In this document: piece after piece, positions 1-43,697 of the stretch
Position numbering within the stretch: position 1 is the stretch's first letter
How the letters are laid out: each line of letters opens with the position of its first letter
Source of the DNA: a virus
Direction: 5' to 3' (one strand)
Virus record (IMG/VR): IMGVR_UViG_3300012961_000002
Span: 1-43,697 of that record
DNA length: 43,697 nucleotides
Program-made: the position numbers and the translations under genes
Notes under the pieces: model-generated
Databases searched by the model: none
What the model was told of the DNA's origin: nothing
The model's input: the letters and a program-made list of their open reading frames with translations, nothing else

Positions 1-123
1 ACTCTCAACGATAACGGGTACTTCCTTGTATCCCGCACCGTTCTGTACACCGCACCCGTAGATACCGCAGCGCCTAGCGCTGCGTCCCTGGACAGCCCTG
101 GGGTTGCGTGGACCATTCTGGGC
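1..123. repeat. terminal overlap; nt 1-123 are identical to nt 43575-43697 (circular closure or assembly overlap)
   Basis: Direct comparison of both window ends gives 123/123 identical. The repeat lies inside the major tail protein ORF. Confidence 0.95.
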
Positions 124-588
124 CACATCGGCGACGAGACCGCGCAGGGAAACGTGGCTTTCACCCGCGAGGGTGGGGACGTTACCACCAAGGGTTCCAT
201 TACCAAGAAGGCTATTCGCCAGGTAGTTCAGGCCGTAGCTACAGGGTTCGATGTCGACGTCACCCAGTTCACGCGCGAGGTTATCGCGCTGTACGTAGGA
301 ACCACGGGCGGATCGACCGCCGGGGTTTTCCAGGTTGAGGGCCAGTACGATGGTCTCGCAACGGAGACCGCGGCTCTGGTCGTGTGGGAGGACGGCACGA
401 AGCGTGTCGGCCTGTACGCGCCTCGCGTTTCGTGGACGGGCCGTGACAATATCACGACCGACTCGATCGAGGACGCAATCGCGGTCCCGCTTCACGCGGC
501 ATTCCTGGATTCCAACACCATCGTTGGTCCGAACGCGAAGCCGCTCCGTTACGACTGGATCTCGCCCACGCTCATGCCTCTGAGCTGA
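1..588 (+). CDS. major tail protein (3' part; the ORF starts at ATG 43572 and continues across the circular junction)
   Basis: Frame 1 is open from nt 1 to TGA 586-588. The same frame opens at ATG 43572 behind a GGAG. The gene sits between neck genes and the tail chaperone pair and is followed by a strong hairpin terminator. Confidence 0.7.
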   Translation, partial: TLNDNGYFLVSRTVLYTAPVDTAAPSAASLDSPGVAWTILGHIGDETAQGNVAFTREGGDVTTKGSITKKAIRQVVQAVATGFDVDVTQFTREVIALYVGTTGGSTAGVFQVEGQYDGLATETAALVVWEDGTKRVGLYAPRVSWTGRDNITTDSIEDAIAVPLHAAFLDSNTIVGPNAKPLRYDWISPTLMPLS

Positions 589-626
589 TCCAGATTCACT
601 GCCGGACATAGGGCCGGTTTTAAGCT

Positions 627-673
627 CCCCGGGGCCCTCAACTGAGTCATGGCAGTAGAGGGCCCCGGGGTTT
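627..673 (+). terminator. intrinsic terminator/attenuator after the major tail gene
   Basis: Perfect 13-bp inverted repeat ccccggggccctc (627-639) / gagggccccgggg (658-670), followed by ttt. Confidence 0.7.
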
Positions 674-697
674 CCATGATGCTAGGGAGTGAATTAC

Positions 698-1048
698 ATG
701 ACTGCAATTGCTGAACTGCGTAAGAAGGCCGCGGAGAAGTTCGAGGGTTTTGTTATTGAGTTCGAGACGGACACGGTTCGTCTGAAGAACTTGATTGCCC
801 TGGACGAGAAGGAGACGGCCAAGTTCAATTCTATTCAGAAGCTTCTGACCGATCTGGACGAGAACGACGAAGACACGGACGTGGAGAACTACCGCGCCCA
901 GCTTGTGGACTGCCTGGTTTCGGTGGCGGAGGACAAGCGCAAGGCTCGCAAGTTCCTCGGTCCTGAGTCCGTCGCTCTGCTGATGGTCATCCTGGAGGAG
1001 TACGGCGCATCGATTGCCGCAGCCACGAAAAGCGAAGGCGCTGAGTGA
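698..1048 (+). CDS. tail assembly chaperone (G-like, zero-frame product)
   Basis: ATG 698 lies 8 nt after GGGAG. The protein is acidic and sits between the major tail protein and the tape measure. It overlaps the next ORF, as in G/GT pairs. Confidence 0.7.
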   Translation: MTAIAELRKKAAEKFEGFVIEFETDTVRLKNLIALDEKETAKFNSIQKLLTDLDENDEDTDVENYRAQLVDCLVSVAEDKRKARKFLGPESVALLMVILEEYGASIAAATKSEGAE

Positions 1049-1424
1049 TCTCCTAGAAGATTACGAGGGGCCACTGACCGCGGATTTCCAGCGGGTCTAC
1101 GGACTTCGTCTGGAGTCCGCGGTTCAGGAAAGGTCGTTCGATGAACTTCTGGACCTGATTAAGTGGCTGCCTCCGGGCAGCGCCTTCCAAGCTTCCCGGG
1201 AAGGAAAGCCTGAGCTGTACGCGTGGACTCAAAACGAGGATCTGCTGCTGGCACTGGCCAACCTTCTTATGTTCAATACGCACACCACGGCCCAGGTCGC
1301 TTCCTCGAAGCCGCTTCGAGCCCCGAAGATTATTCCGTCTCCCCGTGGCGACACGAAGTCCAGCGGTGACAAACAGGACCTGAACGCTATCGCGCGCGGG
1401 TTCCTGAACGCCCAGAAGGGGTGA
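1014..1424 (+). CDS. tail assembly chaperone, frameshift extension (T-like; lies in the +1/-2 frame relative to 698..1048)
   Basis: The ORF overlaps the end of the chaperone ORF, has no SD or ATG of its own, and ends 4 nt before the tape measure start. The frame relation is 698 mod 3 = 2 versus 1014 mod 3 = 0. Confidence 0.6.
   Translation: MPQPRKAKALSDLLEDYEGPLTADFQRVYGLRLESAVQERSFDELLDLIKWLPPGSAFQASREGKPELYAWTQNEDLLLALANLLMFNTHTTAQVASSKPLRAPKIIPSPRGDTKSSGDKQDLNAIARGFLNAQKG
1028..1031 (+). other. candidate slip site (A-run in ACG AAA AGC) for the chaperone frameshift
   Basis: This is the only homopolymer run inside the permissive overlap 984-1046. tRNA-Lys can re-pair AAA to AAA one nt downstream. 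Confidence 0.35.
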
Positions 1425-1428
1425 ACCG

Positions 1429-3984
1429 ATGGCAATCGTAGGTGTAGCTTCTGTCCGTATCAAGCCGGACCTGACCGAGTTCCGCAAGGAACTTAACGCG
1501 GGACTCAAGGCCATCAAGGCTGAGGTCTCCGTAAATTTGAAGCTTGACACCACGAAGGCCAAGGAAACCCTGGACCGGTTCAAGGCCGCGGTGGACGGCA
1601 AGGATCTAAACGCCAACCTTGATTTGAACACGACCAAGGCGCGCGTTTCGGTGGCGAAGCTCAAGGCGGAACTCGACTTTAAGAGCGTCTTCGCGTCGCT
1701 TAACAAGGGTCTGAGTTCCGCTACTTCGATCATGCTGAACCTCGCCAAGGCGGGCGCCGCTTTCGCGGTTACTCAGTCCGCGGTTTCTACGCTTGGTCCC
1801 ACGCTAGTTAGTGCCGCGGGTGCGGCAGCCTTGATTCCTGCCGCACTGATCGGTGCCGTGGGAATTATGGCTGCCCTCAAGCTCGGAGCCGATGGGGCAA
1901 AGAAGGCGTTCGAGGGTTTGACCCCGACGCTGGACAAGCTCAAGTCTCAGGTTTCGCAGTCCCTTCAGTCCGGCCTAACGCCGGGTGTGAACTCTTTGAA
2001 GGCGGCACTTCCAGGGCTTCGTGTCGGTCTTCAGTCGATCGCTATGGCTGCGGGTCAGGCATTCTCTCGTGTGGCCGCGGTACTTAACCAGCCCGGGAAT
2101 ACCGGCAAGGTAAACGGCATCTTCGTTCAGATGTCCATCGTCATTCAGAACGTGGGCAAGGCCCTAGCTTCGGTTCTTCAGGCGTTCATCAACATTGGCG
2201 CTATCGGTGCTCCGATCCTGGCTCAGCTGACCTCCGGAATCGGAGCCGCAGCCCAGAAGTTCGCGGCTTGGACCTCGTCGGCACAGGGAGCCCAGACGAT
2301 CCGTGACACGATCACGGTCGCTATCCAGGCATTCAAGACACTAGGCCAGATCATCGGGCAGGTGGTGGGTATCGCCACGAACCTGTTCACGGGACTCAGT
2401 TCCGGGGCGGGTGGCCTGGCCGGTACATTCCTTCCCGCGCTCAAGTCGATTAACCAGGCTCTCGGATCCGAGGGCATGCAGAAGGCCCTAGGCGGCATCG
2501 GTAACGCCCTGGCGACCGTAGGACAGGCCGTCGGCCAGACGCTGGGTTCGGTACTACAGACCGTGCTCCCGCTGCTGTCACAGGCCCTCCAGGCCGCTGC
2601 TCCGGGTGTTACTGCCCTGGTTAAGGGGTTCGGGGAGCTTGTCAAGGGAATCGCTCCGGCTCTTCCGGCCGTAGGTCAGCTAGCCGCAGTTCTTGGGGCA
2701 GGTCTTGGGCAGGTGGCTACAGCCCTGGGCCCGGTCCTCGGACAGCTAGCCTCGGTCCTGGCCGGTACCCTGGCTGAGGCTATTCCGCCCCTGGTCCCGG
2801 TTATCGTCACCTTGGTTCAGGCGATGGGCCAGATCCTGTCAGCGGTTGCGCCGCTGATCGGACCTCTGGTCCAGCTTGCAGCCGCGGCACTACAGCCGGT
2901 CCTGGCCGTGATCACGGCTTTGATTCCTCCGTTCGTGACTCTGGCTAATTCGGTTCTGGCCGCTCTTAAGCCCTTGATTCCGCCGCTGTCACAGGCGTTC
3001 GCTTCTCTGGGCCAGGCCCTCGGGCCTCTGGCCGGAGCGCTAGGAAATGCGATTGTGCAGATCTTCCAGGCGCTTCTACCGATCGTCGGGCCTTTGGTCG
3101 AAGTCGTTGTCTCCCTGGTTCAGGCTTTCATCCCGCTGATCCCGGTGATTACCTCCATCATTAATGTGGCGACACCAATCATTGCTCTGGTGGCTCAGAT
3201 CGCCGCTGCGATGATTAACCTACAGCTAAAGGCTCTTAAGCCCCTGATCGACGTTTTCGGTTTGGGCGCGGAGCTTATCGGCGCGTCGATGTCCTCGATC
3301 AATAACATTATCGCCACGGTCGTAGGCGCGGTTACCGGGCTGTTTTCGGGTCTTGTGTCCCGTATCTCCGGGGCGTGGTCTTCGATCTCGTCCACTGTGT
3401 CGAACGCGGTTAACAACGTTCGAAGCGCGATTGTGTCCAGGTTCGAAGAGGCAGTCTCGTTCGTCGGCTCGATCCCGGGCCGAATCCTCGGGGCTCTTGG
3501 AGACTTTGGATTGATGCTGTTCCGCGCGGGCAGTTCGATTATCCAGGGACTGATCGACGGTATTAAGTCCAAGATCAGCGCTGTCACAGGCGCAATCGGA
3601 GGCGTGCTCTCCGCGGCTCGCAATCTGCTTCCGTTCTCGCCCGCTAAGGAAGGGCCTTTCTCCGGAAAGGGCTGGACTCTGTATTCGGGCCGATCGATCT
3701 CTGAGGCTCTGGCCCAGGGTATCAAGGAGCGCGGAGGCCTGGCTGTGACCGCCATGGAAAACACCATGGCAGCAGTTCAGGGCGTGACGGCTGATCCTCA
3801 GTTCGGAACCTCGGTTAATGCCGCGGTCACGAACTCGGTCGACGCTGCCGCGTCGTTCACAGGAGCCCCGGTTACGGTTGTTGTCCAGGGCGATGCTGAT
3901 GGACTGGCCCAGTTTGTAACGGCCCATGTCGAAGAGAACAACCGAGACACTCGACGTTTCGTTAAGGCACGGAAGGGGGCCTAA
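1429..3984 (+). CDS. tape measure protein
   Basis: 851-aa ORF directly after the chaperone pair. It is extremely Ala/Gly/Leu-rich with repetitive helical segments, and its size fits a long non-contractile tail. Confidence 0.85.
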   Translation: MAIVGVASVRIKPDLTEFRKELNAGLKAIKAEVSVNLKLDTTKAKETLDRFKAAVDGKDLNANLDLNTTKARVSVAKLKAELDFKSVFASLNKGLSSATSIMLNLAKAGAAFAVTQSAVSTLGPTLVSAAGAAALIPAALIGAVGIMAALKLGADGAKKAFEGLTPTLDKLKSQVSQSLQSGLTPGVNSLKAALPGLRVGLQSIAMAAGQAFSRVAAVLNQPGNTGKVNGIFVQMSIVIQNVGKALASVLQAFINIGAIGAPILAQLTSGIGAAAQKFAAWTSSAQGAQTIRDTITVAIQAFKTLGQIIGQVVGIATNLFTGLSSGAGGLAGTFLPALKSINQALGSEGMQKALGGIGNALATVGQAVGQTLGSVLQTVLPLLSQALQAAAPGVTALVKGFGELVKGIAPALPAVGQLAAVLGAGLGQVATALGPVLGQLASVLAGTLAEAIPPLVPVIVTLVQAMGQILSAVAPLIGPLVQLAAAALQPVLAVITALIPPFVTLANSVLAALKPLIPPLSQAFASLGQALGPLAGALGNAIVQIFQALLPIVGPLVEVVVSLVQAFIPLIPVITSIINVATPIIALVAQIAAAMINLQLKALKPLIDVFGLGAELIGASMSSINNIIATVVGAVTGLFSGLVSRISGAWSSISSTVSNAVNNVRSAIVSRFEEAVSFVGSIPGRILGALGDFGLMLFRAGSSIIQGLIDGIKSKISAVTGAIGGVLSAARNLLPFSPAKEGPFSGKGWTLYSGRSISEALAQGIKERGGLAVTAMENTMAAVQGVTADPQFGTSVNAAVTNSVDAAASFTGAPVTVVVQGDADGLAQFVTAHVEENNRDTRRFVKARKGA

Positions 3985-5414
3985 TGGCTCTGTCCATCAC
4001 GGCAACCTACAATGACGATTTCGGCCGCGTGCAGATTTCGTTTACTGGTGCCAACACGGACGCCGACTACGCCAAGGTCGAATGGTCTAAGGACCAAATC
4101 ACCTGGTCCACCATCCGGGGCGGGGACGTTGTTCCCGTCTCGGCTGGTGCTGGGCACATCGACCATTACGACGGGTACGTGTTCGGGGTAGTGAACTATT
4201 ACCGGGTCACGGCTATCGACTCGGCTTCGGTCACGTCTCTGACCGCGGGGGCGTTCACCACGGGCAACAACTCGACCCTGGCCCCGCCGCTCCCGGGCGG
4301 CGTGGCTGCCGGGAACATGATGGTGCTCAAGGTCTCGCACCGGAACACCGCAGCTACGGTTACCACGCCCACGGGCTGGACTCGTATCGCGAGCGGGTCT
4401 GGTCACTTCGAGCACTTCTACCGCGCTTACCAGGCCGGGGATGCGGCGCCCTCAGTCGCGTTCTCGGGCGGCTCGGCCGGGGACTCGTGTTCGGCCCAGG
4501 TACTGGGTTGGATCAACGCGGGAACCCCGCTCCACGTCCAGACTCAGGTCAACACCTCGGCACAGGATGTCGCGTACCCGGGCGGAACTTCGCCCACCAA
4601 GAACACGGTTTGGCTCCTGGACGCCTGGAAGCAGTCGGCCGGTACCTCGGGCGCTACGGCGCCCCCTTCGTTCACGGATCAGCAGGGTGCGGCTAACACT
4701 GCCGGTGCCAACGGCGAAACTCACCTGTCGTGGCGTACGGATCAGGCTACGAACTTGAACTCGTTCACGTCCGGAGTTTCGGTGTGGACTGGCGGCTCCG
4801 CCGCGGTGTCCAAGGCTCGACTGCTACGTGTCCCGGTTCGTGACTTTACGGACCAGGGAACCACGTCAATGACCCCTGTGCTGCCTGGCCCGAACTCGAA
4901 GCCGTACTGGCTGATGAACCCGGGTCGCCCAGGCCAGAACATCAGGGTAGAGATTACCGGTTTCACGGAGATCACTCAGGGCGGAAAGACCGGGGTATTC
5001 GAGATTGTTGGGCGCTCCGCGCCTGTCATCGTCTCGGATATCATGGAATCGCCCGCGTACGAATTCACGATCGATGCTCCGGATAAGCAGGCCGCTAAGG
5101 AACTCGCTGCGCGAATCGCGCTTGGGGATCCTATGTATCTTCTGGTCGCGGACCCGAACGCCGATATCGATACGTTCTACTTCACGGCCTTGTCCCTGAA
5201 GCGAACGCTGGATGCTCCTATGTCCTCGTGGTCGGTTACGGTTTCGGCACGCGAGGTTTCGCAGCCTGCTCCGGCGGTTTACGGATCCACGTACATCTGG
5301 AACGACGTTACCTCGAACTACGCTTCGTGGACCGCGGTTCTGGCCGATCCTCAGAATACGTCGTGGTCGAACCTGGTGGACAAGATCTCCTCGTCCGTGA
5401 TTATCGTTCCGTAA
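3984..5414 (+). CDS. minor tail protein
   Basis: 476-aa ORF whose ATG overlaps the tape measure stop (TAATG). First gene after the tape measure. Confidence 0.6.
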   Translation: MALSITATYNDDFGRVQISFTGANTDADYAKVEWSKDQITWSTIRGGDVVPVSAGAGHIDHYDGYVFGVVNYYRVTAIDSASVTSLTAGAFTTGNNSTLAPPLPGGVAAGNMMVLKVSHRNTAATVTTPTGWTRIASGSGHFEHFYRAYQAGDAAPSVAFSGGSAGDSCSAQVLGWINAGTPLHVQTQVNTSAQDVAYPGGTSPTKNTVWLLDAWKQSAGTSGATAPPSFTDQQGAANTAGANGETHLSWRTDQATNLNSFTSGVSVWTGGSAAVSKARLLRVPVRDFTDQGTTSMTPVLPGPNSKPYWLMNPGRPGQNIRVEITGFTEITQGGKTGVFEIVGRSAPVIVSDIMESPAYEFTIDAPDKQAAKELAARIALGDPMYLLVADPNADIDTFYFTALSLKRTLDAPMSSWSVTVSAREVSQPAPAVYGSTYIWNDVTSNYASWTAVLADPQNTSWSNLVDKISSSVIIVP

Positions 5415-5423
5415 GGAGTTGCT

Positions 5424-6551
5424 GTGCGCCCCGTAACTGATTCTTTCCTGAACACGGTTCGGGGCCCACACAAGGCGGTATTCCGTGCCAGGCTGGTCTA
5501 CCCCTGGGTTGTCGGGGTAGACCCCAGCACGGCCGGACTCCCTCTCCAGGTTATTTCTGGGGACGTGACCGTGGATGTAAATTCGGACATCAATGGCACG
5601 ATGGACTTGGTCCTGGCCGAGCCGTTCGAGAACGTCAACGCGTACGCGCACGAGATCTACCTTGAGCGCGGAGTTCAGTACGCGAACGGGACAACCGAAT
5701 ACGTAGGACTGGGGTACTTCCGCGTTAACTCGGTCGAAGATGTAGTGATTCGCTCCAAGAAGTTTAGCGGTTCTGCCATCCGAATCTCGGGTGAGGACCG
5801 AATGGCCAACCTCAGGGACGGCCGGGTTCCCAGCCCGCTTCAGTTCGGAAGTTCAGCCTCGGTCGCGTCTGTGCTCGACTTCCTGATCACGGATGTTATG
5901 CCAGGTGTGACCACGGTGTACGATTCCACGGGTTGGCCTGGTGGTTCAGCCGCCGCGACCCTGCTCGGGTCTGATCACTTCGTGGATCAGGACCGTCTGG
6001 CGTTCATTCAGGAATTGGTCCGCGCGTACGGTAAGATTTGCTACTTCGACTATGCAGGCCGATTCGTGGTGAAGACACCGCCCACCACCACGGGAACCCC
6101 GGTGTTCAACATCAACGCCGGGGCCAATGGTGTCCTGGTCCGTGCGGCTCGAACCATTTCCAGGGACGGCGTCTATAACGCCGTTGTAGCTACGGGTGAG
6201 CCGGTCGGAGATCAGGTTCCGGTCTACGGTATCGCCTTCGATAATGATCCGGCCTCGCCCACGTTTTACGGTGGCGTGTTCGGGAAGGTGCCCAAGTTCT
6301 TTTCCTCGTCGTTCCTGACCACGGACGCACAGTGCGGTTCCGCGGCTCAGAACCTTCTGGACGCTACGCACGGGTTCCCGTACTCGGTTGCCCTGGGCCT
6401 GGTTCCTAACCCCGCCCTGGAAGCGTGGGACATCATTTCGGTGACGTACAGCGAGGGGTACACCGAGGTTCACATCATCGACACGATCAAGTATTCGATG
6501 TCCGTGGATGACGAAATGGAAATCCGGACCCGTAAGCAGTATCTGTACTGA
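5424..6551 (+). CDS. minor tail protein
   Basis: 375-aa ORF with a GTG start behind AAGGAG, second gene after the tape measure. Confidence 0.6.
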   Translation: MRPVTDSFLNTVRGPHKAVFRARLVYPWVVGVDPSTAGLPLQVISGDVTVDVNSDINGTMDLVLAEPFENVNAYAHEIYLERGVQYANGTTEYVGLGYFRVNSVEDVVIRSKKFSGSAIRISGEDRMANLRDGRVPSPLQFGSSASVASVLDFLITDVMPGVTTVYDSTGWPGGSAAATLLGSDHFVDQDRLAFIQELVRAYGKICYFDYAGRFVVKTPPTTTGTPVFNINAGANGVLVRAARTISRDGVYNAVVATGEPVGDQVPVYGIAFDNDPASPTFYGGVFGKVPKFFSSSFLTTDAQCGSAAQNLLDATHGFPYSVALGLVPNPALEAWDIISVTYSEGYTEVHIIDTIKYSMSVDDEMEIRTRKQYLY

Positions 6552-6560
6552 GGAGTAGGA

Positions 6561-7322
6561 ATGGCAACCGCCGCTGAAATTGCAGACCTGATCACGGCCG
6601 GGGTAATGGGCCCCCAGGGTTCTGACGATTCAGGTTGGCATCTCGGGCTTATCCTTTCGTGGGACAGTTCTACGGGTTTGAACTCGGTCCGTATCAACAA
6701 TGCTACGTTGACGAACCTGAAGGCTTTGACCCCGTCCCTGGGAACCGAATACCATGCCGGGCAGACGGTACTCGTGGTTCGTAAGCAGACCCAGTACTTT
6801 ATCCTAGGTCCCGTTCAGACGCCGGGAGCCGTGGGTTCGACACCGCCTAAGCAGGCGGACGGGAACGGGGGCACGTTCAGCGGGACCACGGGTACGTGGC
6901 GGGACCTTGACGCCGGAGCCTCGGTGAGTCCCTCGTTCACGGTAACCCTGGGCCAGTTCCAGCGATGCCTGTTCATGTGGGGCGCGTCGCACATCCGGAT
7001 GTGGGGCACCGAGGTTGAGGGCTCGCTCGTGGTTTCAAGCCCCGGCGGTCAGAACCAGCTAGCTACACCTGGGTTCTTCCTGGGGCAGTCGTACATGACC
7101 GGAAACCAGATCAGCGTCTCGAACAATATCCGGGTGCCCGCGTTCAAGTCTTTTCTAACCCAGGTAGCGGGGGCTAATGCCGTAGCCGCGAATAACGCGC
7201 TGGTCCCGGGTGTTCAGACCGTTTCCATCAAGTACAAGCTGACCATTCCCGCGGGTGCGGCCGGAGCCGGGACTCCCACATCCACGGTGTCTGACCCGTG
7301 GCTTATGGCCATCCCTTTCTGA
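6561..7322 (+). CDS. minor tail protein
   Basis: 253-aa ORF in the tail tip block, with an ATG behind GAGGAG. Confidence 0.5.
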   Translation: MATAAEIADLITAGVMGPQGSDDSGWHLGLILSWDSSTGLNSVRINNATLTNLKALTPSLGTEYHAGQTVLVVRKQTQYFILGPVQTPGAVGSTPPKQADGNGGTFSGTTGTWRDLDAGASVSPSFTVTLGQFQRCLFMWGASHIRMWGTEVEGSLVVSSPGGQNQLATPGFFLGQSYMTGNQISVSNNIRVPAFKSFLTQVAGANAVAANNALVPGVQTVSIKYKLTIPAGAAGAGTPTSTVSDPWLMAIPF

Positions 7323-7334
7323 TCGGAGTCGTTC

Positions 7335-7910
7335 ATGTCAGGAACTACGCCCACGTACGGGTTCCCGTATCCGACCGCGTCGGATACTCCGGCCGGGCAC
7401 ACCCAGATGCAGTCTCTGGCCACAGCTATCGAGGCCAAGTTCATCACGAACGACGCAGCCCTGATCGCTACCACGTCCCCTATCGCCAGGGGCAAGGTCG
7501 GGGAGGTAACCGGCAACTCGAACGTCGGAGTCACGACCACGGAGACCGTGATCTTTTCGTGCACGTTCACCGCGGTTGCTGGACGCAGGTACAAGTTTAC
7601 TTCGGACTTCGTGTACTACCAGGCCTCGGGCGGAGCCCCGATGGCGGACACGATGTACCAGAAGATCCGTGTCATTGCCGGGTCCACGCCTACGGCTACA
7701 GGTGGAACCGTGGTTCGCGGTAAGACGCCCAACTGTGCGCGAGACGCGCTGTTCTTGGTCGAGGACGGAACCCTGGTCGGATCGTGGGTTGCCCCGTCCT
7801 CGGGCACGTACGCGGCCTCGTTCACGGCGCGGATGCTGTCCGCCACGGGCGGTATCTACGGCGACGCGGATTCGAACTGGTGCCTCCTGGTAGAGGACGT
7901 AGGACTGTAA
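7335..7910 (+). CDS. minor tail protein (possible receptor-binding protein)
   Basis: 191-aa ORF, last gene of the tail block. Confidence 0.45.
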   Translation: MSGTTPTYGFPYPTASDTPAGHTQMQSLATAIEAKFITNDAALIATTSPIARGKVGEVTGNSNVGVTTTETVIFSCTFTAVAGRRYKFTSDFVYYQASGGAPMADTMYQKIRVIAGSTPTATGGTVVRGKTPNCARDALFLVEDGTLVGSWVAPSSGTYAASFTARMLSATGGIYGDADSNWCLLVEDVGL

Positions 7911-7927
7911 CAGACTAGGAGTGCCTA

Positions 7928-8272
7928 ATGCCTGATTGGATTGGCGCTCTCGGTCAACTCGGACCTATCGGTATCGCGCTTATCATTCTGCTTATCATGT
8001 GGGTTCTTAATCGTCAGACCACTCGCGGCTATCGCGAGGAGATCGCACGAATCAACAAGATCCATGACGATGAGATGGAAGAGTTGCGCGTTAACCGGGC
8101 CCGTGAACTCAGGGAACTACGGGACGAGATTTCGGGTCTCAAGGAAGAGATTCGTAATCTGCGGGAAGAGATGAACGCTGAGCGTATCGCTCGTCGTGCC
8201 GCCGAAGAGGCGGCGCACCGTTTGGCAATGGAGAAGTTGGTACGGGGAGGTTCAGGTGCGGAAGAGGGCTAA
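7928..8272 (+). CDS. membrane protein with N-terminal TM helix and charged coiled coil (holin-like candidate)
   Basis: TM segment IGALGQLGPIGIALIILLIMWVL followed by an E/R-rich heptad-like region. Lies upstream of the endolysin. Confidence 0.4.
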   Translation: MPDWIGALGQLGPIGIALIILLIMWVLNRQTTRGYREEIARINKIHDDEMEELRVNRARELRELRDEISGLKEEIRNLREEMNAERIARRAAEEAAHRLAMEKLVRGGSGAEEG

Positions 8273-8879
8273 TCCAGATCTGGATCCCCAGTTGGTCAGG
8301 ACCAGTTCCTTGCTGGCTCGAATTACGTTCGGGATTCTGATCGTGGTTGTTCTGTACATCGGTATTGGTACTTGGTACAACCTTCGAGCCAAGGAGTCCG
8401 CCCAGCAGCAGGCCGGGCAGGGCCAGGACCTCGCTGCGGCACTTCAGGCCGAATGTGCCAAGGGTCTCGAATTCTACGACAAGCACCGAGAACTGTGCGC
8501 CAAGGCAGCCAACCTGGACTCCCAGCCTCAGCAGCCTGGTACCGGTCCCCGAGGTGACCAGGGTCTGCGCGGAGAGAAGGGCGATCCCGGGGCCTCAGGT
8601 AGCCCAGGACAGCCCGGACTTAAGGGCGACACAGGAGATACCGGAGCCCCGGGTTTGAACGGCCTGGACGGCTCTCAGGGCTCTCAGGGCTCTAAGGGCG
8701 AGCAGGGGGACACAGGTCCCGCAGGTGGGCCCGGGCAGCAAGGCCCCAAGGGTGAAGATGCGCCCCGGATCACGGACGTTCACCTGGACATGGCCTCGTG
8801 CACAGGGACCATCACCCTATCGGACGGCTCGACTTTCCCGATCTCTATGACCGGGTGCGGGCCCGGAGGAGGAATCTAA
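8259..8879 (+). CDS. membrane-anchored collagen-like (Gly-X-Y) repeat protein
   Basis: GTG 8259 lies 5 nt after GGGGAGG. Has an N-terminal TM helix (ITFGILIVVVLYIGIG) and 24 uninterrupted G-X-Y triplets. Confidence 0.6.
   Translation, partial: RKRANPDLDPQLVRTSSLLARITFGILIVVVLYIGIGTWYNLRAKESAQQQAGQGQDLAAALQAECAKGLEFYDKHRELCAKAANLDSQPQQPGTGPRGDQGLRGEKGDPGASGSPGQPGLKGDTGDTGAPGLNGLDGSQGSQGSKGEQGDTGPAGGPGQQGPKGEDAPRITDVHLDMASCTGTITLSDGSTFPISMTGCGPGGGI
8547..8762 (+). repeat. collagen-like G-X-Y triplet repeat (24 triplets) within CDS 8259..8879
   Basis: Translation reads GPR GDQ GLR GEK GDP GAS GSP GQP GLK GDT GDT GAP GLN GLD GSQ GSQ GSK GEQ GDT GPA GGP GQQ GPK GED. Confidence 0.9.
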
Positions 8880-9611
8880 ATGCCGTACCTCACCAACCTG
8901 GCCGATGTGGCTAGGGGCGCGGGTCTGATCGTGGTTGAACAGGCCGGGTGGAAGACCCGGGGCCACGGCGCTATGACCGATGTACAGACCGTGACGTGCC
9001 ACCACACCGCAGGGCCCGCGACCGGTGATGCGCCTTCGCTTCAGGTGGTCCAGAACGGGCGCTCAGACCTGGCCGGTCCTCTGGCTCATTTCGTGCTCTC
9101 ACGCTCGGGCGTGGTGTACGTGGTGGCCGCGGGACAGTGCTGGCACACCGGCGCCACCCTTCAGCCTTGGCAGTCGAACGCGCACTCGATCGGTATCGAG
9201 GCCGAAGCTACAGGCAAGGATCCGTGGCCCGAGGTTCAGCTTGACGCTTATGCGCGCCTGTGCGCAGCGTTGTGCCGCGCGTTCGGGCTCTCGGTGTCCC
9301 GAGTCCTGGGCCACAAGGAAGTGTGCGCCCCGGTCGGGCGCAAGCCCGATCCCAACTTCGATATGAACGAATTCCGTGGTCGAGTGGCCACGGTTCTTAA
9401 CCCCCCGGCAGATTGGCTGAAGATGGCAACCCAGGCAGAGGTAAAGGCAGCGTTCGTCGAGGCACTGGAGGAGTTCTTCTGGTACAGGTACCCGGACGGC
9501 CGTAACCTGGTCGACGACACGAAGCAGCAGACCGGGTCGCTTCTGGGTCTTCAGGCCCAGCTCGATGAACTGATCGCAGCAGTCAAGGCCTCCAAGAACA
9601 CCGACGTCTGA
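8880..9611 (+). CDS. endolysin, N-acetylmuramoyl-L-alanine amidase (PGRP/amidase_2-like)
   Basis: Motifs TCHHTAG ... AHSIGIE ... GHKEVCAPVGRKPDPNF are typical of zinc amidase_2 domains. Last gene of the rightward unit. Confidence 0.75.
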   Translation: MPYLTNLADVARGAGLIVVEQAGWKTRGHGAMTDVQTVTCHHTAGPATGDAPSLQVVQNGRSDLAGPLAHFVLSRSGVVYVVAAGQCWHTGATLQPWQSNAHSIGIEAEATGKDPWPEVQLDAYARLCAALCRAFGLSVSRVLGHKEVCAPVGRKPDPNFDMNEFRGRVATVLNPPADWLKMATQAEVKAAFVEALEEFFWYRYPDGRNLVDDTKQQTGSLLGLQAQLDELIAAVKASKNTDV

Positions 9612-9620
9612 CACGAAGAT

Positions 9621-9662
9621 AAGCCCCCGGGCCTTTCCCTTTTGGGATTGGTCCGGGGGCTT
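9621..9662. terminator. bidirectional hairpin terminator at the convergence of the two transcription units
   Basis: aagcccccgg (9621-9630) pairs with ccgggggctt (9653-9662). T-rich on the plus side and A-rich upstream. Confidence 0.7.
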
Positions 9663-9770
9663 TCTCCTATTACAGGGCCCAGGTGCCGTCTGCGCGGGCC
9701 CGAGCTATGCTCCGTTCGATTGCGGAACGAATCTCCAGGAACACAGGGTCGGGCTTGCGCACCGGCTTCC

Positions 9771-10271
9771 TCAGAAAGGGCTCTTCGAGTCCTCGACCGT
9801 CTTGGCGTAGAACTGGGTCACAGCAGCAGCGATGACCTTGGCGAGTTCGTACCGCTCGGCCATCGGCAAATCCTTGACGTACTCGCTCTGGATGTACCCA
9901 CCGGTACGAACCTTCAGGACGACCTTACGGTTTGCGTCGAGGACGTTCGAACCATCCGAGGTCCACGGGGTGGGGAACTTGGGCTCCTGGACCGGCTCGG
10001 GCTTCGGGCCAACCAGGTTCTTGACGTACGACATTTCTTCGATTCCTTCCAGATTGTCGGTAAAGAATCCGTAAGGGCCGAGGGGGCTACTCACGGTGTC
10101 GAGCTTGACATAGGTCATGCGGGTGTTGTATCGGCTATTGGCCCATCCGGACTTCCCTGCCGGGGCCCGGACCACGGTACCCTCTCGCCCTACATAGTAC
10201 GCGGTACTGGTATTTCGCACACGGACCCGGGTCCCCGGAGCTACCCAGTCATTAGACTTGTATCTTGCCAT
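9771..10271 (-). CDS. hypothetical protein (166 aa)
   Basis: ORF track entry. ATG is confirmed at 10269-10271. Last gene of the leftward unit. Confidence 0.6.
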   Translation of the reverse strand: MARYKSNDWVAPGTRVRVRNTSTAYYVGREGTVVRAPAGKSGWANSRYNTRMTYVKLDTVSSPLGPYGFFTDNLEGIEEMSYVKNLVGPKPEPVQEPKFPTPWTSDGSNVLDANRKVVLKVRTGGYIQSEYVKDLPMAERYELAKVIAAAVTQFYAKTVEDSKSPF

Positions 10272-10314
10272 ATCTTCCTTCCTGGGTGGGAGGCCCCCGA
10301 AGGGGCCGTCCCGG

Positions 10315-10491
10315 CTACTTCCAGCTATCGAACTTGTTGACGTGGTTCTTGTTCCACTTGTTCTGAACCTCGTCCCGGGTCTTCCCGGTCCCGATCCAGC
10401 CCCCGCACGAACACTTCCCCGTCATGGAACCGTCCCTGCCAGGCTTCCCGATCTTCAACTTGTGGCCCTTGAAGCTGGGCATTTGCGCCAT
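10315..10491 (-). CDS. small basic protein (58 aa; below the ORF-track cutoff)
   Basis: Hand translation MAQMPSFKGHKLKIGKPGRDGSMTGKCSCGGWIGTGKTRDEVQNKWNKNHVNKFDSWK. AGGAGA lies 5 nt upstream of the ATG, and third-codon-position GC (GC3) is high. Confidence 0.5.
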   Translation of the reverse strand: MAQMPSFKGHKLKIGKPGRDGSMTGKCSCGGWIGTGKTRDEVQNKWNKNHVNKFDSWK

Positions 10492-10501
10492 GTGATCTCC
10501 T

Positions 10502-10669
10502 CTACTTCTTCGGGGGTGCGAAGACGAATCCCCTGCCCTTACACCACGGGCACTTGATCGACTTCCGCCCGGTTCCCTCGACCATCTTCCCGGTCAGCTT
10601 ACCCTTGCCGTTGCAGGTCTTGCACTTCTTCATGACCCGCTCGAACTTCCCGAACCATCGACCCGCCAT
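10502..10669 (-). CDS. DnaJ-type zinc-finger miniprotein (55 aa)
   Basis: Two CxxCxGxG repeats (CKTCNGKG, CPWCKGRG). ATG 10669 follows GAGAGGAG. Confidence 0.6.
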   Translation of the reverse strand: MAGRWFGKFERVMKKCKTCNGKGKLTGKMVEGTGRKSIKCPWCKGRGFVFAPPKK

Positions 10670-10690
10670 CTCGGCTCCTCTCTGAGTGTG

Positions 10691-10720
10691 CCTAGAGCCT
10701 AGCACGAACCAGGCTCTAGG
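10691..10720 (-). promoter_or_regulatory. intergenic hairpin (10-bp perfect stem) overlapping a promoter-like TTGCGC-N18-TAGGCT
   Basis: cctagagcct / aggctctagg separated by a 10-nt loop. Confidence 0.35.
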
Positions 10721-10728
10721 CGCAACTC

Positions 10729-10914
10729 CTACTTGCCCATCCGGCGGATCGAGATCAGGTTCCCCGACGTGCGAGTCTTGATCTCGTTCATGGCAGCCGA
10801 ACGCTCGGTGCTGGTCGCGAACCACTTCGTGGTCCGTACCACACCACCGGCCAGGCGTACCGAGTACTTGAGACCATACTCGTGATCTTTGTCCCGCTTG
10901 CTCACTCCGGCCAT
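10729..10914 (-). CDS. small protein, member of a 3-copy paralog family (61 aa)
   Basis: ATG 10914 follows GGAAGGAAG. Motif EYGLKYSV...W...ER resembles those in 11811..11972 and 12769..12942. Confidence 0.55.
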   Translation of the reverse strand: MAGVSKRDKDHEYGLKYSVRLAGGVVRTTKWFATSTERSAAMNEIKTRTSGNLISIRRMGK

Positions 10915-10915
10915 G

Positions 10916-11113
10916 TTACTTCCTTCCGGCTCGTCGTCCACAGACAGGGCACTGGGCAGACTTTCTGCCCCGGGGGATTTTGAACATCACCACGTCTCGG
11001 TGATCGAAGCTCAGGCACCCCACCTCTACTTCGGTGGGGTACTTCTCCCACGCGGCGCGGGGATTGGGAACCTTCTTGCGAGGGTCTTTACCCCCCGTGA
11101 TCCGAGTGCCCAT
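10916..11113 (-). CDS. small basic protein with C-terminal CPVC (65 aa)
   Basis: ATG 11113 overlaps the upstream stop as ATGA. Confidence 0.5.
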   Translation of the reverse strand: MGTRITGGKDPRKKVPNPRAAWEKYPTEVEVGCLSFDHRDVVMFKIPRGRKSAQCPVCGRRAGRK

Positions 11114-11250
11114 CACTTGCGCCGCTTCAGCTCGGCCCTGACAGCCTGGATCTTGGCCATCGTGACACGGGTAGGCTGACGTCGGTTCTGGATCTCCAAG
11201 CCCCGGAGCAAACTCCGGAGGTTCTCGGTGGGCAGATCCTGGATCGTCAT
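11113..11250 (-). CDS. small protein (45 aa; below the ORF-track cutoff)
   Basis: Hand translation MTIQDLPTENLRSLLRGLEIQNRRQPTRVTMAKIQAVRAELKRRK. GGAGAGGAG lies upstream. Confidence 0.45.
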   Translation of the reverse strand: MTIQDLPTENLRSLLRGLEIQNRRQPTRVTMAKIQAVRAELKRRK

Positions 11251-11284
11251 TCTGGCTCCTCTCCTCGTTGGTAGAACCAGGATA

Positions 11285-11306
11285 GCACGGGCCCGAAGGC
11301 CCGCGC
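11285..11306 (-). terminator. GC-rich hairpin with UUCG tetraloop (minus-strand RNA)
   Basis: gcgcgggcc-ttcg-ggcccgtgc on the minus strand, directly after the stop of 11315..11644. Confidence 0.4.
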
Positions 11307-11314
11307 AACCCCTG

Positions 11315-11644
11315 CTATTCGTCCCATCGGGTGGTGTTCTTGTTCCTACCGGCTTGATCGTACAGCTCGAACTCGGAGCCGCTGATCTGCTTCATGTGCT
11401 TCCGGCAGGTGTACGGGCCCTTGCACTTGCCCCCGGTACAACGACCATCCCTCTTGTCTTGGATCTTTGATCCGACCTTGGTCTTTGCCGCCTTCGGAAC
11501 CTGGCGCTGGATCAACTTCGCGGTGCCAGGCTTGCGCTTGTTGATCCGCTTCACGTCCGCCTCAGCCTGGGCCTTGGAGCCTCGCCAAACTTCCCGCCCC
11601 CCGGTCCGGTATCCCCATTCCGTTTCCTTGCCGCCGCCGAACAT
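11315..11644 (-). CDS. basic protein (109 aa)
   Basis: Internal ATG 11644 follows AAGGTGGGGA and overlaps the upstream stop as ATGA. Confidence 0.55.
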   Translation of the reverse strand: MFGGGKETEWGYRTGGREVWRGSKAQAEADVKRINKRKPGTAKLIQRQVPKAAKTKVGSKIQDKRDGRCTGGKCKGPYTCRKHMKQISGSEFELYDQAGRNKNTTRWDE

Positions 11645-11811
11645 CAGATCCCCACCTTCTTGATGTACTTGTACTTCGTACCAACCTTCTTTTTCTCCGC
11701 CTGGTACACCCGTTCCTGGACCTCGGCGTTGATGCACTTGATCAGCACGCTGCCGCCCCCGATCAGGAAGCAGCGAACTCCGTGCGTGGGTTTGTTCTTG
11801 AAACGCACCAT
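11644..11811 (-). CDS. small basic protein (55 aa)
   Basis: ATG 11811 follows GAGGGTGGG, with ATGA overlaps at both ends. Confidence 0.5.
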   Translation of the reverse strand: MVRFKNKPTHGVRCFLIGGGSVLIKCINAEVQERVYQAEKKKVGTKYKYIKKVGI

Positions 11812-11972
11812 CACCGGCCCACCCTCTTCGCAGTCTTGACCTTGGGATCGCGGTTCAGTTCCGTGTGTAGGCGGTCCCGCTCGAACTCGTTTCTCCGCCA
11901 GAACGTAGCCACGGCACCGTTCACGTACTTGACCTTGACCCCGTACCGGGGCTTGTCCACGCTTGCCACCAT
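11811..11972 (-). CDS. small protein, paralog family member (53 aa; below the ORF-track cutoff)
   Basis: Hand translation MVASVDKPRYGVKVKYVNGAVATFWRRNEFERDRLHTELNRDPKVKTAKRVGR. AAGGGGG lies upstream. Confidence 0.5.
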   Translation of the reverse strand: MVASVDKPRYGVKVKYVNGAVATFWRRNEFERDRLHTELNRDPKVKTAKRVGR

Positions 11973-11978
11973 TCCCCC

Positions 11979-12155
11979 TTACCAGCGTTGCATTTTGGCT
12001 TTGATACCTTTGTCCCGGAGTTGGCGCCAAAGCGCCTGGGCCTGGCCCTTAGTTGGCCTGCGGGCCGACCGAGTCTTGCCCTCGTAATCCGTCCAAGTGA
12101 TGATGTACTGGCCGCCGTTCCGCTCTGGATCCTTGCTATTCGGGGTCTTAGCCAT
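11979..12155 (-). CDS. small basic protein (58 aa)
   Basis: ATG 12155 lies 5 nt after GGGAGG. Confidence 0.55.
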   Translation of the reverse strand: MAKTPNSKDPERNGGQYIITWTDYEGKTRSARRPTKGQAQALWRQLRDKGIKAKMQRW

Positions 12156-12175
12156 TCTCACCTCCCAGTATCTAG

Positions 12176-12204
12176 AGACTACACCCCGAGCCAGAGGCGG
12201 TAAA
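12176..12204 (-). promoter_or_regulatory. sigma-70-like promoter candidate TTTACC-N17-TAGTCT
   Basis: The -35 element is at 12199-12204 and the -10 at 12176-12181 (minus strand). The -35 is preceded by CAGGGG, as in the other copies. Confidence 0.4.
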
Positions 12205-12224
12205 CCCCTGACCCGGGGGGAGTT

Positions 12225-12368
12225 TCATCGGCCCTTGCGAACCTCGGCCCACGTGGTCGGGTCCGACTTCTTGAGCTTGTTCAGGAACGTGAGGGCCTCA
12301 CCAGCGCTCTTGCAAGCGTGGAGCTTGCGGAGGGCGTCTGCGGTCTTCTGTGCCTGAGTCTTTGCCAT
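12225..12368 (-). CDS. small protein (47 aa; below the ORF-track cutoff)
   Basis: Hand translation MAKTQAQKTADALRKLHACKSAGEALTFLNKLKKSDPTTWAEVRKGR. GGAGAGAGGA lies upstream. Confidence 0.45.
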   Translation of the reverse strand: MAKTQAQKTADALRKLHACKSAGEALTFLNKLKKSDPTTWAEVRKGR

Positions 12369-12405
12369 CTCGGTTCCTCTCTCCGCTGCTGATACAAGAA
12401 GATTA

Positions 12406-12439
12406 CCGGATGGGGCCCGGGATCGGTACCCCCATCCGG
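12406..12439 (-). terminator. hairpin terminator candidate
   Basis: ccggatgggg / ccccatccgg form a 10-bp perfect stem, followed on the minus strand by TAATCTTCTTGTAT. Confidence 0.45.
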
Positions 12440-12446
12440 GTGAACC

Positions 12447-12629
12447 TCAGTTCTTGACGATCGATTCGATCTCGATACGGTCCGCTTTCTCCGCGTTACC
12501 CCACACACGGACGGCAATGATCTTGGGGATGTCAGCAACGGTGGAATAACCCGGGATCACGGAGGTCTGGCACTGGTATCGCTGGGGCAGTTCGTCCAGG
12601 GTGTAAACGACCGTGTAGATCTTGTTCAT
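12447..12629 (-). CDS. hypothetical protein (60 aa)
   Basis: ORF track entry. The ATG follows GGAGGA. Confidence 0.6.
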   Translation of the reverse strand: MNKIYTVVYTLDELPQRYQCQTSVIPGYSTVADIPKIIAVRVWGNAEKADRIEIESIVKN

Positions 12630-12665
12630 TTCGTCCTCCGGGGCTTGTCCCTTGTTGATATAAGA

Positions 12666-12694
12666 AGACTATCCTGGGGGCATGCCAAAGTCAA
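12666..12694 (-). promoter_or_regulatory. sigma-70-like promoter candidate TTGACT-N17-TAGTCT
   Basis: The -35 element is at 12689-12694 and the -10 at 12666-12671 (minus strand). The -35 lies in the 3' arm of the 12-bp inverted repeat 12689-12700 / 12724-12735. Confidence 0.5.
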
Positions 12695-12735
12695 CCCCTG
12701 AGCCTGTGACTCACGCCACTTGACAGGGGTTGACT
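12689..12735 (-). terminator. 12-bp inverted repeat (terminator/operator candidate) overlapping the promoter -35
   Basis: agtcaacccctg ... caggggttgact with a 23-nt loop, 33 nt after the stop of 12769..12942. Confidence 0.4.
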
Positions 12736-12768
12736 AGGCACGGTAACTTAGTTCACGGTGGGAGAGGC

Positions 12769-12942
12769 TTATTCCTGGATGTCCTGCACCACAAGCACAT
12801 CGTGACGGCTGTGATACTGGTTGTGCCTCCGGTCCCGCAGGTCACGGTTCTGGCCGTACCAGAACTTACGCCATTTCCCGTCCGTGAATTTGACGTTGAT
12901 GCCGAACTTCGTAGCCCCACGCTTGGGACCGAACGTTCTCAC
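12769..12942 (-). CDS. small protein, paralog family member (57 aa)
   Basis: GTG 12942 overlaps the upstream stop as GTGA. Motif KFGINVKFTDGKWRKFW...RDLRDR. Confidence 0.55.
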   Translation of the reverse strand: MRTFGPKRGATKFGINVKFTDGKWRKFWYGQNRDLRDRRHNQYHSRHDVLVVQDIQE

Positions 12943-13394
12943 TTGGGGTCGACCTCCGCCCAGCACGCCGCATACCCGGCCAGATCGACCTTGTTGTCTT
13001 CGTTCGGGGCGTTCATTTCCCGGGCCATCTTGACCAGGATCATGAGCGCGGCCGTGTCACCGGGACCCAGCTTCACGTCCTCCCTGAGCTTGTCCTGAAG
13101 CCAGACGTTCCAGTAGTCCGCGATGCGCTGGAAGTTGTCTTCCGGCTCCCCGTACGAGGTGTTCCGGTCCGTGGACGTGATCCGCTTGGCCTCGTCCAGG
13201 ACCCGGGCTCGAACCGTGGCGGCGCGGATCAGGCGGAGGTTGTGAACCAGGGGTGTGGTGTACGAGGCCTCTCCCGTGTCCCAGTCCACATTCACCTGCG
13301 CATCGCCCAGAAGGCCCGTGACAACCCCTTTCCGCCCAATGGCGCGTGTGTCCCCGATGTACACAACCCGGTCACCGATCTTGAATTTGTTCAT
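12939..13394 (-). CDS. hypothetical protein (151 aa)
   Basis: ATG 13394 overlaps the upstream stop as ATGA. An N-terminal KOW/SH3-like segment (KIGDRVVY) is followed by a C-terminal segment YGEPEDNFQRIADYWNVWL. I recall similar segments in phage proteins but cannot name the family with confidence. Confidence 0.55.
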   Translation of the reverse strand: MNKFKIGDRVVYIGDTRAIGRKGVVTGLLGDAQVNVDWDTGEASYTTPLVHNLRLIRAATVRARVLDEAKRITSTDRNTSYGEPEDNFQRIADYWNVWLQDKLREDVKLGPGDTAALMILVKMAREMNAPNEDNKVDLAGYAACWAEVDPK

Positions 13395-13573
13395 TCCCTG
13401 TCCTCTCCGTAGACTGCCCACCAGGCGAAGTCTCGCACTTCGGCGGGTCCCATCACAGTGTATCCAGTCCAGGCCTGTCGGTCAACATCCCAGGTTCGAA
13501 CCGTGATATGGCCGTCAACGGCGGACCGGGTGAACTTGACCCGGTTCCCGCCATCGACGTATTCTCGGTGCAT
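13391..13573 (-). CDS. hypothetical protein (60 aa)
   Basis: Internal ATG 13573 lies just after the upstream stop. Confidence 0.5.
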   Translation of the reverse strand: MHREYVDGGNRVKFTRSAVDGHITVRTWDVDRQAWTGYTVMGPAEVRDFAWWAVYGEDRE

Positions 13574-13575
13574 GC

Positions 13576-13776
13576 TCACTTGGTGCGATCCAGGATGAAC
13601 AAGGCCAACTCTCGGGCTTCCGTGTCCGAGAGTTCGACCGGGTCCCCGTGCCTCTCGCCCTTGCGCCGGGTCTCGAACACGATGCCCGGAACCACAGGCC
13701 ACCCGCTCACGACGAGGGTGTCTCCGTCCCCGTCCGTGTATTCACGACGGAATTGCTTGGCCATCGTCGACATCAT
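13576..13776 (-). CDS. hypothetical protein (66 aa)
   Basis: ATG 13776 overlaps the polymerase stop as ATGA. Confidence 0.55.
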   Translation of the reverse strand: MMSTMAKQFRREYTDGDGDTLVVSGWPVVPGIVFETRRKGERHGDPVELSDTEARELALFILDRTK

Positions 13777-15584
13777 ACCTCCGCTCCGTAGAGTGAGCCC
13801 CAGGACCGGGCACCCACTTCTGCATCTGTGCCGATGAACACGGGGCCCATCGTCTCTGACATCAGCTCCGCGATCCTAGCACCTCCCCACTCAGCCTGTC
13901 CAGCCGGGAGACTGCTCAGGGTCTCGTCATGGATCGGGAGCCGCATGTACGGGGTGAACCCCGCCTTGTGCAACTTCACGATACCACGGGCCGTGACGTC
14001 GCGTCCAGTGCCCTGGATCTTGTAGTTCATAGCCGCGTACGCGCGGTCGCGGTCCACGTACATCACGCGGCCCGAAGGCGTAACGATGTACCCGTTCTCC
14101 CGGGCTTCGCGTGCGAGCTGATCCGAGAGCTTCTTGACGCCCGGGTACCTGAGGTCGAACGCCTCAACCACACGCTTAGCTTCCCGGAAACTCAGGCCGG
14201 TCTGCTCGGACACAGTCTTAGCTCCGCCGCCGTACACCCGGCCGAAGTTCACGACCTTGGCGTACTTGCGCTGAGGGTCCAACGCTGTGACCCAGTCCCC
14301 CCAGGCTGCCTGCGCAGTCATGAGGTGGAGGTCGGCCCCGTCCCTAAACGCCTGGATCATGGTTGCATCGCCACTGAGAGCGGCCAAGATCCGAAGCTCC
14401 TGGGCCTGGTAGTCCACGGACACGATCCGGTGCCCTGGGTCGGCGATGAAGCACCGGCGGATCATCCAGTCGCCCGAGGGCAGCGTCTGAGCCGGAATCC
14501 CCGTGATGGACATGCGGGCCGTCCTGGCCCTCAGAGGGTTGATAGAGGCATGGCACCGGCCATTGGCATCCATCCCGTCCAGGAACGACTCAACCCACGT
14601 GGTGCGCCATTTGCGCGCCTTCTTGGCCTCGATGATAAGGCGCGCCAGTTCGGCTTCAATTCCGGTTCCCTTGAGCTGTTCTTCAAGGAAGTGTTTATCG
14701 ACTTGGCGCTTACCACTAGGGGTTCGGCCCTTGATCCTAACGCCTAGAGCCTCGAATGCGTCGGCAACTTGATCCGTGCTGTTGACGTTTTCCAGCCCGT
14801 ACCCGGACACATGAGCTAGCGCCTGTTCCTCGCGTTCGATCAGCTCGCCACGAAGATTGAGCGTGTACTCCTCGTCCAGGAGGAAGCCCCCGCGTTCGTA
14901 ATACGAGAGGATCTCGGCTAGCTCATGCTCGAACGAGACCAGCGGGCGTGATACGACCGGCACCCGCGGTTCCAGGGCCTCCATGCCTCGGACGTTCAGG
15001 ATCGGGTCCATGCCCGCGTACAGGTTATACCCGTGGTGATCCAGGGGCACGGCCTTCCAGACCTTAGCCTTGGTCGTCTTCAGGGACTTGGCGATCTCGA
15101 CCATCGAACCCTTGACCCGGTCCGCGATCTCCGAGTCGATGTACGCGCGCGTGATGTCTTCCAACGACGTGCCCGTGCCACCCTCTTCCCTGCCCCTGGA
15201 GTCCACCAGGTGCGCATAGATCTTCAAGTCCTTAACCTTGGGCCAGAGCTCTTCCATCGGCACGCCAAGGCAGCGCTGGACTACCTGAAGGTCGAACGCT
15301 GCGTTCTGGATGATCAATACTCGGAGCGCCTTCAAGGCGCGGATGACCTCGAACGCCCCGAACAGCTCGACCGGGATCACGTACGCGGTGTCCCGGGTCC
15401 CGAATTGGGCAAGCCGGAGCTTGTAGTCCACGGAGTAGATGTCCAGGCCTGTGGTCTCGGTGTCGAACGCTAGCCCGCGCAGGTTAGCGCGGATGAAGTC
15501 CCGAAACGCCTCAAGGTCTTCGGGCCGTTCCACAACCCAGATCTTGACTGGCTCTCCGGCTACCCGCTCTTCGATCAGCTTCAT
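13773..15584 (-). CDS. DNA polymerase I (family A, with 3'-5' exonuclease domain)
   Basis: Exonuclease motif AFDTETTGL. Polymerase motif B RKYAKVVNFGRVYGGG and motif C LPIHDE. Confidence 0.9.
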   Translation of the reverse strand: MKLIEERVAGEPVKIWVVERPEDLEAFRDFIRANLRGLAFDTETTGLDIYSVDYKLRLAQFGTRDTAYVIPVELFGAFEVIRALKALRVLIIQNAAFDLQVVQRCLGVPMEELWPKVKDLKIYAHLVDSRGREEGGTGTSLEDITRAYIDSEIADRVKGSMVEIAKSLKTTKAKVWKAVPLDHHGYNLYAGMDPILNVRGMEALEPRVPVVSRPLVSFEHELAEILSYYERGGFLLDEEYTLNLRGELIEREEQALAHVSGYGLENVNSTDQVADAFEALGVRIKGRTPSGKRQVDKHFLEEQLKGTGIEAELARLIIEAKKARKWRTTWVESFLDGMDANGRCHASINPLRARTARMSITGIPAQTLPSGDWMIRRCFIADPGHRIVSVDYQAQELRILAALSGDATMIQAFRDGADLHLMTAQAAWGDWVTALDPQRKYAKVVNFGRVYGGGAKTVSEQTGLSFREAKRVVEAFDLRYPGVKKLSDQLAREARENGYIVTPSGRVMYVDRDRAYAAMNYKIQGTGRDVTARGIVKLHKAGFTPYMRLPIHDETLSSLPAGQAEWGGARIAELMSETMGPVFIGTDAEVGARSWGSLYGAEV

Positions 15585-15739
15585 CAGTCATCACCCAGAT
15601 CATCCGCAGCCTCAAAGATCCGGTTAGCCCAGCGTGTGAACTGGTCACGTCGCTCTGGCTTTCGAGTGCGCCGTGATTCTAGCGCGATATCCTGGGCCAA
15701 TTCGCGAAGCTCATCCACAACCCGCTGTGTCATGCTCAT
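15584..15739 (-). CDS. small protein (51 aa; below the ORF-track cutoff)
   Basis: Hand translation MSMTQRVVDELRELAQDIALESRRTRKPERRDQFTRWANRIFEAADDLGDD. GGAGGAACC lies before the ATG, and the stop overlaps the polymerase ATG. Confidence 0.5.
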   Translation of the reverse strand: MSMTQRVVDELRELAQDIALESRRTRKPERRDQFTRWANRIFEAADDLGDD

Positions 15740-15757
15740 GGTTCCTCCAGGGGGAAG

Positions 15758-15789
15758 GGCCCCGGACCCTCGTGTGAGAGCCCGGGGCC
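15758..15789 (-). terminator. hairpin (attenuator candidate) after the SSB gene
   Basis: ggccccgg (15758-15765) pairs with ccggggcc (15782-15789). Confidence 0.35.
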
Positions 15790-15795
15790 TGTGGA

Positions 15796-16266
15796 TCAGA
15801 ACGGAGGAGCGTCGTCGCCCGCGGGCTCCGCGTTGAACGACTTCTCCTGAGCCGGAGGCGCGGTTCGAGCGCCGACCTTCTCGGCCGGAACCGAGTACGA
15901 GGTACGTGCGCCCGGCTGGGTCTCCTCGGTCCGGGCCTCACGAATGATGCCCTCGACGTACCCCTTCGGGTTCTTGGCCCCGCGGCGGTGGTACACCCAC
16001 GTGCCCGGTTCCGGCTTGAGCCTGAGGATCCCGTTTCGGAACACCGCCGTGGTGTACTTGAACTCGTACGTCTGGCCATCGGTGCCCGTGTACATCAGCC
16101 GGGGAATGTCGTGGAGATCCGCAGGCTGCTGCGGAAGCGTGCCCTTCGGAATCGTGATCAGCTCCACGGATTCCACCCTGCCGACGAACTCGTCACCCTC
16201 GTTCGAGAGCGAGACGAAATTGAACTCGGGGCCTTCCGGCTCCGGAGCGTTATCCCATGCACCCAT
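15796..16266 (-). CDS. single-stranded DNA-binding protein (putative)
   Basis: Acidic C-terminal tip AGDDAPPF resembles the SSB DDDIPF tail, preceded by a Pro/Ala-rich linker. Lies in the replication module. Confidence 0.55.
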   Translation of the reverse strand: MGAWDNAPEPEGPEFNFVSLSNEGDEFVGRVESVELITIPKGTLPQQPADLHDIPRLMYTGTDGQTYEFKYTTAVFRNGILRLKPEPGTWVYHRRGAKNPKGYVEGIIREARTEETQPGARTSYSVPAEKVGARTAPPAQEKSFNAEPAGDDAPPF

Positions 16267-16279
16267 GTTCTACCTCTTT

Positions 16280-16537
16280 CTACTTGACGATTGTCCACTC
16301 GGGCGCTTCCGCGCCCTTGCCCGGCGGGTTGTGGAACTCGTACGCACCCTCAGCCTTGGTGCACGAATCCCCGTTGTACGGGCCTGGGCACGCCCACGCG
16401 TACCAGAGGTTCCCGTTGTCGCTCACCTTGGACCGGAACACCTTGGTCCCGTGTCGGCAGACCGGAGCCGGTTGCGGGAACCAGTCCGGGGGTTCGGTTG
16501 CGCCCTGGGGTCGACCCGCAGGGCTTACGCTTTTCCC
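16280..16537 (-). CDS. -1 frame extension of 16525..16791 (predicted transframe product about 170 aa); alternatively an independent 49-52 aa GTG-initiated ORF
   Basis: The -1 frame is open for 83 codons from the slippery site to TAG 16280-16282. It has no ATG and only two GTGs with weak SD. It ends 14 nt before the SSB start. Confidence 0.45.
   Translation of the reverse strand, partial: GKSVSPAGRPQGATEPPDWFPQPAPVCRHGTKVFRSKVSDNGNLWYAWACPGPYNGDSCTKAEGAYEFHNPPGKGAEAPEWTIVK
16502..16524 (-). promoter_or_regulatory. candidate frameshift-stimulating hairpin
   Basis: The minus strand reads GCCCTG-C-GGG-TCGA-CCC-CAGGGC and starts 6 nt after the slippery heptamer. Confidence 0.45.
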
Positions 16538-16791
16538 GCCGAAGCCTGCTTCTTGGCCTCATCGGCCTGGACCGCACGTGCAAGGTCATTCCACCGGAGG
16601 ATCAGGGTCCAGAGCGGAGTCTGTTCCTGGGCCGTATCGACCTTGAGCAGACTACCCAGCTCGGGGATCGTGCCCCGAACCTGGACCATGCTCGCGTCGT
16701 ACGAGCCGGACGGCTTGAGGCTGAAGGTCACGAACGGGCCCTGGGGCGTGTCCTGGATCTGGCCTTCAGTAGCGAACGGGTCACTCGCCAT
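16525..16791 (-). CDS. hypothetical protein (88 aa, zero-frame product)
   Basis: ATG 16791 follows GGAAGAGGAG. The ORF ends GCG GGA AAA GCG TAA. Confidence 0.6.
   Translation of the reverse strand: MASDPFATEGQIQDTPQGPFVTFSLKPSGSYDASMVQVRGTIPELGSLLKVDTAQEQTPLWTLILRWNDLARAVQADEAKKQASAGKA
16531..16537 (-). promoter_or_regulatory. -1 slippery heptamer G GGA AAA (X XXY YYZ register)
   Basis: Read directly from the minus strand. The register was checked against the zero-frame codons GGA AAA. Confidence 0.5.
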
Positions 16792-17044
16792 CGTGGTTCT
16801 CCTCTTCCGGTTCGAGGTTCTCAATCACCATCTTGTACTGCTCACCGGTCCCTGCCTGGACCAGTAAGAGCACGGACTTGGCCGTCGTGGGCGTGGCCAC
16901 ATCCGTGACCGTGAACACGTCCGTGTCGGCATCGCCGGTCACCAAGTTCAGGCCTGTGATGATGAGTCGCCCTGCTTCCTGGACCGGCGCCAGCGTCTCG
17001 TTGAACTGCCTCTCCAGATCTTCGTTCGAGATGAACTCAGACAT
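16781..17044 (-). CDS. hypothetical acidic protein (87 aa)
   Basis: ORF track entry. The ATG follows GGGAAGGAAGG. Confidence 0.6.
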   Translation of the reverse strand: MSEFISNEDLERQFNETLAPVQEAGRLIITGLNLVTGDADTDVFTVTDVATPTTAKSVLLLVQAGTGEQYKMVIENLEPEEENHDGE

Positions 17045-17561
17045 GGACCTTCCTTCCCTGGTTGATGTTGTTCATGCAGTCGGTCAGCGCTCGAACCGCG
17101 GCCTCGATCACGTCTCGGTCAACCGGTGCCGTGTTCCCGTACACGAACTCCGCGTAGATCAGCCTGGAATACACCGGCAGAACCCGAGCCAGATAGCGGC
17201 ACCCCTCGTCGAGATCGGGCAAGTTACCGGTGATCTTGGTCCGGCTATTGATCAGAGCCCCGGACTTGAGGAGGTATCGAACCTCGCCTACAGAGTATAG
17301 GCTGTTTCCGGTGGCGAATTCGAAGTCGGCCACCTCAGAGGCCACGAGAGCCCGAGCCTGATCAACGAGGTACTTTTTGCGCCGGTACTCGGGCATCGTG
17401 TCCAGGGCCGTGAACCGTTCATCGTCGAACAGCTTGAGCGCCAGATCTCGGGCAAGGTCATCGGCCTCTGCTACTGAGGGCCAGTCAGCATGTACCCGTT
17501 CCGCTGCTTCGCGGATCTCGGGGCCATACTTGGTGAACAACCGGACCTCCTCTGTCATCAT
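17037..17561 (-). CDS. hypothetical protein (174 aa)
   Basis: ATG 17561 overlaps the upstream stop as ATGA. Confidence 0.55.
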   Translation of the reverse strand: MMTEEVRLFTKYGPEIREAAERVHADWPSVAEADDLARDLALKLFDDERFTALDTMPEYRRKKYLVDQARALVASEVADFEFATGNSLYSVGEVRYLLKSGALINSRTKITGNLPDLDEGCRYLARVLPVYSRLIYAEFVYGNTAPVDRDVIEAAVRALTDCMNNINQGRKVHV

Positions 17562-17767
17562 TCTTCCAGCCGTTCCCACTCGGGGTAGCAGACCTCTACG
17601 TAGCCTCCGGGCCCCCGGGACCGCTTCGCGGCTCCCACCGTGGAGTACGGGCCCGCGTACCGGGTCTCCCAATGGAGCTTACCTTCTCGGTCCGTCCAAC
17701 GATACTCGGTTACGGCCCGGTACATCGGGTCATCGCCCTTAACATAGGCTCGGGTTGCGCTGCTCAT
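17558..17767 (-). CDS. hypothetical protein (69 aa)
   Basis: ORF track entry, translationally coupled to its neighbours. Confidence 0.55.
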   Translation of the reverse strand: MSSATRAYVKGDDPMYRAVTEYRWTDREGKLHWETRYAGPYSTVGAAKRSRGPGGYVEVCYPEWERLEE

Positions 17768-17961
17768 CCTTGCACCATCCGAGCCTTGCCAGTCGGGGAC
17801 ACGACCCGTACCATGTGCGGTTGGCTCTTCTTGATCGCCACCTTCATCGCTTCAGAGACCTTGCGCTTGAGCCGCTTTCGGTTGTTGTCGTTGGAACTGG
17901 ACTTCTGGCCCCATGTTTTGCCGATGGTGTACTTGTGCTTGATCCAGTGGACCGGTTCCAT
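17764..17961 (-). CDS. small basic protein (65 aa)
   Basis: ATG 17961 follows GGAGGA, with an ATGA overlap. Confidence 0.5.
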   Translation of the reverse strand: MEPVHWIKHKYTIGKTWGQKSSSNDNNRKRLKRKVSEAMKVAIKKSQPHMVRVVSPTGKARMVQG

Positions 17962-18164
17962 CACGATTCCTCCAAGTACCACGAGAATGCAAGCTCGGTT
18001 CCGTTGTCCAGGGTAGCGTTGTACTGGAGAATGTACTTCCCGGTTTCCGGCTCCTTGGTGACCACGAACCCCTCATAGGCAACCGGACCATCTCCGTCGT
18101 TGACATCGTTCGCGAACGCCTGCCCGATCTCGGAGATTCGTTCCAGTGCTTCCGGTTCCGTCAT
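17961..18164 (-). CDS. hypothetical acidic protein (67 aa)
   Basis: ATG 18164 follows AAGGGTGGA, with an ATGA overlap to the exonuclease stop. Confidence 0.55.
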   Translation of the reverse strand: MTEPEALERISEIGQAFANDVNDGDGPVAYEGFVVTKEPETGKYILQYNATLDNGTELAFSWYLEES

Positions 18165-18922
18165 CGGATGTCCACCCTTTCTTCTGCCTTTCCTACCGAA
18201 GACCAGGAACCGCAGTCCTGGCACTGGTACCGGGCGTACTTGGCCATCTTCGTGATCCGATACCCGCGACGCTGGATGTGCTCAGAACCGCACTTCGGAC
18301 ATCCGTCGTAGCCATCGAACAGGTTCCGGTTCGGAACCGTGTCGATCCACGGCAGAAGGTACTCGTACAGCTCGATCAGAAGATCTACGTCCTGCCGGTT
18401 GTACCGGCCCATCCGGGCCCAGGCCTTCGGGTCATCGGCCATGCACTTGATCCAGAGCGCGAATCCTTCGTGCTGGACCTTGCCCTTGCCAAGGAGGATC
18501 TGGGCAATGAATTCCAGCTTGTTGCTCGGGAAGCTGGCCACCTTCTTGACGGCGCGCATCAAGTCGATTTCCTTGGCCTCTGAGTACGGGGCCCGTCCCA
18601 GCTTGATGAACTCGGCGTTAGCTTTCCGGGTGTCGAAGTTCTTCCCGTTCCAGGAAACAAGACCGTCCGCTTCGTCGAGAAGCGAGTACAACTTATCGAG
18701 CATCAACACTCGGGACTGAGTAAGCTCAGTCTCTGAGGTCCCGGTTACGTGCTCGAACACCGTGGACGACTTGGGCTCATCCACCCAGCGTGCCGAGAAC
18801 GAGATCATGCCTCCGGGCTTGATGATCTGGGAAAGGCCGATGTTCTGGTTCCAGAGACCCCAGACGTACCCCGCGTGCGGACTTGTTTCGATATCCCACG
18901 CCAGAATTCGGGGAGCATTCAT
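18161..18922 (-). CDS. DEDD-type (RNase H-fold) 3'-5' exonuclease with C-terminal zinc ribbon
   Basis: Exo I motif ILAWDIETS and C-terminal CPKCGS...CQDCGS. ATG 18922 lies 8 nt after GGAAGG. Confidence 0.65.
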   Translation of the reverse strand: MNAPRILAWDIETSPHAGYVWGLWNQNIGLSQIIKPGGMISFSARWVDEPKSSTVFEHVTGTSETELTQSRVLMLDKLYSLLDEADGLVSWNGKNFDTRKANAEFIKLGRAPYSEAKEIDLMRAVKKVASFPSNKLEFIAQILLGKGKVQHEGFALWIKCMADDPKAWARMGRYNRQDVDLLIELYEYLLPWIDTVPNRNLFDGYDGCPKCGSEHIQRRGYRITKMAKYARYQCQDCGSWSSVGKAEERVDIR

Positions 18923-19089
18923 TCGAAGCGCCTTCCGTTGAGGTTGCAAAGCCGATCGGCAAGACCAGCGTGAGGACCGTCCACCCCCGATCGAAGCCGT
19001 TCAGCCGTGGTGCCGTCCCAATACGTATACGAGTCTCCGTACACCACGTCGTCCTCAATACGGGACTGACTCCACGATAGCCGGGCCAT
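18919..19089 (-). CDS. hypothetical protein (56 aa)
   Basis: Internal ATG 19089, with an ATGA overlap at the 3' end. Confidence 0.45.
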   Translation of the reverse strand: MARLSWSQSRIEDDVVYGDSYTYWDGTTAERLRSGVDGPHAGLADRLCNLNGRRFE

Positions 19090-19159
19090 GTCTTCGGCCT
19101 CTGAAATTGAGACATTCACTCGCGGTGCCCTTCCTGGGTTCGAGTGTACATGTAGGTAC

Positions 19160-19339
19160 TCACTCCACGTAGTAGACCCCGGTAACGTACCCCACGCAAC
19201 CGGCCATCTGACAGGCCAGGAGAGAGGCATCCAAGTACCCCTCTCCCAGCACCGTGACCCGGACCCAGATCGCGCAGTTCTCGCCCAGCTTCAGAAGCTC
19301 ATGGGTAGTCACCGCAACATCGAAGGTCCAGGGTTCCAT
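19160..19339 (-). CDS. hypothetical protein (59 aa)
   Basis: ATG 19339 overlaps the upstream stop. Confidence 0.45.
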   Translation of the reverse strand: MEPWTFDVAVTTHELLKLGENCAIWVRVTVLGEGYLDASLLACQMAGCVGYVTGVYYVE

Positions 19340-19587
19340 CACAGGTTCCGGAGTCGCTTCGCTCGGGCCTCCTTGATCCGGGCTTCCTGCCGTGCCTCCT
19401 TGACTCCGGCGACGATGCCCGCCACCAAGACGATCACGAAGACCAGAGCCGCCGGAATCCAGAGCGGGGACGTGATCCACCACCAGGACCAATCGATGTT
19501 GTGGGTCAACTTGAGGATCAAGAACACGATGAACGTGGATCCGGCCAGACCGATGCCGTTGTTGTTGTTCGAGCCGCTGTCACTCAT
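19339..19587 (-). CDS. membrane protein (2 predicted TM helices)
   Basis: Hydrophobic segments STFIVFLILKL and WIPAALVFVIVLVAGIVAG, followed by a basic C-terminal tail. Confidence 0.6.
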   Translation of the reverse strand: MSDSGSNNNNGIGLAGSTFIVFLILKLTHNIDWSWWWITSPLWIPAALVFVIVLVAGIVAGVKEARQEARIKEARAKRLRNL

Positions 19588-19598
19588 CTGAGTACCTT

Positions 19599-20006
19599 TC
19601 AGTTGCTCGTGCTGAGTTCGAAGTTCGGGATGATCGTCTCCGGGCGGAAGATGATCCGGGGCCGGAACATGTCGACCTTGACGCCGTTGAGCTGGGTCGA
19701 AACGTACGTGACGTTGTCGCTCAGGCCCAGGGTCGTGCGCTCAATGGTCCCGGCCTTGTCCACCTTGCAGATCACGTCCAGCTTTCGGCCATCGTTCTCG
19801 ATCGAGCAGAACCCCTCGACGCTGAACAGAACCTTGTCCGTGATCCCGTTGATGCCGACGATCCGGCGCGGGACCTCGAAGTTCTCGGCCGCCTTCGACA
19901 GGTTCTCGTTGGCCTGGTCCGCCGCCGAGGTACACGCGCTGACCGTGGTACCGACGAACAGAGCAGCCCCGATCAGAGCCACCAGGTGTGCGGGTTTGAA
20001 ACTCAT
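19599..20006 (-). CDS. lipoprotein (signal peptide with lipobox)
   Basis: N-terminus MSFKPAHLVALIGAALFVGTTVSAC carries a lipobox-like VSA-C. Confidence 0.6.
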   Translation of the reverse strand: MSFKPAHLVALIGAALFVGTTVSACTSAADQANENLSKAAENFEVPRRIVGINGITDKVLFSVEGFCSIENDGRKLDVICKVDKAGTIERTTLGLSDNVTYVSTQLNGVKVDMFRPRIIFRPETIIPNFELSTSN

Positions 20007-20242
20007 GCCGGGATCTCCGTTTCCTGGACTTCGGTGATGACACAGCCGTCATGGCTGTAACACTTGATGAGATCTTGCTCATCCTTGTACTGGGTGATCG
20101 GGTGCGGCCCGGTCATGTTCAGCCACTGGCCATCGTGGGTCCGACCGAAGATCTGCCCTTCCGAATCAACCTTGAAGTAGATCGGACGACCTCCGAAAAG
20201 GTCCGTGAATTCGTCGGTTGACTTGTAGAATTTGTCACTCAC
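20003..20242 (-). CDS. hypothetical protein (79 aa)
   Basis: ORF track entry, coupled to its neighbours. Confidence 0.55.
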   Translation of the reverse strand: MSDKFYKSTDEFTDLFGGRPIYFKVDSEGQIFGRTHDGQWLNMTGPHPITQYKDEQDLIKCYSHDGCVITEVQETEIPA

Positions 20243-20898
20243 TTCGACTTTCCCATCCTTTCCAGGATTTTATCTACGCCGTACTGATGTACGGTCGAGT
20301 TCACATCTTCGCCACGGTCCATCGGGATGATCCTCGTGTTCGGAATCTTACCGGCCAGAAACTCGCCGAACTCCGTGCCCGCGGTGTCGCCATCGCAGAG
20401 CGCGTACACGGTCTCGTACCCCATGAAAATCTCCGTGAAGTGATCTTTCCACGAGGTCACTCCGGGGGCACCTACGCACGGGATCCCGTACACGCTCGCG
20501 GTCAGGGCATCGATCTCGCCTTCGGCAATCGAGATCTCGTCATCGTTCTTGATCGCGTCCAGCGTGTTGTAGAGCCGATGCTTGGTGCCTGCTGCGTTCA
20601 GGTACTTCTCGTCGTCCCTGAAGCACTGGACCCCGGGGATGACCCGGTACTTGATCCCGATCACGGACCAGTTTCCCTCTACCGACTTCCGGATGTACGG
20701 GATCGCGAGTCGGCCCCGGAACATCTCATGCCCGACCTGGGGCTCACTCACGAAGCCAAGGCGGAAGTTCTCGATCAGGTCCAGGGGCAGTCCCCGATCC
20801 TCCTCCAAATACCGGGCGGCTACGCTTCCGGGGAGCGCGGCGTGGTACTTGGTCACCGCTTGCTGAAGCGAGGTCTTCAGCGTAGCGGACAGCTTCAC
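20239..20898 (-). CDS. DNA primase, catalytic/TOPRIM part
   Basis: TOPRIM motifs IAEGEIDALT and LCDGDTAG. The N-terminal segment YLEEDRGLPLDLIENFRLGF is typical of DnaG. GTG 20898 lies 4 nt after AAGGTGGGG. Confidence 0.75.
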   Translation of the reverse strand: MKLSATLKTSLQQAVTKYHAALPGSVAARYLEEDRGLPLDLIENFRLGFVSEPQVGHEMFRGRLAIPYIRKSVEGNWSVIGIKYRVIPGVQCFRDDEKYLNAAGTKHRLYNTLDAIKNDDEISIAEGEIDALTASVYGIPCVGAPGVTSWKDHFTEIFMGYETVYALCDGDTAGTEFGEFLAGKIPNTRIIPMDRGEDVNSTVHQYGVDKILERMGKSK

Positions 20899-21139
20899 GG
20901 TACCCCACCTTTCTTTCTCGCATCACGATCTTGATTGCGTCGCCCTTGAAGTCGCACGCTTGGCACTTGACCGAGTCCAGCTCCAAGGAGATCGCGGCGG
21001 ACGGCCGCGCCTCCGGGTGGTTCGGGTTCGGGCAGAGGCACCTAGTCCAGCCGGTCTCCTGGATCCTCGGAGGTGGATCCCAGCCGGGGAAAAAGTGGCA
21101 GAGTACCGCTACGATCACCGGCCTTGCTCCTCTCGACAT
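20744..21139 (-). CDS. DNA primase, zinc-finger part (start ATG 21139 or GTG 21118)
   Basis: CHC2-type zinc finger CPNPNHPE...CQACDFKGD. The last ~50 codons overlap the catalytic ORF in another frame and are Arg/Pro-rich. Confidence 0.6.
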   Translation of the reverse strand: MSRGARPVIVAVLCHFFPGWDPPPRIQETGWTRCLCPNPNHPEARPSAAISLELDSVKCQACDFKGDAIKIVMRERKVGYREAVRYAEDLASASGDQVPRRAPRKRSRPVFGGGSGTAPGPDRELPPWLRE

Positions 21140-21296
21140 GGTACCCGAACGACTGGTAGTTGAGTACCTGCCGCAACGACAGTGTAGCATACCTGACGAA
21201 CAGCCATCCAAGCTCGGGGTGCCACGACCACATTTCGTACACCAGGGTGGGAGCCCCCTCCACGTTGCCCGAGGGCTCCCGTACCGGATCGGTCAT
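21042..21296 (-). CDS. hypothetical protein (84 aa; 3' end overlaps the primase zinc-finger ORF)
   Basis: ATG 21296 overlaps the upstream stop as ATGA. The tail has low GC3 and may not all be translated as drawn. Confidence 0.4.
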   Translation of the reverse strand: MTDPVREPSGNVEGAPTLVYEMWSWHPELGWLFVRYATLSLRQVLNYQSFGYHVERSKAGDRSGTLPLFPRLGSTSEDPGDRLD

Positions 21297-21736
21297 TCGA
21301 ACCGATATCCCTTGATGTTCTTCTCCAAGATAACGGCCGCCGTTTTCGCGTTGATCATGGAGTACTCGGGGTTGTCCCACAAACCCTGCCTGGTGGCCAG
21401 GCTGCCGGTGGCAAGATGCCAGGATGTCTGGCTCCGGCTGTTGATCCGTTCCGTAGCTTCCACACGAGAGCCAATCGCGTGCGGGCTCCGGTACAGGACA
21501 TCGAAACCAAGAAGTCGGAAGTAGACGTAGCCATCATTGGCAGTCGGAAGTTTGAATACGGGGCGCGTGTCCCGTGTCTCGAAAGGCTCAGGCTTGGTGC
21601 CTTCACCCGAGAGGAAGACCCGGAACAGTTCGGCGGTCTCAATCAGGGTGTCACGGTGCACACGCTGATCCTTGTAGAATTCCATCGCCTTGTCCAGGGC
21701 CACGGACCGGTTGAACTTATCGCTGGTGTCGTTCAT
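21293..21736 (-). CDS. hypothetical protein (147 aa)
   Basis: ORF track entry. ATG is confirmed at 21734-21736. Confidence 0.6.
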   Translation of the reverse strand: MNDTSDKFNRSVALDKAMEFYKDQRVHRDTLIETAELFRVFLSGEGTKPEPFETRDTRPVFKLPTANDGYVYFRLLGFDVLYRSPHAIGSRVEATERINSRSQTSWHLATGSLATRQGLWDNPEYSMINAKTAAVILEKNIKGYRFE

Positions 21737-21903
21737 TTCTTTCCTTCCATCGTTCGGATCAATTCCAGGTTCTCTGCCTGGTAGCCGTGAACTTCACGCT
21801 GAGCTGACACCAGGCGACGCCGTAGCGCGTCACAGTCACACGCGCCCCAGGTGCGCCGGTACACGATCAGCGCACCCAGGACCAACCACGGGGCCAATCT
21901 CAC
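21733..21903 (-). CDS. small membrane-anchored protein (56 aa; below the ORF-track cutoff)
   Basis: Hand translation (GTG) RLAPWLVLGALIVYRRTWGACDCDALRRRLVSAQREVHGYQAENLELIRTMEGKK. GTGA and ATGA overlaps occur at the two ends. Confidence 0.4.
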   Translation of the reverse strand: MRLAPWLVLGALIVYRRTWGACDCDALRRRLVSAQREVHGYQAENLELIRTMEGKK

Positions 21904-22382
21904 CGGTTCGCCTTGCGGCTAGCCTTCTGGCGGGCGTTGAGACCGCGACGCTTGGCCTTGACGTTCTTGCGCACGGTGCCCGCGTAAACGTGCTTCCCGA
22001 GCTTGTTCAGGGCGAAGAGCACGGCCTTGGCGTAGGCCGAGGTCTCCACGACCGGCTCCAGTTCCGCGTCCTCCATGGCCTTGTCCACGTCGCGCATGAT
22101 CTTGGCCTGCTCCTCTTCCGAGAACAGCGGCTCCCGACCCGCGAGGTAACTGGCCAAGCCCGCGGACTCGGGCTGAAGTTCGATCACTTCGGCGATCTCC
22201 GGGTGAGCTTCCACCAGGACCAGGCGGGACTCCGCGACCCGGGACAGGTTGCCCGTGTTGTGCGACTGGACCTCCACGTCCGCCATGTCAGCCGTGTAGC
22301 CCACGGACTGCGGGGTCCAGGTCACCGTGTACAGAACCTTGCCTTTGCCGACCCGGACCACGTCGCCGATGTTGAAAGTCAT
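21900..22382 (-). CDS. hypothetical protein with basic C-terminal tail (160 aa)
   Basis: ATG 22382 follows AGGGAG. Confidence 0.55.
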   Translation of the reverse strand: MTFNIGDVVRVGKGKVLYTVTWTPQSVGYTADMADVEVQSHNTGNLSRVAESRLVLVEAHPEIAEVIELQPESAGLASYLAGREPLFSEEEQAKIMRDVDKAMEDAELEPVVETSAYAKAVLFALNKLGKHVYAGTVRKNVKAKRRGLNARQKASRKANR

Positions 22383-22428
22383 TGTCTTGCTCCCTGTGTC
22401 TTGGGGTTCGTCTTCGCTTGTGAGGACT

Positions 22429-22457
22429 ACACTACGGGTGACCCGGTCCCTTGTCAA
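22429..22457 (-). promoter_or_regulatory. sigma-70-like promoter candidate TTGACA-N17-TAGTGT
   Basis: The -35 element at 22452-22457 lies in the loop of the inverted repeat 22436-22469. The -10 is at 22429-22434 (minus strand). Confidence 0.5.
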
Positions 22458-22469
22458 TCCGGGTCACCC
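22436..22469 (-). terminator. 11-bp perfect inverted repeat (terminator/operator candidate)
   Basis: gggtgacccgg (22436-22446) pairs with ccgggtcaccc (22459-22469). Confidence 0.45.
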
Positions 22470-22476
22470 GATTGGC

Positions 22477-22671
22477 TCATCGCCGGGGGAGACCGACCTT
22501 GGTCATGTGCGAAACCCAGGCGTCGTACTTACGGGCGTACTCCGGGTCGATCGGCCAGGTCGGCGGGTGCATCACCGTGACACTCGGAGTGGATTCCTGG
22601 ATCTCGACCCATTCCACGGTCTTAACCTTCTCGCCCTGAGCGTTGTACAGGTCTTCGGTGAACTTCGCCAT
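22477..22671 (-). CDS. hypothetical protein (64 aa)
   Basis: ATG 22671 follows AAGGGAG. Confidence 0.55.
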   Translation of the reverse strand: MAKFTEDLYNAQGEKVKTVEWVEIQESTPSVTVMHPPTWPIDPEYARKYDAWVSHMTKVGLPRR

Positions 22672-22700
22672 GTCCGCTCCCTTGTCCGTGCTGATGTGGG

Positions 22701-23123
22701 CTACATTACACGAACCTGGATCGGTGTCAACACCTGATCCGCCGGTGGATGTTTCAGGTAGGTAACGGCCCGTTCCAGGGCCGCGACCGAGTCCCGAAGA
22801 TGCCCAAGCACGTCCCGGTTGCACGGGTTGCACAACAGGCCCCGGACTCGACCTGTCTTGTGGTCGTGGTCCACGGACAGGCGACGCCGCTTGCCGGTGG
22901 CACGCTGGCAGATGAAACACTTGCCACCTTGGTACCGGAACAGCGACCAGTACTGCTCGGCCGTGATCCCGTACGTCTTCAATATCCATTCGCCGTGCTT
23001 CTTGTCGGCCAGGGCTCGCTTACGTTCCCGTTGATGGGTCGCGCACCGTGGTCCCGGCCTCGTGGTCGGGCGCCGGGACCCGGGCGGGCAATCGATGCAC
23101 CCGCCCAGGACTCGGGCTGTCAC
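22701..23123 (-). CDS. recombination endonuclease VII
   Basis: Signature LSVDHDHKTGRVRGLLCNPCN, with an N-terminal Cys cluster. Confidence 0.8.
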   Translation of the reverse strand: MTARVLGGCIDCPPGSRRPTTRPGPRCATHQRERKRALADKKHGEWILKTYGITAEQYWSLFRYQGGKCFICQRATGKRRRLSVDHDHKTGRVRGLLCNPCNRDVLGHLRDSVAALERAVTYLKHPPADQVLTPIQVRVM

Positions 23124-23350
23124 TTCTTACGCTCGGTCAGTCGGCCGTCCACGTACTCGAATTCCCGGAGGTCGGTACGTCCTTCCCAAGCCAAGGTTCG
23201 AATGCCGTACAGAGCGAGCCAGTATCCGTTCGGATACCCCAGCTTCTCCTGAGTTCGGCACCAGTTCTCAAGTTCGTACTTACGAACGAAGGCTCCGATC
23301 GGCTCACCGGTGATCGCGGATGTGGCCAGGTACACATATTCGCCGCTCAT
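23120..23350 (-). CDS. hypothetical protein (76 aa)
   Basis: ORF track entry, coupled to its neighbours. Confidence 0.55.
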   Translation of the reverse strand: MSGEYVYLATSAITGEPIGAFVRKYELENWCRTQEKLGYPNGYWLALYGIRTLAWEGRTDLREFEYVDGRLTERKK

Positions 23351-23580
23351 TCGACGTCCTCCCAGACAAGCGCCGACTTCTGGATCTTGAACTCGGGGAT
23401 CGGTTCCAGCGCCTCGCCCCGAAGGTCACGGTACTCGTTCCGCCGCGCGTGAAGCCCCTGCTCCAGCCTCAGGGCATCCCGGGCACCCTTGCGCGTGTTG
23501 AACAACTTGGTCACGTTGTTCCAACCTCCGTACCGTTTATCGGTGCCCTCTTCGGTCACGCGGTACACTTCATCTTTCAT
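23347..23580 (-). CDS. hypothetical protein (77 aa)
   Basis: ORF track entry, coupled to its neighbours. Confidence 0.55.
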   Translation of the reverse strand: MKDEVYRVTEEGTDKRYGGWNNVTKLFNTRKGARDALRLEQGLHARRNEYRDLRGEALEPIPEFKIQKSALVWEDVE

Positions 23581-24005
23581 CAGTCCTCTTCCCCGGGCCG
23601 AACCACGATCAGTTCGAACCCTGTTCCGTAGTAGCCATTGCCGTCCGAACCCTGGAACTCGGCAACGTTGATCTTCTCCGCGTCCGCGAACACGAAGATC
23701 CGGTACACACCTTCGCCACGCTCATCGTCGTCGGTGTCCGGGCTGGAATAGATCTCGGCTCGGGTGATGATGTTGTCCACGGTCGCAACGTGGGCCAGGG
23801 GATAGCACCCCGCAGAGCAAGCGCACCCGCCGTCGTTCCCGGCCAGGTAAAGCTTGGTGCCATCGTCCAGCACAAGGAGCCCCTCGGGAACCGAGTAGCC
23901 CATCCGAGGATATTCGCCACCCTTCTCCGCGTGGACGATCTTCCTGCCTTCGAAGACCTTGGACAGATCCTCATCGCTGCTGTTGTGGTCGTAATCCCTG
24001 CTCAT
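23580..24005 (-). CDS. hypothetical acidic protein (141 aa)
   Basis: ORF track entry. The start overlaps the helicase stop. Confidence 0.6.
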   Translation of the reverse strand: MSRDYDHNSSDEDLSKVFEGRKIVHAEKGGEYPRMGYSVPEGLLVLDDGTKLYLAGNDGGCACSAGCYPLAHVATVDNIITRAEIYSSPDTDDDERGEGVYRIFVFADAEKINVAEFQGSDGNGYYGTGFELIVVRPGEED

Positions 24006-24889
24006 CAGTATTCCTCTTCTCGTCGTGGGTCTCGTGCGTACGGGTCCACGGTACCAGTCGATCCCGGGATTGCCAAGGGCATGCCCACGCTCTGATCCTT
24101 GAACGTCATGGTCCCGCCATCGAAGTCAAGCTCCCCGTACCACTCGCCTGAGGCATCGAACTTGGCGCCTCGAAGCTTGACCGGGGACACGCCTACGGTC
24201 CCGGGCCCGGACCGGAACAGCGTCAGGATCATCTGGGGCACACGCCCGATCTGACCCTTTACCCCGGACAGCGGGATCGGTTTGTTCTGATCGTTGTACG
24301 GACCGTTCACGTGGTGTAGTCCGATGACACAAGACTGGGTCTCTCGGGCCATTTCGTTGGCATAGTCCAGGAAGACCTCCAGGCCGCCGAACGGATTCTC
24401 CGCGTTGTCCTCAGTGCCGTTCCGGACGTTGGTGATGTTATCCACAACGGTAAGGGCCGGATACTCTCCGTACAATTCGTCGAATGCTTCCATGCTCCTT
24501 TCGATGTTCTTCAGTGTGGGCGCGGCCAGGAAGTTGAACCGGATCGGAATCTCGTTCAAGCCCTTGGCCTGCTCCACCGTGGACTCCAAAACAGGCTCGC
24601 CACGGGCGTACTTCTCGGTCTCGCCCATCGGTAGCCCGGTATGAATCGAGAACGAGCGCGACACCTGGGTGAAGGCGTCGGAGTCCGCCGACATGTACAG
24701 CGTCGGAACTCGGGACCTGACAGCCTGAGTCAAGGCCAGGGCCGACTTGCCCGTGCCCGGACCCGCGCAGATCAGGCACAGCTGTCCTCGCCTGAAGATG
24801 ATCCCGTACTCCTCGAAGGTCTGGAACACGGTCGGTAGCGGGTCCCCGGCCGCGCCCCGGATCCTTCGGGCCTGAACAATCGAGTACAT
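24005..24889 (-). CDS. DnaB-like / RecA-fold replicative helicase
   Basis: Walker A CAGPGTGKS and Walker B LTVVDNI. Size and context fit phage DnaB-like helicases. Confidence 0.7.
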   Translation of the reverse strand: MYSIVQARRIRGAAGDPLPTVFQTFEEYGIIFRRGQLCLICAGPGTGKSALALTQAVRSRVPTLYMSADSDAFTQVSRSFSIHTGLPMGETEKYARGEPVLESTVEQAKGLNEIPIRFNFLAAPTLKNIERSMEAFDELYGEYPALTVVDNITNVRNGTEDNAENPFGGLEVFLDYANEMARETQSCVIGLHHVNGPYNDQNKPIPLSGVKGQIGRVPQMILTLFRSGPGTVGVSPVKLRGAKFDASGEWYGELDFDGGTMTFKDQSVGMPLAIPGSTGTVDPYARDPRREEEY

Positions 24890-24890
24890 A

Positions 24891-25061
24891 TCACCCCTTC
24901 ACTGGAAAATCAGGGTACACGTTCTTGCCCACCCATTCCTCGATGTCCCTGGGGCTTTCCCCGAGCCGCATCAATGCGAGCATGGCTGAAAGAACACGCT
25001 CCGCGTAGTCGGTTTCCAGGGCGTACTTCAGCTCTTCCCACGGTGTGTAAAACCTCACCAC
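24891..25061 (-). CDS. hypothetical protein (56 aa)
   Basis: GTG 25061 follows GAAAGGGG. Confidence 0.45.
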   Translation of the reverse strand: MVRFYTPWEELKYALETDYAERVLSAMLALMRLGESPRDIEEWVGKNVYPDFPVKG

Positions 25062-25231
25062 TAGCCCCTTTCCAGAATTGCGTACTCGTGCGGATCCGTG
25101 GTCACGTAGACATCGATGCACGGGCCGTCACAATCGCAGCCTTCGATGATGACCTTGGCCTTCCCGTGCCCGTTCTCGATCACCTTGTTCAGCTTGTCGC
25201 GCAGTTCCTTAACCGTGATCTGCTCTTTCAT
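25061..25231 (-). CDS. small protein (56 aa; below the ORF-track cutoff)
   Basis: Hand translation MKEQITVKELRDKLNKVIENGHGKAKVIIEGCDCDGPCIDVYVTTDPHEYAILERG. GAGGATGG lies upstream. Confidence 0.5.
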   Translation of the reverse strand: MKEQITVKELRDKLNKVIENGHGKAKVIIEGCDCDGPCIDVYVTTDPHEYAILERG

Positions 25232-25240
25232 GATCCATCC

Positions 25241-25342
25241 TCAGTGTCTCGGGTGTCGATACTTCTGGCACCAAGTACAGTACCACCGGCCCTGCCGATC
25301 GATCAAGCCTCTGTAGCATATCGGGCACTTGGGCCTGCTCAT
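25241..25342 (-). CDS. zinc-ribbon miniprotein (33 aa)
   Basis: MSRPKCPICYRGLIDRQGRWYCTWCQKYRHPRH, with GGAGGA 4 nt upstream of the ATG. Confidence 0.4.
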   Translation of the reverse strand: MSRPKCPICYRGLIDRQGRWYCTWCQKYRHPRH

Positions 25343-25448
25343 ACGTCCTCCGTTGTCTGTTCGAGAATCTCCCACCAGGTCTTGCCGCAGTCTCGGCACT
25401 CGCGCAGCATCCTTCGGCCCGTGGTTCGGACCCCACGTTCCCCAGGCC

Positions 25449-26240
25449 TTAGACACGGTACTTGCAGCTTGCACTCACAGAGCAGAACATGCACTTCTTG
25501 GCCTCGGGCTTGGCGGGGAACGACCCCGCCTTGACGGCGGTGTCCATCCTCACGTAGTCCATCTCCAGTTCCGTCTTCACGACCTGGGTTAGTTGGTACG
25601 GGAACGTGGGCTTCCCGGTCCGGGTCATGAAGAAATCACCTCGGTTGACCACGGCTCCGACCGAGGCCTGAACCGCGAGGGCGTAGGTCGCCAACTGGTC
25701 CGGACCCCCGGGCGTCGTCCCCGTCTTGTTGTCCCGGACGATCAGGGCCCCGTCCGAGTCGTACCCGATCCAGTCGATGAACCCTCGGACCGGGATCCCA
25801 CCGATCTCGATCTCGAACGGGAACTCCACGAGCATCTTACCGGTGTCAGGGCCCGCGGTCAGGGTGATCGGGACCTCGTCGGGGTGCTTCTCGTACCACG
25901 CGATGTACCGAGCCACATGCTCACGGCCCAGCTTGAATCTCCGTGCGATGTCTTCGGCGCCCTTGTACGGGCCCGAGGCGAACCAGAACCGGGGGTTGGG
26001 GGTCTCGGCCAAGTAGTTGTTCGTCTCGCGCTGGTACGCGTTCTCGAACACCAGAACCGCGGCCTCAAGGGTCATGGTCCTGCCGGACAGCTCCCAGGCT
26101 TCGGCCGCCTCATGCACAGCTGAGCCCATCGGGAGCCAGGCCGCAGGTCGTTGCCAAACCATCTCTACCCGTTCCAGGTAGTACATGTACGGGCACCGAG
26201 TGTAGCTATTCAGCTGCGAGTACGAGCGTACGTCGTTCAT
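25449..26240 (-). CDS. Cas4-family PD-(D/E)XK exonuclease with Fe-S cysteine cluster
   Basis: N-terminal Cys (RCPYMY), nuclease core GFIDW...IVRDNKTG, and C-terminal CMFCSVSASC. ATG 26240 lies 6 nt after AGGAAGG. Confidence 0.7.
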   Translation of the reverse strand: MNDVRSYSQLNSYTRCPYMYYLERVEMVWQRPAAWLPMGSAVHEAAEAWELSGRTMTLEAAVLVFENAYQRETNNYLAETPNPRFWFASGPYKGAEDIARRFKLGREHVARYIAWYEKHPDEVPITLTAGPDTGKMLVEFPFEIEIGGIPVRGFIDWIGYDSDGALIVRDNKTGTTPGGPDQLATYALAVQASVGAVVNRGDFFMTRTGKPTFPYQLTQVVKTELEMDYVRMDTAVKAGSFPAKPEAKKCMFCSVSASCKYRV

Positions 26241-26649
26241 CCAAGGCCTTCCTGATCGCAGAGACGGCATCGAACCGGACACCGATCAAGTCGCCGATCT
26301 CCTCGTCAGTGATCCCAGCTCGGGGTTGCCGCCTGAAAATCTCGGCCCATTCTAGCAAGTAGGGACGACGCCCGGGGCGCTGCTTTCCCAGGACCCGGTC
26401 CACGATCACCGCGTCGTACCACTCGGCGTCGGGCACGAGGTCCGGAACAGGCCCGTACTCGGCCTCCAGACCGTCTGTGGCGGGCTTAACCCGGCTCGGA
26501 GGGTCCGGGTACCGGAAACGCGTCTTCGTCGTCCTACGACGATTCTGGGCCTGTTTACGGAGGCGCACCCGTTCGCACTCGCGGCATCGTCGCTGTTTGG
26601 TGATGCCCACGAGGTCCTTATCGTGGTTCTTCGGGCATAAGTTCGGCAC
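26206..26649 (-). CDS. putative DNA-binding protein (N-terminal Cys pairs, C-terminal HTH-like segment)
   Basis: CPKNH...CRECE, and ITDEEIGDLIGVRFDAVSAIRKAL. GTG start follows GAAGGAGG. Confidence 0.45.
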   Translation of the reverse strand: MPNLCPKNHDKDLVGITKQRRCRECERVRLRKQAQNRRRTTKTRFRYPDPPSRVKPATDGLEAEYGPVPDLVPDAEWYDAVIVDRVLGKQRPGRRPYLLEWAEIFRRQPRAGITDEEIGDLIGVRFDAVSAIRKALDERRTLVLAAE

Positions 26650-26685
26650 CCGGGGCCTCCTTCGTGTTCTCGGATGGTTCTTGGA

Positions 26686-26850
26686 TCATGCAACCATGAC
26701 GGCGAGGCACGAGAGCGCGACGCTGGTGGCGCCGCACAGTGCTGCGATCCGTATCTGGCTCTTCTTTCCGCTGTACGTCCAGGCCGTAGCCCAGTAGATC
26801 ATCGCCCAAGCCCAAACCCAGGATGCTACCACGAGCGATAACGAGACCAT
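26686..26850 (-). CDS. small membrane protein (54 aa)
   Basis: ATG 26850 follows AGGGAG. Two hydrophobic, Trp-rich segments. Confidence 0.5.
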   Translation of the reverse strand: MVSLSLVVASWVWAWAMIYWATAWTYSGKKSQIRIAALCGATSVALSCLAVMVA

Positions 26851-26860
26851 GTCTCCCTCT

Positions 26861-27508
26861 TTACAGGTCGAAGGCGACAAGCTCGCCATGGCGGTTGTAT
26901 CCGATCTGCTCGCAATCCACTGCACTAGCCCATTCAGGCCTCCGGTACCCCAGGTTGCCCTTTTCGGCCCAGGTGAGTTCGTCCGCGCCTTCCTCGGCGT
27001 TCAGGTTGTGCACCGGCCGGACACGTTCCATCATCAGGACCCCGTCCGGGAGCAAGTGGCACTCCGCGATCGGAACGTCACGCCATCGGATCAGGGATCG
27101 GTGCGCGTCCGCGCCGAACGTGGCTGCGATCTTGTCCTCGGGCACCCCGGTCTGCGCAGCGTATCGAGCGGCCTCGACCCGGTTCTTGTAGTTGTCCCCT
27201 GGGTACTTGGCCACCTTGAACACCCAGTCTTTGCCCACGTACGTGCGTCGAGTGCACCCGGAATACACAGGGTACCGAGACCGGAACGACTTCGGGCGCC
27301 GGACCTGGCCCCGTGAAGTGTTGGCCACCTCGACCTGAGCAGAGACGGCTGGGGCCAGCTTCGTTTCCTGGACACGGTACCGTTTGCGCCCGATACCGTC
27401 GGCCGGAACCAGGGTGTACAGGTATCGCCACCCGGTGTCATCCGTCCTGTACGCTTTGTACACCTTGGTCCCGGTCTTCCCGACCGTGACCAGCGTGCCG
27501 TCTTTCAT
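26861..27508 (-). CDS. hypothetical protein (215 aa; weak protein-kinase-like motif order)
   Basis: ATG 27508 follows AGAGGAG. Segments VFKVAK ... RVEAARYA ... LMMERV ... VDCEQIGYNRHGELVAFDL loosely follow the kinase K / E / hinge / D...D order. No search was possible. Confidence 0.5.
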   Translation of the reverse strand: MKDGTLVTVGKTGTKVYKAYRTDDTGWRYLYTLVPADGIGRKRYRVQETKLAPAVSAQVEVANTSRGQVRRPKSFRSRYPVYSGCTRRTYVGKDWVFKVAKYPGDNYKNRVEAARYAAQTGVPEDKIAATFGADAHRSLIRWRDVPIAECHLLPDGVLMMERVRPVHNLNAEEGADELTWAEKGNLGYRRPEWASAVDCEQIGYNRHGELVAFDL

Positions 27509-27518
27509 CTCGTCTCCT

Positions 27519-27959
27519 CTACTCTGCCGACCAATTGTCACGAAGCTTGCGCTTGGCCCGCTCCCAGGCGTTTCGTACACCCTTAGGCGTGGTGTTCAGA
27601 TGGCGAGCCAAGGGACCCGTGTAGTTTTTGCCGTCTGGGATCGGGGATCCGTCCACGATAGCTGACACTACACGTCGTTCCTGCTTTGTCAAGCCCGCGA
27701 TCTCTGTTACCTCGGTCACGAATTCGCGTGAGTCATCGACCGGGGTGACGGGCTCAGCTTCCAGCTCATCGAAGACATGATCGTCCCCATACGTGAGCAC
27801 TCGCTTACCGGAGGCGTCCCACATGTCATCGCGCATACGCCCTAGGATGTCGTCTGCGGTCGCGGAGCTGGGGTCCAAGCCCTTCTTGAGGCATGCCCCC
27901 TCCCACGGCGTACCGTGGATCTCGTGGGCCAGAACCCAGGCCACGCGCAGGTTGATCAT
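27519..27959 (-). CDS. sigma-70 region-4-like / LuxR-type HTH protein
   Basis: C-terminal LTKQERRVVSAIV...LARHLNTTPKGVRNAWERAKRKLR resembles the region 4.2 HTH. Confidence 0.45.
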   Translation of the reverse strand: MINLRVAWVLAHEIHGTPWEGACLKKGLDPSSATADDILGRMRDDMWDASGKRVLTYGDDHVFDELEAEPVTPVDDSREFVTEVTEIAGLTKQERRVVSAIVDGSPIPDGKNYTGPLARHLNTTPKGVRNAWERAKRKLRDNWSAE

Positions 27960-28174
27960 TCGATGTCCTTTCCATGGAGATCAGCACGCTGAGCCTCCCG
28001 AACGATGTGGTCCAGGAGGATCAGGAATGGAGCAGGCCACCCAGCCTGACCAGCGATATTCCTGAATTCCATGATCGAGTCAACGGAGATCCAGAGCCGG
28101 TACTTATTCTCGTCACGTATGGTTCGCACAGGCCAGGCAACCGGCCTGAGCGGTTCGGGCGCGGGCAGGGTCAT
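27956..28174 (-). CDS. hypothetical protein (72 aa)
   Basis: ATG 28174 follows GAGAGGA. Confidence 0.5.
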   Translation of the reverse strand: MTLPAPEPLRPVAWPVRTIRDENKYRLWISVDSIMEFRNIAGQAGWPAPFLILLDHIVREAQRADLHGKDIE

Positions 28175-28218
28175 CGGAAGTCCTCTCTCGTGTCTTACTT
28201 CCAGTCTAACACAGGTCG

Positions 28219-28740
28219 TCAAGCCGCAGTCCATCCGTTTTCGGGGGCGTAGAGGACCGGGTACCCGTACGTCTTGGAGCACATTTCCTGGTAGGTCAGA
28301 GGCCCGAACATCGGAGCCCCATGGATGACCTCATCAGCCCATCGCCACCGGTCCAGAATGTACGCCCGGCTCTTGAAGACTTGGGCCTCGTAGGTCCACA
28401 CCCCCATGAACTTGGACCACGGGTATTCTTCCCGCATCCGTTCGATCACTCTGCGTACGGTTCGGCCTGAGTACACGAAGTCATCGGCGATGATGTACTC
28501 CAGGCCCACGGAGCCTTCGATCCGATAACAAGAGTGTGTCGATTGGTCATCGGGCTTGCGCACGATGGCGAACTTAGAACCTACGGTCGGGGCCACCCGA
28601 GAAACGTACACGGTTCCCGAAAGCCCGGTCCCGACGATGGTGTCAAAACTCACATCGGCAGTCCCAGCCCGGAACTCGGAGAGTAGTTTCCGATTGCTGT
28701 ACGTGAGGGCCTTGCTAAAGTAGCTATCACCCGCGCTCAT
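28219..28740 (-). CDS. type I phosphoribosyltransferase-fold protein
   Basis: PRPP-binding signature EYIIADDFVYSGRTV, plus upstream FDTIVGTGLSGTV...FAIVRK. First gene of the leftward unit. Confidence 0.65.
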   Translation of the reverse strand: MSAGDSYFSKALTYSNRKLLSEFRAGTADVSFDTIVGTGLSGTVYVSRVAPTVGSKFAIVRKPDDQSTHSCYRIEGSVGLEYIIADDFVYSGRTVRRVIERMREEYPWSKFMGVWTYEAQVFKSRAYILDRWRWADEVIHGAPMFGPLTYQEMCSKTYGYPVLYAPENGWTAA

Positions 28741-28775
28741 CCCTTGATCCTCTCTGCGTAGGCGGTGTGAGGGCC

Positions 28776-28804
28776 ACTCTGCCAGGGCTCGAAGGCAGTG
28801 TCAA
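28776..28804 (-). promoter_or_regulatory. leftward early promoter candidate TTGACA-N17-CAGAGT
   Basis: The -35 element is at 28799-28804 and the -10 at 28776-28781 (minus strand), 35 nt upstream of the SD and ATG of 28219..28740. Confidence 0.4.
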
Positions 28805-28834
28805 GCCGTATCCCCCAAACGGGTGATGGCCAGA

Positions 28835-28877
28835 TACGCGACCTGGGAAAAGGGGCGATTACCCTCTATAAGTAGGG
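28835..28877. repeat. 43-bp direct repeat, copy 1 (DR1a)
   Basis: tacgCgacctgggaaaaggggcgattaccctctataagtaggg matches 29045-29087 with 1 mismatch. Confidence 0.9.
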
Positions 28878-28904
28878 GTAGGGGTTAAGGGATAGGGGAT
28901 AGGG
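28873..28904. repeat. G-tract iteron-like cluster (tagggg tagggg ttaaggg atagggg ataggg)
   Basis: Five TA(G)3-4 units spaced 6-8 nt apart, read directly from the sequence. Confidence 0.6.
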
Positions 28905-28906
28905 CA

Positions 28907-28921
28907 TAAGAACCTTAAACC
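28907..28921. repeat. 15-bp direct repeat, copy 1 (taagaaccttAaacc)
   Basis: Matches 28966-28980 with 1 mismatch. The two copies flank the palindromes. Confidence 0.8.
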
Positions 28922-28927
28922 TAAGAT

Positions 28928-28955
28928 CTAGAGAACCCCTTAAGGGGTTCTCTAG
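28928..28955. repeat. 28-bp perfect palindrome ctagagaaccccttaaggggttctctag
   Basis: Self-complementary over all 28 nt. Followed immediately by a 10-bp palindrome gttctagaac (28956-28965). Confidence 0.9.
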
Positions 28956-28965
28956 GTTCTAGAAC

Positions 28966-28980
28966 TAAGAACCTTGAACC
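28966..28980. repeat. 15-bp direct repeat, copy 2 (taagaaccttGaacc)
   Basis: See copy 1 at 28907-28921. Confidence 0.8.
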
Positions 28981-29044
28981 CTGGTTCCTGGATCTTATCC
29001 CCTGTACCTGAAGTTAGGGCCCCGTAACGTACAGTAGCTAAAAG

Positions 29045-29087
29045 TACGTGACCTGGGAAAAGGGGCGATTACCCTCTATAAGTAGGG
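29045..29087. repeat. 43-bp direct repeat, copy 2 (DR1b)
   Basis: See copy 1 at 28835-28877. The copies are spaced 210 bp apart. Confidence 0.9.
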
Positions 29088-29210
29088 ACAAGTTACACGA
29101 GTCCAGCGCACGTACACGTATAAGCGTGGACCTGAACATGATCCTTACACCAGATCCTCGGGTTGAGCCGTTGAGGTTCTGTTCCTCCTCTCCGGAGCCT
29201 CCGGCTCCCC

Positions 29211-29260
29211 GAGGGTCTTCAAACTTGGAAGAGGTCTGGCGAGTCGACACCAGAAACCGG
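29211..29260 (+). pseudogene. decayed tRNA copy (D-arm and anticodon-arm similarity to the Leu-CAG gene)
   Basis: The remnant ...caaacttggaagagg-tctgg-cgagtcgaca-ccagaa aligns with caactggcagaggcg-tctgg-ctcagac-ccagaa in the Leu gene. No T arm follows. Confidence 0.35.
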
Positions 29261-29349
29261 CCGTTGGGGTGATGACCTTTGACATCAAGGGGAGACATTG
29301 AGACCAGTCTCATGCCGCTGGTTTAGATCTTTCTGATGGTGTGACACAT

Positions 29350-29421
29350 TGGCCAGTAGCTCAACGGTAGAGCAAGGGACTGTTAATCCCTTAGATGTAG
29401 GTTCGAATCCTGCCCGGTCAG
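29350..29421 (+). tRNA. tRNA-Asn (GTT)
   Basis: Acceptor tggccag/ccggtca (one A:C), D stem gctc/gagc, anticodon stem aggga/tccct with loop ctGTTaa, T arm gtagg-ttcgaat-cctgc. Confidence 0.75.
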
Positions 29422-29494
29422 CTTGTTGATCCGACCTTGATCAAGTCGGGGAGACCCAGTCTAGGCGTCCTGGGATATCAAAGATTGCCAGTAA

Positions 29495-29566
29495 CGAAGA
29501 TTAACTCAGTTGGAAGAGTGCCGGTGTGAAGTACCGGATGCACAGGTTCGAATCCTGTATCTTCGG
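29495..29566 (+). tRNA. tRNA-Phe (GAA)
   Basis: Acceptor cgaagat/atcttcg, D stem actc/gagt, anticodon stem ccggt/accgg with loop gtGAAgt (G32, G37), T arm acagg-ttcgaat-cctgt. Confidence 0.75.
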
Positions 29567-29568
29567 CG

Positions 29569-29600
29569 TAGGTGAGAGATTCGGGTTCGAATCCCGGGCC
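29569..29600 (+). pseudogene. tRNA 3' fragment (variable region, T arm and a truncated acceptor)
   Basis: gtgagagat-tcggg-ttcgaat-cccgg-gcc. There is no room for a 5' half after tRNA-Phe. Confidence 0.4.
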
Positions 29601-29606
29601 ACTAGG

Positions 29607-29739
29607 TACCAGTGGGACTAGCTTAAGGGGTAAAGCGCTCACCGTTTAGCATGGATTGTGCCGCCCGGGAGGCTGGGCACCGGCTTCGAAACCCGGGATG
29701 GTAGGCATTGACCTAGGGGTTCGACTCCTCCACTCTCCG
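29607..29739 (+). pseudogene. degenerate tRNA-like segment (a good D arm, a long GC hairpin, two T-arm-like motifs, no complete cloverleaf)
   Basis: D arm ta-gctt-aaggggta-aagc. Hairpin tgccgcc...ggc-ggca. T-like motifs ccggc-ttcgaaa-cccgg and agggg-ttcgact-cctcc. I could not find matching acceptor or anticodon stems. Confidence 0.3.
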
Positions 29740-29836
29740 CAGGGTCCATCGCCACAGTTGATCCTCCCGTAGAGGCATCTGAGGTAGCTCCTGAGTCATC
29801 CAACGTGGTGCTCTGGCGGTGTTGACCCTTTACCTT

Positions 29837-29919
29837 GGATTGGTGTAGCTGGGATCTACGGCGCCGCTGCTAACGGCGTAGCCCTTAGGGGCTCGAAGGT
29901 TCGATTCCTTCCCTTTCCG
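29837..29919 (+). tRNA. tRNA-Ser (GCT), long variable arm
   Basis: Acceptor ggattgg/cctttcc (tandem U:U at 4:69 and 5:68), anticodon stem cgccg/cggcg with loop ctGCTaa, variable arm agccc-ttag-gggct, T arm gaagg-ttcgatt-ccttc. Confidence 0.6.
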
Positions 29920-29921
29920 CT

Positions 29922-29988
29922 GGAACTAGGCGGGTCTTAGGGCCCTGGATAGCCGACACTGACTCCGGTAAGAGCAGGGTCTAGTTCC
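29922..29988 (+). pseudogene. 67-nt tRNA-like element with a perfect 7-bp terminal helix but no canonical T loop
   Basis: ggaacta (29922-29928) pairs with tagttcc (29982-29988). The interior does not fold into D, anticodon and T arms. Confidence 0.3.
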
Positions 29989-29992
29989 TTAA

Positions 29993-30064
29993 CGCTCAGT
30001 GACCGAGAGACTAGGTGCCTGGTTGCAACCCAGGTTTACGCCGGTTTGAATCCGGCCTGAGTGT
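29993..30064 (+). tRNA. tRNA-Cys (GCA)
   Basis: Acceptor cgctcag/ctgagtg, anticodon stem cctgg/ccagg with loop ttGCAac, T arm gccgg-tttgaat-ccggc. Confidence 0.7.
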
Positions 30065-30068
30065 CCAA

Positions 30069-30137
30069 CCCGAGGCATCTGGGATGCGGCGCGGCTGTAA
30101 ACCGCTACCGAGTCAGGTTCGATTCCTGGTCGCGGGA
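30069..30137 (+). tRNA. tRNA-Tyr (GTA), atypical 69-nt form
   Basis: Acceptor cccgagg/tcgcggg (one mismatch). The D region is only 14 nt (catc-tgg-gatg hairpin). Anticodon stem cgcgg/ccgct with loop ctGTAaa, T arm tcagg-ttcgatt-cctgg. No long variable arm. Confidence 0.5.
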
Positions 30138-30208
30138 CTAGGCCCTGACGAGGGTCCCTAGGGCTAACGTGGCGCCTAGGCGGGATGAGCCCGACATAGC
30201 TCTCTTAT

Positions 30209-30282
30209 GCCCCTCTAGCCCAACTGGCAGAGGCGTCTGGCTCAGACCCAGAAGGTTCGGAGTTCGAATCTCCGGAGGGGTA
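30209..30282 (+). tRNA. tRNA-Leu (CAG), class-I-like (short variable region)
   Basis: Acceptor gcccctc/gaggggt, D stem gcc/ggc, anticodon stem tctgg/ccaga with loop ctCAGac, 5-nt variable region, T arm cggag-ttcgaat-ctccg, discriminator A. Confidence 0.6.
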
Positions 30283-30381
30283 CTTAACGTAGGATTGACG
30301 GCGACCAGATCCAGCCTCAGTGTCCGAATGGTCCGGATACTGCCTACGTGCGGATTGACCCACCGCTTAATCAGGGTCTCT

Positions 30382-30452
30382 GCCTTCCTCGTCTAATGGA
30401 AAGACTCGGGCGTCGTATCCCCGAAATGTCGGTTCGATTCCGTCGGTTGGCT
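30382..30452 (+). tRNA. tRNA-Thr (CGT)
   Basis: Acceptor gccttcc/ggttggc (tandem U:U), D stem gtct/agac, anticodon stem cgggc/ccccg (C:C at 31:39) with loop gtCGTat, T arm gtcgg-ttcgatt-ccgtc (one U:U). Confidence 0.5.
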
Positions 30453-30524
30453 CTAGGACCCGGTAAGCCCTGACTAAGAGCTGAGTTTGGGTCCAAGCGT
30501 CTAGCCCACGCTGAACGGGCCTCT

Positions 30525-30595
30525 GGTCCATTGGTGTAGCGGTAACACATGTGCCCCTCAAGCATATGTCCTCGGTTCGAATCCGGGATGGATCA
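30525..30595 (+). tRNA. tRNA-Glu (CTC) with C33
   Basis: Acceptor ggtccat/atggatc, D stem gtgt/acac, anticodon stem tgtgc/gcata with loop ccCTCaa (position 33 is C at 30556), T arm ctcgg-ttcgaat-ccggg. Confidence 0.65.
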
Positions 30596-30616
30596 CTTAA
30601 CCTGAGAGGAAGACCC

Positions 30617-31321
30617 GTGCGAGCCCTTCGACTCTTCCTAGCGCTGGTGCTTGGCCTCACGATGGTCATTCCCGGGGCTGAGATGGCCTCTGCGGGCACG
30701 GGAGGGTGGTGCCAGGGTCTCTACACCGGAGCACCGGTCCTGGACCTTCTGGGCGACTCTCAGACGGCAAGTGGCTCGGTCTCTGCCGAAGATCAGCGCT
30801 GGCCCTCAGTGCTGGGAGCTTCACTTCAGTCGGATGGCGCCCCGGGAACTCAGGTCTGGGTCGGTGGCGCCATCGCAGGATCGGCTACCGCCGACTACCT
30901 GCCCGGAGCGAAGTACTCGGATCATATCGAGTTCACGTCTCATCAGCCCAACCTGATCACCCTGGGATGGGGAACCAATGACTGGGCAGGCGGAGTCCCC
31001 GTCGAGACGTTCAGGGCGCAATACCAGACGATCATCGATCGAATCCGGGCTCTTAGCTCTGGCTCCACGGTCGTCATCATTCACATGCCTTGGGTGTACA
31101 ACGAGGAACTCACGAGTACCCGTGCTCCCCAGGCCGACTACCTGAACGTTGAAAAGGATCTCGCCCGTGATAACGGGCTCAAGTTCTTCGGATCGGAATT
31201 CTACTTCCCGGGAAATGATCCGTACAGTTTCAAGTCTCCCCCGGACCAGGTGCACATGACAGCGCTTGGACAGTGGGTGTTCTACTCAGCTTTCCGGAGC
31301 TTCTTGCTCGGGATGTGCTGA
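30617..31321 (+). CDS. secreted SGNH/GDSL-family hydrolase (esterase)
   Basis: GTG 30617 lies 4 nt after GAGAGGAAG. Signal-peptide-like RALRLFLALVLGLTMVIPGAEMASA. SGNH blocks LLGDSQT (I), GWGTNDW (III) and DQVH (V). The upstream part of ORF 30551.. lies inside tRNA-Glu and was discarded. Confidence 0.7.
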   Translation: MRALRLFLALVLGLTMVIPGAEMASAGTGGWCQGLYTGAPVLDLLGDSQTASGSVSAEDQRWPSVLGASLQSDGAPGTQVWVGGAIAGSATADYLPGAKYSDHIEFTSHQPNLITLGWGTNDWAGGVPVETFRAQYQTIIDRIRALSSGSTVVIIHMPWVYNEELTSTRAPQADYLNVEKDLARDNGLKFFGSEFYFPGNDPYSFKSPPDQVHMTALGQWVFYSAFRSFLLGMC

Positions 31322-31325
31322 TCGT

Positions 31326-31394
31326 TAGGGAACGCATGATGCGAGCCTGGTCTCCAAAACCGGGTGCCAGTGAGTTTGACTCTCACTTCCCTTG
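31326..31394 (+). tRNA. tRNA-Trp (CCA), atypical 69-nt form
   Basis: Acceptor tagggaa/ttccctt (U:U at 1:72). 14-nt D region (cgca-tga-tgcg hairpin). Anticodon stem ctggt/accgg with loop ctCCAaa, T arm gtgag-tttgact-ctcac. Confidence 0.5.
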
Positions 31395-31398
31395 CCAA

Positions 31399-31470
31399 TG
31401 GCGCTTAGTTCAGTGGAAGAACAACCGGCCTACACCCGGTATGTCGAGGGTTCGAATCCTTCAGTGCCAA
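31399..31470 (+). tRNA. tRNA-Val (TAC) with C33
   Basis: Acceptor tggcgct/agtgcca, D stem gttc/gaac, anticodon stem accgg/ccggt with loop ccTACac (position 33 is C at 31430), T arm gaggg-ttcgaat-ccttc. Confidence 0.7.
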
Positions 31471-31518
31471 CTTGGTCCCGTTGCAATGCGCCCCTAAGGG
31501 CGGTAACCAGGGACCTTT

Positions 31519-31592
31519 ACCCGATTAGCTCAGAGGAAAGAGCCCTTGGCTACGAACCAAGGCGGTCGCAGGTTCGAATCCTGTATCGGGTT
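31519..31592 (+). tRNA. tRNA-Arg (ACG)
   Basis: Acceptor acccgat/atcgggt, D stem gctc/gagc, anticodon stem cttgg/ccaag with loop ctACGaa, T arm gcagg-ttcgaat-cctgt. Confidence 0.8.
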
Positions 31593-31596
31593 CCAT

Positions 31597-31669
31597 ACCT
31601 TCGTAGTTCAGCGGACAGAACACCGGTTTCCTAAACCGGGTGCCGTAGGTTCGAATCCTACCGAGGGTG
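31597..31669 (+). tRNA. tRNA-Arg (CCT)
   Basis: Acceptor accttcg/cgagggt, D stem gttc/gaac, anticodon stem ccggt/accgg with loop ttCCTaa, T arm gtagg-ttcgaat-cctac. Confidence 0.8.
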
Positions 31670-31726
31670 CGTAGAGAACATAGTTGCCGGTAAAATCCAG
31701 AGCATGAACCGGACGTAGAAGTACAT

Positions 31727-31799
31727 GGGTCTATAGTTTCAACGGTAAAACCCCGGACTCTTAATCCGTGAGATCTAGGTTCGAATCCTAGTAGGCCTA
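31727..31799 (+). tRNA. tRNA-Lys (CTT)
   Basis: Acceptor gggtcta/taggcct, D stem gttt/aaac, anticodon stem ccgga/tccgt with loop ctCTTaa, T arm ctagg-ttcgaat-cctag. Confidence 0.75.
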
Positions 31800-31800
31800 C

Positions 31801-31873
31801 TGCGGGGTAGTGTAATCGGTAACATGACAGTCTCATAAGCTGTGCGATGCGGGTTCGAGTCCCGTCCCCGACA
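31801..31873 (+). tRNA. tRNA-Met (CAT) (or Ile2 if lysidine-modified)
   Basis: Acceptor tgcgggg/ccccgac (1:72 and 2:71 unpaired), D stem gtgt/acat, anticodon stem acagt/gctgt with loop ctCATaa, T arm gcggg-ttcgagt-cccgt. Confidence 0.6.
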
Positions 31874-31915
31874 CCTTTCCCCTGCACCGAGGGAGACGAA
31901 ACTATCGGGCACTAT

Positions 31916-31987
31916 ATGGTACGAGGAAGATGGTAATCCGCTCCGTTCGGGCCGGAGAGATACTGGGTTCGACTCCCAGGTGCCAGA
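31916..31987 (+). tRNA. tRNA-Pro (CGG)
   Basis: Acceptor atggtac/gtgccag (A:G at 1:72), D stem gga/tcc, anticodon stem ctccg/cggag with loop ttCGGgc, T arm ctggg-ttcgact-cccag. Confidence 0.6.
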
Positions 31988-32018
31988 CTAGGTCCCCCGT
32001 GATAAGCGGGGGCCGCAA

Positions 32019-32089
32019 TACCGGTTCGTCTAATGGCAAGATACCAGGCTCTGAACCTGGGGACTGAGGTTCGACCCCTTGACCGGTAG
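32019..32089 (+). tRNA. tRNA-Gln (CTG)
   Basis: Acceptor taccggt/accggta, D stem gtct/agat, anticodon stem ccagg/cctgg with loop ctCTGaa, T arm tgagg-ttcgacc-ccttg. Confidence 0.75.
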
Positions 32090-32091
32090 CT

Positions 32092-32162
32092 CTGTGATTA
32101 GTTCAATGGAAGAATATCCGCCTGTGACGCGGAAGACGTGGGATCGATACCCACATTACAGT
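32092..32162 (+). tRNA. tRNA-His (GTG), no encoded G-1
   Basis: Acceptor ctgtgat/attacag, D stem gttc/gaat, anticodon stem tccgc/gcgga with loop ctGTGac, T arm gtggg-atcgata-cccac (A at position 54). The nt at -1 is T. Confidence 0.65.
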
Positions 32163-32166
32163 CCAT

Positions 32167-32239
32167 GCTGTTCGCGTGTCCGGTTGACCGAAGTTCTCTG
32201 ATAAGGAACTTGTGCTAGGTTCAACTCCTAGGAGCAGTA
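32167..32239 (+). tRNA. tRNA-Ile (GAT)
   Basis: Acceptor gctgttc/gagcagt (two G:U), anticodon stem gttct/ggaac with loop ctGATaa, T arm ctagg-ttcaact-cctag. Confidence 0.65.
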
Positions 32240-32325
32240 CTGTCCCGAGTGATCCTCGGGCGAGTGGGCGCGAAATAGTCCCCCAGTTGGCTAGATCTGG
32301 GTTATCAAATGATTCTAGCTTCAAT

Positions 32326-32397
32326 GGTCCGTTAGCTCAACGGTAGAGCACCATTCTGTCAAGATGGACGGCGCGGGTTCGAATCCCGTACGGATCG
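32326..32397 (+). tRNA. tRNA-Asp (GTC)
   Basis: Acceptor ggtccgt/acggatc, D stem gctc/gagc, anticodon stem ccatt/gatgg with loop ctGTCaa, T arm gcggg-ttcgaat-cccgt. Confidence 0.8.
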
Positions 32398-32436
32398 CAA
32401 GCCTGGCCTAGGGGTAACTCCCTGGTTGGGCGCTTT

Positions 32437-32508
32437 GGGGTTGTAGCTCAAATGGTAGAGCACCGGCGTTGCATACCGGGTGAACGGGTTCGATTCCCGT
32501 CTTCTCCA
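32437..32508 (+). tRNA. tRNA-Ala (TGC)
   Basis: Acceptor ggggttg/cttctcc (G3:U70 present; tandem U:U at 5:68 and 6:67), D stem gctc/gagc, anticodon stem ccggc/accgg (C:A at 31:39) with loop gtTGCat, T arm acggg-ttcgatt-cccgt. Confidence 0.6.
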
Positions 32509-32546
32509 CAGGGGCTCACTGCTGCGCGCAAGCATAGTCCCACAAT

Positions 32547-32620
32547 GGGGTATTGATGTTTAACGGATAGCATGTCAGTCTTCCAAACTGAATGTGTGGG
32601 TTCGAATCCCGCATACCTCA
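32547..32620 (+). tRNA. tRNA-Gly (TCC)
   Basis: Acceptor ggggtat/atacctc, D stem atgt/gcat, anticodon stem tcagt/actga with loop ctTCCaa, T arm gtggg-ttcgaat-cccgc. Confidence 0.75.
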
Positions 32621-32629
32621 CTTCTAGTT

Positions 32630-32661
32630 CCCGCCCGTGCTCCGGTACTGGGCGGGCTTTT
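32630..32661 (+). terminator. intrinsic terminator closing the tRNA array
   Basis: cccgccc (32630-32636) pairs with gggcggg (32650-32656), followed by ctttta. Confidence 0.65.
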
Positions 32662-32676
32662 ACTTATGGAGGCCGC

Positions 32677-32808
32677 ATGTGCTGGTACGATGACCTCTGC
32701 TCATGCACTGATGGTGCGGACGAACTGATTCGCACTTCGGATGTCGAGGACTTCGAACTAGGCACAGCGTGTGATCTGAATGACACAGATTGTGAATCTT
32801 GTCAGTAG
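32677..32808 (+). CDS. very acidic Cys-rich miniprotein (43 aa)
   Basis: ATG lies 4 nt after GGAGG. Sequence MCWYDDLCSCTDGADELIRTSDVEDFELGTACDLNDTDCESCQ. GC3 is only about 50 percent, so coding status is uncertain. Confidence 0.4.
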   Translation: MCWYDDLCSCTDGADELIRTSDVEDFELGTACDLNDTDCESCQ

Positions 32809-32810
32809 GC

Positions 32811-32839
32811 TTGACACAGGGGCCTGGGGGTGGTACCCT
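32811..32839 (+). promoter_or_regulatory. rightward promoter candidate TTGACA-N17-TACCCT
   Basis: The -35 element is at 32811-32816 and the -10 at 32834-32839. TTGACA is followed by CAGGGG, the same element seen in the leftward promoters. Confidence 0.4.
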
Positions 32840-32941
32840 CCCCGGGTCTGTTCGCGCAGCCCGTGGTGTTCTCCCGACACGCTCGCTCCCAGAGCTTTAT
32901 GCCTGTGTGTCATCCCCGACTACGCTCTGTGAGAGGCAGCC

Positions 32942-33121
32942 ATGAACGAGGCTGAGGCCCTGGCCAAGCGGTTCCATGAGGCGTACGAACGCCTTGCCCC
33001 TGACTTCGGATACAAGACCCGCGAGGCTTCGGCCGTGCCGTGGTCCGAGGTACCGGAGCAGAACAAGCGGCTCATGATCGCCGTTGCTCGGGAGATTCTG
33101 AACGAGGGGCTTGCGGCTTGA
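32942..33121 (+). CDS. hypothetical protein (59 aa; below the ORF-track cutoff)
   Basis: ATG lies 6 nt after GAGAGG. Sequence MNEAEALAKRFHEAYERLAPDFGYKTREASAVPWSEVPEQNKRLMIAVAREILNEGLAA, with high GC3. Confidence 0.55.
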   Translation: MNEAEALAKRFHEAYERLAPDFGYKTREASAVPWSEVPEQNKRLMIAVAREILNEGLAA

Positions 33122-33134
33122 GCCGCACTATGTT

Positions 33135-33329
33135 ATGGTATTCGCCATGACGAACCTGTACCGCTTCCTCCTCATCTTCGCTTCCCTGATCGCCGGTGTC
33201 TTGAACGGGTCTCCGCTCGCGGCTCCGGTCCTGATCTTCATGGTCTACCTTCTGGCCGTGCTGGTCCGTCAGGCCCAGTTCGCTCAGGAGATCTACACCG
33301 CGCGCCGAATCAAGGAGCTGGCCCGATGA
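33135..33329 (+). CDS. small membrane protein (start 33135 or 33147)
   Basis: Two hydrophobic helices (FLLIFASLIAGVL, VLIFMVYLLAVLV). Confidence 0.5.
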   Translation: MVFAMTNLYRFLLIFASLIAGVLNGSPLAAPVLIFMVYLLAVLVRQAQFAQEIYTARRIKELAR

Positions 33330-33484
33330 GCATGGCGCATCGTCAGAAGACTTGCGCCGCGTGCGGGGCGCCCATCCTTGAATCGGACCGCGTATCCGTC
33401 GAGCCGCTGATCGATGGCCAGGTCCGGTACGTGGTTGTACACTGGAACCACCACACGTTCTCATGTCGAAAGGTGGCTCGGTGA
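33326..33484 (+). CDS. small protein with CxxC (52 aa; below the ORF-track cutoff)
   Basis: ATGA overlap at the start and AAGGAG 8 nt upstream. Sequence MSMAHRQKTCAACGAPILESDRVSVEPLIDGQVRYVVVHWNHHTFSCRKVAR. Confidence 0.5.
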   Translation: MSMAHRQKTCAACGAPILESDRVSVEPLIDGQVRYVVVHWNHHTFSCRKVAR

Positions 33485-33648
33485 TGTCGTTCCGATGGCA
33501 CGTCAATCTCCCGGGCCCTGTGGCTTACTCCAAGCCGATCAAGCGCCGAGGCAAGAGGCCCGGGCTGCTGACCTCGGTTCTGGTTTGGTTCATCGTCAAG
33601 CCGTTCGAGTTTATGTTTCGAGGCTTGGCCAAGTTGGCGCGCTCTTGA
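33484..33648 (+). CDS. small basic/hydrophobic protein (54 aa)
   Basis: ATG 33484 overlaps the upstream TGA. Contains LLTSVLVWFIVKPF. Confidence 0.45.
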   Translation: MSFRWHVNLPGPVAYSKPIKRRGKRPGLLTSVLVWFIVKPFEFMFRGLAKLARS

Positions 33649-33673
33649 CGAGCGGCTACGCGAGGAGGGCCCG

Positions 33674-33952
33674 ATGACCGACACCCCCGAGATGGAAGAC
33701 CGGTTCATGGGAGAGATCCTGACCGACTTCTACAAGCGTGTGACCGAGTTCGATGCCGTGGAGGAATTCGCCCTCGTTGTGATGGGCGATCAGGACGGCA
33801 CGTTCCGAGCTTCGGTAGTGGCCGGTGACACAATCCTGGCCAAGGGGTCCGGGTCCTCGTGGTTCGAAGCTGTGAGCCGCGCTACCGCGCGCGGCCTTGT
33901 CGCTATCGAGAAGCTCAAGGAACGCATCGAAGCGGCCCAGGAGTTTGAGTGA
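33674..33952 (+). CDS. hypothetical acidic protein (92 aa)
   Basis: ORF track entry. The ATG follows GAGGAGGG. Confidence 0.6.
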   Translation: MTDTPEMEDRFMGEILTDFYKRVTEFDAVEEFALVVMGDQDGTFRASVVAGDTILAKGSGSSWFEAVSRATARGLVAIEKLKERIEAAQEFE

Positions 33953-33961
33953 GGTGAGATC

Positions 33962-34195
33962 ATGGCCGTTGGAACCGGGGGGTCAACCCTACCGTTCGGG
34001 CCAGGGTCCGCGCTCTGGAAGTACTGGACCGCAGGTGCAGGCCTGGCCAAGTGGTCAGGGTCCGTGCACAAGTGGACCACGCTTCACAGGTTGCTGATCG
34101 AGGCCGGGGTTCCGGCACATATGGCCGACGGTCTCACCACGAACATCATTCAGGCTGTCATACCTGGATACCTTAAGACCAATCACAAGAAGTAA
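33962..34195 (+). CDS. hypothetical protein (77 aa)
   Basis: ORF track entry. The ATG follows GAGGTGAG. Confidence 0.55.
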   Translation: MAVGTGGSTLPFGPGSALWKYWTAGAGLAKWSGSVHKWTTLHRLLIEAGVPAHMADGLTTNIIQAVIPGYLKTNHKK

Positions 34196-34215
34196 GCCCC
34201 GGCCGTAGCCGGGGC
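34196..34215. terminator. bidirectional hairpin between convergent genes
   Basis: gccccggc-cgta-gccggggc, directly after the stop of 33962..34195 and 6 nt from the stop of 34222..34437. Confidence 0.6.
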
Positions 34216-34221
34216 CCTGAG

Positions 34222-34437
34222 TCAGAACTGCATGTAGCCGATGGTCTCACCGGTCTGCGGGTGCTTGACCGTGATGTTCAGGGAGTCGGGGATTCCGATC
34301 TCCCGGAAGAACGCCTTCCGGGCCTTGATCGCTGCCAGCTCTTCGGTGCTGGGCTTCCAGCCCTGGGCGTAGATCATAGAGGTGGCGAAGAGAGTCGGGA
34401 GTTCCGGAAGGGCCTTGACTGCCTCTTTGATGTTCAT
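34222..34437 (-). CDS. hypothetical protein (71 aa), the only reverse-oriented gene in the rightward arm
   Basis: ORF track entry. The ATG follows a weak GG-rich region. Flanked by a terminator and the glycosyltransferase start. Confidence 0.5.
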   Translation of the reverse strand: MNIKEAVKALPELPTLFATSMIYAQGWKPSTEELAAIKARKAFFREIGIPDSLNITVKHPQTGETIGYMQF

Positions 34438-34472
34438 AGGAGTAGCTTAGCACCCCGAGTTGAGGAGCGCAA

Positions 34473-35126
34473 GTGGATGTCTCCGTTTTGATCCCATGGC
34501 GCGGCGGAGACCCTCAGCGCGAACGCGTGTTCGAGTACGTCTTGATGATGTGGGAGAAGACCGGCGCCGATATCTGCGTCGGCGAAGACGACCCTGGTGG
34601 CCCGTTCAACTGCTCTCGTGCCCAGAACCGAGCCTTTCGGCTCGCCAAGCATGATCGACTGATGATGATCGGTGCCGACACGGTCCCCGATTTCGAACTC
34701 GTCCAAGTTGTATACAATCGACTGGATACCGTCGACTGGTTCCCGCTGTTCCACGAGACTGCGTACTACTCTCAGGAGTCAACGGCCCGGATCCTCTCCG
34801 GAGCGCCCCGAGCCGCTGAGCCCTTTGAGTACGTCCTGCCGTTCTGCACAGGGCCCGTTGCCTTGACCCGTGACGCGTACGTCGCCACGGGGGGCATGGA
34901 TGAGCGGTTCTCCGGTTGGGGCTACGAAGATGCTGCGTTCCGACAGACGCTAGCTGGCCTGTTCGGTGCCCCGCCTGCCGAGCCAAAGACCGCGCGCTGC
35001 CTCTGGCATGAGGTGGGTCATCGTATTGCCGTGTCACCCAACGAAGTGCTCATGAGGGACTATACGCCGCTGACGGAGCCCGTGTCAACCCGTGCCTATC
35101 TGGATCAGAGGGGGTCGTTCCTGTGA
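34473..35126 (+). CDS. glycosyltransferase (GT2 / galactosyltransferase-like)
   Basis: Starts VSVLIPWRG. C-terminal motif GGMDERFSGWGYEDAAF is typical of GT-A enzymes with a Glyco_transf_7C-like end. Confidence 0.65.
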   Translation: MDVSVLIPWRGGDPQRERVFEYVLMMWEKTGADICVGEDDPGGPFNCSRAQNRAFRLAKHDRLMMIGADTVPDFELVQVVYNRLDTVDWFPLFHETAYYSQESTARILSGAPRAAEPFEYVLPFCTGPVALTRDAYVATGGMDERFSGWGYEDAAFRQTLAGLFGAPPAEPKTARCLWHEVGHRIAVSPNEVLMRDYTPLTEPVSTRAYLDQRGSFL

Positions 35127-35377
35127 GCAAGCCGCGTGTTGCCAAGGTCCCCCAGCTCATGGGCCCACCCAAGTGGTGCGTCATCACGGACGCGTACGGG
35201 TTCAGCTTCCCGGCGCTTCGCATGGAGAAGTTCGATACGTGGCGCGAGGCTCTTGCCCATGTTGCGCAGAAGGCTCGAACCGGTGGCTGTACCGTGCTAG
35301 AGCGGATCGGGACCCCGGAACATGGTCCGGATTACTTCGGTTCTCCGGCGCGATACTGGCCGGGGGTCTACCGATGA
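35123..35377 (+). CDS. hypothetical protein (84 aa)
   Basis: ORF track entry, coupled to its neighbours. Confidence 0.5.
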   Translation: MSKPRVAKVPQLMGPPKWCVITDAYGFSFPALRMEKFDTWREALAHVAQKARTGGCTVLERIGTPEHGPDYFGSPARYWPGVYR

Positions 35378-35676
35378 GCTACAGCCGGAATAGGCCCGCC
35401 AACTCTACGTTCTCCGCCACGGTCTGGGCCCATGCTCTACGCCGATTCGGGCGCCGGTGCTACCTCTGTGGCGCCGTGGGCGTGGACCTCGAAAAGGACC
35501 ACATCCGACCTGTGACCGAGGGCGGATCGAACGAGGCTGACAATTGCGCCCCGATCTGCAAGCCGTGTCACAAGACCAAGTCTACCCGGGAGCGCGTCCG
35601 TGCGTACCGGAAGCGTCAGGCCAAGGGCAAGCGCCCCGCCGAGAAGCACCCAAGCGAGGGCCTGAAGCCCTCCTGA
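35374..35676 (+). CDS. HNH endonuclease
   Basis: ATG 35374 overlaps the upstream stop as ATGA. Motif CYLCG...DHIRPVTEGGSNEADNCAPICKPCH. Adjacent to the terminase genes. Confidence 0.8.
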   Translation: MSYSRNRPANSTFSATVWAHALRRFGRRCYLCGAVGVDLEKDHIRPVTEGGSNEADNCAPICKPCHKTKSTRERVRAYRKRQAKGKRPAEKHPSEGLKPS

Positions 35677-35691
35677 TAAGGAGGAGCCCCG

Positions 35692-36165
35692 ATGGCTGCC
35701 CCGAAGACTGGACCCGGCGCCAAGAAGCGCCCAGAGGACCGCCTAGGACACCGTACCCGCGCTGAGCAGGCGAAGATGGACGAGATCGTAGTCTCCGATG
35801 AGGAGATCGAGGCTCTGAAGTCCACGCTAACGAGCGATTTGGCTCCGGCCGAGTACTGGCACCCCGTAGCCCTCAAGGGCTGGCAGGGCTTCAATGAGAG
35901 TCCTCTACGTCGATTCTACGAGCAGACAGACTATGTCCAGGCCTGGGTTACGTGCGAACTGATCCACAGGTGCATCGGGGATCGTATGTCCGCGGGTCGC
36001 GCCATGCAGCTCCGGATGTACCTCAACGATCTTGGGTTCACCGAGGGCGCACGCCGCACCATGGACATCGCCATTAAGCGCGAGACTGAGAAGGCGGATC
36101 CGGCCAAGGTCGTAGCCAAGGAGCGCCTGGAAGCGCGACGCGCTAGCCGCACCCGGGGTGCTTGA
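35692..36165 (+). CDS. terminase small subunit (putative)
   Basis: 157-aa ORF immediately upstream of, and overlapping, the large subunit. Call rests on position only. Confidence 0.55.
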   Translation: MAAPKTGPGAKKRPEDRLGHRTRAEQAKMDEIVVSDEEIEALKSTLTSDLAPAEYWHPVALKGWQGFNESPLRRFYEQTDYVQAWVTCELIHRCIGDRMSAGRAMQLRMYLNDLGFTEGARRTMDIAIKRETEKADPAKVVAKERLEARRASRTRGA

Positions 36166-37796
36166 TGCCCGCGGTGAGGATCATGCCCCAGATCCCGGAC
36201 GAGAACCGAACGCTCGGGTGGCAAATCCTTGAGTGGATGGTCGATAATCTCGTTCACGGAGTCACGGGCGAACCGCTGGAACTCACGAACGAGGGCATCG
36301 ACTTTGTTCTGTGCGCGTACGCGATCGATGACGAGGGTCGTTGGCTATATGACCGTGGCGCGCTCCGACGTGCCCGAGGTACGGGTAAGTCCCCGTTGGC
36401 CGCCGCTCTAGCGTGTGCTGAGCTGTGTGGCCCGGTTCGCTTCGGCGGATGGGACGAGGACGGATTCCCGATCGGGGTTCCGGAGCCTGCACCTTGGGTC
36501 CAGATCATCGCTATTACGATGGAACAGACCAAGCCGATCATGGATATCGCCCGAGCTTCGTTCTCGGATGACGCCATTGAGAAGTATGGTCTGGCCATCG
36601 GTGTCGAAGCGATCGTCAAGTCTAACGCCGTAGATGGCGGAGGACCAGGGCGTCTTGCCGCCATCGCCAATAACCCGCGCGCACTTCGAGGGCCTCGCCC
36701 TACGGCTGTGTTCGCGGACGAGGTTTCTGAGTGGATCGCCTCCAACGGCGGCCACGAAGCCATGATTCGTATCAACTCGAACCTGGCCAAGAACCCGGGC
36801 GGTCGTGCCCGTCTGTTCGAGTTTTGTAACGCTTACGAGCCTGGGCTGGATTCACATGCCGAGCGAACGTTCGCGGCGTACGCGAAGCAGATGGAGACCT
36901 TCGGGTTCTCGCGGATTCTGTACGATGCTCTAGAGGCTGATCCGGCCCTTAAGCTCACCATTCTGGAAGAGCTTGAAGAGGCTATCAGGCAGGCCGCTGG
37001 TGATGCGCACTGGCTTGATGTCCGGCGCCTGATCAACCAGGCCCTGGACACGGGTACGTCTCCGACGACGTTCCGTCGTGAGCACCTGAACCAGATTCTG
37101 TCCGACGATGATTCACTCATCTCTATGCCGTTGTTCGATGAGCTAGGGCAGCGTGTCGCGCCTCTGGAAGAGGACGACGTTATCACGCTCGGGTTCGATG
37201 GGTCACTCTCGGGAGACGGTACGGCCATTGTGGCTTTCCGTCTTGAGGACCGCTCTTTCCACCTCCTGGAATACTGGGAGCCTCCGGAGAAGCAGGACCC
37301 GAACTCGCCCAAGTGGCGAATCGATGAAGAGATGGTTGATCAGAGTTTTAGGGCCTACATGGAACGTTTCAATGTTGTTGCCGCGGCGTGCGACGTCCAC
37401 CCGTTCGAATCCTGGGTTTACGCCTGGGAGAAGGATTACGGGCAGAAGCTTCAGGCTAAGGCCTCAACAGCCGGTCAGCTGATTCGCGATAACCGTACCG
37501 ATCAGCGCGGTTTGACGTTCTTGTGCGAGGCTCTAGTAAACGAGATCGAGTCTAAGAAGATCCACTTCCGAGCTACGTATTCGATGCGTATGCACTGGGC
37601 GAACGCGAAGCGTCGCCTGAACCGGTGGGGATATTCGTTCGGTAAGATCACTAAGTCGTCCACGAAGCGCGTCGATATTGTCGCTGCTTCACTCATGGCG
37701 TACGGCGCCGCATCCGCGTTGGCTAAGGACTTCAATACCAAGAAGCTGAAGCCTGCGCGCGTACACCGCCTCAAGGGGGGTAGTAACGAATGGTAG
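36162..37796 (+). CDS. terminase large subunit
   Basis: 544 aa. Walker A-like RARGTGKSPLAAA and an acidic Walker B-like VFADEVSEW. Followed by the portal gene. Confidence 0.8.
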   Translation: MMPAVRIMPQIPDENRTLGWQILEWMVDNLVHGVTGEPLELTNEGIDFVLCAYAIDDEGRWLYDRGALRRARGTGKSPLAAALACAELCGPVRFGGWDEDGFPIGVPEPAPWVQIIAITMEQTKPIMDIARASFSDDAIEKYGLAIGVEAIVKSNAVDGGGPGRLAAIANNPRALRGPRPTAVFADEVSEWIASNGGHEAMIRINSNLAKNPGGRARLFEFCNAYEPGLDSHAERTFAAYAKQMETFGFSRILYDALEADPALKLTILEELEEAIRQAAGDAHWLDVRRLINQALDTGTSPTTFRREHLNQILSDDDSLISMPLFDELGQRVAPLEEDDVITLGFDGSLSGDGTAIVAFRLEDRSFHLLEYWEPPEKQDPNSPKWRIDEEMVDQSFRAYMERFNVVAAACDVHPFESWVYAWEKDYGQKLQAKASTAGQLIRDNRTDQRGLTFLCEALVNEIESKKIHFRATYSMRMHWANAKRRLNRWGYSFGKITKSSTKRVDIVAASLMAYGAASALAKDFNTKKLKPARVHRLKGGSNEW

Positions 37797-39163
37797 ACCC
37801 CCGTACAGCTCTTGATGAGCTGATGAGGATTTACAGGGATCAGTCCCGCTATCTTGAGCGTGCGGACCGATACTTTCGCGCTGAGCCTAGCTCGGTGAAT
37901 ATCGGATCCACGATTCCCCCGGCCTTGGCCAGGTTCCGCACGGCATGGCCCGCGGTTCGTGTGGCTACAAACGCGTTCGCGGACCGTGTCAAGCTTGAGG
38001 ATCTGGTTTGGCCCGATGCCCAGGATCAGGTGGAGGACTTCCGCACCGCGCTCTCGGGAGAGCTGAACCGTGCCGTGCTGGAATCTCTGGCAACTGGCAC
38101 AGGGTATCTTCGTGTCGTGGACCTCGGGGCGGGAAGTGTGAACTTCCAGGCTATCCGCGGTCGCGATGGCGCGTTCTGGGAGGATCCGGACACCGCCGAG
38201 GTTCTGGCCGTGATGCGAATTCACAGGCCCCCGTGGTACGTGAATAAGGGTCCAATCGTGAATCCCCAGAGGGTCACGGTCTACACTCCAGGTACGTGGA
38301 CAGAGTTCGCTATCGAGCCTAACGCCCTGGCGCGCAAGGTCCCTTCGGATCCGTGGTACGAGGTTGATTCGGGGAATGTTCCGGGCCAGGGCCTGCTCAT
38401 GGTCCCCCTCCTGAACCGTTCCCGTGCGGGTGAGCCGTACGGGCGTGCTGAGGCACGAGACCTGTACGGGCTCCAGGACCAGGGTTCGCGGAACCTCACC
38501 GGGCTAGCCATTGCGGCCGATGCTCTGGCGGTTCCTCAGCGTGCGCTCATTGCCGCCCTGCCGGAGTCCATCTCGGATCTGAGTACGCTCGAAACGTACA
38601 TGACTTCCATCCTGGCCCTGTCCGGGGATGTGAAGCTGGACCAGTGGCAGGCTGCTCAGCTTCAGCCGTTTGTCGAGGCTGCAATGCTGTACGGTCGCAA
38701 GGCTTCGGAGATCTCGGGTATTCCGCTCAGCTACTGGGGTATCTCCTCAGAGGCCCAGGGCGCATCCGGTGATGCTATCCGCGAGAACGATGCTCGTCTG
38801 GAGATCAGGTCTCGCGAGATCTGTGACCAGTTCACGGGCCCGGTTCTTATGGTCGCCGCGGTTGTGGCGGCTCTCCTAGGCGTAGATCCCGGTCGCCAGG
38901 CTGCTAAGTGGGCTGACCCTTCGACTCCGACTCCGACGGCACAGGCTGATGCTGCTTTGAAGCTGTCCCAGATCGGTTCGATCAATGGGCAGGTGGTTAT
39001 CGACCGTGAGATGATCTGGAACATTCTCCGTGTTTCGCCTGAGGACCGTGAGCGTATCCGCGAGTTCGAGGCGTCGGAAGAGTTCAAGAAGCTCATGGCT
39101 GATCAGGCCGCTAAGGCTCCGCCTGTCCAGGCTGTGGTCCCTGCTCCGGTTGAGGGCCAGTGA
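37790..39163 (+). CDS. portal protein
   Basis: 457-aa ORF between the terminase and head-morphogenesis genes. Confidence 0.75.
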   Translation: MVDPRTALDELMRIYRDQSRYLERADRYFRAEPSSVNIGSTIPPALARFRTAWPAVRVATNAFADRVKLEDLVWPDAQDQVEDFRTALSGELNRAVLESLATGTGYLRVVDLGAGSVNFQAIRGRDGAFWEDPDTAEVLAVMRIHRPPWYVNKGPIVNPQRVTVYTPGTWTEFAIEPNALARKVPSDPWYEVDSGNVPGQGLLMVPLLNRSRAGEPYGRAEARDLYGLQDQGSRNLTGLAIAADALAVPQRALIAALPESISDLSTLETYMTSILALSGDVKLDQWQAAQLQPFVEAAMLYGRKASEISGIPLSYWGISSEAQGASGDAIRENDARLEIRSREICDQFTGPVLMVAAVVAALLGVDPGRQAAKWADPSTPTPTAQADAALKLSQIGSINGQVVIDREMIWNILRVSPEDRERIREFEASEEFKKLMADQAAKAPPVQAVVPAPVEGQ

Positions 39164-39882
39164 AGCCGGTACAGGCCCGTCACGTACGTAGTACCGCCGC
39201 TCAGACGCTCTCTAACGCCTTGGGCAAGGCTCTCCGTCCATTCGTGGGCAAGACCATGTCTAAGGCGTTGGTGAGCACCCTGAGCAGGCGCACCGCGCCG
39301 TACGTGCAGGGGGCCCGATCCACGATGAGCCGACTTGCTACGCAGCAGTACGTTACGGCCCTTGAAGGGGGCAAGCCCCTCAAGCCTAAGAAGCTGACCC
39401 GGTTCGACGAAAAGGTGTGGCTTCAGTCTCTGGAGAAGAAGATCCTCTCTGAGGGTCCGGACTCAGTAGAAGTCACGGTTACCGAGGACCACATCGCCGA
39501 AGTTCAGCGCGCAGGGGAACACTGGGCTCTGGACGCGGAACGCGGGACTCTGATCGATTACGCGATGCGCGATAAGCGCTTCGAGGGATGGGCCCGAGTA
39601 GATCCGGAACCGCCGACGTGCCCGTTTTGTATGGTCCTAATCTCGATGGGCCCGACACGAACCGATCCTCAGAAGGCGCATTTCCACGCCGGTGACACGT
39701 GCGAGGTTCAACTTGTCCGAAAGGGCGAGAAGGATTACCCAGGCGCCGATCAGGTGGCCGAGGCAAGGGCCAAGTACGAGAAGGCAGTCAAGGCCAACGA
39801 CGGCAAGACCGATCTGGCCGGACTCGTGAAGCAACTCAAGACCATTGACCCTGACGGGGCAGAGAGGGTAGAAACCCCATGA
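39160..39882 (+). CDS. MuF-like minor capsid / head morphogenesis protein
   Basis: Lies after the portal gene. Motif GWARVDPEPPTCPFCMVL...HFHAGDTC. Confidence 0.55.
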   Translation: MKPVQARHVRSTAAQTLSNALGKALRPFVGKTMSKALVSTLSRRTAPYVQGARSTMSRLATQQYVTALEGGKPLKPKKLTRFDEKVWLQSLEKKILSEGPDSVEVTVTEDHIAEVQRAGEHWALDAERGTLIDYAMRDKRFEGWARVDPEPPTCPFCMVLISMGPTRTDPQKAHFHAGDTCEVQLVRKGEKDYPGADQVAEARAKYEKAVKANDGKTDLAGLVKQLKTIDPDGAERVETP

Positions 39883-40391
39883 CTGATCGCGATATTTCCA
39901 GCCTTGACGAGGACACCCAGAAGTATATCCGGGACCTCCGCGATGAGGCTAAGACCCGGCGTCTGGAAGTGTCGGACCTGAACGCTAAGCTTCAGGAGCG
40001 TGACGCTCTGGTAGCCCAGGCGAACACGAAGCTCGATGAGCTTACCGCTAAGGCGACCCAGGGCCAGGAGATCGCAACTAAGTTCTCTGCCCTTCAGGAC
40101 GAGTATGCGCAGACTTCAGCTGCGCACGCCAATACCCAGCTCGAACTGGCCCGCATCAATGCTGCGCGTGCTGCGAAGCTGGATCTAGATTTCGCGGATC
40201 GCCTCAAGGGTGATACCCCGGATGCGCTCAAGGCTGACGCCGAGGCGTTTAAGCAGTCTCTCGGAAATGGTGGCGTTAGCCACGCTACGGGGGATCGCAC
40301 CAACACCAACGGCGCGGCCGCTCCACTGACGGAGCACGAGGGCCTGACTCAGGCAATCGCCCGCCACTTTGCTGAACTTGAAAGCGAGTGA
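39879..40391 (+). CDS. scaffolding protein
   Basis: 170-aa charged, coiled-coil-type sequence directly upstream of the major capsid gene. Confidence 0.65.
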   Translation: MTDRDISSLDEDTQKYIRDLRDEAKTRRLEVSDLNAKLQERDALVAQANTKLDELTAKATQGQEIATKFSALQDEYAQTSAAHANTQLELARINAARAAKLDLDFADRLKGDTPDALKADAEAFKQSLGNGGVSHATGDRTNTNGAAAPLTEHEGLTQAIARHFAELESE

Positions 40392-40397
40392 TTTAGC

Positions 40398-41306
40398 ATG
40401 GCTATGCTGACCTCGGGTAGTTTCGTCATTCCTCAGGCTGAGGCTGCCCCCCTGCTCACGCGTTCGCGTAAGGATTCGTTCGTCCTCCGAAACGCTACGC
40501 GGGTAACTGTAACCGGATCGGGTGCTACGGTCCCGGTCTTCACCACCGACATCGGTGGCGGATGGGTGAATGAGGGTACCTCGAAGCCCATCAACGATGC
40601 CGTGATCTCGAACAAGACGATGGCCGTTCGCAAGTGGGCCACGATTGTCCCGGTCACGGAGGAGTCGGTCACCGACCAGAACTCGATGAACCTTCTGGCC
40701 GAGATTGTGGCCAACGCTCAGGGTGGTTTCGGGCGTGCTGTTGACGCCCTGGCCATCACGGGTTCGGGTATCGGCGGGCAGTCGTACATCAACCAGACCA
40801 CGAAGTCGATCGAGATCGGTAACACGCCCGCCGCCCAGGGTGGCCTGTGGAAGGATCTGAACGAGGGTCTTCGTCTCCTGGTCAACGACACCAGCACGGG
40901 ATCCCCGCGCACGTGGACCGGTTCGACGTTCGACGCCGTGGTTGAGCCCAACTTCAACGAGGCCGTGGACCTGAACGGGCGCCCCCTGTTCACGGACACC
41001 ATGGTAGGCGAGACCGAGTCGATCCAGCGTTACGGTCGTCTGCTCGGCCGCCCGTCGGCTCTGCTCACGCAGGTGAAGCAGGGAACCACGGTTGGTTGGG
41101 CTGGAGACTGGAGCCGAGTGTTCTTCGGACTCATCGGTGACATCCGTGTCGACTACGACAACCGCGCCACGATCGTGCGTTCGGGAACCACGATTTCCGC
41201 TTTCCAGGACAACCTGGTTCTGGTCCGTATCGAGGCCCGTGTTGGTGTCCTCGTGGCGGACCCGGAGGACTTCGTGAAGTTCAACAACGCGGTCGCTGAC
41301 AGCTGA
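40398..41306 (+). CDS. major capsid protein
   Basis: 302-aa ORF after the scaffold gene. Size and position fit an HK97-fold capsid protein. Confidence 0.75.
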   Translation: MAMLTSGSFVIPQAEAAPLLTRSRKDSFVLRNATRVTVTGSGATVPVFTTDIGGGWVNEGTSKPINDAVISNKTMAVRKWATIVPVTEESVTDQNSMNLLAEIVANAQGGFGRAVDALAITGSGIGGQSYINQTTKSIEIGNTPAAQGGLWKDLNEGLRLLVNDTSTGSPRTWTGSTFDAVVEPNFNEAVDLNGRPLFTDTMVGETESIQRYGRLLGRPSALLTQVKQGTTVGWAGDWSRVFFGLIGDIRVDYDNRATIVRSGTTISAFQDNLVLVRIEARVGVLVADPEDFVKFNNAVADS

Positions 41307-41320
41307 TCGTAAGGAGTGAA

Positions 41321-42436
41321 ATGCGGATTCGTGCCCGAGGGGGATCACCTGTGATGACGGCGCCTACAGAGGTGGCCTTGCGGATGATCGCCTTGGGTGC
41401 GACTCCGGATTCGCTCCGCAGCAAGCACGTTAAGCCACGCCAGGACCTCGGTCGACCGGCCCGGGTCCTGGCGGTGGTTCATGGGTGGATGCCGTATCTT
41501 GCCGCTGGTTCTGAGCGCATGGTCCAACACATGTTGGACGCGCTCCCGCGCGAAGAGTTCGAGGTCCACATCCTTTCCCTGGGGTACGGAAACGACCCGG
41601 GGATCAATAACTTTTACATGTACGAGGGTACTCCGGTTACCGTGGGATACGAACCGCCGTTCGTTCCAGACATTATTGTCACGCACCACGGCCCGGGTTC
41701 CCGTGTAGTTCAGGCGCTTTGCCAGGACTTCCCGGACGCCCGTGTAGTGGCCGTGTACCACAACGAGCGGTACGATATCGAAGACATCAAGTCTTTGAAC
41801 GCTGAACTGGAAGTCTTTAATACCTGGTGGGTCGGTGGCTCGGTTCGCCGTGCCGGTGCCGCGGGTTTGAGCGGCCTGGAACAGGGCATCATCGTCGTTC
41901 ATCCGCCCCTGGAGCCGGACCGCCACCGAGTCGAAGAGACTGGGTCCGCGGTTACACTAGTCAATCTGCAAGAGAACAAGGGTGTGCGCGTGTTCCAGGA
42001 GCTTGCGCGCAGGATGCCCGATGTTCGATTCCTGGGCGTGGAAGGCACGCACGGGACCCAGGAACGGCCGAAGATCCCGAACGTCGAGTACATGCCCGTG
42101 ACGCAGGACATGCGCGACGTGTGGCGAAAGTCCAGGGTTGTTCTCATGCCGTCGGGGTACGAGTCTTATGGAATGGTTGCCGCCGAGGCACAGGTGAACG
42201 GTATTCCGGTCATCGCCAACCCCACCGCGGGCCTAGCCGAATGCCTGGGCAACGCTGGTATTTTCATTCCGCGGTCGAACATTGACGACTATGAGCGAGC
42301 TTTGAGGCTTCTCCTCGAAGATCGTAAGCACTATCAGGAGCGGTCCGAGATGGCCCGTCTTCGAGGGCAGGAACTTCAGTCTCAGACAGAGCGGGAACTG
42401 GCCCGATTCATTGATGAAATGAGGAGGCTGTCATGA
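41321..42436 (+). CDS. glycosyltransferase (GT-B, GT1/GT4-like) inside the head module
   Basis: C-terminal motif SGYESYGMVAAEAQVNGIPVIA (E-x7-E type). The ATG follows AAGGAG. The start is somewhat uncertain. Confidence 0.65.
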   Translation: MRIRARGGSPVMTAPTEVALRMIALGATPDSLRSKHVKPRQDLGRPARVLAVVHGWMPYLAAGSERMVQHMLDALPREEFEVHILSLGYGNDPGINNFYMYEGTPVTVGYEPPFVPDIIVTHHGPGSRVVQALCQDFPDARVVAVYHNERYDIEDIKSLNAELEVFNTWWVGGSVRRAGAAGLSGLEQGIIVVHPPLEPDRHRVEETGSAVTLVNLQENKGVRVFQELARRMPDVRFLGVEGTHGTQERPKIPNVEYMPVTQDMRDVWRKSRVVLMPSGYESYGMVAAEAQVNGIPVIANPTAGLAECLGNAGIFIPRSNIDDYERALRLLLEDRKHYQERSEMARLRGQELQSQTERELARFIDEMRRLS

Positions 42437-42864
42437 CCGTTGCTACTGCCACCGATGTTCAGATCCGTCTGGGCCGAGACCTGAATCCCGCCGAAGAGGC
42501 ACAGGTTACCGCGTACCTGGAAGATGCAGAGGCAGCGATTCTGTCCAAGCTTCCGGACGCGGTGACTAAGGCTGGTACCGACGCCACGTACGCCAAGAAC
42601 CTGAAGTCCGTGGAGATCTCGATCACGCTTCGCGCGGCCCGGCTCACGGACGCGGTTCAGGCCGCGTATCCGAATACCGAGGATTGGCAGACCCATCCCG
42701 GGTATAGTCGGGCCAATGTCACGGTTCTTGATTCTGAGTGGCGAAAGCTTGGGCTCCGTTGGTATTCCTCGTTCAACTTGGGGAACACCACGACTCTGCC
42801 CCCGGGCTGGTTCCCGGACATGAATCCGACCTGGGGCCCGTGGTGGGCAACCGGGGAGGACTGA
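42433..42864 (+). CDS. head-to-tail adaptor (putative)
   Basis: 143-aa ORF following the capsid module. Call rests on position only. Confidence 0.5.
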   Translation: MTVATATDVQIRLGRDLNPAEEAQVTAYLEDAEAAILSKLPDAVTKAGTDATYAKNLKSVEISITLRAARLTDAVQAAYPNTEDWQTHPGYSRANVTVLDSEWRKLGLRWYSSFNLGNTTTLPPGWFPDMNPTWGPWWATGED

Positions 42865-43148
42865 TGGAAAAGATCCGGCTGTTCAGGGGCCTGGAACGGA
42901 CCGTCTCGCACTCGGACGATGTCGAGGGAATCCTAGGCGACTTCGCCTTCGAGATTCTTGGTCGGGCCCGCGCCAACCTGGCTCGGCACCACAAGCACGG
43001 AACTCACAAGATTACTCAGGACAAGGGTCGCGTTGACCACTTCGTGAACTTGGAGGGGCCCGCGGCTCTGGCCGTAGAGAACGGGTGGCATAAGCGGGAC
43101 GGTACCTTCGTCCGCGGCCTGAATATCCTGAAGGGGGCCATCCTGTGA
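42864..43148 (+). CDS. head-tail joining protein (putative)
   Basis: ATG 42864 overlaps the upstream TGA. 94 aa. Confidence 0.45.
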   Translation: MEKIRLFRGLERTVSHSDDVEGILGDFAFEILGRARANLARHHKHGTHKITQDKGRVDHFVNLEGPAALAVENGWHKRDGTFVRGLNILKGAIL

Positions 43149-43567
43149 CGCTTATCGACCCGGTTCAGGTGGCCGTACAGGCACTCAAGGCCAAGGGTTG
43201 GGATGTTCATCCCGAGACTGAGGCAGAGGCCGCTAATATCTCCAAGAGTGCCATTGCTTCGGCGGGGTACGTTTGGGTCGAAGAACTTCCCTCAGGTCAG
43301 ACCCCGCACATCCGGTATTCGGATAGGCCCACTGTTCAGATCGTAGTATACTCGAACGTGGGAATTACGGAGGCTATGCGGCTGGGCCGTAAGATTTCCG
43401 TTGATCTGATGGATTCGGTCGGAACTGTGTTTCAGGCCGGGGGAATCCATAGGGTGCTCACCCTGATTCGCCCTAGTAGGCAGGATCTACCGGGGCTCCC
43501 TCCGGGCGTCGGACGAACCGTAGCCCAATACGAACTAGTCCTTTCGACCGAAGAGAAGTGGAGTTGA
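43145..43567 (+). CDS. tail terminator / neck protein (putative)
   Basis: 140-aa ORF immediately upstream of the major tail protein. Confidence 0.45.
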   Translation: MTLIDPVQVAVQALKAKGWDVHPETEAEAANISKSAIASAGYVWVEELPSGQTPHIRYSDRPTVQIVVYSNVGITEAMRLGRKISVDLMDSVGTVFQAGGIHRVLTLIRPSRQDLPGLPPGVGRTVAQYELVLSTEEKWS

Positions 43568-43571
43568 GATA

Positions 43572-43697
43572 ATGACTCTCAACGATAACGGGTACTTCCT
43601 TGTATCCCGCACCGTTCTGTACACCGCACCCGTAGATACCGCAGCGCCTAGCGCTGCGTCCCTGGACAGCCCTGGGGTTGCGTGGACCATTCTGGGC
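43572..43697 (+). CDS. major tail protein (5' part; continues at nt 124 after removing the duplicated 123 nt)
   Basis: ATG 43572 lies 8 nt after GGAG. Nt 43575-43697 equal nt 1-123. Confidence 0.7.
   Translation, partial: MTLNDNGYFLVSRTVLYTAPVDTAAPSAASLDSPGVAWTILG
43575..43697. repeat. terminal overlap, second copy
   Basis: Identical to nt 1-123. Confidence 0.95.

Follow-up and report, generated by a model that had tools for sequence, protein, structure and literature searches.

Locus and reading frame layout

The replication module of an uncultured soil actinophage contains a short minus-strand open reading frame whose -1 frame stays open far beyond its stop codon, which raises the question of whether the two frames are two genes, the remains of a broken gene, or one gene read in two ways. 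The sequence examined, referred to here as the window, is the complete 43,697-nt stretch of IMG/VR record IMGVR_UViG_3300012961_000002 and has a GC content of 60%. The gene of interest lies on the minus strand between a gp53-like gene and the adjoining DNA polymerase I gene. Its zero-frame ORF (16525..16791, minus strand) runs from an ATG at 16791 to a TAA at 16525, encodes 88 amino acids and terminates GCG GGA AAA GCG TAA on direct inspection. The continuation in the -1 frame (16280..16531, minus strand) comprises 83 codons (S88 to K170), followed by a TAG at 16282..16280, and would encode a proline-rich linker and a CHCC zinc ribbon. Upstream this frame is blocked by a TGA at 16561..16559. 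The only canonical start codons in the continuation are GTGs at 16441 and 16426, both 3' of the codons for the first two zinc ligands.

Near the end of the 88-aa ORF is the heptamer G GGA AAA (16531..16537, minus strand), which stands in the X XXY YYZ register expected of a canonical site for tandem -1 tRNA slippage, GGA and AAA both being zero-frame codons. It is separated by the 6-nt spacer GCG UAA (16525..16530, minus strand), which includes the zero-frame stop (16527..16525), from a GC-rich hairpin, GCCCUG-C-GGG-UCGA-CCC-CAGGGC (16502..16524, minus strand), a candidate frameshift stimulator. A first-pass annotation made from the letters of the window had read these elements as a programmed frameshift signal, and its account of the ORF end, heptamer register, spacer and hairpin matches the minus-strand sequence. 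We likewise reproduced the open -1 frame of 83 codons to the TAG, lacking ATG and holding two GTGs, and the predicted products of 88 aa and 170 aa joined as ...QASAGK|SVSPAGRPQG; the extended sequence of the predicted trans-frame junction is AKKQASAGK-SVSPAGRPQGATE. The distance from the TAG to the next ATG (16266) is 13 nt and not 14 nt as first given.

The gene that starts at this ATG (15796..16266, minus strand) encodes 156 aa and had been called SSB. That label derives only from a C-terminal DDAPPF tail and finds no backing in HMM or PDB comparisons; the protein gave no match in Pfam, PHROG, NCBIfam or PDB sequences. A gene of 146-147 aa likewise lies 3' of the gp49-like gene in three relatives (L008, L012 and L016).

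We checked every open frame of at least 60 codons in the window for in-register heptamers near frame ends. There were 13, eight of them with a -1 extension of at least 77 codons, and they included obviously non-coding frames such as that at position 323. A heptamer followed by an open frame is thus common by chance, and the significance of the site at 16531..16537 has to come from comparative data rather than from the window alone. The G GGU UUU at 323 was considered as a tail-chaperone slip site and rejected because both of its frames are arginine-rich nonsense; elsewhere in the window, an 851-aa ORF (1429-3984, plus strand) looks like a tape measure gene by size and position only. An Rfam search over 16100-17000 revealed nothing relevant.

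The two frames together match one PF25690 family protein

We compared the fused 170-aa product and its halves with protein family profiles. The fused product scored 35.8 bits against Pfam PF25690, the family of gp49 from phages L5 and D29, where the curated gathering threshold is 27 bits; the C-terminal half alone reached 26.2 bits, below this cut-off, and the N-terminal half had no match. The match is a single stretch that aligns residues 20-144 with profile positions 49-182 of 191. PHROG 364 showed the same pattern (51.9 bits for the fused product versus 34.4 bits); the label "ribonucleoside reductase" carried by that PHROG is probably an annotation carry-over from a neighbouring gene. Many family members are single ORFs. 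Mycobacteriophage L5 gp49 is a single ORF of 179 aa, and a HMMER search identified many single-ORF proteins of 122-215 aa that span the junction (P0007, P0009, P0011, P0014 and P0021 among them) and with which the fused product aligns collinearly. The linker motif G[RK]PxGATxxPxW is common to the window's -1 frame and the single-ORF homologues. The 88-aa product, for its part, is 49-83% identical to called products of 81-96 aa from four relatives (P0001, P0002, P0006 and P0008). As judged by these profile and alignment matches, the 88-aa ORF and its -1 continuation make up a single PF25690-family gene.

We detected no DNA similarity of the window to cultured phages. A tblastn search with the fused protein likewise gave no match at E 1e-3 among 50,697 phage records, which left no annotation to transfer. 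A protein-pattern search of GTDB genomes found no relative, and the host is therefore unassigned. When a narrower family alignment was used as the locus query, only four loci were returned.

Conservation of the split layout

Nine distinct sequences from different metagenomes, as little as about 37% identical, share the split arrangement. The in-register heptamer G GGA AAA is present in eight of the nine (window, L001, L002/L004, L003, L007, L008, L009 and L016), the odd one being L005, which has G AGA AAA and hence a poorer context for P-site re-pairing. In all split relatives the zero-frame stop follows two codons past the heptamer (GCG TAA, GCG TAG or GGG TAA), the spacer is 5-6 nt long and the zinc-ribbon ORF is in the -1 frame. 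The codon preceding the heptamer varies among GCG, ACG and TCG (Ala, Thr and Ser), but its third-position G is always kept. Unsplit genes (L5, L010 and L014) lack the heptamer, so that the heptamer tracks the split layout. Conservation in homologues had been proposed as a check of the frameshift reading, and this check came out positive, the layout being common to all nine sequences and the heptamer identical in eight.

These data bear directly on two ways in which a single gene could appear split. The first is a sequencing or assembly error in which a base is missing from a homopolymer run of an intact gene; the frame change does fall in a G3A4 run, and gain of one base would restore a single ORF. 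Ten independent assemblies (from IMG/VR, JGI, ENA and Logan/SRA) nevertheless show the same layout within diverged flanks, and this explanation is effectively refuted. The second is that an ancestral 1-nt deletion split a gp49-like gene that is now decaying, with only the 88-aa stump made or functional. It is in keeping with the single-ORF state of the distant homologues and with L007, where a further 11-nt C-terminal deletion breaks the -1 ORF (on a 581-nt contig with 2.5x coverage). An untranslated remnant would, however, have gathered stops and indels, whereas the -1 ORF is open and its amino acids are conserved in relatives that are 37-70% identical, with invariant zinc ligands. We regard decay as most improbable.

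Coding signal in the -1 frame and possible start codons

The pattern of substitutions in the -1 frame is that of a coding sequence. Over the first 30 codons, from the slip site to the first GTG of the window, the numbers of variable columns at codon positions one, two and three were 9, 8 and 26, and third-position bias was seen over all 84 codons of the frame (9/8/26 and 17/16/34 variable columns). Comparison of the window with L002 and of the window with L005 gave six synonymous and no non-synonymous changes in each case. By this measure the linker directly past the putative slip site is translated and under purifying selection in the -1 frame.

The same region is informative about the possibility that the two frames encode two separate proteins, the zinc-ribbon ORF being started at GTG 16441 or 16426, at a non-canonical codon or by termination-reinitiation, and the heptamer being incidental. 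The two GTGs exist, and in relatives such starts led gene callers to products of 47-79 aa (P0003, P0005 and P0030). ATG codons occur in some of the split sequences: one precedes the first Cys in L001 and L008 (W-M-P), and another lies in the -1 frame of L016, 11 codons upstream of the heptamer, where a gene caller used it as a start. No start codon in the -1 frame is conserved across the split relatives, however, and L009 has no ATG, GTG or TTG in this frame up to eight codons past the first Cys; in the clade of the window a stop closes the frame 7-13 codons before the heptamer. In L001 and L008 the Met occupies a conserved hydrophobic position (W-M/F) that occurs inside unsplit proteins too. 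Since the GTGs of the window follow C112 and H114, a protein started at either of them would lack half of its zinc site. Independent initiation further downstream also does not account for the 24 codons before the first Cys, which show purifying selection in the -1 frame and homology to the linkers of unsplit proteins, nor does it explain why the heptamer is invariant even at its synonymous positions. Separate initiation is in our view very unlikely.

The downstream hairpin

The hairpin of the window has a predicted folding energy of -17.3 kcal/mol for a 33-nt piece (z = -2.1 versus dinucleotide shuffles), and a hairpin of about -14 to -21 kcal/mol was found 5-6 nt past the heptamer in all split sequences folded (-14.4 to -20.4 kcal/mol in one set of eight). 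Its position is constant, while sequence and pairing register vary between relatives; because the register shifts, strict covariation cannot be counted. Of the synonymous recodings of the window, a fraction of 0.10 folded at least as well as the native sequence; in relatives this fraction was 0.01-0.33. Hairpins of equal stability form in the linkers of unsplit homologues. The hairpin is thus conserved in position but no more stable than synonymous recodings, and we rejected it as independent evidence. Given that the linker peptide is rich in Pro and Gly and that the hairpin is no stabler than a synonymous recoding of the same peptide, its assignment as a stimulator is made with that caveat. 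Motifs resembling Shine-Dalgarno sequences (AAGAAGG or AGCAGG) occur 10-18 nt upstream in several relatives, but they belong to a conserved KK(Q/A) coding stretch and we therefore claim no stimulator of that type.

A remaining alternative concerns the polymerase rather than the ribosome. If RNA polymerase added one A in the A4 run, the identical fused protein would result: with one more A, GGGAAAAG reads precisely ...GK SV..., and the A run is conserved, including in the G AGA AAA of L005. Bacterial transcriptional realignment, though, requires runs of about seven or more A or T, and four A are far too short. The conserved three G's, the register and a structure at ribosomal-spacer distance matter to ribosomes and not to RNA polymerase, and the reverse-polarity relatives described below have C CCA AAA followed, after 6 nt, by a very strong hairpin. 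Transcriptional slippage is accordingly highly unlikely.

Proposed mechanism

We propose that the two ORFs are one gp49-family gene that makes two isoforms by programmed -1 ribosomal frameshifting, a reading to which we assign a probability of roughly 85% on comparative sequence grounds. Conservation in homologues, a Pfam score above threshold for the fused product only, and purifying selection in the -1 frame in the absence of a conserved start all support the frameshift interpretation put forward in the first-pass annotation. The majority of ribosomes would read GGA AAA GCG and stop at UAA, giving the 88-aa N-domain protein. Some would slip back by one base with the P-site tRNA-Gly on GGA and the A-site tRNA-Lys on AAA, re-pair on GGG AAA and resume as AGC GUA AGC..., continuing for 83 codons. 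The long product of 170 aa would then consist of the same N-domain, the Pro-rich linker and the C-terminal CHCC zinc ribbon. The GC hairpin starting 6 nt downstream probably aids the slip. The purpose of the arrangement may be a fixed ratio of isoforms with and without a possibly ssDNA-binding, GRF-like ribbon in the replication module.

Relatives with reversed polarity

Some unsplit family members also carry a candidate slip site. The genes of P0007 and P0038, which are 70% identical to each other, have C CCA AAA in register where the same two domains meet, with a 6-nt spacer, a hairpin (-30.9 or -31.3 kcal/mol) and a -1 stop after two codons. The -1 frame reads PKR and then the stop in L012/L013 and L151/L152, and only 0.35% of synonymous recodings of L012 fold as well as the native hairpin. 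In the arrangement of P0007 and P0038 slippage would yield the N-domain alone. The two forms would have opposite polarity: in the split form, G GGA AAA GCG UAR, a slip would make the long isoform, and in the unsplit form, C CCA AAA G-GU AGU, a slip would meet the same UAG and make the short one.

The existence of relatives with reverse polarity suggests that the gp49-like family needs both isoforms. We advance tentatively, and at somewhat less than even odds, the broader proposal that both are needed, that the family retains a frameshift site at the domain boundary, and that the polarity of this site was inverted between lineages by a one-base indel. It may further be that GGGAAAAGCGUAR and the GC hairpin behind it form a cassette that is used repeatedly: in other high-GC phage contigs this cassette also appears to join the modules of giant polyvalent ADP-ribosyltransferase and Zeta-toxin proteins.

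Domains of the predicted proteins

In AF2 models the 88-aa N-domain has two strands and two helices, one short and one long (59-84), and the C-terminal domain forms a three-stranded ribbon. The zinc-ribbon core of the long isoform (16328..16459, minus strand; residues about 112-155) has C112, H114, C135 and C144 as its predicted ligands. An alignment of 22 sequences shows no variation at C112 and C135 and almost none at H114, G115 and C144.

The family profile weakly matched the NEIL3 GRF fingers at E 0.14, with all four ligands aligned to NEIL3 GRF2. Foldseek with the isolated C-terminal domain gave ZCCHC4, a protein with a GRF finger, as its top match (E 0.15, probability 0.87, again weak), and superposition on NEIL3 GRF had an rmsd of 2.4 A over 47 columns, which is not significant (E 1.2). 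The GRF fingers of NEIL3, APE2 and ZCCHC4 share with the modelled window protein a three-stranded ribbon with C-x-H-G ... C-P ... C spacing, but their eponymous G-R-x-F is replaced by G-x-x-W-x-A-W in the window family. The product had no match to Pfam zf-GRF, and a whole-protein fold search gave no meaningful PDB or BFVD match. The C-terminal domain thus possibly resembles, weakly, the ssDNA-binding GRF zinc fingers. GRF domains bind ssDNA and forks (PMC9561275), an activity that would suit a protein of the replication module.

Comparison with known frameshifted genes

Within the family, L5/D29 gp49 has the same order of N-domain, low-complexity linker and C-x-H-G...C-P...C ribbon and the same neighbourhood, with the polymerase and the gp53-like gene. 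It is about 24-28% identical to the window protein, and L5 gp49 and most members differ in being single ORFs without a slippery heptamer.

The mechanism itself is classical. A -1 slip on G GGA AAx near the end of a short ORF is used by the tail chaperones of lambda (G/GT) and of actinophages, where it adds a second domain to a minority of chains; for TM4 and the Microbacterium phage Bush, GGGAAAA itself is reported as the slip site of the tail chaperone (PMC4626039, PMC11749239). In annotation, frames are joined almost exclusively for tail assembly chaperones, which make up 2397 of the 2476 joined genes in SEA-PHAGES genomes (PMC10885494). The logic is also the same, in that a short and an extended product with a common N-domain are made in a fixed ratio. 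The window gene differs from G/GT in that it belongs to PF25690, lies in a replication module rather than among tail genes and adds a zinc ribbon. Its product has no match to the tail-chaperone families in Pfam and PHROGs, and the L5 tail-chaperone site, inspected for comparison, is not of the GGGAAAA type.

Another parallel is E. coli dnaX, which is likewise associated with replication and makes two isoforms (tau and gamma) with a common N-terminal part by -1 slippage. Its heptamer, too, ends in a Lys codon and is followed after about 6 nt by a hairpin. In dnaX the slip leads to an immediate stop and the short form, a polarity found exactly in P0007 and P0038 and opposite to that of the window, where the slip would give the long form. 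The two genes are not homologous, and a clear upstream Shine-Dalgarno-like stimulator is not established in the window.

Frameshifting in tailed phages had been described in the first-pass annotation as established for tail chaperones and a few capsid or decoration genes. Confinement to chaperone or capsid genes is too strong a statement, as T7 genes 0.6 (0.6B) and 5.5-5.7 give frameshifted early and middle products. A proteomics study also reports an out-of-frame product of genes 66/65 in the right arm of the cluster A4 phage Kampy, downstream of CCGAAAA (PMC4626039). These are likewise frame changes in non-structural phage genes, but the genes are unrelated to ours and none of these cases is known to be conserved among diverged homologues as the window's is. 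The gp49 family was not previously known to use frameshifting.

Implications for the gp49 family

If the proposed reading is true, a conserved recoding event is added to a phage DNA-replication module. Gene callers split the gene into products of 81-96 aa and spurious products of 47-79 aa, and the family is consequently mis-annotated in metagenomes. The apparent inversion of polarity between lineages would amount to a natural experiment, showing that selection maintains the ratio of isoforms and not either product. The possible GRF-like, ssDNA-binding ribbon may provide a lead on the role of the L5 gp49 family, whose members occur in many mycobacteriophages of cluster A.

The proposed frameshift signal in the window

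On the minus strand of the window an 88-aa ORF runs from ATG 16791 to TAA 16525 and ends GCG GGA AAA GCG TAA, with the heptamer G GGA AAA (16537..16531) in the X XXY YYZ register of this zero frame. A 6-nt spacer (GCGUAA), which contains the stop codon, separates the heptamer from a 23-nt GC hairpin (16524..16502). The -1 frame is closed upstream by TGA 16561..16559, is open for 83 codons after the slip and ends at TAG 16282..16280; its only canonical start codons are GTG 16441 and GTG 16426. The first-pass annotation, which proposed a -1 frameshift here, was accurate when re-read on the minus strand as to heptamer, register, spacer, hairpin and open -1 frame; the gap from the -1 stop to the next gene (ATG 16266), which it gave as 14 nt, is 13 nt by coordinates.

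Taken alone, a heptamer with an open -1 frame is not statistically remarkable. Scanning every open frame of 60 codons or more in the window (60% GC) returned 13 in-register heptamers near frame ends, some within plainly non-coding frames, and 8 of the 13 had a -1 extension of at least 77 codons. We also noted G GGA AAG at 20254..20248 (minus), four codons ahead of the stop of a DnaG/Toprim-like ORF (20898..20239, minus; TIGR01391 E 2e-11, below cut-off). There the -1 frame coincides with the frame of the next gene (20242..20003), whose own GTG forms part of a GTGA overlap. The site is probably a chance by-product of the 4-nt overlap, and a low-level fusion product could conceivably arise from it.

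Evidence for one gene in two frames

The fused 170-aa product matched Pfam PF25690 (mycobacteriophage L5/D29 gene 49 protein; the gp49-like family) over one collinear stretch with 35.8 bits, the cut-off being 27 bits. The C-half alone scored a sub-threshold 26.2 bits, the N-half alone gave no match to PF25690, and PHROG 364 showed the same pattern. L5 gp49 is one 179-aa ORF. We searched 1.8 billion representative proteins exhaustively with HMMER and obtained 36 matches, many of which cross the junction as one protein of 122-215 aa; close relatives appear in the protein set as N-terminal products of 81-88 aa and "orphan" C-terminal products of 47-79 aa. In a 22-sequence alignment the junction lies in a variable linker between the N-domain and a C-x-H-G...C-P...C ribbon, and the family motif G[RK]PxGATxxPxW is present just past the slip site. 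We infer from these comparisons that the 88-aa ORF and the -1 frame ORF are one gene.

Conservation among split relatives

The first-pass annotation had proposed looking in homologues for the heptamer, the hairpin with its spacer and the open -1 frame. We compared nine distinct split (two-frame) versions from independent assemblies, namely the window, L001 (SRR30196925), L002/L004 (IMG/VR and JGI), L003, L005, L007 (ENA), L008 (SRR16915475), L009 (SRR5234510) and L016 (JGI 3300062684), with identities to the window from about 90% to about 37%. G GGA AAA was found in register in eight of the nine, and all nine have a zero-frame stop two codons past the heptamer (GCG TAA, GCG TAG or GGG TAA) and a zinc-ribbon ORF in the -1 frame, that of L007 being broken by an 11-nt deletion. 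The codon ahead of the heptamer is GCG, ACG or TCG, so that the amino acid varies with a constant third-position G. Within the heptamer, GGA and AAA are invariant at their third positions among the split versions, whereas 26 of 30 third positions in the adjacent linker vary; selection therefore acts at the nucleotide level. Conservation of the layout across these versions, in ten independent assemblies, excludes a sequencing error as the origin of the split, and we assign that explanation virtually no probability.

Two relatives depart from the pattern. In L005 (1679-1685) G AGA AAA replaces G GGA AAA, changing the zero-frame Gly to Arg; the A-site slip is retained and P-site re-pairing is poorer. 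The change could be a natural variant of low efficiency; alternatively, the 2-kb metagenome contig may be in error. L007, a 581-nt contig at 2.5x coverage, has an intact heptamer, stop and hairpin; its deletion removes the C-R-H-G codons and moves the remaining ribbon ORF to the zero frame. The deletion reflects either misassembly or a defective copy.

Translation of the -1 frame

Over the 30 codons from the slip site to the window's first GTG, the variable columns number 9, 8 and 26 by -1-frame codon position, and comparing the window with L002 gives six changes and with L005 likewise six, every one of them synonymous. The -1 ORF is under purifying selection, which makes it very unlikely that the split marks a decaying gene. 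No conserved start codon occurs in this stretch among the split relatives compared. The ATG seen in L001 and L008 falls at a conserved hydrophobic position, one that unsplit (single-ORF) proteins also contain internally. In L009 the -1 frame lacks ATG, GTG and TTG alike as far as 8 codons beyond the first Cys. Both window GTGs lie downstream of two of the four zinc ligands, and in the window clade the -1 frame is closed 7-13 codons 5' of the heptamer. Since the -1 frame is coding from the slip site, lacks a conserved start and has its GTGs past ligands, ribosomes must enter from upstream, and translation of this frame appears to begin at the slip site. Initiation of the C-terminal ORF on its own is very unlikely given this pattern and the conservation of the signal.

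The hairpin

Every split sequence folded into a hairpin 5-6 nt past the heptamer, with -14.4 to -20.4 kcal/mol and z = -1.4 to -2.9 against dinucleotide shuffles. Position and spacing are kept among the split relatives; stem sequence and pairing register are not constant. Random synonymous recodings of the peptide S-P-A-G-x-P-x-G-A came close to the real hairpin in stability, with means of -12.6 to -17.0 kcal/mol, and a fraction of 0.01-0.33 equalled or surpassed it. Unsplit homologues have equally stable hairpins in their linkers. We regard the hairpin as real and in the right place, yet as weak independent evidence for frameshifting. Slippage during transcription, rather than translation, is distinctly unlikely, because A4 is too short a run, the register has been conserved and the structure stands at ribosomal-spacer distance.

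The signal's conservation in relatives, the family match of the fused product and the coding -1 frame support the first-pass interpretation, and we put the probability of programmed -1 frameshifting in the gp49-like gene at roughly 0.85. Mechanistically the signal is a textbook -1 site.

Relatives with apparently reversed polarity

Two relatives with 70% mutual identity, P0007 (loci L012, L013) and P0038 (L151, L152), are each one 153-aa ORF with an in-register C CCA AAA at the same domain boundary and a 6-nt spacer, GGUAGU; the whole site, hairpin included, is at L012 3054-3105 and at L151/L152 CDS nt 237-290. Their hairpins (-30.9 or -31.3 kcal/mol) have a conserved outer stem in common, GCCCCGGCC/GGCCGGGGC, and their inner stems still pair despite differing sequences; for L012, only 0.35% of synonymous recodings match the real hairpin's folding. 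In both, the -1 frame stops after two codons (PKR*), and a -1 slip would yield a truncated 82-aa N-domain protein, the dnaX arrangement. The nucleotide alignment sets GAAGGCCTCGGGAAAAGCGTAG-CCCC in L016 against GAAGGCCCACCCAAAAG-GTAGTGCCCC in L012; a one-base indel, with the TAG retained, would set which isoform is the zero-frame product. The predicted slip to the short form in these relatives suggests that both isoforms are under selection throughout the gp49-like family. No slip site was found in L5, P0009 or P0010. Metagenome 3300048996, the source of L151, is also that of the split relative L003.

The same cassette in other genes

The exact 17-mer GGGAAAAGCGTARSCCC occurs in register at the extreme end of very long zero-frame ORFs in the IMG/VR contigs L018, L028 (=L033), L029, L030, L031, L032 and L034. 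The zero frame is open for 434-2241 codons and ends ...GKA*, with a GC hairpin 5-6 nt further on, and the -1 frame runs 81-1151 codons with its first start codon 18-105 codons downstream. In L034, Pfam assigned Zeta_toxin to the part upstream of the 17-mer; for L034, L028 and L029 it assigned ADPrib_exo_Tox or ART-PolyVal to the -1 extension. These are therefore giant proteins of the polyvalent type, apparently with modules linked by the same cassette. At 9 of 18 IMG/VR matches to the 17-mer both frames were long, versus 11 of 111 GTDB genome matches. Among cellular or prophage contigs, the 17-mer was also observed where two long ORFs meet, one of about 310-350 codons and a second of 190-380 codons in the -1 frame, in the Acidimicrobiales MAGs L053, L069, L074, L100 and L108 and the Gemmatimonadales MAG L066; in L053 and L074 the flanking proteins are nearly identical and the junction reads ...DSGK|SVSPGGG.

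Genomic context and possible function

The DNA polymerase encoded in the window shares 62% identity with its counterparts in cluster A mycobacteriophages, indicating a distant uncultured relative of that cluster; DNA and protein searches found no close homologue of the gp49-like gene among cultured phages. An 87-aa ORF (16781..17044, minus) shares 11 nt with the beginning of the gp49-like gene; a gp53-like protein is encoded at 17037..17672 (minus; PF25684 weak; PHROG 354 'sigma-K factor' label, E 6e-21). L008 repeats the order gp53-like, small ORF, gp49-like, 147-156-aa gene, then DNA polymerase I; in L010 it is shortened, with gp53-like immediately 5' of gp49-like and three small ORFs ahead of the polymerase. 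The 156-aa neighbour (15796..16266, minus) had been labelled SSB; its protein found no sequence match in Pfam, PHROG, NCBIfam or PDB, and resemblance to an SSB-like acidic tip is confined to its C-terminal DDAPPF tail. L008, L012 and L016 likewise have a similar-sized gene after the gp49-like one.

In an AlphaFold2 model (29 sequences, mean pLDDT 81.7), two strands, a short helix and a long one (59-84) make up the N-domain, and a three-stranded C-terminal ribbon comes next; the slip site (residues 86-87) lies just past the long helix. Whole-model fold searches returned nothing useful. The family profile weakly matched the NEIL3 tandem GRF zinc fingers (E 0.14-0.16), all four ligand positions agreeing, and a C-domain-only model (pLDDT 78) had ZCCHC4 and NEIL3-GRF as best PDB matches (E 0.15-1.2; rmsd 2.4 A over 47 columns with 7jl5). 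As GRF fingers bind ssDNA and forks (PMC9561275), we tentatively propose that the long isoform would tie the N-domain to ssDNA at the fork, the short isoform being without the tether.

Four large proteins, P0004 (2387 aa), P0015 (1417 aa), P0018 (1366 aa) and P0020 (880 aa), each contain 4-12 ribbon-motif stretches matching query residues about 106-165, so that the ribbon domain also exists as tandem arrays in giant proteins. The gp49-like family members L036-L038 (IMG/VR) have 166-179 open-frame codons with the cysteine ligands gone (…APDGYKYATGVKNGRTWHAWFPIERDG…) and no slip site, and appear to be a zinc-less ribbon version.

Comparison with known systems

T7 0.6B and 5.5-5.7 are earlier examples of frame changes in phage genes other than tail chaperones. 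In SEA-PHAGES genomes frame-joining is annotated almost only for tail chaperones (PMC10885494), and an out-of-frame product is reported for Kampy (PMC4626039). For TM4 and Microbacterium phage Bush the same heptamer is reported in tail assembly chaperone genes (PMC4626039, PMC11749239); the gp49-like gene is no tail chaperone, whether judged by position or homology. It resembles dnaX as a replication-associated two-isoform gene, but there is no homology and the window's polarity is opposite. The first-pass annotation took frameshifting in tailed phages to be established for tail chaperones and a few capsid or decoration genes, not for a gene beside SSB and the polymerase; a conserved case in the replication module is new, though T7 and Kampy provide precedents in kind. 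Of these results, the apparent inversion of polarity and the cassette's reappearance in other genes most deserve to be followed up.

Follow-up and report, generated by a model that had tools for sequence, protein, structure and literature searches.

Some phages make early activators that take over −35 recognition at their middle or late promoters: MotA and AsiA of T4 (at the MotA box), Mor and C of Mu, and Ogr of P2. Regulators and promoters also occur as orthogonal pairs, for example region 4 of ECF sigma factors with their −35 elements, the RNA polymerases of T7, T3 and SP6 with their promoters, and the immunity modules of lambdoid phages. T4 further produces two small stable RNAs, species 1 and 2 (rnaC and rnaD), that are co-transcribed with its tRNA cluster, and the primary origin of T7 is formed by the tandem promoters phi1.1A and phi1.1B with an AT-rich region after both, read by the phage's own RNA polymerase (RNAP). 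The window analyzed here (all 43,697 nt of IMG/VR record IMGVR_UViG_3300012961_000002) contains a 600-bp gap between two divergent transcription units that can be compared with each of these systems. Our best explanation, to which as a whole we assign a probability of about 0.6, is that the gap serves as a compact control region for divergent transcription, situated near the right end of an actinophage genome that is cluster-A-like and lytic-looking.

As with MotA/AsiA, Mor, C and Ogr, the regulator we propose is a small early protein with a C-terminal DNA-binding domain, its site would overlap the −35 region or take its place, the promoters retain only a −10-like box, and an early-to-later cascade is predicted. 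Whereas MotA has a double-wing fold, the fold predicted here is sigma-region-4-like and, unlike MotA-type activators, the predicted binder would have two sites per genome, both within one intergenic region, and bipartite recognition with both sub-sites diversified. The resemblance to orthogonal pairs lies in discrete specificity classes in which helix-turn-helix residues and the DNA element change together, with mosaic reshuffling among relatives. Sigma factors differ in that the 146-aa protein has no recognisable sigma-2 domain and that the sub-sites lie ~11 bp apart centre to centre, versus ~23 bp for −35 and −10. We do not consider the locus an immunity system because it has no lysogeny module.

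The original prediction had described the gap as the most AT-rich part of the genome and as a nearly symmetric, ordered series of repeats and palindromes. The 300-bp bin 28801–29100 indeed has the lowest GC content of the contig (0.493), and all elements were recovered in the order and at the places given, with one unit shifted by a single base: the inverted ggggataag exists, at 28994–29002 and not at 28995–29003. The symmetry is loose, the palindrome centre (28941.5) lying ~20 bp off the midpoint of the DR1 pair. Nor is the gap spacer throughout; its right-hand 250 bp hold a structured RNA that had been missed. The proposal of a master regulatory hub is supported by the packing, within 300 bp, of one conserved promoter that faces left and two promoter-like modules that face right (Table 1). 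Conservation in relatives had been suggested as a check, and the same layout was found in 13 related metagenomic phages: P_left, two rightward modules of ~40 nt, a purine-rich spacer with a hairpin, and the RNA. Within 4 kb the architecture is absent from the more distant homologs L042 and L043 (38–42% identity), and the more distant, exonuclease-based relatives L002–L015 have neither the tRNA array nor the RNA. DNA searches of cultured phages, near and distant, returned no match to the region or the RNA, and an IMG/VR search with the first leftward gene (PRTase), which is not conserved at its position, found no relative. PolA is 62% identical to that of cluster A; the ORFs scanned include neither parABS nor an integrase.

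Table 1. Features of the control region and the adjoining transcription units (positions in the window; a point marks elements without assigned strand).
Feature	Position	Strand	Description
Gene for 146-aa early protein	27519..27959	-	Third gene of leftward early operon; proposed binder of DR1a/DR1b
P_left, leftward early promoter	28776..28804	-	−35 TTGACA 28799-28804, 17-nt spacer, −10 CAGAGT 28776-28781
Inverted repeat ATCCCCC-N4-GGGTGAT	28810..28827	.	Between divergent promoters; consensus across relatives TATC(C/A)CCC-N3/4-GGG(G/T)GA
DR1a	28835..28877	+	Upstream copy of promoter/operator module; invariant GACCTGG 28840-28846; sub-site A 28847-28856, GAAAAGGGGC, helix-coupled; sub-site B 28859-28866, TTACCCTC; −10-like box TATAAG 28867-28872
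TAGGGGA tandem repeat	28873..28908	+	Period 7, 5.3 copies (TRF); iterons of the original prediction
15-nt direct repeat and palindromes	28907..28980	.	Window's version of inter-module hairpin; 15-nt repeat 28907-28921 and 28966-28980; 28-bp palindrome 28928-28955; 10-bp palindrome GTTCTAGAAC 28955-28964
DR1b	29045..29087	+	Downstream copy of module; sub-site A 29057-29066; sub-site B 29069-29076; −10-like box TATAAG 29077-29082; predicted start ~29089
Structured RNA, ~134 nt	29088..29221	+	Directly after DR1b; 5' hairpin and long 3' hairpin
Window-specific insert between RNA and tRNA-Asn	29222..29349	+	Terminator-like hairpin 29301-29324, then T-rich tail
20-tRNA gene array	29350..32621	+	Body of rightward unit; GDSL esterase gene inside at 30551-31321
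Intrinsic terminator	32630..32665	+	CCCGCCC...GGGCGGG then CTTTTACTT; closes tRNA unit
Conserved promoter TTGACA-N17-TGG-TACCCT	32811..32862	+	Reads towards inferred physical genome end

The leftward promoter had been recognised correctly. Its spacing is kept in 12 aligned relatives, in which the −35 element (TGTCAA) is invariant and the −10 box reads CANNGT or TANNNT with the A and T conserved, so P_left combines the 16–19 bp hexamer distance of sigma-70-type promoters with a conserved position. A simple promoter scanner missed it because its −10 starts with C, and an HNH gene insertion displaces it in L001. We propose that P_left would act as a host sigma-A-type promoter that starts the leftward early operon. 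The inverted repeat between the divergent promoters occurs once in the window, which is not significant alone, and is a candidate operator for some factor. The stoperator system of cluster A phages (a 13-bp asymmetric repressor site in ~20–30 copies oriented with transcription) was considered and rejected: apart from tRNA T-arm words, no 10–13-mer is over-represented in the window, and the flanks of TGTCAAG are not conserved.

The direct repeat of 43 bp reported previously is 42/43 identical between its two copies, which lie 210 bp apart. Its 26-nt core occurs exactly twice in the window, as compared with 0 expected from shuffles, and these two DR1-type sites, both in the control region, are the only ones the window holds. 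Each copy forms a module of ~40 nt made up of an invariant GACCTGG, two lineage-specific sub-sites (A, module positions 10–19; B, 22–29) and a TA-rich −10-like box. Within a genome the copies share 86% identity, versus 60% between genomes, and all of them face rightward with the TA-rich box, which TG and an upstream A-tract often precede. The TA-rich box (TATAAG or TATAGG) is separated by 23 bp from a conserved TGACC box upstream, a distance that departs from canonical sigma-70 spacing, and the −10-like hexamer mostly ends in G, not T. Because the fit to sigma-70 is confined to the −10-like box and the TG that often stands before it, we propose that DR1a and DR1b are factor-dependent promoters. 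The original prediction found no convincing rightward promoter; this is probably wrong, as the TATAAG of DR1b stands at a fixed distance from the conserved 5' sequence of the RNA, GTTACACGA, in every relative. DR1a would start a short purine-rich non-coding segment, ended or insulated by the palindromic hairpin; some relatives have a small ORF in this slot downstream of copy a (84 aa in L035, a small HTH ORF in L039), and the box of copy b in L032 is followed immediately by an inserted HNH ORF that brings its own ribosome-binding site. A metagenome scan with the DR1 consensus yielded 10 single matches, all unrelated to the phage and attributable to chance. We also rejected an RNA hairpin in the 5' half of DR1, as roughly half of the lineages lack the inverted repeat NTGAC-N9-GTCAN.

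Between the modules, the TAGGGGA array begins where transcription from DR1a is predicted to start, and it appears to have expanded from the TAGGG at the 3' end of the module itself. Among the relatives, a comparable purine-rich array (units of 7–8 nt) exists in L028 alone; the others carry dispersed AAGAAC, AGGA or TAGAA words in its place. The five TA-GGGG units reported as iteron-like therefore form a genuine tandem repeat but lose their iteron character, being 7 nt long and absent from most relatives; an iteron-type origin would have at least three helically phased direct repeats of ~17–22 bp conserved with an initiator. A G-quadruplex is possible in the window's array and is not conserved. 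The 15-nt repeat (14/15 identical), the perfect 28-bp palindrome and the adjacent 10-bp palindrome were all confirmed, and the 28-bp palindrome, a 12-bp stem with a 4-nt loop, is unique in the window with 0 expected. Relatives have a perfect GC-rich hairpin in the same position with differing sequences (GGGGCGCAGCCCC in L029, GGGGCGAAGCCCC in L030 and L038, GGGCCCCCGGAGGGCCCC in L001), that of L028 being about the same as the window's; position is thus kept and palindrome sequence is not. In the window GTTCTAGAAC follows the palindrome directly with no T-run, and a terminator scanner omits it. A terminator role is doubtful because there is no U-tract and because the L039 hairpin precedes an ORF, but in Actinobacteria hairpins lacking a U-tract may still terminate.

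These features bear on the possibility that the region is a lytic origin of replication, in which transcription or binding of the 146-aa protein would open the duplex or prime synthesis, in the transcription-activated manner of lambda ori or the primary origin of T7. Although compatible with a promoter function of the region, this is in our judgement unlikely. The lowest-GC stretch lies beside the DR1 sites, as an unwinding element would, and the gap offers two tandem, identical promoter-like elements, an AT-rich spacer, a perfect hairpin and a predicted site-specific binding protein for both flanks. Like the T7 primary origin, it thus joins two predicted tandem phage-specific promoters of the same direction with the most AT-rich DNA; unlike here, the AT-rich region of T7 follows both promoters and the phage's own RNAP reads them. 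The cumulative GC-skew minimum of the contig also falls in the control region, but it coincides with the switch of coding strand and is for this reason uninformative on an origin. Neither the 7-nt repeats nor the palindrome sequence is conserved, the inter-module spacer varies from 63 to 205 nt (GC 0.44–0.62) and can hold ORFs, and no initiator-type protein was identified adjacent to it. Non-coding RNAs do serve prophage replication in related cluster A phages; in those with parABS, a non-coding RNA immediately upstream of the central parA is needed for maintenance of the plasmid prophage (Wetzel 2020, PMC7157519). The present locus differs in location, has no parA or parB among the ORFs scanned and shows no DNA similarity to cultured phages. 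The arguments specific to an origin are weak, and we regard this reading as unsupported.

The transcription-control reading calls for a factor that would recognise DR1, and the original prediction had named a nearby sigma-4-like protein as an example. The AF2 model of the 146-aa early protein (pLDDT 76) has a small N-terminal domain of three short helices, a low-confidence linker and a C-terminal sigma-region-4-like helix-turn-helix. Its four C-terminal helices match region 4 of Mycobacterium tuberculosis SigD, SigL and SigK as well as region 4 of Taq sigmaA bound to −35 DNA. The top Foldseek matches are sigma region 4 domains (TM-score normalised to the target 0.6–0.77, probability ~1, but E ~0.1), and the Pfam Sigma70_r4_2 match is sub-threshold (E=0.12). 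Neither Pfam nor NCBIfam gave a match to a region 2 domain, and we do not file the protein as a sigma factor because none is recognisable in it. Its homologs form 58 clusters, all metagenomic, and tblastn against cultured phages gave no match. The recognition helix (residues 121–134) is hypervariable and mosaic relative to the rest of the protein. The ORF at 17037–17672, which carries a 'sigma-K' PHROG label, was rejected as a reader of DR1; it has no sigma domain, and its Pfam match, Mycobacteriophage_Gp53, is below threshold.

Two segments of the 146-aa protein co-vary with DR1 in 13 genomes, which are not phylogenetically independent. Helix 121–134 follows sub-site A (rho 0.39, reached by 22/3000 permutations; categorical concordance 13/13) and shows no co-variation with sub-site B (rho −0.01). 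Residues 41–53, conversely, follow sub-site B (rho 0.76, 0/3000 permutations) and not sub-site A (rho 0.04). Neither the remainder of the protein nor the neighbouring RNA follows DR type. Among the metagenomic homologs, P0005 joins the helix 'MGTALVWKHW' to the segment 'MWDA', for which the co-variation predicts sub-site A GAA..TTCAG alongside sub-site B TTACCC, a pairing absent from the 13 genomes; P0003 and P0004 have a helix of a new type, 'TTPN(A/T)LRV(A/T)W', for which a new sub-site A is predicted. This double dissociation of segments and sub-sites suggests that the 146-aa protein most likely binds DR1, which would make DR1 a duplicated docking site for the phage's own protein.

One might instead suppose that the DR1 copies are ordinary host-RNAP promoters, that their identity within a genome comes from gene conversion alone and that the protein correlation is co-inheritance of a linked block. 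Direct repeats 104–246 bp apart can be homogenised by recombination, the protein gene lies only ~1 kb from the DR1 sites so that some co-inheritance is possible, and the window's DR1 contains GTGACC-N16-TACCCT, which is similar to the conserved promoter of sigma-A type at 32811–32839. Against linkage, each segment tracks its own sub-site and not the other. Those parts of the protein whose coding sequence lies closer to DR show no tracking of sub-site A and only weak tracking of B (rho 0.22–0.29). The N-terminal coding stretch in between has a different history, as has the operon's first gene. By that gene the window falls together with L028 and L029, whose DR types differ, and near-identical RNAs next to DR1b are common to genomes of different DR types. 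We therefore think it quite unlikely that host promoters and linkage account for the data.

With the 146-aa protein as the preferred reader of DR1, a mechanism can be proposed. The protein would bind both modules, its C-terminal recognition helix reading positions 10–19 and residues 41–53 reading positions 22–29. Because both sub-sites lie immediately upstream of the TA-rich −10-like box, it would control rightward initiation. Its most likely role would be to provide the −35 recognition that the modules lack, whether as an activator or as a surrogate of sigma-4; a repressor that covers the promoter is the less likely alternative. DR1b would start the ~134-nt RNA, co-transcribed with the 20-tRNA array.

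The block after DR1b has the properties of a generic structured non-coding RNA. Its 5' hairpin carries a conserved AUAAGCG loop, and the apical loop of its 3' hairpin, the pyrimidine sequence UCCUCCUCUCC containing CCUCC, is nearly invariant. The RNA is 133/134 identical to that of L001 despite diverged flanks. Its fold z score is −6.3 on the + strand versus −2.3 on the − strand, and invariant G-U pairs fit the + strand only. Compensatory (double) changes occur in 15/30 base pairs; 94.6% of cells are paired, as against 30–50% in slid controls, and none of 500 shuffles reaches the observed value. A covariance model finds one match per relative, always at the same position. The block does contain two open frames, but the covariation and indels that are not multiples of three indicate that these are spurious. 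In Rfam 15 only tRNA-Asn exceeds the gathering threshold and the best other matches are at chance level. A scan of GTDB genomes with the RNA-core pattern gave 0 matches, so no host or prophage copy of the RNA and thereby no host assignment was obtained. The RNA represents a new, previously undescribed family, one with no match in Rfam, cultured phages or reference genomes.

In a related phage lineage, a non-coding RNA of ~500 nt is made leftward from P_left near the right genome end (2017, PMC5712189). The present RNA is likewise non-coding, beside the early promoter P_left and near the right genome end, but it is rightward, has a promoter-like module of its own, is fused to a tRNA array and shares no detectable sequence with those RNAs. 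Like T4 species 1 and 2, it is a structured RNA of ~130 nt within a tRNA-cluster unit, from which tRNA-processing enzymes are predicted to release it; unlike them, and unrelated to them in sequence or structure, it forms the 5' leader of the array and has the near-invariant pyrimidine loop. As in the CcsR 'CCUCCUCCC' RNAs (Rfam RF02791) and the actinobacterial 6C RNA, the exposed, conserved CCUCC loop could pair with purine-rich ribosome-binding sites. Architecture and size differ from both, however; the match to CcsR1 is at chance level (14.8 bits versus a gathering score of 65.3, E=1.1), and 6C gave no match.

The relatives carry the same tRNA array in the same order. The window-specific insert is missing in 9/13 of them, where the RNA ends 3–4 nt before tRNA-Asn, and cleavage by RNase P at tRNA-Asn would set the RNA free in most of the relatives. 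To the right of the array, three independent full-length contigs (L033, L035 and L038) end 22–23 nt past the −10 box of the conserved promoter; L033 runs from that point directly into Illumina adapter, and the ends of L030 and L032 fall no more than 50 nt from it. It is extremely improbable that the repeats and palindrome of the gap are a packaging site (cos with terminase-binding repeats), since, although cos sits between P_left and the rightward genes in cluster A mycobacteriophages, a position analogous to L5-like genomes, and although, PolA being cluster-A-like, the repeats could serve as small-terminase sites, these contig ends and the adapter read-through put the terminus elsewhere, most probably at ~32862 and ~3.6 kb from the control region.

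Within the transcription-control reading, a more far-reaching joint proposal, which we consider doubtful, would have the 146-aa protein as a free-standing sigma-region-4 surrogate. Docked on host RNAP, where it would either replace region 4 of sigma-A or sit next to it, the protein would steer the enzyme to two phage promoters and no others, using a bipartite DNA code that diversifies rapidly. The RNA thus switched on, whose invariant UCCUCCUCUCC loop is anti-Shine-Dalgarno-like, might then join the tRNA array in acting on translation or serving as an anti-defence decoy; it could, for instance, sequester ribosome-binding sites or present a ribonuclease toxin with a mimic of the 16S 3' end.

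Taken together, the locus offers a case, drawn from sequence alone, in which a predicted DNA-binding protein has co-evolved with its sites as two separable modules. The recognition rules are open to direct test by exchange of the sub-sites (10 bp and 8 bp) and of the protein segments that match them, and orthogonal regulator/promoter pairs for Actinobacteria could result. The RNA adds a new, strongly covarying family fused to phage tRNA arrays, which are currently discussed as anti-defence devices, and its invariant CCUCC loop suggests a link to translation. Comparison of metagenomic relatives can thus resolve a 'repeat-rich origin-like' region into probable promoters, operators and an RNA.

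The first and last 123 bases of the window are identical, which indicates a circularly closed metagenomic phage contig of ~43.57 kb and 60% GC; the arbitrary start point of the circularised assembly falls inside the tail genes. The genome encodes PolA, a DnaB-like helicase, primase, exonuclease, endonuclease VII, large terminase, tail genes and an endolysin, and the ORFs scanned included no integrase or partition genes. Its PolA is 62% identical to that of cluster A mycobacteriophages, and no DNA-level match to cultured phages was found. A 211-aa protein bears the PHROGs label 'sigma-K factor' (phrog_354), which is untrustworthy: the protein has no Pfam sigma domain and its Mycobacteriophage_Gp53 match is sub-threshold. 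The gap under study separates a leftward gene block, running from 28740 down to ~9.8 kb, from a rightward block of 20 tRNA genes followed by the structural genes. One close IMG/VR relative (L001) was found via the neighbouring exonuclease, and from 58 homolog clusters of the 146-aa early protein, all metagenomic, we fetched 12 further loci containing the intergenic region. The tRNA array diverges from the early genes in all of these relatives and, compared in the window's orientation, their intergenic regions share one common architecture with the window.

Features of the window discussed in the text
Feature	Position (strand)	Remarks
Terminal identity	1-123 = 43575-43697	
211-aa protein	17037-17672	
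146-aa early protein	27519-27959 (-)	
First gene after P_left	28219-28740	phosphoribosyltransferase-like
Leftward early promoter, P_left	28776-28804 (-)	TTGACA-N17-CAGAGT
Lowest-GC bin of contig	28801-29100	GC 0.493
Candidate operator	28810-28827	inverted repeat
DR1a (copy a)	28835-28877	
CTAG cluster	28920-28965	four within 40 bp
DR1b (copy b)	29045-29087	
Structured RNA	29088-29221 (+)	
Insert before tRNA-Asn	29222-29349	128 nt; TTGACA at 29279
Hairpin and T-rich tail	29301-29333	terminator-like
tRNA array	29350-32621	
GDSL-family esterase gene	30551-31321	mid tRNA array
Terminator	32630-32665	upstream of end-proximal promoter
Cys-rich ORF	32677-32808	43 aa, ending ...CESCQ
End-proximal promoter	32811-32839	
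Inferred physical genome end	near 32862	

All of the repeat and palindrome elements originally listed are present, with small corrections. Shuffles never produced the 43-nt repeat (42/43 identical) or the 28-bp perfect palindrome (0 occurrences), which puts both far outside chance expectation. P_left keeps its position and key bases in 12 aligned relatives; in L001 an HNH gene has been inserted beside it. Just upstream of P_left lies a conserved inverted repeat, TATC(C/A)CCC-N3/4-GGG(G/T)GA, a candidate operator for some factor. The first operon position after P_left is highly plastic; the lengths of its phosphoribosyltransferase-like products in relatives differ widely (173-312 aa), and in L001 an HNH gene stands there instead. 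HNH endonuclease genes have a hot spot in this neighbourhood (L001 7231-7803, L032 2743-3318 and L038 2874-3149; also L031, L033 and L034); they lie between P_left and copy a in L001 and between copy b and the RNA described below in L032; in L038 the HNH gene separates a 5' tRNA-Asn fragment from an intact tRNA-Asn behind it.

Every relative carries two rightward DR1 copies of ~40 nt, 104-246 bp apart or further where an ORF has been inserted, and the window has no third copy. Each has an A-tract upstream, the invariant (c)TGACC(T/A)GG, ~20 bases that vary by lineage, and a TA-rich box (TATAAG, TATAGG or TATAAT), often with TG in front of it. Over their first 30 nt the copies are 86% identical within a genome as compared with 60% between genomes. 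The same conserved RNA always follows copy b at a fixed distance, while small rightward ORFs may occupy the slot between the copies: an 84-aa ORF with CxxC motifs after copy a in L035 and L036 (L035 1391-1645), and in L039 (about 130-300) a ~55-aa helix-turn-helix ORF with a stop codon overlapping the TGACC of copy b. The HNH ORF of L032 has its own ribosome-binding site and sits right behind the TA box of copy b. Since both copies point rightward, have a TA box and are followed by the fixed RNA or by ORFs, the simplest reading is that they are putative rightward promoters; the 23 bp between the TGACC and TA boxes indicate that these are not canonical sigma-70 promoters.

Between the copies lies a spacer of variable length with a high purine content on the + strand (54-70%). 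In every genome it holds a perfect GC-rich hairpin, the sequence of which is particular to the lineage. The 28-bp palindrome is the window's form of this hairpin; that of L028 has nearly the same sequence with a changed loop. No U-tract follows the window's hairpin, and a terminator, an insulator and a processing site are candidate roles. The units originally described as iterons are a real 7-nt tandem repeat, which continues the TAGGG at the DR1a 3' end, but they are not conserved, having a counterpart in L028 only. CTAG tetranucleotides cluster in and around the palindrome, and CTAG- and AGAAC-containing words recur in the relatives' spacers.

The T7 primary origin consists of tandem promoters plus AT-rich DNA, and by this likeness a replication origin would be compatible with the region as a second role beside the promoters. 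However, the specific supports of the origin reading are weak, and we regard it as unsupported. The RNA-based origins of cluster A phages serve prophage maintenance (PMC7157519) and differ in genome location from the region described here.

Hidden in the interval is a new structured RNA. It is identical at 133/134 positions between the window and L001, whereas the flanks and even tRNA-Asn have diverged, and its fold z-score is -6.3 on the + strand versus -2.3 on the - strand. With 13 sequences aligned, compensatory double changes are seen at 15 of the 30 predicted pairs, and 94.6% of cells are paired, as against 30-50% with slid partners and 82.6% in shuffles (0/500 reach the observed value). 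Searched with a covariance model, each relative yields a single copy, always at this position and on the tRNA strand, and more distant phages yield none; the RNA likewise matched no Rfam family, cultured phage, GTDB genome or further IMG/VR contig. Nearly invariant are the apical loop UCCUCCUCUCC, the loop AUAAGCG and the 5' GUUACACGA; that the CCUCC loop pairs with ribosome-binding sites or mimics the 16S 3' end is speculation. In 9/13 genomes the RNA ends 3-4 nt ahead of tRNA-Asn, so it would form the leader of the tRNA transcript, to be released by RNase P. At this junction the window carries an insert with a terminator-like hairpin, and L033, L034 and L035 carry other, unrelated inserts. 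Cluster A phages produce abundant unexplained RNAs beside P_left (PMC5712189), but those are leftward and unrelated in sequence, while the RNA described here is rightward. The GDSL-family esterase gene within the tRNA array, which may encode a lysis or cell-envelope enzyme, is shared with L028 and not with L029.

In the AlphaFold model (pLDDT 76) the 146-aa protein carries four helices at its C-terminus, and the PDB structures that match them best are region 4 domains of sigma factors (M. tuberculosis SigD, SigL and SigK, S. coelicolor SigR, and Taq sigmaA region 4 on -35 DNA), with target-normalised TM-scores of 0.6-0.77 and E of only ~0.1. As no region 2 is recognisable in the N-terminal part, we refrain from classing the protein among the sigma factors. 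Across 31 aligned homologs no structured segment varies more than the predicted recognition helix (residues 121-134), with a mean entropy of 1.69 bits versus 0.08-0.9 in the flanks. This helix is distributed as a mosaic: the three proteins nearest the window's overall (79-90% identity outside the helix) have different helices, and the window's helix occurs in proteins with only 66-70% overall identity. The five helix classes agree with the sequence at DR positions 10-19 in 13/13 genomes, and residues 41-53 ((M/L)WD versus (M/L)T(Y/H)xGG) match DR positions 22-29 (TTACCC versus T.CGGTGC). Mantel tests reveal a double dissociation: the helix tracks positions 10-19 (rho 0.39, 22/3000) and not 22-29 (rho -0.01), whereas segment 41-53 tracks positions 22-29 (rho 0.76, 0/3000) and not 10-19 (rho 0.04). 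Neither the rest of the protein nor the adjacent RNA tracks positions 10-19. Simple linkage does not explain this pattern, because the window and L001 belong to different DR classes despite their nearly identical RNA beside DR1b, and by the operon's first gene the window falls in a group with L028 and L029, although their DR class is not the window's.

To the right of the tRNA array a conserved promoter, TTGACA-N17-TG(G/T)TACCCT, points at the inferred physical genome end (L033 1-320 and the locus starts of L035, L038, L030 and L032). Three independent full-length contigs stop 22-23 nt past this promoter; one of them, L033, continues from the end point straight into the Illumina adapter AGATCGGAAGAGC. 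The ends of two more contigs lie no more than 50 nt from that point. These ends, together with the promoter's position, place the terminus outside the gap and rule out a cos site within it. This end-proximal promoter may drive transcription of the structural genes across the joined ends. Between the tRNA-array terminator and the end-proximal promoter lies a Cys-rich ORF, kept as a 40-45-aa gene in relatives.

Judged by comparison of sequences, the gap is a real, conserved control region. Co-variation of the sigma-4-like protein with DR1 lends support to both the regulatory hub and the binding by this nearby protein that were originally suggested, and would be explained by direct, bipartite recognition of both DR1 copies by the 146-aa early protein. 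Such a protein might activate, by providing -35-type recognition where a promoter has no more than a -10-like box, or it might repress by sitting over the DR1 promoter.

Follow-up and report, generated by a model that had tools for sequence, protein, structure and literature searches.

A compact tRNA array with decoders for all 20 amino acids in a small-genome uncultured actinophage

Genomic context and boundaries of the array

The stretch of DNA analysed here (43,697 nt, hereafter the window) comes from a metagenome assembly. Its ends share an exact overlap of 123 bp, and the assembly is thus circular and closed, with a length of about 43,574 bp (43.6 kb). Its source is an uncultured siphovirus-type actinophage with a small genome, a GC content of 60% and a GC3 of about 0.71-0.79; the ORFs scanned include no integrase. 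A tRNA array extends over 3272 nt of the plus strand (29350-32621), at the head of a rightward operon leading into the structural genes. A first-pass annotation had assigned to it about 7.5% of the genome, a value that holds for the span (7.49% of the window), which includes a 705-nt CDS, whereas the summed length of the tRNA genes alone is 1642 nt (3.8% of the genome).

The array is preceded by a divergent control region (28835-29087, plus strand) in which a 43-nt direct repeat occurs twice (28835-28877 and 29045-29087; 2 matches versus 0 expected), both copies being oriented toward the tRNA genes; the repeat is a possible promoter or operator element. This region is bounded at 28740 by a leftward PRTase-like gene, and the first tRNA gene begins at 29350. 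Within the array lies an SGNH/GDSL esterase CDS (30617-31321, plus strand; Pfam Lipase_GDSL_2, 6.9e-19) of 705 nt and 234 aa, with a GTG start at 30617 and an N-terminal segment resembling a signal peptide. The protein is identical to that of the gene called in the source assembly; the start of the longest ORF, at 30551, was rejected because the CDS would then overlap the tRNA-Glu gene. An esterase occupies the same array position in two related phages, L001 (74% amino acid identity) and L053 (59%). The array is closed by an intrinsic terminator (32630-32664, plus strand), with a CCCGCCC...GGGCGGG hairpin (32630-32656) followed by the U run CUUUUACUU. With a folding energy of -21.5 kcal/mol (z = -2.6) and conservation in L001 with compensatory changes, the terminator previously placed at 32630-32661 proved real.

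Detection of the tRNA genes

With default settings, ARAGORN identified 20 tRNA genes between 29350 and 32621, all on the plus strand; in the following, coordinates are given with the ARAGORN score and, where available, the Rfam bit score. Upstream of the esterase CDS are tRNA-Asn (GTT; 29350-29422; 122.7; 63.8 bits), with 10 compensatory stem changes when compared with the two relatives, tRNA-Phe (GAA; 29495-29567; 114.2; 59.8 bits), two class II serine tRNAs, tRNA-Cys (GCA; 29993-30067; 108.3; 47.3 bits), with an encoded CCA, the class I tRNA-Leu (CAG; 30209-30283; 119.3; 55.7 bits), tRNA-Thr (CGT; 30382-30453; 106.0; 33.8 bits) and tRNA-Glu (CTC; 30525-30596; 115.4; 56.8 bits). The two tRNA-Ser genes lie between Phe and Cys: Ser-CGA (29653-29740; 100.1) has a long variable arm, matches only tRNA-Sec weakly in Rfam and is 98-99% identical to its counterparts in both relatives, and Ser-GCT (29837-29920; 106.7) displays compensatory changes relative to them.

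Downstream of the CDS, the default calls comprise tRNA-Val (TAC; 31399-31471; 114.3; 60.9 bits), tRNA-Arg (ACG; 31519-31595; 126.9; 55.7 bits; CCA encoded), a second tRNA-Arg (CCT; 31597-31670; 120.5; 65.9 bits), tRNA-Lys (CTT; 31727-31800; 115.0; 58 bits), a tRNA with anticodon CAT (31801-31875; 112.1; 50.2 bits), tRNA-Pro (CGG; 31916-31988; 107.5; 38.9 bits), with six compensatory pairs relative to L001, tRNA-Gln (CTG; 32019-32090; 108.8; 51.2 bits), tRNA-His (GTG; 32092-32165; 108.5; 58.3 bits; CCA encoded), tRNA-Ile (GAT; 32167-32240; 104.9), tRNA-Asp (GTC; 32326-32398; 114.6; 64.2 bits), tRNA-Ala (TGC; 32437-32509; 107.6; 51.4 bits) and tRNA-Gly (TCC; 32547-32621; 106.9; 39.5 bits). The CAT gene encodes tRNA-Met or possibly tRNA-Ile2; its top two acceptor pairs are unpaired, and its anticodon stem is devoid of the three G-C pairs typical of initiators, and it is thus not initiator-like. 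In tRNA-His, a T precedes position 1 and G-1 is therefore not evident. The sequence of tRNA-Ala directly reveals a G3.U70 pair, and tRNA-Gly matches at 94.5% the tRNA-Gly of Gordonia phages with 114-kb genomes.

Two further genes, tRNA-Tyr (GTA; 30069-30138) and tRNA-Trp (CCA; 31324-31397), both non-canonical and on the plus strand, escaped the default search and were both called in the mitochondrial mode (-mt); lowering the threshold to 80% (-ps80) added a single call, Tyr-GTA, with a score of 89.5. The array thus contains 22 tRNA genes for 20 amino acids, with two genes each for Ser and Arg, in agreement with the number, coverage and strand originally proposed. The accompanying list of genes, however, held only 21 names, and since Ser-CGA had been omitted, the view that Arg alone was doubled was wrong. 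Gathering scores of the general covariance model (Rfam RF00005) were passed by 16 array tRNAs in a search of the whole window and by Pro-CGG in a short-stretch search (17 of the 22 calls), and were not reached by both Ser, Ile, Tyr and Trp.

When 22 distinct anticodons were drawn randomly from an assumed bacterial repertoire of 43, all 20 amino acids were covered with p ~8.5e-6, the median draw covering 14. Amino-acid completeness and near non-redundancy, as initially claimed, are far from random, and completeness is kept across three diverged related phages.

Non-canonical tRNA architectures

Non-canonical D arms were found in Tyr, Trp and Ile. The tRNA-Tyr belongs to class I and has no long variable arm; its 4-bp D hairpin with a UGG triloop adjoins the acceptor stem, which contains an invariant A5.G68 mismatch, and it further exhibits an extended anticodon helix and the discriminator A73. 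Rfam returned only tRNA-Sec (E=7). This gene directly follows Cys in all three arrays, and covariation was observed in its acceptor, D, T and extended anticodon helices across eight viral contigs. The tRNA-Trp has a similar layout, with a 4-bp D hairpin and a 3-nt loop (UGA) adjoining the acceptor stem, and an Rfam tRNA-Sec match of 26.5 bits (E=0.03). Its preferred register is 31326-31394 plus the encoded CCA, with G73 and an acceptor stem paired at 6 of 7 positions (5 of 7 in L001), ARAGORN -mt placing it at 31324-31396; the anticodon and T stems show compensatory changes relative to L001. Trp genes of the same architecture, with G73 and fully paired acceptor stems (7/7), occur in other viral contigs, L020, L019 and L023 among them. 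On this comparative evidence, the first-pass calls of Tyr-GTA and Trp-CCA, absent at ARAGORN default settings, are both supported.

The tRNA-Leu (CAG) is 75 nt long, with a 5-nt variable loop, G1.U72 and A73, and the annotations of two cultured Gordonia phages, Nedarya and Boopy, also include tRNA-Leu genes of 75 nt. In bacteria, Leu and Tyr tRNAs carry a long variable arm (PMC9976931), in contrast to both array genes, and charging of the latter by host enzymes is thus not assured. Finally, tRNA-Ile has a weak D arm and gave no RF00005 match even at E<=10 in a short-stretch search; it is the same at 74 of 74 nt in the three phages.

Conservation in related phage arrays

The arrays of this phage, L001 and L053 contain the same genes in a near-identical order. 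Arg-CCT is missing from L053, in which Trp has a canonical form and another location, the 20-amino-acid completeness still being kept. Identity of the tRNA genes to the two relatives averages 86% and 83%, as compared with 58% for the spacers and 76% and 67% for the DNA of the embedded CDS. Across the 22 genes, 683 stem pairs are unchanged in the comparison with the two diverged relatives; pairing survives a change of both bases in 101 cases and of a single base in 40, and is lost in 31. Pairing is thus retained by 141 of 172 changed pairs, whereas 5000 shuffles gave 70.3±6.1 and never more than 95. The cluster is genuine, and these substitution patterns indicate purifying selection on the tRNA structures and selective maintenance. 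The relatives also share patchy near-identical blocks, suggesting recombination.

Codon coverage and wobble position

According to standard wobble rules, the set reads 35 of 61 sense codons, representing 66% of the 11,179 phage codons counted in our own ORF selection; with four-codon reading by U34 in the Val, Ala and Gly boxes, these values would rise to 41 of 61 and 82%. Abundant codons devoid of a phage decoder include GCC, GGC, ACC, GTC, CTC, CCC, TCC and CGG, none of the 22 anticodons being a G34 decoder for a four-codon box, and no initiator-type tRNA was evident among the 22 genes. With this partial coverage and without initiator features, translation cannot run on the phage set alone, contrary to the suggestion that the set would keep it running.

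The proposed match between anticodons and the G/C-ending codons of the phage stands in that C34 anticodons read the top codon for six amino acids (Leu, Pro, Ser, Lys, Gln and Glu). C34 decoders occur where NNG far exceeds NNA (Leu, Pro, Ser, Thr, Lys, Gln, Glu and Arg-AGG), the obligatory G34 decoders serve the NNY pairs, and U34 decoders are found for Val, Ala and Gly, their cognate codon being the least used of each box. In viral contigs of 51-53% GC with arrays sharing the Tyr gene, U34 is found in Leu-TAG, Pro-TGG, Thr-TGT and Glu-TTC, for which NNA is roughly as frequent as NNG or more frequent, and C34 persists in Lys and Gln, with NNG remaining the prevalent codon (small ORF samples in both cases). 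The wobble base follows the codon usage of the phage itself, which fits a tuned tRNA supply. Such a match is compatible with codon compensation and is no demonstration of counter-defence: compensation has to be judged against the host, and a supply model predicts a match to the frequent codons of the phage. The earlier conclusion that the array is no patch for rare codons therefore does not follow.

Possible function of the array

Our favoured interpretation, to which we assign a probability of about 60%, is that the array acts as a phage-carried supplement or buffer to the host tRNA pool, tuned to the codon preferences of the phage. The tRNAs and the embedded, putatively secreted SGNH esterase would be co-transcribed rightward from the divergent control region, down to the intrinsic terminator at about 32630-32664, and the tRNAs released by RNase P and 3'-end-processing enzymes of the host. 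As CCA is encoded only in Cys, Trp, Arg-ACG and His, completion would involve the host CCA-adding enzyme, with charging by host aminoacyl-tRNA synthetases. With at least one phage decoder per amino acid, no shortage of a single host isoacceptor family would stall phage protein synthesis, whether it arose from codon-usage mismatch, host shut-off or tRNA cleavage. Since host tRNAs remain necessary for initiation and for 20-26 of the 61 sense codons, the set is a buffer rather than an autonomous decoding system. Against such a supplement, a purely demand-driven model would favour G34 for the NNC codons of Ala, Gly, Thr and Val, which are very frequent, and the general tRNA covariance model rejects 5 of the 22 genes. 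Arrays of this kind are known from phages, and the present one is unusually compact, the new points being the small genome, the reduced D arms of Tyr and Trp, and the class I tRNA-Leu.

The array might instead correct a host pool poor in C34 (NNG) decoders and in the other supplied species, mainly for highly expressed late genes. This narrower role is possible, if only tentatively so: it accounts for C34 tRNAs reading the commonest phage codons, for the change to U34 in related arrays where codon usage shifts, and for the position ahead of the structural genes, but does not alone predict that each amino acid has a decoder. The set supplies Met and Trp, with one codon each, and the NNY pairs although every host must already decode these well, the U34 tRNAs of Val, Ala and Gly are cognate to the least-used codons of their boxes, and coverage is alike in leftward (67%) and rightward (65%) genes. 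One decoder per amino acid is what would be expected if any isotype may be a target, as in the published proposal that phage tRNA clusters, in mycobacteriophages, counter host nucleases (van den Berg et al. 2023, PMC10264068). The phage genes would then be nuclease-insensitive replacements for host tRNAs cut by defence effectors such as the anticodon nucleases PrrC/RloC, VapC, PARIS, or retron- or CRISPR-linked tRNases, with selection at the amino-acid rather than the codon level. A T5 tRNA was experimentally demonstrated to counter PARIS (Burman et al. 2024, PMC11464382), the repertoire of tRNA-cleaving immunity is still growing (PMC12851939), and odd shapes (mini D-arm Tyr and Trp, class I Leu and Tyr, the aberrant Ile D arm) could escape enzymes that recognise host tRNAs. 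We nevertheless regard this role as unlikely for the present array: it includes Ser-CGA, an anticodon reportedly avoided by mycobacteriophages (PMC10264068); its wobble bases track phage codon usage, which supply would predict and a decoy or replacement does not need; upon broad destruction of host tRNAs, no more than 66-82% of codons would be readable; and no RNA-repair or RNA ligase gene was found in a Pfam scan of 38 ORFs (all those of at least 130 aa in our own gene set and a few others).

It is very improbable that the array is a passenger, namely a mobile "tRNA array unit" acquired as a block with little or no benefit, in which Tyr and Trp are degenerating pseudogenes. Such units have spread among actinobacterial chromosomes, plasmids and phages (PMC5966550), the patchy blocks shared with relatives suggest recombination, standard models reject Tyr, Trp and Ile, and the acceptor stem of Trp is imperfect. 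Decay is, however, difficult to reconcile with the strongly elevated number of compensatory substitutions seen in every stem, Tyr included, or with conserved genes amid freely diverging spacers. Moreover, 3.3 kb of useless DNA should be quickly lost from a capsid-limited 43.6-kb genome, and the 20 amino acids are kept in three phages whose esterase proteins share only 59-74% identity.

Gene content of the tRNA array

Between positions 29350 and 32621, ARAGORN at default settings called 20 tRNA genes, all on the + strand, and together with Tyr-GTA and Trp-CCA these make up the total of 22 that the first-pass annotation had proposed. Its list named only 21 of them, leaving out Ser-CGA (29653-29740), so that Ser is duplicated (Ser-CGA and Ser-GCT) and not Arg alone, as had been stated. 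With the Rfam model RF00005, 16 array tRNAs reached the gathering threshold (29 bits) in a scan of the whole window, and Pro-CGG was a 17th (38.9 bits) when a short stretch was searched with laxer filters. A covariance-model check thus upholds 17 of the 22 calls at or above 29 bits and leaves five below it, namely Ser-CGA, Ser-GCT, Ile-GAT, Tyr-GTA and Trp-CCA. The pair of class II Ser genes, with their long variable arm, and Ile-GAT are supported by ARAGORN only, at default settings and with scores of 100-107. Tyr-GTA (30069-30138) was the sole call added by lowering the ARAGORN threshold to 80%. Neither Tyr-GTA nor Trp-CCA was called by default, both were called in mitochondrial mode, and Rfam returned for them only weak matches to tRNA-Sec. 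Extra calls at a 70% threshold fell within the embedded coding sequence or overlapped real genes, and were dismissed as noise.

The 22 genes occupy 3272 nt, a density of 6.7 per kb, or 8.6 per kb once the embedded coding sequence is subtracted. The figure of about 7.5% of the genome advanced earlier is correct for the whole span (7.49% of the window, including the 705-nt coding sequence), while the tRNA genes proper sum to 1642 nt, or 3.8%. The terminator reported after the array is real. Both gene number and density place the array among phage tRNA gene clusters, understood as at least about 15-20 genes at a density of at least about 2 tRNA/kb in a virus genome. A search for a further tRNA between Phe and Ser-CGA ended at a T-arm-like hairpin, CGGGTTCGAATCCCGG (29582-29600), which lacks a surrounding cloverleaf and is not kept in the relative L001; it may be a tRNA remnant at most.

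Conservation in relatives and selection on structure

The same array is found in two diverged relatives. L001 is an IMG/VR contig of 42 kb whose TerL and esterase are 87% and 74% identical to those of the window, and L053 is a 24.8-kb Logan contig with an esterase 59% identical. Gene order is common to all three, save for two differences in L053, which has no Arg-CCT and carries its Trp-CCA, in canonical form, ahead of the esterase gene and not behind it. Mean identity to the two relatives is 86% and 83% for the tRNA genes and 58% for the spacers, and for the esterase gene the DNA identity is 76% with L001 and 67% with L053. Among 860 stem pairs compared with the two relatives, 683 were unchanged, 31 were broken and 5 were gapped, and the changed pairs that still pair were altered on both sides in 101 cases and on one side in 40. 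Of the 172 pairs that changed, 141 thus remain able to pair, where shuffles gave 70.3±6.1 (maximum 95).

These comparisons bear on the possibility that the array is a mere passenger, or that its Tyr and Trp elements are pseudogenes. Such a reading is contradicted both by the stem covariation and by the conservation of the genes while their spacers diverged. On this comparative evidence, the array is a set of tRNA genes that selection for structure has kept, and mature, charged tRNAs are its predicted products.

The tRNA-Trp of L053 (5899-5972), a default ARAGORN call, lies directly after Glu and is 58% identical to the window Trp. From these alignments, Trp seems to have changed place or been replaced, with all 20 amino acids still represented.

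Two spacers depart from the general pattern, Tyr-Leu (30139-30208) and ArgCCT-Lys (31671-31726) being 97% and 84% identical to L001, against about 50% for the others. A role as functional RNAs was considered and rejected, as the L053 sequence at the Tyr-Leu spacer is unrelated and Rfam searches came back empty. The same holds for the CUGACGAG motif as a hammerhead ribozyme, which gave no Rfam match at E<=10 and has an unrelated sequence at its place in L053. The conserved spacers are likelier to be blocks of recent mosaic recombination.

Tyr and Trp tRNAs with a reduced D arm

The Tyr element begins 1 nt after Cys in all three arrays, and homologues with the same anticodon arm were found in five more viral contigs, giving eight sequences in which the invariance of that arm is a product of the search design. 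Acceptor pairs 1, 3, 4, 6 and 7 covary across the eight, and all of them share an invariant A5.G68 mismatch. Straight after the acceptor stem, the D region forms a hairpin of 4 bp capped by a UGG triloop, which covaries as well, as do the T stem and a 3-bp extension of the anticodon helix (G-C to A-U, C-G to G-C). All eight sequences have A as the discriminator. At 69-70 nt, with a variable region of 2 nt, Tyr-GTA has no long arm of class II. ARAGORN drew this tRNA in the 8/4 fold of allo-tRNAs, which are characterized by an 8/4 or 9/3 acceptor/T configuration (PMC5389517). Covariation favours a 7/5 fold instead, because position 8 covaries with a partner in the D hairpin (C-G vs G-C) and pairing at the first position of the T stem is maintained, as U.G or G-C.

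The window Trp has a D arm of the same design (CGCA-UGA-UGCG), together with G73 and an encoded CCA in the preferred register 31326-31397. Its acceptor stem forms 6 of 7 pairs in the window and 5 of 7 in L001. In viral contigs, a mini D arm was present in about 9-12 of the 31 distinct Trp genes with the same anticodon arm, and most of these genes have a full 7/7 acceptor stem and G73. Just two further tRNA-like elements turned up, with precisely the two identities that were lacking, and L053 supplies Trp another way; on these grounds we conclude that Tyr and Trp are real but structurally unusual tRNA genes.

The mini D-arm design recurs beyond the window (30069-30138 and 31324-31397), in the viral contigs L011-L013, L017-L020, L023, L028, L034, L047 and L050. 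The D loop in these Tyr-GTA and Trp-CCA genes has 3 nt, usually UGG, and the tRNAs are missed by RF00005 and give weak tRNA-Sec matches instead. As general covariance models overlook such recurrent forms, phage tRNA counts from standard pipelines are probably too low. A 2020 review of non-canonical tRNAs makes no mention of phages (PMC7609411). These Tyr and Trp genes, like the class I Leu described below, recur in many viral contigs, and the mini D-arm forms are a side observation that merits further study.

Other unusual members of the array

Ile-GAT is identical over 74 of 74 positions in the window (32167-32240), L001 (7658-7731) and L053 (7438-7511), in phages with esterases that share just 59-74% identity; its D stem is weak and non-canonical, and it gave no match to RF00005. 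Bacterial initiator tRNA-fMet is marked by a C1xA72 mismatch and by a run of three G-C pairs in the anticodon stem. These features are absent from the CAT tRNA of the array, which has an ACAGU/GCUGU anticodon stem and U.C and G.A at the top of the acceptor. In tRNA-His (32092-32165), the G-1:C73 pair usual in bacteria is not evident, with T at -1 and U73 in the ARAGORN fold. The Ala tRNA has G3.U70.

Leu-CAG, a class I tRNA, is 75 nt long and has A73, G1.U72 and a variable loop of 5 nt in place of the long variable arm. According to a review of tRNA identity, tRNA-Leu is long-armed everywhere but in animal mitochondria, bacterial tRNA-Tyr belongs to class II, and E. coli LeuRS requires A73 and D/T-loop contacts and not the long arm (PMC9976931). 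The main E. coli Leu determinant, A73, is present in Leu-CAG. Class I Leu is not new to databases, as 75-76-nt A73 tRNA-Leu genes without a long arm are annotated in the cultured Gordonia phages Nedarya (L057, 603-677) and Boopy (L058).

Completeness, codon tuning and function

When 22 distinct anticodons were drawn at random from an assumed bacterial repertoire of 43, all 20 amino acids were covered with a p of about 8.5e-6 (median 14), and under that repertoire amino-acid completeness is a selected property. Codon usage, counted over 11,179 codons in 62 self-trained ORF calls, gives a different picture. Strict standard wobble lets the array decode 35 of the 61 sense codons, amounting to 66% of usage, and 41 of 61 (82%) if the wobble base U34 of Val, Ala and Gly is allowed to read all four codons. 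Codons with no phage decoder are GCC, GGC, ACC, GTC, CTC, CCC, TCC, CGG and GAA, and a tRNA with G34 is absent for every four-codon box. Coverage is alike in leftward and rightward genes (67% vs 65%). The array is therefore complete for amino acids (20/20), as first annotated, and is not an autonomous decoding set, since 20-26 sense codons remain unread. This incompleteness at the codon level limits any model of host-independent translation.

The match to G/C-ending codons noticed in the first-pass annotation was borne out for the C34 anticodons. These pair with the most used codon of Leu, Pro, Ser, Lys, Gln and Glu, and for Thr with the second most used. Arrays sharing the Tyr gene were also found in contigs of 51-53% GC (47-56 kb where whole). 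These hold 12-20 tRNAs, with U34 in Leu-TAG, Pro-TGG, Thr-TGT and Glu-TTC, and codons ending in A are about equal to or above those ending in G in their small ORF samples. C34 is kept there for Lys and Gln, where G-ending codons still dominate in the same small samples. As the choice between U34 and C34 tracks A- and G-ending codons across arrays, the wobble base follows the phage's own codon usage, which is just what a translation-supply function predicts. The best-supported reading sees the array as a tuned buffer that offers a decoder for each amino acid and adds to the host pool without taking its place. The argument that agreement with the phage's own codons speaks against a patch for rare codons fails, because compensation is defined relative to the host.

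The first-pass annotation had favoured a role in countering tRNA-targeting host immunity, and such a role is plausible. Phage tRNA clusters are a decades-old finding, and their action against tRNA-targeting immunity is now a mainstream idea; the category is thus not new. Counter-defence by phage tRNAs has already been published, with nuclease-insensitive phage tRNAs replacing losses to immune tRNases in van den Berg et al. 2023 (PMC10264068) and a PARIS-neutralising tRNA in Burman et al. 2024 (PMC11464382). Those cases involve known hosts and nucleases, or experiments. The unusual tRNA shapes mildly favour counter-defence, and its strong form is mildly opposed by the incomplete codon coverage, by the absence of repair genes from the 38 scanned ORFs and by the presence of Ser-CGA, an anticodon that mycobacteriophages were found to avoid (PMC10264068). 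A bolder and, in our view, rather unlikely proposal is that this array and similar ones in other uncultured phages (whole contigs of 47-56 kb) hold an undescribed tRNA class, of mini D-arm Tyr and Trp decoders shaped to escape host enzymes, and serve as insurance against tRNA-targeting immunity. If it were true, the acceptor stem running into a 4-bp UGG-capped D hairpin, the class I form of Tyr and A5.G68 in Tyr would be hallmarks of the class.

Comparison with known tRNA clusters

The survey of Morgado & Vicente 2019 reported clusters of 15-37 genes in genomes of 72-617 kb only, eight of them reaching all 20 isotypes and most having 16/20 (PMC6409571). These clusters have 2-10 tRNA/kb, head to tail on one strand, and most of the phages have no integrase; examples are mycobacteriophage clusters C1, M and V, Streptomyces and Gordonia phages of 110-130 kb and the T5 tRNA region (PMC6409571). 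A dense one-strand array, an interspersed coding sequence and the absence of a detected integrase are shared with the window, which differs in its 43.6-kb genome, its 20/20 isotypes and its mere two duplicates. What is new here is a closed genome well under the 72-kb bound of the survey that devotes 7.5% of its length to the array, and a set that stays complete in diverged relatives while single genes move or change form. Similar arrays are present in other IMG/VR contigs. The array thus offers a small, tractable case for asking whether phage tRNAs are selected at the level of the amino acid, the codon or the host defence.

Animal mitochondria also have 22 tRNAs, with two amino acids served twice and the others once. 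Mitochondrial sets decode all codons via U34 in four-codon boxes, whereas in the phage Leu, Pro, Thr and Ser-TCN are served by C34 tRNAs and 20-26 codons go unread. Class I Leu and Tyr, and some reduced D arms seen only in the mitochondrial mode of ARAGORN, add to the likeness (PMC9976931), which we treat purely as an analogy that implies no homology. Bacterial tRNA array units and L-arrays hold about 20-40 genes for most amino acids, are tied to horizontal transfer and have been proposed to help under translational stress (PMC5966550 for Mycobacterium; PMC8421152 for cyanobacterial arrays). They are larger and more redundant and reside in chromosomes, plasmids or prophages, whereas the array described here lies in an apparently lytic phage of 43.6 kb.

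Genomic context and the embedded esterase gene

The window derives from the metagenome assembly ERZ27311761 (ENA). Its ends overlap exactly over 123 bp (1-123 and 43575-43697), which shows a closed circle of about 43,574 bp, and a tail-tube ORF runs across the junction. Virion, packaging and lysis genes include TerS, TerL, an HK97-fold capsid, tail tube, tape measure, a collagen-like tail protein and an Amidase_2 lysin; PolA, a Toprim primase, a DnaB-like helicase, a RecB-like nuclease and endonuclease VII represent replication and nuclease functions. The window is a siphovirus-type actinophage genome, viral and not cellular. Pfam scans of 38 ORFs, covering all those of 130 aa or more plus a few others, found no integrase and no gene for tRNA repair, RNA ligase or tRNA modification; the phage is apparently lytic. 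TerL is at most 40% identical to that of cultured phages (Streptomyces, Arthrobacter, Curtobacterium), and a TerL search of 185,579 reference genomes found no relative. Searches of GenBank phages by megablast and sensitive blastn gave no DNA-level relatives beyond single tRNA-sized matches, megablast returning one 55-nt tRNA-Gly match only. No papers mentioning the sample accessions were found.

The array lies between leftward replication genes and rightward structural genes. Upstream of it, a 610-nt divergent region holds a 43-nt direct repeat (28835-28877 and 29045-29087; 98% identical, 210 nt apart) oriented toward the tRNAs. The repeat has no further copy in the window, its exact core is missing from L001, and it may be a promoter or operator. 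The first leftward gene beside the array (28219-28740, - strand) is phosphoribosyltransferase-like, with Pfam matches below threshold, and a longer PRTase occupies the equivalent position in L053. Two glycosyltransferase genes lie on the + strand of the rightward arm, one upstream of the terminase genes (34473-35126) and one directly downstream of the capsid gene (41321-42436).

The gene embedded in the array (30617-31321, + strand) encodes an SGNH/GDSL esterase of 234 aa (Pfam, 6.9e-19) that starts at GTG 30617, has a signal-peptide-like segment at its N terminus and was called as the same product in the source assembly. It sits inside the tRNA array in L001 (6001-6767) and L053 (6001-6705) alike, and a homologue occurs in the contig L054 (1012-1746). 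The product could act in lysis or at the cell envelope. Homologues with 53-58% identity lie beside terminase genes in other phage contigs, and on a chromosome of Amycolatopsis; the latter is the nearest cellular match (58%) and is too weak to name a host. The idea of the esterase gene as a universal array partner was abandoned, as those phage contigs have no tRNAs and as the array of L017 embeds an unrelated protein instead. In lower-GC arrays (L017, 2893-3330; L012), one coding sequence likewise lies mid-array, in a gap of about 676 nt, and encodes that unrelated 145-aa protein.

Follow-up and report, generated by a model that had tools for sequence, protein, structure and literature searches.

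The 22 tRNA genes in the array of this phage are all real and have a structure under selection, including two that standard detectors miss. The window, i.e. the whole analysed stretch of 43,697 nt, is an essentially complete actinophage-type genome of ~44 kb (43.7 kb). Its tRNA array spans 3.3 kb and covers all 20 amino acids with one or two genes each; in a related phage contig, L001, all 22 recur in identical order. At default settings ARAGORN called 20 tRNAs (29350-32621) and missed compact tRNA-Tyr and tRNA-Trp genes, which correspond exactly to the two amino acids absent from its 20-gene set. The anticodons of the array fit the commonest phage codons, the cognate codon being the top codon in 14 of the 18 multi-codon amino acids, and U34 is present in the Ala, Gly and Val tRNAs. 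The features are listed below with the supporting evidence (models R1 and R2 are the compact Tyr and Trp models).

29350-29422 (+), tRNA-Asn(GTT), canonical; ARAGORN, RF00005 63.8 bits
29495-29567 (+), tRNA-Phe(GAA), G32; ARAGORN, RF00005 59.8 bits
29653-29740 (+), tRNA-Ser(CGA), long variable arm, U4:C69 and U5:U68; ARAGORN
29837-29920 (+), tRNA-Ser(GCT), long variable arm, tandem U:U at 4:69, 5:68; ARAGORN
29993-30067 (+), tRNA-Cys(GCA), CCA encoded; ARAGORN, Rfam
30069-30137 (+), compact tRNA-Tyr(GTA); model R1, ARAGORN at 85% threshold, covariation
30209-30283 (+), tRNA-Leu(CAG), 75 nt, without long variable arm; ARAGORN
30382-30453 (+), tRNA-Thr(CGT), U4:U69, U5:U68, C31:C39, G32, T-stem U:U; ARAGORN, RF00005 only 33.8 bits
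30525-30596 (+), tRNA-Glu(CTC), C33 at 30556; ARAGORN
30617-31321 (+), GDSL/SGNH hydrolase ORF; Pfam PF13472, 6.9e-19
31326-31397 (+), compact tRNA-Trp(CCA) including encoded CCA (69-nt body 31326-31394); covariation, model R2
31399-31471 (+), tRNA-Val(TAC), C32 and C33 (C33 at 31430); ARAGORN
31519-31595 (+), tRNA-Arg(ACG); ARAGORN, Rfam
31597-31670 (+), tRNA-Arg(CCT), canonical; RF00005 65.9 bits
31727-31800 (+), tRNA-Lys(CTT); ARAGORN, Rfam
31801-31875 (+), tRNA-Met(CAT), elongator-like, U1:C72 and G2:A71 unpaired; ARAGORN
31916-31988 (+), tRNA-Pro(CGG), A1.G72, G8, 3-bp D stem; ARAGORN, no RF00005 match
32019-32090 (+), tRNA-Gln(CTG); ARAGORN, Rfam
32092-32165 (+), tRNA-His(GTG), no G-1 (T at 32091), U73, T loop AUCGAUA (A54, A60); ARAGORN
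32167-32240 (+), tRNA-Ile(GAT), G8, weak D stem, T loop UUCAACU; ARAGORN, no RF00005 match
32326-32398 (+), tRNA-Asp(GTC), canonical; RF00005 64.2 bits
32437-32509 (+), tRNA-Ala(TGC), G3.U70 kept, U5:U68, U6:U67, C31:A39, G32; ARAGORN
32547-32621 (+), tRNA-Gly(TCC); ARAGORN, RF00005 39.5 bits
32630-32665 (+), terminator-like hairpin, CCCGCCC...GGGCGGG then T run; partial detection, kept in L001

The hydrolase ORF within the array encodes a signal-peptide-like N-terminus and is 74% identical to its L001 counterpart; a 50% homologue in contig L198 is likewise flanked by tRNAs. The terminator-like hairpin ends the array, and its stem changes in L001 preserve pairing.

Conservation and recurrence of the deviations

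The first-pass annotation had taken the recurring deviations of these tRNAs for selected designs and not random decay. This view is supported by covariation with L001, by conservation above that of most spacers and by recurrence in other viruses. Comparison of the window and L001 stems gave 47 compensatory double substitutions and 19 one-sided changes that keep the pair. The tRNA genes are 60-100% identical between the two phages, whereas the spacers are mostly 12-57% identical, bar a few conserved blocks. Six genes are 97-100% identical (Ser-CGA 99%, Ile and Ala 100%) and therefore carry no covariation information. Conservation in L001 held for the mini-D arm, the Glu C33 and the acceptor-stem pyrimidine mismatches, but not for the Val C33, the Phe G32, the end and T loop of His and the T-stem U:U of Thr, which are not common to L001.

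In a viral tRNA sample (1022 found, 1018 unique scored) that, having been gathered via the Tyr and Trp patterns, cannot be taken as unbiased, C33 occurred in 2.9%, G32 in 1.3% and tandem pyrimidine mismatches in 3%; the corresponding counts among the 22 window genes are two, three and four. Across many viral contigs that are unrelated, identical oddities were found, each at the position specific to its isotype, and the same designs occur in phages differing greatly in gene content. Several of the non-standard shapes are conserved and recur in many other phages, and they therefore appear to be working designs and not decayed genes.

Architecture of the compact tRNA-Tyr and tRNA-Trp genes

As proposed earlier, both compact genes have a 69-nt body in which the acceptor stem runs straight into a 4-bp/3-nt hairpin. 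Two details of that description required revision: the Tyr D loop, said to lack GG, is UGG, and the supposed 6-nt variable region of both genes is better read, from covariation, as an extension of the anticodon stem to 7-8 bp. The compact Tyr has a 7-bp acceptor stem with A5.G68, no 8-9 linker, the D hairpin CAUC-UGG-GAUG, an anticodon arm of 3 bp, an internal loop and 4 bp, a 2-nt V region, a normal T arm and A73. The compact Trp has U1:U72, the D hairpin CGCA-UGA-UGCG, a 7-bp anticodon stem, a 4-nt V region, the T loop UUUGACU (U56), G73 and an encoded CCA. In both, the anticodon loop is still 7 nt long, with U33 and a purine at 37, and the T arm is intact.

ARAGORN called the Tyr gene only at the 85% threshold (score 89.5) and never called the Trp gene. 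In the Rfam search no RF00005 match was listed for either gene; the best clan match, tRNA-Sec, reached 17.5 bits for Tyr and 26.5 bits for Trp (tRNA gathering score: 29 bits). Model R1, which was built from other contigs with the window and L001 excluded, matched the window Tyr with 82.7 bits (E 9e-20; next match 29 bits), and model R2 matched the window Trp end to end with 41.9 bits. Compared with L001, Tyr shows five and Trp four compensatory changes. In the compact Tyr family, 84.7% of cells are paired vs 60.6% after shuffling, the covariation score is 0.645 vs 0.198, and both sides changed in 19 of 23 pairs. Position 5:68 is unpaired in 12 of its 14 members, being A.G wherever read, and 1:72 is variable (C:G in seven, G:C in four, U.G in two). 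The compact Tyr pattern is rare, with 22 matches in 185,579 species genomes, and was found in Micrococcaceae and Micromonospora. The compact Trp plan is present in ~20 distinct viral sequences, among which the D-stem sequence takes many forms; annotated tRNA-Trp genes resemble the 3' two-thirds of the window Trp, and one cultured-phage copy of a compact Trp is annotated as 'tRNA-Pseudo-CCA'.

The compact architecture has lost the 8-9 linker, and its D arm consists of a 4-bp stem and a 3-nt N-G18-N19 loop. The usual tertiary core gives way to two or three extra Watson-Crick pairs atop the anticodon stem, and the elbow pair 19:56 between D loop and T loop persists. In Trp this pair is A19:U56 in the window (UGA/U56) and G19:C56 in L001 (UGG/C56), and each of the three Trp genes that carry U56 also carries A19. 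The stretch from D loop to anticodon loop measures 12 nt in nearly all compact members vs 10 nt, by our own reckoning, in canonical tRNA. The window Tyr has C1:G72, which in tRNA-Tyr is the orientation of archaea and eukaryotes; E. coli TyrRS disfavours it.

Deviations in the remaining tRNA genes

For genes other than Tyr and Trp, ARAGORN reproduced the earlier hand folds. Tandem pyrimidine mismatches interrupt the middle of the acceptor stem in Ser, Thr and Ala: the U:U pairs reported by the first-pass annotation lie at 4:69/5:68 in Ser-GCT and Thr and at 5:68/6:67 in Ala, and the further U:U in the Thr T stem is also present (U.G in L001). Ser-CGA (29653-29740), beyond the range of that annotation, has U:C and U:U at the same acceptor position. 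In the viral sample U:U is the commonest acceptor mismatch, and tandem Y:Y mismatches are isotype-specific, lying at 4:69/5:68 in Ser and Thr and at 2:71/3:70 in Trp (17 other sequences and the compact L001 Trp). The Ser-GCT tandem U:U is common to four other contigs (L001, L019, L032, L050), with four compensatory changes elsewhere in the gene relative to L001. In the L001 Thr, 4:69/5:68 are still unpaired (U:U, C:U) while 7:66 and 27:43 covary, 7:66 changing from C:G to G:C as a U:U becomes C:U. Synthetases read G3.U70 in Ala and 1:72 and 2:71 in Thr; judged from these established identity sets, mismatches of the Ser/Thr/Ala type lie away from the synthetase-read pairs. The 1:72 ends of Met (U1:C72, followed by G2:A71) and Pro (A1:G72) are indeed mispaired; L001 has G1:C72 and C2:C71 in Met, and in Pro keeps A1.G72 alongside six compensatory changes.

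The long variable arm is lost in Leu-CAG (75 nt) and in Tyr, as had been noted, and A73 is retained in both. Leu-CAG has a class-II-type D arm. Of the 90 unique Leu genes in the viral sample, 50 are short, all of them with A73 and D loops of 9-11 nt, and homologues of the window Leu are annotated as short Leu genes in Gordonia phage Boopy. The long arm was retained in 80 of 81 viral Ser genes; Ser synthetase requires it.

C33 is found, as described, in Glu-CTC (30556, ccCTCaa) and Val-TAC (31430, ccTACac). The Glu loop recurs in L001 and L136; Val has U32 and U33 in L001, and C33 in Val-TAC of L013. The reported G32 in Phe, Thr and Ala was likewise recovered, together with 31:39 mismatches in Thr (C:C) and Ala (C:A); Phe has U32 in L001. 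The window His lacks G-1 and has A54, in agreement with the earlier reading, with T at -1 (32091), T73 and the T loop ATCGATA; L001 has G-1:C73 and the normal T loop UUCGAAU. A54 recurs in His of L076 and L102, and the sample contains many phage His genes in which G-1 is not encoded. With U-1 and U73, the window His is without both main HisRS determinants and may function poorly. Pro and Ile gave no RF00005 match in the Rfam search. Not all of the neighbours described as perfectly canonical deserve that label: Gly reached only 39.5 bits with RF00005.

Explanations for the remodelling

With moderate confidence, we interpret the array as a complete, structurally constrained decoder set that was remodelled where tRNA-targeting defences grip; selection is evident from the comparisons above, and evasion is the motive that we infer. 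Host synthetases would still charge the remodelled tRNAs, and the remodelled surfaces (anticodon loop and 31:39 pair, long variable arm, acceptor stem, D loop and core) would be the handles of host defences and toxins that target tRNA. Such an escape from nucleases would be consistent with published precedents: tRNA-Tyr is cut by PtuAB within its variable loop (PMC12673091), MenT3 depends on the long variable loop (PMC11162799, PMC11541572), two anticodon-arm substitutions in T5 tRNA-Lys, at positions 39 and 41, defeat AriB (PMC12409363), and mycobacteriophage tRNAs show anticodon-loop changes (PMC10264068). Against this reading we count the deviations absent from the nearest relative, which is what drift predicts, the missing His determinants and the C1:G72 of Tyr.

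Drift is a possible but rather unlikely explanation, in which working but supplementary tRNAs under weak selection inherited neutral or slightly deleterious oddities without adaptive role. The differences from L001 in Val C33, Phe G32, His and the Thr T stem fit it, as does the dispersal of C33, G32 and A54 across many isotypes at 1-3%, and shared ancestry may partly explain the recurrent GGATTG-type Ser genes. However, the Thr positions 4:69/5:68 stay mismatched amid covarying neighbouring pairs, Tyr A5.G68 persists although four other acceptor pairs flip, compaction needed several coordinated changes with 19:56 preserved, and the arm was lost in Leu and Tyr but not in Ser. We consider it improbable that the genes deviating most (compact Tyr and Trp, perhaps also His, Ile and Pro) serve as decoys that bind and titrate host nucleases, toxins or other tRNA-binding factors without decoding. 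PtuAB toxicity is neutralised when phage or host tRNA-Tyr is overexpressed (PMC12673091), roles beyond translation rescue are considered possible for some viral tRNAs by the authors of PMC12409363, and standard models score these genes poorly; yet Tyr and Trp fill exactly the two gaps in a one-per-amino-acid set and keep 7-nt anticodon loops, U33, purine 37, A73 (Tyr) or G73 and CCA (Trp), T arms and the elbow pair.

The phage-specific processing or charging suggested by the first-pass annotation found no support and is quite improbable. Designs suited to a phage-encoded or unusual host enzyme (synthetase, Thg1-like protein, nuclease, ligase), and inert with the ordinary enzymes of bacteria, could account for a Tyr with C1:G72 and no long arm, for a His without G-1 and C73 and for the absence of encoded G-1 from many sampled phage His genes; but 30 scanned ORFs of the 43.7-kb genome gave no Pfam match to a synthetase, nucleotidyltransferase, ligase, Thg1-like or other tRNA-processing protein, the 1:72 pair of compact Tyr varies freely, and the designs recur despite very different phage gene contents. 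Decaying pseudogenes or wrong hand folds, to which the 'tRNA-Pseudo-CCA' label and the failure of RF00005 and default ARAGORN to find Tyr and Trp could point, are very improbable and already largely refuted: every helix covaries, the independent model finds Tyr at E 9e-20, conservation far exceeds that of most spacers, and the ARAGORN folds of the other genes agree with the earlier ones. If the array is indeed a decoder set remodelled against tRNA-targeting defences, it would sustain phage translation once host tRNAs are cleaved or blocked.

The tRNA array and its closest relative

The 43.7-kb window has a G+C content of about 60% and appears to represent a circularly permuted genome of a tailed phage that is essentially complete. 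Its structural and packaging genes include those for a terminase small subunit, a terminase large-subunit homologue and the major capsid protein; other genes encode a DnaB-like helicase, a DNA polymerase of family A and a PD-(D/E)XK nuclease. ORF 36162-37796 had no Pfam match and was 36-40% identical to TerL of Streptomyces, Arthrobacter and Curtobacterium phages. The structural module also contains two glycosyltransferase-like ORFs, at 34473-35126 (+) and 41321-42436 (+). One of the two immediately follows the gene for the major capsid protein, and their presence recalls the virion glycosylation of some actinophages.

ARAGORN called 20 tRNA genes for 18 amino acids on the plus strand between 29350 and 32621, and 16 of these reached the 29-bit gathering threshold of Rfam model RF00005, at 33.8-65.9 bits. 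No RF00005 match was obtained, even at E ≤ 10, for Tyr, Trp, Pro, Ile, Ser-CGA and Ser-GCT. The anticodons of Tyr (30069-30137) and Trp (31326-31394) are exactly those of the two amino acids missing from the other 20 genes, and the array was shown to be a complete decoder set, in which Ser and Arg have two tRNAs each and every other amino acid has one. The cognate codon is the most used one of the phage for 14 of the 18 amino acids that have more than one codon, a match that is unlike rare-codon supplementation; the Ala, Gly and Val tRNAs carry U34. Since no synthetase or tRNA-processing gene was found among the 30 window ORFs scanned, the array tRNAs would rely on host enzymes. Upstream of the array, no promoter resembling the sigma-70 type was found. 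Two further features belong to the array:

30617-31321, plus strand: GDSL/SGNH hydrolase ORF inside the tRNA array, with a hydrophobic, signal-peptide-like N-terminus
32630-32665: terminator-like hairpin plus T run that follows immediately on Gly, the last tRNA gene, and closes the array

The mechanical start of the GDSL ORF at 30551 overlaps tRNA-Glu, and GAGAGGAAG lies upstream of the GTG at 30617, which is therefore the more likely start. A homologue with 50% identity was found in contig Ga0268253_10000045, where tRNA genes flank it too. The ORF just upstream of the array (28219-28740, minus strand) had a weak phosphoribosyltransferase match (PF00156, 24.4 bits, below the cut-off). In other phages, a tmRNA lies within the tRNA array, at 4531-4882 in L200, 2537-2888 in L202 and 1810-2211 in L172 (two IMG/VR contigs and Gordonia phage Boopy).

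The related phage contig L001 (IMG/VR 3300048996_000004) contains the same 22 tRNA genes in identical order, a GDSL protein with 74% identity, and the terminator-like hairpin, in which the stem changes preserve pairing. Comparison of the 22 orthologous pairs revealed 47 compensatory double changes, 19 one-sided changes that keep the pair, and at most 24 apparent breaks, many of which are alignment-indel artefacts. The tRNA genes are 60-100% identical to those of L001 and most spacers 12-57%. Ser-CGA, Cys, Arg-CCT, Ile, Asp and Ala are nearly identical (97-100%), and His (66%), Pro (73%), Leu and Trp (both 78%) are the most diverged; this mosaic suggests that arrays have recombined or that constraint is very uneven. 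Between Tyr and Leu, the 71-nt spacer (30138-30208) is about 98% identical in L001, within a block (29993-30240, Cys-Tyr-spacer-5' part of Leu) of at least 88% identity. A hidden RNA gene in this spacer was rejected, since the fold z-score is -1.4 and a homologue was found in the L001 contig only. More probably the spacer belongs to a block shared recently, and it may be an unrecognised element. Megablast gave no DNA-level match of the array to cultured phages. Together with IMG/VR scans for the terminase and GDSL proteins, a metagenome scan and an Ile-based DNA pattern, it revealed no syntenic relative beyond the L001 contig, the other loci being short contigs without the array or unrelated arrays.

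Compact tRNA-Tyr and tRNA-Trp

In the plan shared by the Tyr and Trp genes, a 7-bp acceptor stem leads without any 8-9 linker into a D stem of 4 bp with a 3-nt loop, and a lengthened anticodon arm is followed by a short V region and a normal T arm. In Trp, the anticodon arm has 7 contiguous bp and the V region 4 nt; in Tyr, the arm has 4 bp and 3 bp on either side of a C/UA internal loop and is followed by a V region of 2 nt. Both genes thus depart from the canonical linker (2 nt), D loop (7-11 nt) and anticodon stem (5 bp), and keep the 7-nt anticodon loop, the 5-bp T stem, the 7-nt T loop and the 19:56 elbow pair. The shared mini D hairpin described in the first-pass annotation was found again, whereas the common 6-nt variable region was not, and the statement that the D loop has no GG is incorrect for Tyr, where it reads UGG.

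In Trp, the D loop UGA occurs with an unusual T loop, UUUGACU (U56), and L001 has UGG with UUCGACU (C56). Throughout the Trp collection, U56 was present only in the window, L111 and L129, and all three have GA rather than GG in the D loop. Since the U56 genes all carry GA, giving A:U in place of G:C, the last D-loop base serves as N19 and preserves the 19:56 pair. In the compact Tyr and Trp genes, D loop and anticodon loop are almost always 12 nt apart, a distance split in varying ways among D stem, linker and anticodon stem; in canonical tRNA it is 10 nt. The two or three extra Watson-Crick pairs would stand in for the tertiary core layers 8:14, 15:48 and 26:44, and a core replaced in this way would let the 3-nt D loop reach the T loop with the L-shape preserved.

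Standard detectors largely failed on these two genes. ARAGORN did not report Tyr at default settings and called it only at the 85% threshold (score 89.5), and Trp was not called even at 75%. A canonical alternative fold was rejected for both, as no RF00005 match appeared in 86-91-nt search windows. Compared with L001, no pair of Tyr is broken, and five pairs differ by compensatory double changes, in the acceptor stem (1:72, 4:69 and 6:67), the D stem and the extra helix (CGG/CCG to CAG/CUG); Trp has four compensatory changes, one in the anticodon stem, two in the T stem and one in the acceptor stem. We built a covariance model (R1) from ten compact Tyr genes on other contigs, leaving out the window and L001. 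In the window it matched 30069-30137 at full length (model positions 1-68) with 82.7 bits and an E value of 8.7e-20, and the next-best match reached 29.1 bits. In the compact Tyr family of 14 members, 84.7% of the cells were paired (60.6% in shuffles), the covariation score was 0.645 (0.198 in shuffles) and both sides change in 19 of 23 pairs; when the partners were slid by 1-3 columns, pairing dropped to 36-50%. Position 5:68 of Tyr is a conserved feature rather than damage, since it is unpaired in 12 of the 14 members, with A.G in every one read. The window Tyr fits this family in its GUA anticodon, A73, unpaired 5:68 and NGG D loop, a loop that has 3-5 nt in the family. A corresponding Trp model (R2, from 5 sequences) aligned Trp end to end at 41.9 bits, which weakly supports the compact form, as the model is non-specific (Arg-CCT scored 42.7). 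Tyr and Trp are thus real genes despite the detector failure.

The compact plan is not confined to this phage. One narrow Tyr pattern occurred at 42 IMG/VR loci, some solitary and some in arrays. Nearly all of them have the short V region, a 4-5-bp hairpin and a 3-5-nt loop, and GG is nearly always present; ARAGORN at default settings called 26 and missed 16. A Trp pattern retrieved more than 119 loci, or about 108 unique sequences, about a quarter of which have the compact plan with the anticodon at positions 29-31. The window Trp agrees with this form, which has a CCA anticodon, G73, a D stem of 4-5 bp, a loop of 3-4 nt and 12-nt spacing between D loop and anticodon loop. The plan was found occasionally in Asp, Met, Gln and Ala isotypes. 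Among 185,579 species genomes, the same Tyr pattern was found in 22 places, and compact forms occurred in Glutamicibacter, Paenarthrobacter, Arthrobacter and Micromonospora, which points to actinobacterial hosts, the genomic copies being probably prophages. Two contigs, L030 and L044, encode a long (83-84 nt) canonical tRNA-Tyr alongside the short compact one, so both forms can coexist in one phage.

Individual examples are already held in GenBank, labelled tRNA-Trp, tRNA-Leu or pseudogene. The Trp of Streptomyces phage phiHau3 (JX182369, 1200-1272), labelled tRNA-Trp, resembles the window Trp in its 7-bp acceptor, 0-1-nt linker, extended anticodon stem and G73, and has a 4-bp D stem with a 3-4-nt GG loop. 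The related copy of Bradyrhizobium phage BDU-MI-1, labelled 'tRNA-Pseudo-CCA', folds with a 7-nt D loop and is less compact; the labels of the two copies are inconsistent with each other. The window Trp differs from these database copies in having UGA/U56 instead of NGG/C56, and U1:U72.

Similar shapes are known from tRNA-Pyl and mammalian mitochondrial tRNA-Ser(UCN), in which 0-1 nt separate acceptor and D stems, the D loop is very short, the anticodon stem is lengthened, the V region is short, and helical pairs replace tertiary layers with the L-shape kept. This class has no G18G19 and no T-Psi-C, a CUA or UGA anticodon and a dedicated synthetase. Such compact-core tRNAs have been reviewed (PMC7609411). 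The compact Tyr and Trp share the linker of at most 1 nt, short D loop, anticodon stem of at least 6 bp and short V region, and are even more extreme with their 3-nt D loop and 7-8-bp anticodon stem. Unlike this class, they keep GG (or GA with U56), TTCGA or TTTGA loops and the 19:56 pair, have the ordinary anticodons and discriminators of Tyr and Trp, and are encoded by viruses of bacteria. None of the tests run showed homology, and the likeness is best read as architectural analogy, not membership. tRNA-Sec (RF01852) gave the best Rfam matches of Tyr and Trp owing to the short D loop and closed stem. Identity with tRNA-Sec or allo-tRNAs was rejected, because these matches were weak (17.5 and 26.5 bits, gathering threshold 47), the anticodons are not UCA, and the genes lack a long V arm and the 13-bp acceptor/T domain, having 7/5 instead of 8/5 or 9/4.

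Deviations in the other tRNA genes

Most deviations listed in the first-pass annotation were reproduced by the ARAGORN folds. These are C33 in Glu-CTC (30556) and Val-TAC (31430); G32 in Phe, Thr and Ala; 31:39 mismatches in Thr (C:C) and Ala (C:A); tandem U:U at 4:69/5:68 in Ser-GCT and Thr and at 5:68/6:67 in Ala, with a further U:U in the T stem of Thr; unpaired ends in Met (U1:C72 and G2:A71) and Pro (A1.G72); and a 75-nt Leu-CAG that lacks the long arm. Likewise, His has no encoded G-1, with T at -1, U73 and the T loop AUCGAUA. Four genes had been overlooked or incompletely described: Ser-CGA (29653-29740) also has a pyrimidine mismatch at 4:69/5:68, Pro(CGG) (31916-31988) and Ile(GAT) (32167-32240) have G instead of U at position 8, Ile in addition has a weak D stem and the T loop UUCAACU, and Gly matched RF00005 with only 39.5 bits.

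For comparison we used 1022 unique tRNAs (1018 scorable) from 1.63 Mb of almost exclusively viral contigs, gathered through the Tyr and Trp patterns. C33 was present in 2.9%, G32 in 1.3%, A54 in 2.8% and tandem pyrimidine acceptor mismatches in 3% of the scorable tRNAs; the corresponding numbers for the 22 window genes are 2, 3, 1 and 4. The deviations in the window thus exceed even the rates of other phage tRNAs, with P < 0.01 for G32 and for the tandem mismatches in a rough binomial estimate by hand, which is conservative since the sample includes the window and L001. U:U was the commonest acceptor mismatch (67 cases). The tandem pyrimidine mismatches occupy isotype-specific places: 2:71/3:70 in Trp (17 other sequences and the compact Trp of L001), 4:69/5:68 in Ser (window, L001, L019, L032 and L050) and in Thr (window, L001 and L031), and 5:68/6:67 or 6:67/7:66 in Ala.

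Conservation in L001 varied from feature to feature. Kept are Glu C33, Thr G32 and C31:C39, the entire Ala gene (identical), both Ser mismatches, Pro A1.G72, the short Leu and the compact Tyr and Trp. Absent from L001 are Val C32 and C33 (UU in L001), Phe G32 (U), the T-stem U:U of Thr (U.G), and both the end and the T loop of His (G-1:C73 and UUCGAAU). Some of the latter recur elsewhere, Val-TAC C33 in L013 and the His T loop AUCGAUA in L076 and L102; among 26 phage His genes sampled, about 8 encode G-1. In Thr, U5:U68 becomes C5:U68 in L001, while 7:66 changes from C:G to G:C and 27:43 from C:G to A:U as pairs; the unpaired state itself is conserved.

Six C33 tRNAs (Glu-TTC, Glu-CTC, Arg-TCT, Ser-CGA, Thr-GGT and Gln-CTG) lie together in the comparison contig L136 (542-2688, minus strand), which makes this array a good test case for C33 as an array-wide design. 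In the viral array of L019, a tRNA with C33 and a CTA (amber-reading) anticodon (8338-8413) adjoins a compact Tyr and may be a suppressor tRNA.

With V regions of about 5 nt in Leu-CAG and 2 nt in Tyr, both genes lack a class II long arm (at least 10 nt with a stem). Both have A73, and Leu has a 3-bp D stem and a long D loop. In the sample, 50 of 90 unique Leu genes, from 38 sources, were short, and all 50 have A73 and a long class-II-type D loop; the Ser long arm is retained in 80 of 81 genes. Three short Leu genes are annotated in Gordonia phage Boopy (MK894436). They are 75-76 nt long and share G1.U72, A73 and an almost identical D arm (UAGCCCAACUGGCAGAGG) with the window Leu-CAG, and only the anticodon and stem sequences differ, so that the window gene is clearly of the same kind. 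We found no discussion of such annotated short actinophage Leu genes in the literature searched.

Remodelled tRNAs and a possible link to tRNA-directed defence

What phages gain from carrying tRNAs has been under debate for decades. Point changes in the anticodon arm let some phage tRNAs escape defence nucleases (PMC10264068, PMC12409363): mycobacteriophage tRNAs have anticodon-loop variants and differ from host tRNAs at VapC sites (PMC10264068), and substitutions at 39 and 41 of T5 tRNA-Lys defeat PARIS AriB, which cleaves at 40/41 (PMC12409363). Retron-Eco7 PtuAB cleaves E. coli tRNA-Tyr within the variable loop (PMC12673091), and the tRNA-Tyr of T5 and SP15 escapes this defence, that of SP15 retaining and needing its long variable loop (PMC11555353, PMC12673091). 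M. tuberculosis MenT3 blocks tRNA-Ser via the long variable loop, and deletion of this loop abolishes efficient modification (PMC11162799, PMC11541572).

The window array resembles these defence-escaping tRNAs in being phage-encoded, in covering the codons the phage uses most, in changes clustered in the anticodon loop and stem (C33, G32 and 31:39) and in including the known target tRNA-Tyr. Unlike the anticodon-arm point changes of T5 and mycobacteriophages, it adds loss of the long arm, a rebuilt D arm and core, and tandem non-Watson-Crick pairs in the acceptor. By analogy with PtuAB, MenT3, AriB and VapC, the altered surfaces would be those gripped by tRNA-directed defences and toxins.

The Leu and Tyr synthetases can do without the long arm and the Ser synthetase needs it. 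Leu and Tyr lack the arm, and Ser keeps it and varies the acceptor stem instead, an isotype pattern that fits the defence-surface reading. The known identity determinants are kept: G3.U70 and A73 in Ala, G1:C72 and C2:G71 in Thr, the long arm and G73 in Ser, A73 in Leu and Tyr, G73 in Trp, and G72 and A73 in Pro. Judged by established identity rules, the deviations avoid the main synthetase determinants except in the window His. These rules have been reviewed (PMC9976931).

Pseudogenes or misfolded sequences are excluded by the covariation. Tolerated drift explains only a part of the oddities: it accounts for the features that differ between the window and L001, but leaves unexplained the mismatches that persist beside covarying pairs, the coordinated compaction with 19:56 covariation and the isotype-specific placement. 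Structural covariation, kept mismatches and isotype-specific placement instead speak for the earlier proposal of selected designs as opposed to random decay. The companion proposal, dependence on phage-specific processing or charging by special enzymes, found no support in the gene content of the 30 scanned ORFs. The most aberrant genes may serve as decoys; against this stand an amino-acid set that is exactly completed and decoding and acceptor features that are intact. Returning to defence, we put forward tentatively, as plausible but somewhat less likely than not, that phages of actinobacteria and of some other kinds have more than once rebuilt the entire architecture of a tRNA, its altered shape serving as camouflage against immunity that targets tRNAs. 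The D arm and core would have been collapsed into a continuous helix, the long arm of Leu and Tyr deleted and tandem U.U installed in the acceptor, with synthetase identity and the anticodon-to-elbow geometry kept.

Evasive phage tRNAs are already known, and remodelling at the level of architecture is not described in the searchable literature. We found no account of compact-D phage tRNAs, short phage Leu or Tyr, or U:U acceptor designs in open full text, and a prior description in subscription papers is possible. A review of non-canonical tRNAs does not mention phages, and according to a 2024 paper every known bacterial tRNA is a canonical cloverleaf (PMC11551756), a statement that natural compact-D tRNAs apparently working in bacterial cells would qualify. 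Since standard detectors miss or mislabel compact genes, phage tRNA inventories and the status of 'complete sets' are underestimated. Compact-D tRNAs would also offer ready-made scaffolds for orthogonal tRNA engineering.

The array and its related genes suggest that remodelling goes much further than point changes, up to whole-arm deletion, a rebuilt core and programmed non-Watson-Crick pairs at isotype-specific places. If the camouflage reading is true, fully functional non-canonical cloverleaves operate in bacterial translation, and these phage genes would show, as a natural catalogue, how much the bacterial ribosome, EF-Tu and synthetases tolerate.
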